From the NCBI GenBank assembly GCA_049515535.1, contig JBEKTZ010000003.1, positions 310,001 to 337,272 of the forward strand: a stretch of 27,272 bases of DNA. Reading direction: 5' to 3'. The notes beneath the pieces were generated by a model. The model was not told the DNA's origin, did not search any database, and saw only the letters and a program-made list of their open reading frames with translations. This document shows, piece after piece, positions 1-27,272 of this stretch. The number at the start of each line of letters is the position of its first letter. Within the stretch, counting starts at the first letter, position 1. Source of the DNA: Candidatus Aminicenantales bacterium (GTDB lineage: Bacteria; Acidobacteriota; Aminicenantia; Aminicenantales; UBA4085). The translations under genes and the position numbers were made by a program.

Positions 1-2
1 GG

Positions 3-287
3 GAGGACTATGCGCTGCTCAAGGCGATCGGGGCCCGGCCGCGATTCTTGCTGACCCTCATTTTGAAACAATCGTTGATCGTCTCGGTTTCCGGATTCCT
101 GATCGGACTCGCGCTCGAGGCCGCGCTCTCTCCGGCCTTGCGGAATCTCGTTCCGAGTCTTTCGGTCGTGATGACGGTTCGCTCCATTTTGGCCGTCTTC
201 GCGGCCGTCCTTTTAATCGGCGGGCTCGGCTCCGCGGCGCCCGTCAGAAAATTATCGCGCATTTTCCCGATGGAGGTCTTTCGGTGA
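3..287 (+). CDS. ABC transporter permease, FtsX/MacB family, C-terminal part (5' truncated by window)
   Basis: Frame is open from position 3: EDYALLKAIGARPRFLLTLILKQS, matching the 'E.g.LKAiGA' FtsX-permease motif, followed by hydrophobic TM segments. Its stop overlaps the start of the ATPase gene. Confidence 0.85.
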   Translation, partial: EDYALLKAIGARPRFLLTLILKQSLIVSVSGFLIGLALEAALSPALRNLVPSLSVVMTVRSILAVFAAVLLIGGLGSAAPVRKLSRIFPMEVFR

Positions 288-988
288 ATGACGCGCGGCC
301 CGCCCCGGCGATCGCGACCGAGAACCTGACGAAGATCTATCTCAATCATTCCCATCCCTCCGTCCAAGCCGTGAAAGGCGTCGGCTTGAGGGTCGCCGCG
401 GGAGAAATCGTCCTCATCAGCGGCCCGAACGGGAGCGGAAAGACGACGCTCCTGTCCATGCTCGGCTGCCTCCTCAAGCCGAACGCGGGAACGATCCGGA
501 TTTGCGGACGGGACGTGACCGTCCTGGATCAGAAGGAACTGGCCGATTTCCGGTTGAGACATATCGGATTCGTCTTTCAGAACTTTCGTCTTCTCGATTC
601 ACTGAGCGTGATGGAAAACGTCGAGCTGCCGTTGAATCTGGCCGGGATCCGCCGGCCGGAGTCCCGCGAGCGGGCGCGAGCGGCGCTCGAAGAGCTGAAG
701 ATATCTCATCGTGCGTGTTTTCACCCCAATGTTTTGAGCGGCGGAGAAAGACAGCGCGCGGCCATTGCCCGGGCCCTGGTCAACGATCCCGGGATCATCT
801 TGGCCGATGAGCCGACGGGCAGCCTCGACTCGATTGCCGGGCGGGCCGCCGTGCAATACCTCAGCGAAGCGGCGCGAAAAAGAGGCAAGGCCGTCGTTAT
901 CGTCGGCCACGACGAGCGCATCAGGTCCTTCGCCGACCGCGTCATCACGATGGAGGACGGGCGGGTGAAGAAGGAGGAACGTCCATGA
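284..988 (+). CDS. ABC transporter ATP-binding protein (LolD/MacB-like)
   Basis: Walker A GPNGSGKTT, Q-loop GFVFQ, signature LSGGERQR, Walker B IILADEPTGSLD, H-loop VGHD. Confidence 0.95.
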   Translation: MNDARPAPAIATENLTKIYLNHSHPSVQAVKGVGLRVAAGEIVLISGPNGSGKTTLLSMLGCLLKPNAGTIRICGRDVTVLDQKELADFRLRHIGFVFQNFRLLDSLSVMENVELPLNLAGIRRPESRERARAALEELKISHRACFHPNVLSGGERQRAAIARALVNDPGIILADEPTGSLDSIAGRAAVQYLSEAARKRGKAVVIVGHDERIRSFADRVITMEDGRVKKEERP

Positions 989-2070
989 CGCCGTTCTGCC
1001 GGAAAATCAATTATTCGTCTGTGAACGAAGACGGACGGTCCGAGATCCGAGCGCTCAAGATGGGCGCGGCCGACCGCGTTCTCTGCATCACGGGCAGCGG
1101 GGCGCGGCCCCTCGATCTCCTGACCGAGAACCCGGCTGAAATCGTGGCCGTGGATTTCAATCCCTGCCAGAATCATCTGCTCGAACTCAAAATGAGGGCG
1201 GTCGAAAGCCTGGCGTATGAGGATTTTCTCGGTTTTATCGGCGTCCATCCATCCGCGAAGAGGCTTCGCGTTTATAAAGAATTGCGGGGCGGGCTTTCCG
1301 TTGCGGCCGGACGATTCTGGGACGGGAAACTCCGGATGATTAAAAAAGGGATCATCTATCAAGGCGGATGGGAAAAATATTTCAAGTCGATGGCGATCCT
1401 CTTCGGTCTTGTCCGGGCCGATCTCTTAAAAGCGATCTTTTCGTGTCGCACGGTCGGCCGGCAGGCCCGGTTATGGAGCGAAGCCTGGGATTCCCCGGAG
1501 TGGAGGATGTTCCTCCGCTTCGTTTCGCGGCGGGCGGTTTGGAAATACGCCTTCCGCGATCCCGGGTTTTACCAATATGTGCCTGAAGATTTTTCGATCT
1601 ATGGATACCATGAAAGGAAATTTGAACACGCTTTCAAAAATGTCCTTCTCCGGGAGAGTCCCTACGCCGCGCTCTTGTTTCTGGGCCGGCTTGCGGACGC
1701 GCTGCCTCCCCATCTTCAGGAACGGCACTATGAAACCTTGCGCAAAAATCTTCACAAGGTTCGGATCGTGACAGGATCGCTCGGGGACATCCTCGCTGGC
1801 GGCGCCGAATCGTTCGATAAATACTCGCTCTCCGATTTTTCCTCCTATACGGATAAACGGGAATATCGGCGGATCTGGCGCGGAGTCATAAAGTCGGCGG
1901 CTCCCGGGGCGCGCGCCTGCGAGCGGCAATATCTGGTCAAAAGAGATGTTCCTTGGGACGTTCAAGCTTGCGTCCGCAGAGAGAGCGAGCTGGAAAAGGA
2001 CCTTGAACGAACGGACAACTCGCTCTTCTTTTCCTTTGTCGTCGCGGAAATAGGGGACCGGCGCGGATGA
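985..2070 (+). CDS. DUF3419 / BtaA-like SAM-dependent 3-amino-3-carboxypropyl transferase
   Basis: N-terminal INYSSVNED, VLCITGSGARPLDLL, AVDFNPCQNHLLELK and C-terminal FDKYSLSD are recognisable BtaA/DUF3419 motifs. ATGA overlap with the upstream gene and a GGAGG RBS. Confidence 0.8.
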   Translation: MTPFCRKINYSSVNEDGRSEIRALKMGAADRVLCITGSGARPLDLLTENPAEIVAVDFNPCQNHLLELKMRAVESLAYEDFLGFIGVHPSAKRLRVYKELRGGLSVAAGRFWDGKLRMIKKGIIYQGGWEKYFKSMAILFGLVRADLLKAIFSCRTVGRQARLWSEAWDSPEWRMFLRFVSRRAVWKYAFRDPGFYQYVPEDFSIYGYHERKFEHAFKNVLLRESPYAALLFLGRLADALPPHLQERHYETLRKNLHKVRIVTGSLGDILAGGAESFDKYSLSDFSSYTDKREYRRIWRGVIKSAAPGARACERQYLVKRDVPWDVQACVRRESELEKDLERTDNSLFFSFVVAEIGDRRG

Positions 2071-3080
2071 GCGACGTAAAGATATTTCCTTATTCCCCGG
2101 CCGACGATGGGGCCGCCCTGGCCCTGGAGGAGAAGTGCGTCCAGGGGACATCGCTGAAAATTTCGTTCCGTCGGCCGGATTTTCGCGCCCGTTCCGAGCT
2201 CTATGAGAACGCCCGGATTTACTGCGCCCGCAGGGATGGCGAACTCATTGGAATCATCGCCGGGGCGCTGAAAGACGTGCGGCTTCACGGCGAGATGGTT
2301 CGAGCTCTCTATTTTTATGACCTCCGCGTGCATCCCGCTTTCAGGAACGGGGGGGTCGGGAAAAAGCTGACGAACGCCGTCATCGACGACCTGGGAAAGA
2401 ACGCGGATTGCCTCTACACTCTGGTCAACGGCGAAAACGCTAAAGCCATGAACCTCGCCCGCCGCAATTTCGCCCCAAAAGCCGTCATTCCGCTGACCTA
2501 CGCCCTGTTTCCTGTTTACAAGAAGCGAAAAGAGCGGGAAGCGTGGCGGTTCGAAAAAGCGGCGGATCTCCACGCGTCTTATGAGCGGGCCCATCCCGAT
2601 CTGGAATTCAGGCCCCTTTTCCGTGAAGAGAGACTGAGCGGCTACGTGACGAGCTTGATCCTGGAAAAACGGAATGGAACGGGCTGTTCGATCTGGACGA
2701 ATGAGAATATCTTGGCTGAACAGGTGACCCAAATCCCTTCCCGGATGAGGAGGCTACGGGCTCTGTCCCGCGCGCTCAGCCCGTTCGTCAGGCTGCCTCA
2801 TATTCCGGCCGACAATGAGATCATCCGGAGCTGGTTCCTGTTCGATTTCCACGCGGAAGGCCCCCAGGAATTGAGAAGCCTTCTCGCGGCCGTCAACAAT
2901 CTGGCCCTCGCCCGGGGCCGGACGTATTTTTATATCCTCGTCCGGGACGGCGATCCGCTTCTCGGAACTCTTCGGGCAGCGGGGCCGAGGTTTATCACCT
3001 TTCCGTACCGCTTATTGGCCAAGGGAAGGGTTTTCCCCCTTGAATCGGATGATTTTTATATCGATATCCGGGATTTATAA
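2067..3080 (+). CDS. GNAT family N-acyltransferase (N-terminal GNAT domain plus C-terminal extension)
   Basis: YFYDLRVHPAFRNGGVGKKL acetyl-CoA-binding motif A and N..A motif (NGENAKAM). ATGA overlap with the DUF3419 gene. Confidence 0.8.
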   Translation: MSDVKIFPYSPADDGAALALEEKCVQGTSLKISFRRPDFRARSELYENARIYCARRDGELIGIIAGALKDVRLHGEMVRALYFYDLRVHPAFRNGGVGKKLTNAVIDDLGKNADCLYTLVNGENAKAMNLARRNFAPKAVIPLTYALFPVYKKRKEREAWRFEKAADLHASYERAHPDLEFRPLFREERLSGYVTSLILEKRNGTGCSIWTNENILAEQVTQIPSRMRRLRALSRALSPFVRLPHIPADNEIIRSWFLFDFHAEGPQELRSLLAAVNNLALARGRTYFYILVRDGDPLLGTLRAAGPRFITFPYRLLAKGRVFPLESDDFYIDIRDL

Positions 3081-3237
3081 AAGAGCAAAGGGGGAAAAGA
3101 GCCCTTCCCCGGCGGACGGGGCCCCGGGCTTTACCCGGGGGTCCACTTCCGCCGCGAAGGCTCGTCCCTTGACGAAACGCCGTCTCCCGAAGCGATGGCA
3201 TTCATCGCCGACTGGATCCTGAATCTGCCAAGACCGC

Positions 3238-3885
3238 TCACCGGCGGAGCCAGATTTTCAGAGAGCCGAGGATGAAAAGAAACGACAGCCCGACCAGGAC
3301 GATCCCCAGCCAAAAATAAACCCGCCTCAAAACGTGAACGGGGAAAAAATGTTTTACTCGTCTGAGAAAGAACGCCAAGGCCGTCAGATAGCTTCCCAGC
3401 CCCAAGCCGCCAGCCAGAATGAACAGGAGCGAGGATTTCGGGGTGAAGGATTCGACCACCCCGAGTTTTTCGGCGATGCCCTTCCCGATCAACCAGATGA
3501 GAATCATGGGCGGGTTGGAAAAGGCCAGCGAAAACCCGGTTAGGTATGACAGCCGGCCCCGGCGCAGCAGGGCATGATTGAAATCCACATTGTGAGGCTT
3601 GGCGCTTTCCTTGAACGTGAAGCAGGCCAGCACCCACAGCAATAACCCTCCGGCCAGGTAAAACCAAGCGACCACGGACGGGTGGGACAGAAAAGGGGCG
3701 ATGCCGAAAAAGGCCACGAAGCCGTAGACCATGTCCGAGCTGGCCGAACCCATCGCGACCAGGACGGCGGCCCTCATGTGGTTGTTCAGGGCGCGTTTGG
3801 CGACCTCGATTTGGGAGCCGCCGATGGGGATGGCCGTCACGAATCCCAAAACGAAGGCCAGGAGAACCAGAAAAAGGAGTTTCAT
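3238..3885 (-). CDS. LysE/RhtB family translocator
   Basis: 215 aa, about 6 hydrophobic segments, GFVTAIPIG and TGFSLAFSNP motifs typical of LysE. Overlaps the GT9 stop (ATGA). Confidence 0.75.
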   Translation of the reverse strand: MKLLFLVLLAFVLGFVTAIPIGGSQIEVAKRALNNHMRAAVLVAMGSASSDMVYGFVAFFGIAPFLSHPSVVAWFYLAGGLLLWVLACFTFKESAKPHNVDFNHALLRRGRLSYLTGFSLAFSNPPMILIWLIGKGIAEKLGVVESFTPKSSLLFILAGGLGLGSYLTALAFFLRRVKHFFPVHVLRRVYFWLGIVLVGLSFLFILGSLKIWLRR

Positions 3886-5225
3886 CGGGGAGCGTTCGTC
3901 ATGACGCGGATTTCCCCTCGGCGATTTTGGCTAGGGGTCGATGCGTCGGTTTCGGCGCGGATATCCGACACCAAGGCCTCGAGATCCATCGACTCGAAGC
4001 AGCGGACTGTCTTGCAGGTCTTGTACATTTTGTTCGCGCAGGTGATGTTGCGGCAGGGGCTGCCCGCCACGTAGGCGTGCGAGGGGGCGTCCTGGTTGGC
4101 CGGAAGAAAGCCGCGGCGGCTCGAATCGTAGCCGGACATCCGGGCCGGCGTGGCCCCGAAGAGACAATAAATGGCCGTCCGGTTGCGGAAAGCGCGGGAC
4201 AAGGACGGCGAGACTTTCCGCGCCGCGCCCGCGTGAAGCGGCCCCGTGTCGCCCGAGATGAAGGCGGAAGCGCAGTCGATTAACACCGAATAGGCCTCCA
4301 GACGCAGGGTCGGCGGGATGATCCGGATCTCCCGCCGCCGTTCGGGCGGGAGGGCATCTCTGAGGCGGACCCCGATGTTTTTTTCGCTGTGGCCGGCCCC
4401 GACCAGGATCGGCCGGGAGAGGTCCGTCAGGCGGCTCAGAAGCTCTACCTGCTGGGAGAATGGTAACCGGGAGAAGGGAGAAGCCGCGTCCGGATTGTAG
4501 AGGAGGAACGGACTGCCGTCGAAAAGATCATTGGCCTTCAGGAAACGCTCGGTCTCCTCCGCGGCGTCTTCGGCCAGGTTGAGGGGGACTCCGGTGAAGG
4601 CCCCGGCCCGCCGGGGAGAGAAAAAGGCCGACAGAAGGTCATGGATGAACCGGTGGGCCTGGTAGAGGAAATGGTTGGGCGCCGTGGGATGGAATTCGTT
4701 CCAGACGAGGAACGATACGTGGTCTACAAAATGGATCACCGCCAGGTTAGGCGGGAAAAGCGGGCCATCGCCGAGGAAGGGGTTGAAATTGATGCAGACG
4801 TCATAGCCACGAGCGGAGAGGAGCGCTTTCAGACCCCGGAGATCGGATTCCACCGGCATGGTCGCGCCGGTGAAGAGCGGAATCAGGCACGAAATTTCGG
4901 GGTTGCCCTCGATCAGGCCGGTGACTGTCTTTTTGACGACGTAGTCGATTTCGGCGTCCGGGAAAAAATCCCGCAGGGCCGAAACGGCGGCCTGCATCAT
5001 GATGGAGTCCCCGATATGAATGTCCGGCAGGACAACGATTTTCCGAAAGCCTCGCGCCTTTTCAAGGCGGCGGCGGCTGTGTTGGACGGAATGCCTACGA
5101 AGCAGGGAATTACCCAGCAGAGGAACCAGGATGGAATCGAACAACTTTGCCCCCGCGCGGGGGAATCGGTCCGTAAGAGCGCTGGTGAAGTGAAAGGAAG
5201 CCTCATATAAAAGGTTCGGTTTCAT
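3882..5225 (-). CDS. Glycosyltransferase family 9 (heptosyltransferase-like)
   Basis: HIGDSIMM..ALR..FPDAEID, LIEGNPEI, FISGDTGPLHAGAA and LFGAT motifs of GT9. Confidence 0.85.
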   Translation of the reverse strand: MKPNLLYEASFHFTSALTDRFPRAGAKLFDSILVPLLGNSLLRRHSVQHSRRRLEKARGFRKIVVLPDIHIGDSIMMQAAVSALRDFFPDAEIDYVVKKTVTGLIEGNPEISCLIPLFTGATMPVESDLRGLKALLSARGYDVCINFNPFLGDGPLFPPNLAVIHFVDHVSFLVWNEFHPTAPNHFLYQAHRFIHDLLSAFFSPRRAGAFTGVPLNLAEDAAEETERFLKANDLFDGSPFLLYNPDAASPFSRLPFSQQVELLSRLTDLSRPILVGAGHSEKNIGVRLRDALPPERRREIRIIPPTLRLEAYSVLIDCASAFISGDTGPLHAGAARKVSPSLSRAFRNRTAIYCLFGATPARMSGYDSSRRGFLPANQDAPSHAYVAGSPCRNITCANKMYKTCKTVRCFESMDLEALVSDIRAETDASTPSQNRRGEIRVMTNAPR

Positions 5226-5283
5226 ATCTGCGGCCGCCGGGCTACACCCGCTCTGGGGCGGGGCCCTAGCCGGGTCGCCTCTG

Positions 5284-5313
5284 ATTGTGGGGGGTGGCGC
5301 GTTTTCGTGTCAA
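5284..5313 (-). promoter_or_regulatory. Putative sigma70 promoter for GT9-LysE
   Basis: Minus strand TTGACA (5313-5308), 18 nt, CACAAT (5289-5284). Confidence 0.4.
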
Positions 5314-5373
5314 GCGAACGTAGGATGGACCATGACCGTTTAATCAGAATTCTCGGTTTCCTTCCTTCTTAGC

Positions 5374-6321
5374 TTACTTGGCGATCTTGCCCTGCGGATC
5401 GATCGTCACTTCCACTTTTTTGTCTTTGACCTGGAGGGACAATTCGAAAAGCTTTGTGCCGTCTTTGGTCAGGATATCAGCTTTGAGGACTTTTGCGCCG
5501 GGATATTCCTTGGCCAGCGTTTGCTTGACGGGAGCGGGAAGGTTCTCGGGAGAGATTGTTTCCTCGATCTCGGTCGCCTTGCCGTCGGCCGTGTAGAGAA
5601 GATCGCGATTGAGCTTGCCGTCGACGCTTTCGACTTCATACAAGGTCACGCCCTTTTCGGTTTCCTTGCTGGCGCCCGTGATCACGGCGTTGGGATAAGC
5701 CGTCTTGAACGCGTTCAAGACCGCGGGGGGAAGGATCTTGAGGTCGACCGCCCCGGTTTTGGGCTTAGCGGCGTCTTCCTTTTCTTCCTTCTCTTCGTCC
5801 TTTTCAGCTTCTTCCGCTTCCTTCTCCTTGGCCTTGACTTCCGCCGCAGGCGTTTTCTGGATCTTGCCCTGCGGATCGATCGTCACTTCCACTTTTTTGT
5901 CTTTGACCTGGAGGGCCAATTCGAAAAGCTTGGCACCGTCCTTGGTCAGGATCTCGGCTTTGAGGACTTTGGCGCCCGGATATTCCTTGGCCAGCGTCTG
6001 TTTGACGGGGGCAGGAAGGTTCTCCGGGGCGATGGTTTCCTCGATCTCGGTCGCCTTGCCGTCGGCCGTGTAGAGGAGATCGCGATTGAGCTTGCCGTCG
6101 ACGCTTTCGACTTCATACAAGGTCACGCCCTTTTCGGTTTCCTTGCTGGCGCCCGTGATCACGGCGTTGGGATAAGCCGTCTTGAACGCTTGCAAAACCG
6201 CGGGGGGAAGGATCTTGAGGTCGACCACCCCGGTTTTGGGCTTGTCCTGCGCGACGGCGATCCCGGAAAGGATCAGCATCAGAGCAAAAACGATCATCAA
6301 AAATCGGCCCGTGTGTTTCAT
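5374..6321 (-). CDS. Secreted PepSY-like (BLIP-like/DUF2874-type) repeat protein with a duplicated 128-aa unit
   Basis: Signal peptide ending AVA-Q; LPPAV..AF...YPNA.I....KE......YEVE and LPAPV.......YPGA repeats typical of PepSY-like domains; acidic linker between the units; AAGGAG RBS. Confidence 0.8.
   Translation of the reverse strand: MKHTGRFLMIVFALMLILSGIAVAQDKPKTGVVDLKILPPAVLQAFKTAYPNAVITGASKETEKGVTLYEVESVDGKLNRDLLYTADGKATEIEETIAPENLPAPVKQTLAKEYPGAKVLKAEILTKDGAKLFELALQVKDKKVEVTIDPQGKIQKTPAAEVKAKEKEAEEAEKDEEKEEKEDAAKPKTGAVDLKILPPAVLNAFKTAYPNAVITGASKETEKGVTLYEVESVDGKLNRDLLYTADGKATEIEETISPENLPAPVKQTLAKEYPGAKVLKADILTKDGTKLFELSLQVKDKKVEVTIDPQGKIAK
5383..6243. repeat. Intragenic direct repeat, 384 bp x2 (5383-5766 and 5860-6243)
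   Basis: The copies align without gaps at 477-bp offset; about 22 mismatches by hand count (~94% identity). Confidence 0.95.
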
Positions 6322-6355
6322 GAATGTTCTCCTTAAAATACTGTCAATCGCCTCG

Positions 6356-6389
6356 ATTCTATCTCGGCGAACCTGAACGGATGATGAAC
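6356..6389 (-). promoter_or_regulatory. OmpR-type direct-repeat box plus -10 upstream of the PepSY-like gene
   Basis: + strand TGAAC at 6374-6378 and 6385-6389 (11-bp period); minus-strand TAGAAT at 6361-6356. Confidence 0.7.
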
Positions 6390-6411
6390 GAAAACTCTTT
6401 CCGCGCCCCGC

Positions 6412-8574
6412 TCATCTTGTCCCGAAATACCAGACGAACTTGAGCATGGCCACGGTCTTGGTCAATCGCCAATTTTGGTGCGGGTCGAGGCTATCGCCGA
6501 ACTGGTTGAGGACGAAATAGAGCACGGCGCCCGGCTTGGGAATCCAGGTGACGCGGAAGTTGAAGAGGATCTTGTTCTCGTCGTTGTTCCACTGGACGAA
6601 GACCGCCCCGAAGAGCTTGGGAGTCAAGGAAAAATTCATCCGCGTGACGAGTTCGTCGATGGCGAATCCGCCGTCCGGAAGACGGATGTCGGTCCGTTTG
6701 TAGGCCAGGTTCAGCGCGTAATATTTGTTCGGTTTCCAGGTCGCTTGGGCATCCCACTCCGTGCTCGAGCCATCGTAGAATTTTCCCCAATTGACGCCGG
6801 CGTCGAAGACGAGCGGCCGTCCGTCGAAGGTGGAAAATTGGATTTCTCCCCGGTTCGTCCAATAGCGCCCGGAGCGGATGACATGACCTTCGCGAATCTC
6901 GAAATCTTCGGTCAGGTCCTCGGCGTTGCGCTGGATGTTGATTTCCAGGTTCTCGCCGCTCTTGAAAAACACAGCCAACGGACGGAATTCCATATAGACG
7001 GACTGCATTCTGTGCGTCACTTCGTCAATGTAATAATTGATTTCGATCGGCTTGAATTGGAGCTTTTGGATCCAAGGCAAGAAGTCCGGCCGGGGGTTGA
7101 TCCGCCATTTCGCCGTATATATCTGGTAGCTCGTCCGGCTCAGGAACCCGACCTCCGGGTTGAAATTCTTACCCGCTCGCTCCCAGGAGGCGCTGAGCTC
7201 GATCAGGTCGTTAGGGTAGTTAAAAAACAGGCGTTGGGCGCTGCCGGTCGCCGCCTCCCGATCGGACGTATAGGTCGCAGCGAACGCGCCGCCGAACTGG
7301 AAATTCTTGTTTCCGAATAGCTTGGACGTCGAGTAGAGTGCGTCCACGCCGCCCGTCCCATTGAACCGACCCGATTGGGCGGCCCCGATTGCGAGCGCGC
7401 CGATCGATGATTGCTCTCCCAGGTCCTGTTTATAGCGGACGAGAGAAAAATTCGTCGCTTTGGCCATGTCGGTATCCTGGCTCTGGAGGACCATTATCCC
7501 GAGCGTCGTTCCTCCCATTTTGCCGAGAAAACGGGCGCCTCCGAGAATGGGTGTTTGCTCCCCCTGGTAAATGCCGATCCGGCGGCTGTAAAACGGCCGG
7601 GCCTTCCCGAGAGGGAAGTCGAAGAAATTCTGGGCTTCGAGGTAGAATTGCCTCTTTTCCGGCAGAGAGATGGAAAAGCGGGTCAAGTTGACGATCATCT
7701 GGTCGGATTCGACCTGGGCGAAATCCGGGTGGACCGTGAAATCGAGCTTGACGGTCGGGTTGATCAGATAGTTGAAATCCAGCCCGATGCTGCCGACGGT
7801 CGTCGCCGGCATTTGGATCGCCTTTTCCGCCCCGGCGAGGGCATAGGGGCGGAATTCGAATATCCTCATCCGGGTCAGGGCCTGCAATCCGGTCAGCGTC
7901 CCCGCCCGGTTGACCTGCGCCAGCATGGAATCCCGCGACCAGCCCTGCCAGAGGACCTGCTCGCGCTTGCGGCGGATGTTCCGCTCGAAATTGATTCCCC
8001 AGGTCTGTTCGTTCGCCGCGCTGAATTTCAATGTCGAGAAAGGGATCTTGATCTCCGCGAACCAGCCTTGGTCCGTCCGCCTGGCCGCGACGTACCAGAC
8101 CCCGTTCCAGTCGGCGTTCAGTTTCCGGCTATTGTCCGTGACAAGGGCGTCGTACTGCGCGCCGTTGGGGTTGATGATGAAGAGATAGGCATTCCGCTTA
8201 TCTCCATACGTGTCCAGGGCGATTTCGAAATTGTCTTCGTTCCCATATTCGAAGTCCCACTTCATTTTCTGGGCGATGATTTTGTCCGGTTCGGCGTCGA
8301 AGCACCAGACGCCGATAAAAAGTTCGGTCTTGGAATAGAGAACAGCGACCTCGGTTCTTTCCGTGGCCGGCTGGTTTTCGTTGAGCTCGCGCTGGGTGAA
8401 GTTGGAGATGCGCGGAGCCGTGGCCCAGTCCGCCTCGTCCATGATCCCGTCCAAGCGGATCGCGGACTTGGCGGGGACGGCTTTGAGCGTATCGGGCCGG
8501 CTGTGTTGGGATTGCAGCGGGAGGGCGAGGGCGAGAAGGCCGATCACGGCGGCCGCTTTCTTAACGAAGATCAC
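6412..8574 (-). CDS. DUF5916 / CBM9-like domain outer-membrane protein
   Basis: Signal peptide; IRLDG.MDEADW CBM9-like start; GWFAEIKIPFSTLKF, WGINFER, HPDFAQVESD, PEKRQFYLE, FYSRRIG; aromatic C-terminus. Start placed at GTG 8574 (AAGGAG 6 nt upstream) rather than ATG 8610. Confidence 0.8.
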   Translation of the reverse strand: MIFVKKAAAVIGLLALALPLQSQHSRPDTLKAVPAKSAIRLDGIMDEADWATAPRISNFTQRELNENQPATERTEVAVLYSKTELFIGVWCFDAEPDKIIAQKMKWDFEYGNEDNFEIALDTYGDKRNAYLFIINPNGAQYDALVTDNSRKLNADWNGVWYVAARRTDQGWFAEIKIPFSTLKFSAANEQTWGINFERNIRRKREQVLWQGWSRDSMLAQVNRAGTLTGLQALTRMRIFEFRPYALAGAEKAIQMPATTVGSIGLDFNYLINPTVKLDFTVHPDFAQVESDQMIVNLTRFSISLPEKRQFYLEAQNFFDFPLGKARPFYSRRIGIYQGEQTPILGGARFLGKMGGTTLGIMVLQSQDTDMAKATNFSLVRYKQDLGEQSSIGALAIGAAQSGRFNGTGGVDALYSTSKLFGNKNFQFGGAFAATYTSDREAATGSAQRLFFNYPNDLIELSASWERAGKNFNPEVGFLSRTSYQIYTAKWRINPRPDFLPWIQKLQFKPIEINYYIDEVTHRMQSVYMEFRPLAVFFKSGENLEINIQRNAEDLTEDFEIREGHVIRSGRYWTNRGEIQFSTFDGRPLVFDAGVNWGKFYDGSSTEWDAQATWKPNKYYALNLAYKRTDIRLPDGGFAIDELVTRMNFSLTPKLFGAVFVQWNNDENKILFNFRVTWIPKPGAVLYFVLNQFGDSLDPHQNWRLTKTVAMLKFVWYFGTR

Positions 8575-8623
8575 GAGGCGCTCCTTTGACAATACAGAGG
8601 TTCGATTCATAATGTCGAAGGGG

Positions 8624-8657
8624 ATGATACAGCCGCGAAGATGAACGGAAGGTGAAC
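8624..8657 (-). promoter_or_regulatory. OmpR-type direct-repeat box plus -10 upstream of the DUF5916 gene
   Basis: + strand TGAAC at 8642-8646 and 8653-8657; minus-strand TATCAT at 8629-8624. Confidence 0.7.
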
Positions 8658-8669
8658 CGATTTTTTCCG

Positions 8670-10079
8670 TTACGGGCCAGGAAGGAAGACGCTGATCACG
8701 CTTCCCTTGGGACCGCTGGTCGCGGTCACGCGGCCGCCGTGGGCCTCGACGATCTTGCGGACGATGGACATTCCCAACCCGCTTCCCCCCGTGGCCTCGG
8801 TCCGCGACGGATCGACCCGGTAAAACCGCTCGAAGATCCGAGGCAAGTGTTCGGCCGGAATGCCGATTCCGGTGTCTTTGACCTCGATCGCCATCCCCCC
8901 ATCCGCCGACCGCGCAGCGACCGTCACGCTTCCATCGGGTCGATTATAGCGGACGGCGTTGTCGATCAGGTTGGAGAGGGCCAGACGGATTTGGGAAGGA
9001 TCGGCCAGGATCCGAAGTTTCGGGTCAATGTCCCGCTCGAGCCGCACCTTCCCGGCCTCTGCCTCGGGACGGATAGCGGCGAATATGATCTCGACGAACG
9101 GTGCCAGGGGGATCTCTTCTTTGGCCGGATGCGCTTTGCCCGCGTCCATCCGGGCCAGGAGAAGCAGATCTTCGATAACGGCCTGCATCGACCTGGCCGT
9201 CCGCCAATTGTCGCGGTGGGCCTCGATCAGCTCTTGATCTCCGCGGGGCCGCCGGAGCAGGACTTCGATCGTGTTGAGAATCGCCGCGACGGGCGTCCGC
9301 AACTCGTGCGAAGCGTCGGCGGTGAACTGTCGCTCCCGTTGGAAACCTTTTTCCAGCCGGTCGAGGGCGGCGTTCAACTGCTCGATCAGAGGGTGAAGCT
9401 CCGTATCGAACCCTTCCGGATCGATCCGCCGATCGAGCCGTGTTTCTGAAACTCCGGCCAGCGCCTTGTTGATGCGCCGGATGGGTCGCAGCGCCTTCCC
9501 GGCGAGAAGGAAGCTTCCTCCGCCCGCGATCAGGAACGCGGCCAGGGACAGGACGGCCAGCAGCGACACGAGCTCCCGCAGTTCCTTATTCGTCGGGGCC
9601 AGGGACTCGGCGCACTGGATCGTGACCGCGATCGTCGCATCGGGACGGGTCGCGCTTTTTTCGCTTGATTCCTTGTCGATTTCGATGCGGGCCACCCAGG
9701 TCGCCGTGCGAAAGGCTTCACCGCGGGCTGAACGCGCCGTCGCCCACTCAGGGATTGCCGCGTCCTTGGGGACCGACGGCCAGGGCAACTCCGAGGAGCG
9801 CGGCGATTGAAAGACGATCTTCCCGTTTTCATCCACGATTCTGAAAAGCGATGAGATCGCGGGCCGGGGGCCATTGTCTTCGGCCGGGTCGAAGGCCGGC
9901 TTCCCGCCGGCGATTTCCAGGCGCAGGACGACGGACTGGGATTCAGCGAAAAGCCGGCCATCCAGGATGTCCAGGAGGGCGTTGCGTTTCGCGATAAAAA
10001 TGAATACGTCGAAACTGAGGATGACCGCCGCGAGCACGAGCAGCGATCCGACGATCAATTTCAGACGAAGGGAACGCAT
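8670..10079 (-). CDS. Sensor histidine kinase (HAMP-HisKA-HATPase, CusS/QseC-like)
   Basis: Two TM segments, H-box ADASHELRTP, N-box NLIDNAVRY, G1 DTGIGI, F-box IFERFYR, G2 GSGLGMSI. Confidence 0.95.
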   Translation of the reverse strand: MRSLRLKLIVGSLLVLAAVILSFDVFIFIAKRNALLDILDGRLFAESQSVVLRLEIAGGKPAFDPAEDNGPRPAISSLFRIVDENGKIVFQSPRSSELPWPSVPKDAAIPEWATARSARGEAFRTATWVARIEIDKESSEKSATRPDATIAVTIQCAESLAPTNKELRELVSLLAVLSLAAFLIAGGGSFLLAGKALRPIRRINKALAGVSETRLDRRIDPEGFDTELHPLIEQLNAALDRLEKGFQRERQFTADASHELRTPVAAILNTIEVLLRRPRGDQELIEAHRDNWRTARSMQAVIEDLLLLARMDAGKAHPAKEEIPLAPFVEIIFAAIRPEAEAGKVRLERDIDPKLRILADPSQIRLALSNLIDNAVRYNRPDGSVTVAARSADGGMAIEVKDTGIGIPAEHLPRIFERFYRVDPSRTEATGGSGLGMSIVRKIVEAHGGRVTATSGPKGSVISVFLPGP

Positions 10080-10080
10080 C

Positions 10081-10752
10081 TTATTTCCCCTTAAGAAGAT
10101 AGCCCGCGCCCCGGACGGTATGGATCAAGGGGCGGAGCCCGGGCCGGTCGATTTTCTTGCGCAGCCGGCTGATGAATACGTCGATGATATTGCTCGTCTT
10201 GTCGTCCTGCCAATCATAGAGATGTTCCCAGATCTCGGAGCGGGGGACGATTTCGCCCGCCCGATGGGCGAGATACTCGAGGAGCGCGTATTCCTTGGGT
10301 TGCAGGGGGATGTCCCGCTCTCCCCGGATGACGGTGTGTGTGGCGGTGTCGATGTCCAGATCGGCCACGATCAAACGCGGGTTTTTCGTTTGGTACTTGC
10401 GCCGGAGCAAAGCCCGGATACGGGCCAGGAGCTCCTCGAAACTGAAAGGTTTCGTCAAATAATCGTCCGCCCCCGCGTTCAACCCCCTGACTTTGTCCTC
10501 CCGGGCGTCGCGCGCCGTTAAGATAAGGATATGCGTGGACAGGCCTTTGGCCCGGACCTTATTTAAAAGGGCCAAGCCGTCGATCTTCGGAAGCATGAGG
10601 TCCAGGACGACAACGTCATAATCGTTGGCTTCGGCCAGGAACAACCCTTCCTCGCCGTCCTCGGCCGTATCGACGGCGAACGCCTCCTCCTCCAGACCTT
10701 TTTTCAGGCTCTTGAGAAGGGCGCGGTTGTCCTCGACAATCAACAGTCTCAT
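10081..10752 (-). CDS. OmpR-family response regulator
   Basis: MRLLIVED, VVLDLMLP (phospho-Asp), LTARD, GADDYLTKPF and winged-helix C-terminus IHTVRGAGY. ATG at 10752 with GGAG RBS. Confidence 0.95.
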   Translation of the reverse strand: MRLLIVEDNRALLKSLKKGLEEEAFAVDTAEDGEEGLFLAEANDYDVVVLDLMLPKIDGLALLNKVRAKGLSTHILILTARDAREDKVRGLNAGADDYLTKPFSFEELLARIRALLRRKYQTKNPRLIVADLDIDTATHTVIRGERDIPLQPKEYALLEYLAHRAGEIVPRSEIWEHLYDWQDDKTSNIIDVFISRLRKKIDRPGLRPLIHTVRGAGYLLKGK

Positions 10753-10766
10753 GATAGCTCCGCTCA

Positions 10767-10801
10767 ATTATGCCACGATTCCTCATGAACGGACGATGAA
10801 T
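10767..10801 (-). promoter_or_regulatory. OmpR-type direct-repeat box plus -10 upstream of the response regulator (autoregulation)
   Basis: + strand TGAAC 10786-10790 and TGAAT 10797-10801; minus-strand TG-N-CATAAT ending at 10767. Confidence 0.7.
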
Positions 10802-10811
10802 AAGGAAGGGC

Positions 10812-11261
10812 CTATTTTTTCCAGCCGGCGATCTTCAGGGATTCCAGCGAGTTGAGTTCAGTAATGCTCGTCTGGTCCAGGAGAAAAGGCGTGATGGAGA
10901 TATATCCGTTGCGGACGGCCCACACGTCGGTCTTTTCGGTTCCCGCCTCGAGCGCCTTGAACGAGTTCAGGTAATAGACCTGGCCCAAGGAATCCACCTT
11001 GCGCGCGTAGGATTGATTGGATGGCCGCATGTCCTGGGGGACGACCATCATCCCCTTGATCTCGTCCTTGGGCAGGTTGGGAACGTTGACGTTGAGGAAT
11101 AGCCCCGGCTTCATGGGCTTTTCCCTGAGTGCCCGGATTAAATCGACGATGCCATCGGCCGCCGGCCCATAATCCATCGTCTGGCCGGAAAGCGGCGCGC
11201 CGCCGGCGAATAAGCAAAGGATCACGGCCAAAACGATGAAGAAGCGGGATCTGACGCTCAT
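10812..11261 (-). CDS. Signal peptide fused to only the C-terminal part of a SurE (5'/3'-nucleotidase)-like protein
   Basis: FLNVNVP, G.VYY and TDVWAVRNGYISITP..LDQT match the SurE C-terminus. The N-terminal NDDG and SGT catalytic motifs are absent. GGAGG RBS and an intact ORF. Confidence 0.65.
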   Translation of the reverse strand: MSVRSRFFIVLAVILCLFAGGAPLSGQTMDYGPAADGIVDLIRALREKPMKPGLFLNVNVPNLPKDEIKGMMVVPQDMRPSNQSYARKVDSLGQVYYLNSFKALEAGTEKTDVWAVRNGYISITPFLLDQTSITELNSLESLKIAGWKK

Positions 11262-11362
11262 CTCGACCTCCGTTCATTCCCAAAATATTTCAGACGCCCA
11301 AAAAATGTGCATTCTCCGCAAACTGTTTGGCTTTCAACTTGTTATAAAAAATTGTCTCCCAC

Positions 11363-11397
11363 TTATCCACAACCTTATGCACATTTTGTGTGGAAAA
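11363..11397. promoter_or_regulatory. Cluster of three DnaA boxes
   Basis: TTATCCACA 11363-11371, TTATGCACA 11375-11383 and inverted TGTGGAAAA 11389-11397 all fit TTWTNCACA. An AT-rich stretch lies to the left. Confidence 0.7.
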
Positions 11398-11427
11398 GGG
11401 GATCGTTCGCGTCCGCGGACGGCCGAT

Positions 11428-13827
11428 TCACTTTTTGTTTTTGACGTATTTATCGCACCACTCGATCATCTCGGCGAGGACGTGGAGCACGGATTCCCGG
11501 GCGCTATAGCCGTGGCGTTCATAGGGCAGCATGACCAGCCGGGCCGGGGCGCCGAATCCCTTGAGGGCGGCGAAAAGCCGCTCGGACTGGATCGGGAACG
11601 TGCCGGAGTTGTCGTCCATCTCGCCGTGGATCATGAGGATGGGCGTTTTGATCTTGTCGGCGAACATGAAGGGCGACATATTGATATAAGTGTCCTTCGC
11701 CTCCCACAGGGTCCGGCGCTCGCTCTGGAAGCCGAACGGCGTGAGCGTCCGGTTGTAGGCGCCGCTCCGGGCGATGCCGGCCGCGAACAAATCGCAATGA
11801 GCGAGCAGGTTCGCCGTCATGAACGCGCCGTAGCTGTGTCCGCCGACGGCGACGCGCTTCGGGTCGCCGACGCCCATCTGGTCGAGCTTGTCGATGGCGG
11901 CTTTGGCGTTGGCCACGATCTGCTTGATGAACGTGTCGTTCATAGTCTTGGGGTCGCCGATGACGGGCATAGTGGCGTTGTCCAGCACGGCGTATCCCTG
12001 GGTTACGTAGAAAAGCTCCGAGGTCCCTCGATAAAAGGTGAACCGGTTCACCGAACCGCGGACCTGGCCGGCCGTCGAAGCGTCGGCGTATTCGTAGGGA
12101 TAGGCCCAGATGACGACGGGGAGCCGCGTGCCTTCCTTATAATCAAAAGGCAGATAGAGCGTCCCGGACAGGTCCACGCCGTCGTCTCTCTTGTATTTGA
12201 CGAGTTCTTTCTTGATTTTGGTAAGCTGGGGCGCCGGATCCTTGAAGTCCGTCAGGGTCTGCCTTTTCTTCGTCTTGAGGTCGAGGATGTAATAATTCGG
12301 GGGCTCGGTCCTGGATTCGGAGATGATGATGATCCGGTCGCGGGACGTCCCGTCGAAATCGATGAAGGCATCATAAGTCGGGTCGGCGCACTGGAACAGG
12401 CGCTCTTTCTTGAGCGTCTTGAGGTTCATCCTGTCCAGGAAGGGATGATCGCCCTGGGGGGAAGCCCCTGTCCCGGAGAGATAGATCCAGTCCTTATCCT
12501 GAAGGACTAAGCGGTCGCCCGTTTTCGTCGCGGCCGTAACGGGAGAGCCCGGATCGCTGTACTGATCCTGGGTGCTCAGGTCGAAGATCTTGCGGGGCGG
12601 CGTTTGGGGCTGGTCGATGTTGACGAGATAAGTCGTCCTCCATCTCTTTTTCCAATTGCTTTCCGAGGCAAAGGCGAGGCCCGGAGTCGAAAACCAGGTC
12701 AAGCCGCCGGCGCGGTGCTGGAGTTTGAGGACTTCTTTCGCTTCGCCCGTGAACGGAGACGGCAGGACCATGAACTTATCCCGGAACGGAACTTCCTTTT
12801 CCGGGTCGCCGCCGTCGAGCGCTTCGATCCAGATCATCGTGGACGGTTTCGTCGGCTGCCAGTCGAGGCTGCGCGGCCCGGTCGGCACGCCGTTCATCGG
12901 TATGCCCTCGTTCGCGGGAAGGTCGGCGACGACCTTGATCAGGCCGCCGTTTTTGTCCCATATCTCGTAAGCCCGGGCGAAGCTCGAATAAGGGAGGCTG
13001 TAAGAATACGGCTTCTTGATTCGGGTGACGATGAGATAATTTCCGTCGGGCGAGGGATTGACCCCCGTATAGATGCCGGGACCGCCGATCTTGCGGGTCT
13101 GGCCGGTTGTGAGATCGATCTCGACGATCTGGCTGGTCGCGTAGTAATCGAACAGCATCTCGTCGTAGGGAGTCTTGAGAAGGTCCTCGTAAGTGGCGGA
13201 CTTCGTCGCCTTGCCCGTGGAAACCTGGATGTTGGGGCCGATGGGAATGCGCGGCGCTTCGGGTTCCTTGCCTCGTCCTTCCGGGATCATGTGGAGGAGG
13301 ACATGCTTGTTGTCGGGCAGCCAGGAGATTCCGCCCCCGACGACCATGTTCAGCGTCGGCGGCGTCAGGGCCTTGGCCTCGCCGGTGGCGGCATTGACCA
13401 TCCAGAGCTCGATGCCGTTGTCCAGGTAGCGGGCGAAGACGGCGCATGAGCCGTCGGCCGACCAGCGCGGGGCCGTGAATTTGATGCCGGCCGGAAGGGC
13501 GATTTTCTTGGTCGTCCCGTCTTTGACCTTCTTGAGGGTGAGGCCGGTGCTGAAGGACAGCACCTGCACGCTGTTGGTCATGGGCGTGATCCGGATCCCG
13601 GCGATGCGGTAGATGGGCTGGGAAATGTAGGCGATCGCGGGCATGGACTCGGATTCGATGAGGAGCATCGTGTCGCGGGCCGGATTCAAGGAGACGCGAG
13701 GCGTCGGCGGCGCGTCGAGGATATCCATGACGACCTTGGGCGGGAGCTTATAAGGCTCCTGGGCGAACGCTATGAATTGAAAGAGAAAGACCAGGGCCAA
13801 AGAGATCAAAATCAGACGCTTTTTCAT
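11428..13827 (-). CDS. S9 family serine peptidase (prolyl oligopeptidase clan, glutamyl endopeptidase-like), secreted
   Basis: Nucleophile GGHSYGAFM, IARSGAYNRTLTPFGFQSE, HGEMDDN (Asp) and ERHGY (His); beta-propeller N-terminal part; signal peptide from ATG 13827 with AAAGGAGG RBS. Confidence 0.9.
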   Translation of the reverse strand: MKKRLILISLALVFLFQFIAFAQEPYKLPPKVVMDILDAPPTPRVSLNPARDTMLLIESESMPAIAYISQPIYRIAGIRITPMTNSVQVLSFSTGLTLKKVKDGTTKKIALPAGIKFTAPRWSADGSCAVFARYLDNGIELWMVNAATGEAKALTPPTLNMVVGGGISWLPDNKHVLLHMIPEGRGKEPEAPRIPIGPNIQVSTGKATKSATYEDLLKTPYDEMLFDYYATSQIVEIDLTTGQTRKIGGPGIYTGVNPSPDGNYLIVTRIKKPYSYSLPYSSFARAYEIWDKNGGLIKVVADLPANEGIPMNGVPTGPRSLDWQPTKPSTMIWIEALDGGDPEKEVPFRDKFMVLPSPFTGEAKEVLKLQHRAGGLTWFSTPGLAFASESNWKKRWRTTYLVNIDQPQTPPRKIFDLSTQDQYSDPGSPVTAATKTGDRLVLQDKDWIYLSGTGASPQGDHPFLDRMNLKTLKKERLFQCADPTYDAFIDFDGTSRDRIIIISESRTEPPNYYILDLKTKKRQTLTDFKDPAPQLTKIKKELVKYKRDDGVDLSGTLYLPFDYKEGTRLPVVIWAYPYEYADASTAGQVRGSVNRFTFYRGTSELFYVTQGYAVLDNATMPVIGDPKTMNDTFIKQIVANAKAAIDKLDQMGVGDPKRVAVGGHSYGAFMTANLLAHCDLFAAGIARSGAYNRTLTPFGFQSERRTLWEAKDTYINMSPFMFADKIKTPILMIHGEMDDNSGTFPIQSERLFAALKGFGAPARLVMLPYERHGYSARESVLHVLAEMIEWCDKYVKNKK

Positions 13828-13928
13828 GGATCCTCCTTTGTCGATGATGGCGAAGTCAAGACGCATCTTTTATATCCCAAACCCGTCCCGGATTTCAAAT
13901 AAAAATAGAAAGGTCCCGGAACCATCCT

Positions 13929-13957
13929 TTGACTAACGCGCGCCGGGAAAATATAAT
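13929..13957 (+). promoter_or_regulatory. sigma70 promoter for the amidohydrolase
   Basis: TTGACT 13929-13934, 17 nt, TATAAT 13952-13957. Confidence 0.65.
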
Positions 13958-13996
13958 TGGAGGCTCTTGATCGCCCTTAAATTCTCCGGAGGACGC

Positions 13997-15775
13997 ATGG
14001 GAAAGACAGCGAGATTTTTCATTTATGCTTTTTTGGCCGGATATGTCATCTCGGGATTCGCGGGCTGCGCCAAAAAACCCGCGCCAGCCGGCCTCGTTCT
14101 TTTGAACGGCGACGTCTATACCGTCAATCCGGCCTTCCCCAGGGCCCGGGCCGTTGTCGTCACGGGGAACACGATCACGGCGGTCTGCGAATCCGATCGG
14201 GAGGCGAAAAGATATATCGGTCCCAGGACGCGCGTCATCGATCTCGGCGGAAAATTCGTCCTGCCCGGCATCATCGACGGCCATGTCCATTTTTCAGCGG
14301 CCGGGGCCATGATCAACGGAGCCAATCTGTTGACCGTATCCAACGAAGAGGGACTGCGCGCGGAGATCCGGCGGGTCGTCGATTTGCTCGATGACGACGA
14401 ATGGATTACCGATGGGCTTTGGGGCGCCTATGAGCAATGGGCCCTGGGCGATGCCGGCCGAAGCGCGAAGGAAAAGAAAACCCCCTGGCGGCCAAACCTG
14501 AAAATGATCGACGACATCACACCCAACCATCCCTGCTTTCTTTGCCGTTTCGATCGGAAAGAATGGCTGGCCAACACGTCCGGGCTCAAGGCGGCCGGGC
14601 TTGACGTGCTGCGGCTCCCCGGCATGGAGATCGGCGCCGACGGCCGGCCCACAGGCATCATTTTCCGGCCTTCGGCGGCGTTCGACAAGATGTCCAGGGC
14701 GATCAAACCGAAATCCGACATGCGGCTGCTCGATGAAAGCCGGGCCGCCCTCCAGGCGCTGCGCGAAGCGGGCATCACCGAAGTCCACGACATCGAAACT
14801 CCAGATCAGACGAAGCGTTTCATCGAGCTCGAAGCCAACGGCGAGCTGACCTGTCGGGTCTGGCTGCGGCCCGATCTGTCCCGCGGCGCGGAGCTCAAGG
14901 CCCAGGGGTTTACGATGGGCCTCCATCCCCGGACGAAGCAGAAGAGCTCGTTCCTTCGCTATGGCGCCCTCAAGGGTTATATCGACGGGATCATGGGAGA
15001 TCACGGCGCGCTTTTCTTCGAGCCGTACAGCGACCAGCCCGGGAACTTCGGCCATTGGCGCGTTCATACGTCGGACGATCCCGATCTCAAGGTCGGGAAC
15101 ATGGAAAAAATGTACGGACTCATCAAGACCGGCTTGGACGCCGGCTTCGTTCCTAACGTCCACGCCATCGGCGACCGGGGCGTGGCTGAAATGCTCGATC
15201 TCTACGAGCGGCTGAAGAAGGAGTTGGGAATCGACCTCAAGGGATTTCGCGTGATTCACGCCCAGGTCGTCCGGCCCCAGGATTTCCCGCGGTTCAAAGC
15301 GCTGAACGTGATCGCCGAAGTCAATCCGTATCATATCTCGGACGACATGCGCTGGATGGAAGAGCGGATCGGGCATGAACGGGCCAAGGGCGCCTATGCT
15401 TTCAAATCGCTCCTCGAGAACGGTGCGACGCTCTGCTTCGGCTCGGACTGGCCGGGGACGAACGCCGCTCTTTACCGGATGCATCCAAAATTCCTGATTT
15501 ACGCGGCCGTGACGCGAAAAACGCTCAAGGGCGAGCCGAAGGACGGCTGGTTTCCGGAACAGAAGATATCGGTTGAGGAAGCGATCAGAGCTTACACGAT
15601 CAATAACGCCTACGCGGCGTTCGAGGATAAGATTCGGGGAAGCCTCGAGGCCGGAAAACTCGCGGACATCACGATCTTCGACCGGAATCTGATCAAGATC
15701 GCGCCGGAGGATATCCTGAAGGCCGAGGTCACGCACACCATCGTGGATGGGAAGATCGTGTTCATGAAGAAATGA
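13997..15775 (+). CDS. Amidohydrolase (Amidohydro_3, YtcJ-like), probable lipoprotein
   Basis: PGIIDGHVH metal motif, KGYIDG, HAIGDRG, RVIHAQ, FGSDWP, GSLEAGKLAD; lipobox FAGC; ATG 13997 after GGAGG. Confidence 0.9.
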   Translation: MGKTARFFIYAFLAGYVISGFAGCAKKPAPAGLVLLNGDVYTVNPAFPRARAVVVTGNTITAVCESDREAKRYIGPRTRVIDLGGKFVLPGIIDGHVHFSAAGAMINGANLLTVSNEEGLRAEIRRVVDLLDDDEWITDGLWGAYEQWALGDAGRSAKEKKTPWRPNLKMIDDITPNHPCFLCRFDRKEWLANTSGLKAAGLDVLRLPGMEIGADGRPTGIIFRPSAAFDKMSRAIKPKSDMRLLDESRAALQALREAGITEVHDIETPDQTKRFIELEANGELTCRVWLRPDLSRGAELKAQGFTMGLHPRTKQKSSFLRYGALKGYIDGIMGDHGALFFEPYSDQPGNFGHWRVHTSDDPDLKVGNMEKMYGLIKTGLDAGFVPNVHAIGDRGVAEMLDLYERLKKELGIDLKGFRVIHAQVVRPQDFPRFKALNVIAEVNPYHISDDMRWMEERIGHERAKGAYAFKSLLENGATLCFGSDWPGTNAALYRMHPKFLIYAAVTRKTLKGEPKDGWFPEQKISVEEAIRAYTINNAYAAFEDKIRGSLEAGKLADITIFDRNLIKIAPEDILKAEVTHTIVDGKIVFMKK

Positions 15776-15807
15776 CGTCAAGTCGTCCTGGCCCGGCCTC
15801 CCGGCCT

Positions 15808-16233
15808 TCAACTCACCCGAACGGACTTGATTCTGCCCGTTATGGCCAGCGTGATTTTGTATTTTCCCCGGACGTTCGAGACGGTAATCGTCGCGAGCCC
15901 GGAGACCGTTCCTTCCGGCGTGAAGAGGGGAGCGTTGTTCGCCTCGACGGTCGCGCCTTCCAATGTCCGCCTCCCCACCGGATTCCATTTCTTTGCGGTG
16001 TCGTCATATCTTTCGACGGTGTAGCCGTTATCTGAAAATCTGACCCGGTAAGAGACGCCTTCGAACAGGGATTTGTACCGGGCCGCGTTCAAGGCCGACC
16101 GAATTTCCCACACGGCTTTTTCCAATTGGTATTTGGGGATGAGGCTGAGGAACGATGTCGAAGCCAGATAGACGATCATGGATAGAATCGCCGTTGCCAG
16201 ACCCGCCTCCAGAAGAGTGAAGCCTTTTTTCAT
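15808..16233 (-). CDS. Prepilin/pseudopilin, FimT/GspH-like
   Basis: Class III signal KKG|FTLLE, hydrophobic helix, and F.PEG plus C-terminal TGRIK typical of GspH/FimT. Confidence 0.8.
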   Translation of the reverse strand: MKKGFTLLEAGLATAILSMIVYLASTSFLSLIPKYQLEKAVWEIRSALNAARYKSLFEGVSYRVRFSDNGYTVERYDDTAKKWNPVGRRTLEGATVEANNAPLFTPEGTVSGLATITVSNVRGKYKITLAITGRIKSVRVS

Positions 16234-17778
16234 TTAATGTTCATTCCACGATAGGGGTTTGAGCGAAAGGACGAAAAGCATGGGACAGCTCGTGGCGGGA
16301 CCGTTTTGCGGCAGGACCCTGTTTTCGAGGAGCCGCTCGTCGGGCGCGATTTTCATGGCGTTTCCGTTCAGGAGGAGTTCCCCCGTCTGAAGACTACCTG
16401 CCAGCGCGAGCGTTTTTTGAGCGCCTCCAACCTCAATGGAATTCTTGGCCGCCAGCGCCGCCTGGATTTTCATCTCCGCCGGGGCGCTCGGATCGATGAA
16501 GATTTTGCCGTTTTTCTCCGTGCCTTCGATGAAATCCCTGCCGTCGGCATAGATCATGAGTTGCGAAGTGGAGTCTTTGAGGTAGGGGATGCCGTCGAGC
16601 CACTTGACGCCTTGCTGGATAAGATGGGAGGACAGGGTGACTTGGTCCGCTGAAACGATGGAGAGCGAAACTCCCTGAAGGACGCAGGGGATCGCCTGGT
16701 CCTTCATGAGCTCGATCCGGCCGGCGGCATCGACGATCCCGCCGCCCAGCGACCGGATACAACCGTTGACCATGACGATGCCCAAAGGGACGCGGTCGAA
16801 TTCCCGGGTTTCCGCCGGCGTGATAAAGAACGTTTTACCTTGAGACGGATTGAACTTCAGGATCCACGAGTCCTCTCCCCGCCGGAACGAGATGACCTGG
16901 AAACCGCCGTCCACGGCCAAAATCAATTCGTCGACGTCTCCCTGGGCATAGATTCCGCCGAGTCCCATGTCGCTGCTGATTAAATAGATCCCCTCCGGCA
17001 CGGGCTCATTGACCATTTCCAGGCCGAGCGCGGACCTCAACTCCGCCCGGGTGAGCTTCGCGGGCGACAAGATCTTGACGGCGAGAGCTTTTTTCAATAA
17101 GGGATCGACATTTTCGGGCATGATGGAGGCCTCGGCGAAATTCAATCCGGGGATGACCTGGTTCTTCGCCGGCGGAATCAGGGTGATATTCCGGTTTCGC
17201 AGGAAATCCCGTTTTTCCTCGGGAGAGAGATTTCCCGTTATGAGCATGGGGAAATAGGCCAGGGGGATATGCCCCGCCAAAATTTTGAGGGAGACGTCGA
17301 GAGACGCCGTTTTCTTGGGGGGAAGGTCGAGCAGCCGGCCCTCGGAAGCGATCGTGCCTTTGAAGTCAGCCAGCCAATAATCTCCGCTCGAGCTGAATGA
17401 ACTCAAGGAAAAATCAACGGACGACCGCCAGCTTTCATCGCCTGCCGTTTCCTCGATGAGGAGCGGAAAAACATGGCCCAGGGCCTCTTCCACGATCCCG
17501 GTTTTTCCGGCCTGGGTATCGCCGCGGAGGAGGGCGTAATGCTCTTCCGAGCAGACCGCGGGGGCCGTTCGGCCGGCCGCCATTTCGGCGATGGATCCGA
17601 ATCCCCGTTTGATCCCGTTCTCCGAGGCATAGGCCACCAGCGTCAGATTTTTTTTGAGAGCGCCGAGTTTCAGATAGACCTGGGAGATATAGATAAGGCC
17701 AAGCCCCAGGGTCGAAAAGAGGCAATAAACGAAGACCGTGAGAAGCGTCATGGAACCGCGTTCCCCATATTTTTTCAT
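16234..17778 (-). CDS. Large minor pilin, PilX/GspK-like
   Basis: ERG|SMTLL N-terminus without Glu5 followed by a hydrophobic helix; 514 aa; located within the pilin operon. Confidence 0.65.
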   Translation of the reverse strand: MKKYGERGSMTLLTVFVYCLFSTLGLGLIYISQVYLKLGALKKNLTLVAYASENGIKRGFGSIAEMAAGRTAPAVCSEEHYALLRGDTQAGKTGIVEEALGHVFPLLIEETAGDESWRSSVDFSLSSFSSSGDYWLADFKGTIASEGRLLDLPPKKTASLDVSLKILAGHIPLAYFPMLITGNLSPEEKRDFLRNRNITLIPPAKNQVIPGLNFAEASIMPENVDPLLKKALAVKILSPAKLTRAELRSALGLEMVNEPVPEGIYLISSDMGLGGIYAQGDVDELILAVDGGFQVISFRRGEDSWILKFNPSQGKTFFITPAETREFDRVPLGIVMVNGCIRSLGGGIVDAAGRIELMKDQAIPCVLQGVSLSIVSADQVTLSSHLIQQGVKWLDGIPYLKDSTSQLMIYADGRDFIEGTEKNGKIFIDPSAPAEMKIQAALAAKNSIEVGGAQKTLALAGSLQTGELLLNGNAMKIAPDERLLENRVLPQNGPATSCPMLFVLSLKPLSWNEH

Positions 17779-17779
17779 T

Positions 17780-18505
17780 TTAATGCCGTTCGGCCAGGGC
17801 CATATTTTTCAGGAAAGCCACGAGGCGACGAGTCTTGTCCGGCTCCGACTGAAGGCCGATGCCGATGTCGAGGAGATGCGAATCCTTGCCGTAGCCGGCG
17901 ACGAAAGACCGGACGCCTTCCAAGAGGGGCTGGGCCGCCCCGGCGTTGACTTTCCGCCGCAGCGTGGAATTCGCGGCGTCAAGGAAATAGGAGACTTTTT
18001 GGATGAGGATGACCGCGCTCTCACCCTTTATATAATTGAACGCCAGCGGCGCCGTCAGGGTCAGGCCGTGTTCGTCGGCGGATGCGACGCTCAGGAGTTC
18101 ACCTTTGTTGATGTCGAAGATACAGGCGGCTTTGCCCGGGCCGAAATCTTCCCCGTCGTCGAGATTGATGGTCGTTTGACCGACTTGAGCGTTCGTCAGG
18201 AGAGCGCTCGTCTTGGCCAGGCTCATCAGGGCCAATGTCCCGTCGGTCCAATCAATTCCCTGGACGAGACCAAAGCCGATCGGCTCGAGCAGTCCCTGTC
18301 CTGATTGAAAGGCGTCCGTTTTCATCTTTTCGAGCGCCGCCATGGCGCTTTCTTGGTTCGTCTGCGCGCTTTGCAGTTTGAAGAACGCCGTTCGCGTCGC
18401 GGCGAAGAATTCAAGGCTTGCCAGCAGGATCAGCAGGAAGAGGGCCATGGCCAGCAGGCTCTCGATTAAGGAAAATCCCTGCCGCCGCGTTGCTTGCGTG
18501 TTCAT
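17780..18505 (-). CDS. Prepilin, PilW/GspJ-like
   Basis: True start ATG 18505: MNTQATRRQG|FSLIES; C-terminal VSYFLD....TLRR......QPLLEGV is PilW-like. Confidence 0.75.
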   Translation of the reverse strand: MNTQATRRQGFSLIESLLAMALFLLILLASLEFFAATRTAFFKLQSAQTNQESAMAALEKMKTDAFQSGQGLLEPIGFGLVQGIDWTDGTLALMSLAKTSALLTNAQVGQTTINLDDGEDFGPGKAACIFDINKGELLSVASADEHGLTLTAPLAFNYIKGESAVILIQKVSYFLDAANSTLRRKVNAGAAQPLLEGVRSFVAGYGKDSHLLDIGIGLQSEPDKTRRLVAFLKNMALAERH

Positions 18506-18507
18506 AA

Positions 18508-18885
18508 TCAAAATCCGAGATATTTCGAAAAGAGAAGGACGGCCCGCAGCACATGCTCCGGCATATTTTCCGGATAAATTTGAAGGTCGATTTTTTTCAT
18601 GTCGGGCAAGAGCAGATCGATCCGCCATTCCGCGCGCGTCGTCTCCGGCGACGGGCTCTCGATTTCCCCCTCGTAGAAACCCGCCGCGAGGTCCCCGCTT
18701 TCGAAAGGCAGCGGCTTGAGACTTTCGAGCCTCGAAACGGCGGCCTCGGCCAGCGCCAGCCGATCGTCGACGTTTTTTTTCGCTTGGATCGAGCGGAGAA
18801 CGAGCGCGCCCGTTCCCATGAGAAAGAAGAAAACGAGGACCAGGGAGACCATGACCTCGATCAAGCTGAATCCGCGGCGTTCCAT
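18508..18885 (-). CDS. Prepilin, PilV/GspI-like
   Basis: MERRG|FSLIEVMV class III signal; 125 aa; GAGGTG/AAGG RBS-like sequence upstream. Confidence 0.8.
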   Translation of the reverse strand: MERRGFSLIEVMVSLVLVFFFLMGTGALVLRSIQAKKNVDDRLALAEAAVSRLESLKPLPFESGDLAAGFYEGEIESPSPETTRAEWRIDLLLPDMKKIDLQIYPENMPEHVLRAVLLFSKYLGF

Positions 18886-18981
18886 CCTTCACCTCTTTCC
18901 CGTTTCCCGCGCCCAGAGGAGAATTTCTTCCGGCGAGGAAAGGTCCTATTCTCGTTCAGGGAACCGACGATATGCTCCTCG

Positions 18982-18997
18982 TGCGCAACTCGTGCCA
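18982..18997 (-). promoter_or_regulatory. Putative sigma54 (-24/-12) promoter of the pilin operon
   Basis: Minus strand TGGCACGAGTTGCGCA: TGGCACG plus GG-N10-GC spacing; the TT before the -12 GC is not conserved. Confidence 0.55.
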
Positions 18998-19159
18998 ATC
19001 GCCGCGTTCGCGTCATCCAGGGAAACGCGGAGCGCGCCGCGTCCGGACCGTCGACTTTTGTTTAGGAAATCGAACGGTCGCGTCAACGATCGTAAACGCC
19101 CCTTTCTATATGGTTGAAAAAAAAGCAAATAAAAATCTGAAAAAATTTTTATTTCCCGC

Positions 19160-19188
19160 TTGACAAGAAAGTGAGGAATCCTTATTAT
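19160..19188 (+). promoter_or_regulatory. rRNA operon sigma70 promoter with UP-element-like A/T tracts
   Basis: TTGACA 19160-19165, 17 nt, TATTAT 19183-19188; A/T tracts at ~19117-19154. Confidence 0.8.
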
Positions 19189-19280
19189 ATTACAGCCGTC
19201 TCTTCTGACAGCCGAAAGGCTGAAATCAAAGAGAAATTCATTTGAAGGGATGGTTTTTCTCTCTCGGGCAGAGAGAAACA

Positions 19281-19291
19281 GATCTTTGAAA
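19281..19291 (+). promoter_or_regulatory. boxA antitermination element (leader)
   Basis: GATCTTTGAAA upstream of 16S, preceded by a boxB-like hairpin (TTTCTCTCT..AGAGAGAAA). Confidence 0.65.
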
Positions 19292-19364
19292 TAAAAAGCG
19301 GAGCGACATTGATTGATCCAATATGCCAATTCAAACTTCGTTAAGTACCCGCAAGGGTGCTTAT

Positions 19365-20896
<1,532 letters not shown>

Positions 20897-21009
20897 CAAA
20901 GGAGCATTTTGGTGACGTCGTGTCGCTTCCGCTTTTTTTTATATTCGCCGGGTTAGAGTGGGCTGAGGTGCGTAGGCACGAGCTCTGACCAAGGAATAAA
21001 CGCTACGTT

Positions 21010-21086
<77 letters not shown>

Positions 21087-21130
21087 TCCAGATTTTAGGA
21101 AGGGAATTTTACGCTGAAACGAATTGAACT

Positions 21131-21206
21131 GGGGCTGTAGCTCAATTGGGAGAGCGCCGGTTTTGCACGCCGGAGGTCGCCGGTTCGATTCCGGTCAGCT
21201 CCACCA
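21131..21206 (+). tRNA. tRNA-Ala (TGC)
   Basis: GGGGCTG..CAGCTCC acceptor stem with G3:U70, anticodon loop TTTGCAC, encoded CCA. Confidence 0.97.
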
Positions 21207-21275
21207 ATCTTTTCCCGGCGGATCCAAAATAGAACATTTCCCCCAAGTTTTGGGGGAAGGGATAAATGGACTTTC

Positions 21276-21287
21276 GTTCTTTGACAA
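21276..21287 (+). promoter_or_regulatory. boxA in the 16S-23S spacer
   Basis: GTTCTTTGACAA preceded by hairpin TTCCCCCAA..TTGGGGGAA. Confidence 0.65.
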
Positions 21288-21324
21288 TCGATTAGCGGCA
21301 TTTTTTGTCTTGACTAAACTTTAT

Positions 21325-24330
<3,006 letters not shown>

Positions 24331-24387
24331 AAGGTTTTTTCAGGCAAAAAATGCTATCATCGATTTGGATTTGGTATTGTATTTAAA

Positions 24388-24505
24388 TCCCGGCGACCAT
24401 GACGAAGGGGAAACGCCCGTTCCCATTCCGAACACGGAAGCTAAGCCCTTAGGTGCCGATGGTACTGCCAGGGGTGCCTGGTGGGAGAGTAGGATATTGC
24501 CGGGT
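24388..24505 (+). rRNA. rrf: 5S ribosomal RNA
   Basis: CCCGGCG..TGCCGGG terminal helix, CCCATTCCGAACAC loop C, GCCGATGGTAC, GAGAGTAGG; followed by a T-tract. Confidence 0.96.
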
Positions 24506-24734
24506 TTTTTTATTTTCAGGCGCAATGGCGCGGTACGTATCCCGGGACTATTGGTTTTCCCGGGGGATGCGGTTCGCATCTAGGATTTTTTTTCTTTGCT
24601 CGAGACGGATAAAGGACAAAGGGGCACAGGCCCCGACTGTTGGCGGCATACTCCTCTCCTTTATTTCGATCGATATCTTTTTAACGGACCGTTCCGGAGG
24701 CTTCCGGACGGATCCATCGTCAAAGGAGACGAGT

Positions 24735-25022
24735 TTGAACATTTATGTTGGCAACCTTTCTTTCAACGTGACGGAATCCGACCTCCGGGAGGCCTTCCAG
24801 GCCTTCGGAACGGTCGAGAAATCCGCGGTGATCAGTGACAAGACGACGGGCCAGTCGAGAGGCTTCGGCTTCGTCGAAATGCCGAACAAGGACGAGGCGA
24901 CGAAGGCCATCGGCGCTCTGAACGGCCGCGAACTCAAGGGCCGGGCCCTGAAGGTCAACGAAGCTCAAGCCCGCACGGATCGGCCGCGGACAGGCGGATT
25001 CGGCGGCGGCCGTCGCTTCTGA
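24735..25022 (+). CDS. RRM (RNP-1) RNA-binding protein, cold-inducible Rbp-like
   Basis: TTG start after AAGGAG; RNP2 IYVGNL, RNP1 RGFGFVEM, Gly/Arg-rich tail. Confidence 0.93.
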   Translation: MNIYVGNLSFNVTESDLREAFQAFGTVEKSAVISDKTTGQSRGFGFVEMPNKDEATKAIGALNGRELKGRALKVNEAQARTDRPRTGGFGGGRRF

Positions 25023-25076
25023 TCGGGTTTTAGCGCCCCGGATCGCGTCGATCCGGAAAATTCTCTGAAACATCGA

Positions 25077-25109
25077 GGGGATGGTTCCCCGTGAACCATC
25101 CCCTTTTTT
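25077..25109 (+). terminator. Intrinsic terminator after the RRM gene
   Basis: GGGGATGGTTC-cccgt-GAACCATCCCC followed by TTTTTT. Confidence 0.85.
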
Positions 25110-25167
25110 GTTTTTTTGGGGGAATTTCCTGTCGAATTGCGTAGCGGCGAAATTTCTCCATGCGGCT

Positions 25168-26073
25168 TCAGCCAAAGGCTTTTTCCATTGCTGCGCGGAT
25201 GGAGTCTTCCTTCAGCGAAATATAACGATTAATCGAAGAAAGGCTTTTATGCCCCATTGCATTTGAAACCAGAACCGCGTCTTTTGTGGCGCGATAAAGA
25301 CGAGTGGCGAAGCCGGCGCGGAAAGAATGCAGCGTAAGCTTCGGCCGCAAGCCGGCAGCCTTTTTCCAGCGTTCGAAACGCAGGTGCACCTCCCGCGCGC
25401 TCAGGGGGCGGGAAAAGTTCCGCCCAGGAAAGAGAAACGGGGAGCGGGAGTGTTCTTTCCGAGCAGCACGTTGGATAAGGTATTCTGCGAGTATCAACTT
25501 CAGTTTGCTTGGAATGGCCCGGTACTCGCCGCCGGTCGTCTTGGTTTTGGAATACCAGACTCGTTTTTCGCTGAGATCAAGATCGTCGATCCGCAAAGCT
25601 AATGCCTCGTTCCGGCGCACCCCGGAGAAGGCATAAAAAGCGAAAAGCGCCTCATCGCGTCGCGCAAGGAAGGAGTATTCTCGCCGGATAGCATCGAACA
25701 ATAGCGATAGCTCGTTCTCTGAAATCGGCGGCGTTGGCAGGTTGACCACTTTAGCGAGCCGGAGATCGGCCGCCGGGTTTCTCGGGACCCTTCCGGTCTC
25801 CACCGCCCAGGAGAAGAAGGTTCTTACTACGCTACGGATCTGATTCATCGAAACGCCGGAGCGCGGCATCTCGCGAGGATAGCCTTCCTCAAGTTGAATC
25901 AATGCCTGGGTGAGAGTGTTGCCGGTCACCTTGTGGAGGAGAAGGTCTCCGATTAATTCCTCGAGCAGCTCGAGTTTCTTGGAGTAGCTCTCCAATGTTG
26001 AACCCGCCCTCCCCGATCCCTTCAAGCTACGGATGAAGTCTCGGGAAGCGGCAGCTAATTTCCGGTGATTCAT
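25168..26073 (-). CDS. Tyrosine recombinase/integrase (XerC/D-sized, ~301 aa from ATG 26073)
   Basis: Core-binding N-domain (STLESY); catalytic R (SGVRRNE), K (SKTK), HxxR (LHSFR), H (MGH) and Y (NRY). The start is uncertain because the frame is open to 26295. Confidence 0.9.
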   Translation of the reverse strand: MNHRKLAAASRDFIRSLKGSGRAGSTLESYSKKLELLEELIGDLLLHKVTGNTLTQALIQLEEGYPREMPRSGVSMNQIRSVVRTFFSWAVETGRVPRNPAADLRLAKVVNLPTPPISENELSLLFDAIRREYSFLARRDEALFAFYAFSGVRRNEALALRIDDLDLSEKRVWYSKTKTTGGEYRAIPSKLKLILAEYLIQRAARKEHSRSPFLFPGRNFSRPLSAREVHLRFERWKKAAGLRPKLTLHSFRAGFATRLYRATKDAVLVSNAMGHKSLSSINRYISLKEDSIRAAMEKAFG

Positions 26074-26241
26074 CCCACTTTCATGGGCGTGATCCTTATT
26101 CGGCTCTGGGGAAAAATTCGATTTGAGCCTCAATGGTTTCCCATCTGAGGCAAACTTTGAGGAGACCATGAAGAATTTCCTTTCATCTTTTTCATTAAGG
26201 GAGATCGCGAAAATCTTTTTCAGGCCGTAAAAAGGCCTCTG

Positions 26242-26445
26242 TTTGCGACTTTTTTCCGGGCTTTTGGCATTTTCGACGATTTGTAAAGTCGGCAAAGGAC
26301 CTGCGGGAGCCCTTTTCCGAGGGTATTTTCGACATCTTCGCTTTCCGACATTTTCCCGTTGTCGGAAAGTCGTTGATATTCTTGTTCTTAAGCCGATGTC
26401 GCAAGCGCCCGCCAGTCTCTCGTCGCAAATCGATTATCGAAAAAA
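26242..26445. repeat. Cluster of TTTNCGAC(A)-like motifs in both orientations, including a perfect inverted repeat at 26341-26369
   Basis: Copies at 26242, 26270, 26326 and 26342; inverted copies at 26288, 26360, 26396 and 26422; CTTTCCGACA-N9-TGTCGGAAAG. Confidence 0.6.
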
Positions 26446-26532
26446 ACGAGATGCTACATAAGTTGTTATTTCTTTAGCGTTGTAATGATAGATCAAATTG
26501 AAGCGACTAGGAGATCCTCATTGATTCGAGGT

Positions 26533-26568
26533 ATATCCTAGTCTTTATTTTCTGGGAAGTCTAGGAAT
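26533..26568. repeat. 36-bp direct repeat copy 1, putative recombination site
   Basis: ATATCCTAGTCTTTATTTTCTGGGAAGTCTAGGAAT, identical to 27110-27145; inverted arms TCCTAGTCTT / AAGTCTAGGA. Confidence 0.95.
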
Positions 26569-26570
26569 TT

Positions 26571-26594
26571 AGGGGTTATGTTTTTATAACCCCT
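26571..26594 (-). terminator. Hairpin immediately after the cassette gene stop (terminator-like, no clear U-tract)
   Basis: AGGGGTTAT-gttttt-ATAACCCCT between the stop codon at 26596 and repeat copy 1. Confidence 0.5.
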
Positions 26595-26595
26595 C

Positions 26596-27102
26596 TTAAT
26601 AATCAACAAAAGTTCCGTCCTTCTGTAACATGAGCCGAGACATAGTGGAAGCGCTAGTTGCGATTGCAAATCCCTGCATTGTGTTGACCATAATATTGGT
26701 CAATTCTTTGGTAAATCCTGTTTCTACCACAGTTATTACAAATTTGCAACCCACAAGTTCAGTTCCCCTATCTACGCCATCATATCGAGCTCGATCGTCT
26801 GCCAAAATACAATAGGTCCCCGCAGCATATTTTTTACTGAATCTACTCTCAAAATTGTAGTTGTCGATCCTTGTGAAATCGTATACAAAATCACGATTTC
26901 CGCCACCATATAAATCAAAAAACACGGTTGGGGTATTAGGCAGGTTATTCACATTCTTTACTTCAACTCTCGTGTACGTAAATTTCAAGGTGTAATAACT
27001 GGCTGGTTCGGGCGGTTGGGGCGTTGTGGGGGCTTTGTCGCAGACAGCAATCATCAGCACGGCTAAAATCATCAAAATTAAGACAAACAGTTTCTTTCTC
27101 AT
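26596..27102 (-). CDS. Hypothetical exported protein, probable lipoprotein (cassette cargo)
   Basis: MRKK plus hydrophobic core plus IAVC (atypical lipobox), Pro/Thr linker and a beta-rich domain; markedly AT-richer than the core genes. Confidence 0.75.
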   Translation of the reverse strand: MRKKLFVLILMILAVLMIAVCDKAPTTPQPPEPASYYTLKFTYTRVEVKNVNNLPNTPTVFFDLYGGGNRDFVYDFTRIDNYNFESRFSKKYAAGTYCILADDRARYDGVDRGTELVGCKFVITVVETGFTKELTNIMVNTMQGFAIATSASTMSRLMLQKDGTFVDY

Positions 27103-27109
27103 TCTATTA

Positions 27110-27145
27110 ATATCCTAGTCTTTATTTTCTGGGAAGTCTAGGAAT
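27110..27145. repeat. 36-bp direct repeat copy 2, putative recombination site
   Basis: Identical to 26533-26568; flanks diverge immediately on both sides. Confidence 0.95.
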
Positions 27146-27272
27146 CAAATTCAAGATAATTGGTGAAGAACGTCGCGTTCGCACCCCCGAGGTCAAAGAC
27201 AACCAAATTATTGACTCCGTCGATGACGTCGACATAGAGCTTGTGCGCAGTTCCGGCAGCGCTGGCTGCGGG
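27138..27272 (-). CDS. C-terminus of a hypothetical protein (next putative cassette; 5' truncated by window)
   Basis: Open frame from the window edge: PAASAAGTAHKLYVDVIDGVNNLVVFDLGGANATFFTNYLEFDS*. The TAG stop at 27140-27138 lies inside repeat copy 2. Not in the supplied ORF track. Confidence 0.55.
   Translation of the reverse strand, partial: PAASAAGTAHKLYVDVIDGVNNLVVFDLGGANATFFTNYLEFDS

Follow-up and report, generated by a model that had tools for sequence, protein, structure and literature searches.

An Xer-like recombinase gene adjoins a variable array of single-gene units bounded by a 36-bp repeat in an Aminicenantales bacterium

The window analysed here is a stretch of 27,272 nucleotides from contig JBEKTZ010000003.1 of a Candidatus Aminicenantales bacterium (assembly GCA_049515535.1; genome G000 below), and the features described lie at its end, all on the minus strand. 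A tyrosine recombinase is encoded in an open frame at 25168-26295 that reaches up to a TTG at 26295. Its start is placed at M43, an ATG at 26169 that is preceded by a ribosome-binding site and conserved in five loci, giving a protein of 333 residues (25168-26169). The protein matches Pfam Phage_integrase (4.8e-27), and the full R-K-HxxR-H-Y set attributed to it by a sequence-only reading is present, with R227/R228, K250/K252, H323, R326, H349 and Y358 invariant against a 70% identical relative. The best NCBIfam model is XerC with 108 bits, which is under its cut-off of 335, and the XerC, XerA and XerD models together score 95-108 bits. In contrast, the IntI models reach 33.6 bits against a cut-off of 265 (TIGR02249, aligned over residues 306-358 only) and 21.9 bits against 435 (NF011946). 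The best PDB match is XerH (5jjv, 1e-13), other matches being XerA and XerD, and no IntI chain was found among the PDB matches at E ≤ 1e-3. By these scores the recombinase is Xer-like and not an IntI.

Between the recombinase start and the nearest repeat lies an AT-rich leader (26170-26532; 43% GC), which by analogy would play the part of the attI-side region. It is 91-94% identical in loci L021-L024 and almost unalignable with that of genome G012, except for conserved blocks. One such block, TTCGAnAATCGATTTGCGAC (26422-26441), spans 20 nt and contains a TCGA-N3-TCGA palindrome; the G000-type loci and the G012 leader agree at 19 of its 20 positions amid unconserved neighbouring sequence, making it a candidate protein-binding site. 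At the other side of the recombinase gene, the 19 nt following the stop codon (25149-25167) are the last stretch common to L021, L022 and L023 and form the right end of the conserved island, as blastn homology of the window to these loci runs from 26568 to 25149 and then stops.

The repeat itself, R (ATATCCTAGTCTTTATTTTCTGGGAAGTCTAGGAAT), is 36 nt long and occurs exactly twice in the window, as a recombinase-proximal copy at 26533-26568 and a recombinase-distal copy at 27110-27145. The two are exact copies, 577 bp apart, in agreement with the perfect direct repeat bracketing one gene in a 577-bp unit that was originally described; by our own arithmetic, the chance of a repeated 36-mer in 27 kb is ~1e-13. 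The same description held the sites to be identical dyads. Their identity stands, but the dyad is weaker than claimed, with 10-bp arms that contain one mismatch around an 11-nt spacer (DNA fold -4.7 kcal/mol, z -2.5). In the R of G012, the 70% relative, the pairing falls in a different register, so that only the inner CnCAG-N10-CTnGG is common to both. Judged by this arrangement, R is not a conventional tyrosine-recombinase core. The G012 copy nonetheless keeps 24 of the 36 positions of the window R, including GACT..C.CAGAAAA....GACT.GGA, beside a leader that is nearly unalignable. Natural variation among R copies falls at positions 4-5, 8 and 31. Variants of R are array-specific (T at position 8 in both L023 copies and in L021), which fits homogenisation by recombination.

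R is confined to this locus. A search of the assembly (3.45 Mb, genome 94% complete) allowing up to nine mismatches returned no third copy or other R-like sequence, leaving a total of two. All three copies in the G012 genome lie within its array. With no counterpart elsewhere in either genome, R is probably not derived from a dif-type chromosomal site of the housekeeping Xer enzymes. It had been suggested that only two sites are visible because the window ends; the window end does coincide with the contig end, but the remainder of the assembly adds no further site. A degenerate R pattern gave 0 matches in viral contigs. No Rfam family matched R or the leader at E ≤ 1, with gathering scores reached by rRNA and tRNA genes only. 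A weak Rfam match to sX14 is located at 25037-25108.

The two copies of R bracket a cassette of 541 bp (26569-27109; 40% GC), consisting of a 7-nt leader, a lipoprotein gene and a 3' hairpin. The gene, lipo168 (26596-27102; 168 aa), runs from an ATG at 27102 to a stop codon at 26596-26598. The short gaps first noted at either side are exact: 7 nt (27103-27109) separate the distal R from the ATG, and 27 nt (26569-26595) separate the stop from the proximal R and hold the hairpin (26571-26594; -13.3 kcal/mol). The AF2 model of lipo168 is a predicted beta-sandwich (pLDDT 92). Foldseek returned nothing from the PDB at E ≤ 1e-3, and the best resemblance by VIA-align was to generic Ig/FN3-like sandwiches (Z 6.1), from which no function follows. 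A lipo168 paralogue on contig C1 (71%) shares gene and hairpin and has no R; hence R is not the own upstream region of the lipo168 gene family.

Beyond the distal R lies the 3' end of a truncated copy of a gene termed Y (27146-27272; 54% GC), which reads into R and stops there (..NYLEF/DS-stop). This corresponds to the further co-oriented ORF reported to end in the second site, with coordinates 27138-27272, a stop inside R and an upstream end left open by the window. The 127 nt of the fragment are the reverse complement of C13:1-127 (127/127 identical), where the ORF continues to 330 aa in all, and the outer edge of the distal R is the exact point at which contigs C3 and C13 diverge. The public assemblies L018 and L020 also break at the Y fragment. 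A remnant of the island's left end is found on contig C10 together with the start of a Y-type gene. No gene Y homologue was found at E ≤ 1e-10 in 30 relatives, and the protein database holds only one, a partial sequence of 387 aa.

To place the array in context, we compared the loci with a recombinase at least 70% identical (70-100%) for which DNA was obtained, namely one genome (G012) and five metagenome contigs beyond the window, a set that covers one recombinase clade in a narrow lineage. R lies upstream of the recombinase gene in all seven loci (eight sequences), with two copies in the window, L018, L020 and L023, one in L021 and L024 (the latter on a cut contig), three in G012 and four in L022. 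The expectation that homologous recombinases also flank such arrays is thus borne out for every locus with DNA. All 17 copies are direct and on the same strand as the recombinase gene. R is always found at the same distance (~360 nt) upstream of that gene, with the conserved block in between. The R-to-R intervals measure 577, 576, 586, 725, 763, 901 and 1294 bp and contain one ORF each, and 0 to 3 cassettes with different genes occur between the R copies.

The differences in cassette presence are bounded precisely by R, and cassettes turn over between close relatives. The recombinase and leader DNA of L022 and L023 is 91-94% identical to that of the window despite differing cassettes, and the homology stops exactly at 26568, the last position of the proximal R. 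When the L022 and L023 cassette proteins were searched against this genome by tblastn, only L022 cassette 2 was matched (41% to lipo168). A cassette-free state, orf285-R-leader, is present in L021 and in a 3.5-kb contig of sequencing run X2; G012 contains the homologous arrangement with two cassettes, orf291-R-cA-R-cB-R'-leader. Comparison of relatives therefore yields both of the outcomes anticipated for a cassette array, as R is present in 1 to 4 copies that enclose unrelated single genes, and an R without cassette exists. GC content is 38-45% in the cassettes, compared with 53% in the recombinase gene and 57% across the window.

Sequencing runs were available as Logan contigs (24 runs, of which X1-X4 were examined), a type of assembly unable to show circles, rare excision joints or transcript ends, and no recombination event was directly visible in them; parts of cassettes uncovered in X2-X4 are not evidence of absence. 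Homologous arrays also occur in contigs of X2 and X3. The k=31 contigs of X1, the probable source sample, contain further R junctions with a third left and a third right neighbour, and one R junction lies directly before a Y-type start region (28 nt identical to a site on C23). A single X1 contig displays an odd joint from 26072 to 27114, fusing R to recombinase codon 75, with a side of 36 nt. A one-off insertion duplication or an assembly artefact, as two copies on a contig ending 127 nt past the second might suggest, is scarcely credible, since L018 and L020 show the same two-copy structure and homologous arrays exist in five further loci in addition to the X2 and X3 contigs.

All cassette products have signal peptides (by inspection) and are lipoproteins or outer-membrane-type envelope proteins. 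A single protein family accounts for four of the nine non-Y cassettes, and G012 carries its two cassettes as tandem copies that are 90-94% identical. In hhalign comparisons, the lipo168 family profile gave a probability of 0.1 with L022 cassette 3 and 27 with the partial L023 cassette; a 99% match to L022 cassette 1 rests mainly on the leader shared with cassette 2. At ten of ten cassette-type 3' ends there is a strong hairpin, which terminates 0-5 nt short of R; the two chromosomal ORFs abutting the first R have none.

On balance, we consider it probable that R is a site-specific recombination site, that the DNA between its copies constitutes mobile single-gene cassettes, and that the adjacent Xer-like recombinase is the likely catalyst. 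In this reading a cassette contains a single signal-peptide gene, preceded by a ribosome-binding site and followed by a terminator-like hairpin. Cassettes would insert as circles, and be excised, at a hotspot fixed ~360 nt upstream of the dedicated recombinase. Each insertion would duplicate R, leading to the order R-cassette-R-cassette-R-leader-recombinase with all genes pointing toward the recombinase. In effect, a set of envelope proteins would be stored, exchanged and rearranged by an integron-like logic, with an enzyme other than IntI, a conserved 36-bp site and a small mobile island as carrier. That recombination is site-specific and not homologous, that the recombinase carries it out, where the crossover is positioned and how the cassettes are transcribed are inferred. 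As to transcription, read-through from an upstream ORF running into the first R might express the first cassette only, since each cassette ends in a hairpin; alternatively, a promoter may reside within R. The proposal of an integron-analogous array capturing or shuffling single genes is supported. This support does not extend to the capture of any gene, the cargo being limited to signal-peptide envelope proteins.

The array and recombinase are located within an island of roughly 7.5 kb, and this island offers a different role for the enzyme. In G012, a 7.47-kb segment reaching from RT-Cas1 to the recombinase gene has been inserted, by comparison with G000 contig C2: positions 648-8098 of L017 (G012) are absent from C2, where the flanks lie 148 nt apart as an empty site. 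The G012 island is flanked by a 19-bp direct repeat (17/19 identical; 629-647 and 8099-8117) at the 3' end of a mazG-like gene, and the recombinase gene ends at 8020, 79 nt from the repeat. An insertion relative to a close genome, a direct repeat at a gene 3' end and an integrase gene at the end are thus combined in G012, as in integrative islands. R and the 19-bp repeat are unrelated. The flanks of the island differ between G000 and L021, and in neither was a repeat of at least 9 nt found at the island ends.

The recombinase, which looks like an ordinary island integrase, may therefore act only on the island ends; its association with R could be mere linkage, and its action on R is putative. 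The cassettes would then be exchanged by another recombinase in trans, at least four other tyrosine-recombinase-like genes being present in G000, or by RecA-dependent recombination through homology of the R copies and the conserved flanks (as in a 'minimal mobile element', or swapping by flanking homology). The tandem near-duplicates in G012 are what ordinary duplication would produce. Such homologous exchange leaves unexplained why each insertion of an unrelated gene adds an exact R with sharp edges, and the isolation of R in both genomes argues against a copied dif-type site of the housekeeping Xer. Furthermore, the constant distance from R to the recombinase and the conserved block between them speak against an enzyme acting on the island ends alone, and dual site specificity has a precedent in tyrosine recombinases such as HvsR, according to PMC2268961. 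We regard this alternative as unlikely.

The position of R immediately ahead of genes raises the question of whether it is instead a cis-regulatory element (promoter, operator or 5'-UTR signal) of an envelope contingency family and the recombinase operon, the array having arisen by duplication, divergence and horizontal replacement. In five cassettes the distance from R to the ribosome-binding site or start codon is 0-25 nt, and with a terminator-like hairpin closing each cassette, each would need its own promoter. R contains direct GACT repeats 18 bp apart, as in some regulator sites, and its G000-type form has a weak sigma-70-like pair, TAGACT-17-TAGGAT (8/12, by inspection); the paralogy of four of the nine non-Y cassettes is also in line with a duplicated family. 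However, a consensus promoter/terminator scan of 24900-27272 placed no sigma-70-like site in R (3 promoter-like matches against 2.0 expected), and G012 has TGGGAA in place of the -10-like hexamer. The C1 paralogue does without R, there is no Rfam family match, and the proximal R is followed by ~360 nt without a gene. Nor does regulation explain 36/36 identity, sharp edges between unrelated genes, or differences of 0 to 3 cassettes between loci with 91-94% identity to the window in recombinase and leader DNA. A regulatory R is accordingly improbable in our estimation.

A surface-variation switch of the Vpma/Vsa type is a functional variant of the recombination-site reading and not an exclusive alternative to it. 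Here, one promoter before the first R would serve whichever gene stands first, and the recombinase would reshuffle which gene that is, giving phase or antigenic variation without gene capture. The parts list matches the vpma locus of Mycoplasma agalactiae, which, according to PMC2268961, combines an adjacent Xer-type recombinase, sites in the 5' untranslated region before lipoprotein starts, terminator structures and a single promoter. No hairpin separates the first R from the ORFs that run into it from upstream (orf285/291 and the gene Y fragment), and the cargo is envelope protein throughout. Against this, direct sites would yield deletion or transposition and not inversion, in L022 even the first R has a T-run hairpin ahead of it, and gene sets that are wholly different in close relatives indicate gain and loss from outside beyond the reshuffling of a fixed set. 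This variant is possible, if doubtful.

Among 26 further genomes from the same family, a close homologue of the recombinase is present in G012 alone; 400 other genomes sampled from the phylum yielded none at E ≤ 1e-40. A protein search gave 39 homologues, nine of them at 63-100% identity (the window's own protein included); a second tier at 36-48% carries the database names of Nitrospirae/Nitrospiraceae MAG proteins. No relative of the recombinase was found in viral contigs.

Taken at its broadest, the locus could represent an independently evolved 'second integron', in which an Xer-like platform on a mobile island captures, stores and reorders single-gene cassettes via a 36-bp double-strand site, diversifies the envelope proteome and also recruits pieces of resident genes; we put this forward tentatively, as a minority view of the data. 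The Y fragment, ending at R and identical to an intact gene over all its 127 nt, together with the X1 junction of R before the start region, would be a cassette caught forming, and the truncated gene may in this way bear on cassette birth. To our knowledge, no well-characterised platform other than the integron accumulates promoterless single-gene cassettes in arrays, and the origins of integrons and of cassettes are open questions. Searches of the openly available full-text literature returned no account of a comparable cassette array with a non-IntI enzyme, or of integrons in Aminicenantes. If the broad reading is true, the cassette-array architecture evolved more than once, here from an unrelated tyrosine-recombinase branch and a simple 36-bp site. 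The 333-aa enzyme and its short defined site would also be a convenient pair for biochemical work and genome engineering, and the locus would show by what means an uncultured sediment lineage changes its surface proteins.

Comparison with known systems delimits these possibilities. A CRISPR array was considered because 36-bp repeats occur near RT-Cas1, and is ruled out by intervals of 538-1258 bp, each with an ORF, against spacers of ~30-50 bp. The locus resembles integrons in having a recombinase gene beside a hotspot, a variable, co-oriented array of mostly single genes, cassettes that end in a structured element, and an empty platform. The attC sites of integrons are structure-defined and variable in sequence, and IntI, the integron integrase subfamily, has an extra domain. 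The present recombinase is far under the IntI thresholds and its inter-cassette site is a conserved 36-bp sequence, with no RYYYAAC or GTTRRRY motif (the attC core) on either strand of 26401-27272. Moreover, the array is upstream of the recombinase gene with its cassettes directed at it, and so far envelope proteins are the only cargo. An integron is hence ruled out by the TIGR02249 score and the lack of attC pairs, and the original statement that the system differs from integrons is upheld.

The pdif modules of Acinetobacter plasmids and IMEX at dif are likewise small modules without a recombinase that use short sites and an Xer-family enzyme and may accumulate in tandem. Sites of pdif modules are dif-like, 28 bp long and inverted, and are served by the housekeeping XerCD, whereas R is direct, 36 bp long and unlike the rest of the genome, with a dedicated recombinase gene adjoining. 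Tandem accretion, as in CIME/ICE and SCC arrays, builds arrays of elements and sites by repeated insertion at one site, and the platform described here is indeed on an island with a 19-bp repeat. Accretion arrays, however, have copies of the island's own att at their internal sites; R bears no relation to the island repeat, and each unit is one gene of 0.5-1.3 kb.

The Mycoplasma vpma, vsp and vsa loci (with Xer1, Mbr and HvsR) share with this locus an adjacent tyrosine recombinase, a conserved site in the 5' untranslated region before the start of each surface lipoprotein and terminators after the genes (PMC2268961). Shufflons and Vpma-type inversion are ruled out by the uniformly direct R copies, as the first reading had concluded for shufflons, even though a site before a surface gene and an adjacent recombinase are present. 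The Mycoplasma systems invert DNA between opposed genes of a fixed set, whereas in the present array both sites and genes are direct and the set itself turns over.

The recombinase ORF lies near the end of the window, which constitutes the final 27,272 bases of contig C3 in a genome of 3.45 Mb (32 contigs, 94% complete). It follows an rRNA operon, containing the 16S (19365–20896), 23S (21325–24330) and 5S (24389–24505) rRNA genes and two tRNAs, and an RRM-domain gene (24744–25022). The tyrosine recombinase ORF spans 25168–26295 on the minus strand, with a conserved start ATG at 26169 leading to a 333 aa protein. An AT-rich leader of 363 nt separates this start from the proximal copy of a 36-bp direct repeat (R; 26533–26568). 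The second R copy (27110–27145) is located 541 bp further on, with the intervening cassette consisting of a single gene for a lipoprotein-like protein of 168 aa (lipo168; 26596–27102, minus strand) and a hairpin (26571–26594). The 127 nt beyond hold an ORF fragment that reads into R and stops there. ORF and repeat coordinates show the spacings around R and the cassette gene given by the sequence-only reading to be correct throughout. GC content falls from 57% across the whole window to 53% in the recombinase gene and 38–45% in the cassettes.

The recombinase matches Pfam Phage_integrase (4.8e-27), and the full catalytic set claimed for it (Arg, Lys, His-x-x-Arg, His, Tyr) is invariant between the window protein and a relative of 70% identity. 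The best NCBIfam scores were obtained for XerC (108 bits), archaeal XerA (103) and XerD (95), all far under the cut-offs. The integron-integrase model scored 33.6 bits against a cut-off of 265, with the alignment limited to the last catalytic motifs. The nearest solved structures are XerH, XerA and XerD, and no IntI chain was found among the solved-structure matches. In our reading, the enzyme belongs to an undescribed clade of Xer-like 'simple' tyrosine recombinases.

Further R copies had been expected past the window. The window ends with its contig, and the entire assembly contains only 2 copies with up to 9 mismatches allowed. The related genome G012 similarly contains only 3. A lipo168 paralogue (71%) on contig C1 shares coding sequence and 3' hairpin with the cassette, with nucleotide similarity starting 5 nt beyond where R would end, and R is absent from both sides of the paralogue. 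Hence, R is tied to the locus rather than to the lipo168 gene family. The C1 paralogue resides in a 41% GC stretch (C1:322900–328000) that may be another mobile region; its neighbours there are a long ORF (at least 715 aa), a helix-turn-helix-like ORF and several small ORFs for membrane proteins. The dyad proposed for R is present in the window with an 11-nt spacer, but its register is not conserved in G012; R is no textbook recombinase core site.

Only one close recombinase homologue was found among 60 related genomes searched, that of G012 (70% identity). Here, three 36–38-bp repeats lie upstream of the recombinase gene in the same orientation, spaced by 576 and 586 bp and bracketing two lipoprotein genes (166/167 aa). 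R and the G012 repeat have 24/36 positions in common, including GACT..C.CAGAAAA....GACT.GGA, while the neighbouring leader is almost unalignable. Scans of public genome and metagenome contigs yielded six further loci. Two of these (L018 and L020) match the window at 100% identity and are interrupted at the same position. The recombinases of the others are 92% (L021), 90% (L022), 89% (L023) and 88% (L024) identical to that of the window, accompanied by 1, 4, 2 and 1 R copies respectively (the contig of L024 being truncated), all direct and with at most 2 mismatches. As the sequence-only reading had anticipated for homologous recombinases, R is thus found upstream of the recombinase in G012, L018 and L020–L024.

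L021 represents a locus with zero cassettes: the first base of its lone R is also the last of a 285-aa ORF, and leader and recombinase gene follow R. A homologous 291-aa ORF in G012 terminates inside the first of the three R copies. L022 contains three cassettes (intervals of 725, 763 and 1294 bp), and L023 one complete cassette (901 bp) and one partial. The proposed comparison among relatives therefore reveals that both the number of cassettes between the conserved flanks (0 to 3) and their genes differ among close relatives. DNA homology between the window and L021–L023 extends exactly from 26568 to 25149, taking in R, the leader, the recombinase gene and 19 nt beyond its stop codon, with none left of R. 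Two independent sediment runs, examined as contigs, display the same boundary: a 3.5 kb contig from one (X2) matches 25149–26568 and then runs into an orf285-like flank, and the match in the other (X3) likewise ends at 26568.

Each cassette contains a single ORF with an N-terminal signal peptide or lipobox, as judged by inspection. In five cassettes, the RBS and start follow 0–25 nt after R. L022 cassettes c1 and c2 have a common leader of ~150 nt from R to the signal-peptide start (2982–3130, 3735–3880); the frame is open throughout this leader, and c2 is without a clear start codon. A GC-rich hairpin (−13 to −33 kcal/mol), usually with a T-run, ends 0–5 nt before the next R in 10/10 cassette-type 3' ends examined, and is absent at the two chromosomal ORFs abutting the first R. 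Four products (lipo168, the two G012 proteins and L022 c2) belong to one small beta-sandwich lipoprotein family, with 63 representatives among 1.84 billion clusters. The AF2 model of lipo168 (pLDDT 92) has generic Ig/FN3-like structural matches only (Z ≤6.1). L022 c1 encodes a lipoprotein outside this family, and L022 c3 a secreted protein of 397 aa whose N-terminal domain recurs in a database protein with a lipo168-type C-terminal domain. L023 c1 shows a weak outer-membrane beta-barrel match (28.0 bits, cut-off 28.7), and the partial L024 ORF has the C-terminal end ...ARISF.

The array is part of a larger segment. In G012, this comprises 7.47 kb with an RT-Cas1 fusion gene, orf129, orf291, the array and the recombinase gene; contig C2 of the window's genome (G000) lacks it and has the flanking genes 148 nt apart. 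A 19-bp direct repeat (17/19 identical) flanks the segment, overlapping the 3' end of a mazG-like gene, with 79 nt between its right-hand copy and the end of the recombinase gene. Insertion, flanking repeat and nearby recombinase form a combination classic for an integrative island and its integrase. The island ends are conserved in the G000 lineage (left, C10:157165 / L021:819; right, window 25149 / L021:7147), the flanks differ between G000 and L021, and no flanking repeat of at least 9 nt was found at either pair of ends. Together with the G012 signature, these differing flanks imply the platform itself is mobile. The 19-bp repeat and R are unrelated sequences, and the recombinase may act on the island ends, on R, or on both.

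The RT-Cas1 fusion (~1170 aa; L017 686–4225 in G012, L021 842–4342) lies ~1.3 kb from the array and by inspection combines a reverse-transcriptase part (YADD motif) with a Cas1-like C-terminal part; no CRISPR array was seen in L017 1–12000. The conserved 129-aa and 285/291-aa ORFs downstream have no Pfam match. In L021, the island left end directly adjoins the gene for 5S rRNA (298–414) and a 23S rRNA remnant reduced to its final ~260 nt (647–904), with an RRM-gene paralogue at 1–234. In G000 the complete rRNA operon and an RRM gene are instead found beyond the recombinase gene, which suggests the island inserted near, or rearranged, an rRNA operon 3' end. A 31-nt inverted repeat (GAAATCGGGGACAGGTACCGAATTCT...) in G012 (L017 8929–9024), with a similar copy just right of the L022 island (~7190–7250), may represent a small palindromic element dispersed in these genomes. 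The gene to the left of the four R copies in L022 (1–2604, minus strand, 38% GC) has a product of at least 868 aa that includes a SIR2-like domain (PF13289, 2.8e-25), a type found in anti-phage defence proteins.

The terminal 127 nt of C3 recur unchanged, on the opposite strand, as nt 1–127 of C13. This is an assembly-graph overlap (k=127), and it starts exactly at the outer edge of the second R copy. The terminal ORF (gene Y) is cut by R in C3 and runs on in C13 to 330 aa in total. Junction contigs from the probable source sample (X1) include the path into C13, the end of an orf285-like ORF directly adjoining R, and R followed by a gene start region with 28 nt identical to a site on contig C23 that is without R in front. 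Contigs C23 and C10 both end inside similar gene starts, tentatively taken to be paralogues of gene Y. The C10 end carries 80 nt left over from the island left end, among them the final 18 RT-Cas1 codons (C10:157191–157244), all that remains of this gene in G000, followed by one of these gene starts. The observations would fit a source-organism array with three R copies (orf285-like, R, Y-derived unit, R, lipo168, R, recombinase gene) and, equally well, C10 joined to the window end.

Another X1 contig (depth 27) fuses the first 32 nt of R and one extra base to recombinase codon 75 (window 26072 / 27114), skipping the leader and N-terminal 74 codons, with 1 mismatch among the 36 nt that match the recombinase gene; this contig may come from a deletion variant, or from a second module in the sample that has no leader. 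The entire 3331-nt L018 contig equals window 23934–27264 at 100%, yet is filed in a MAG titled Sedimentisphaerales, the label also borne by a partial gene Y homologue (P0106). This conflicts with the family relative G012, titled Candidatus Aminicenantes, and probably reflects a binning error in one record.

We consider it likely that the cassette boundaries marked by R are real and arose through recombination of some kind, and lean slightly towards an R-directed cassette system run by the adjacent recombinase. Circles carrying one site would insert repeatedly and site-specifically, leaving R present n+1 times around n units, with the adjacent recombinase as the obvious candidate catalyst. This model is put forward because the loci combine two conserved flanks, sharp n+1 sites and n unrelated, compositionally foreign single-gene units. 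Neither duplication as the source of the array nor a shared promoter as the explanation of R would give this pattern. No description of an equivalent system was found in the literature searched. Functionally, the system comes closest to integrons in its array logic and to the Mycoplasma vpma/Xer1 loci. Its enzyme, site and orientation set it apart from integrons. In the vpma/Xer1 loci, sites occur in the 5' UTR of surface-lipoprotein genes, with terminators after the genes and an adjacent recombinase (PMC2268961); compared to these loci, the R array is distinguished by direct sites and a changing gene set.
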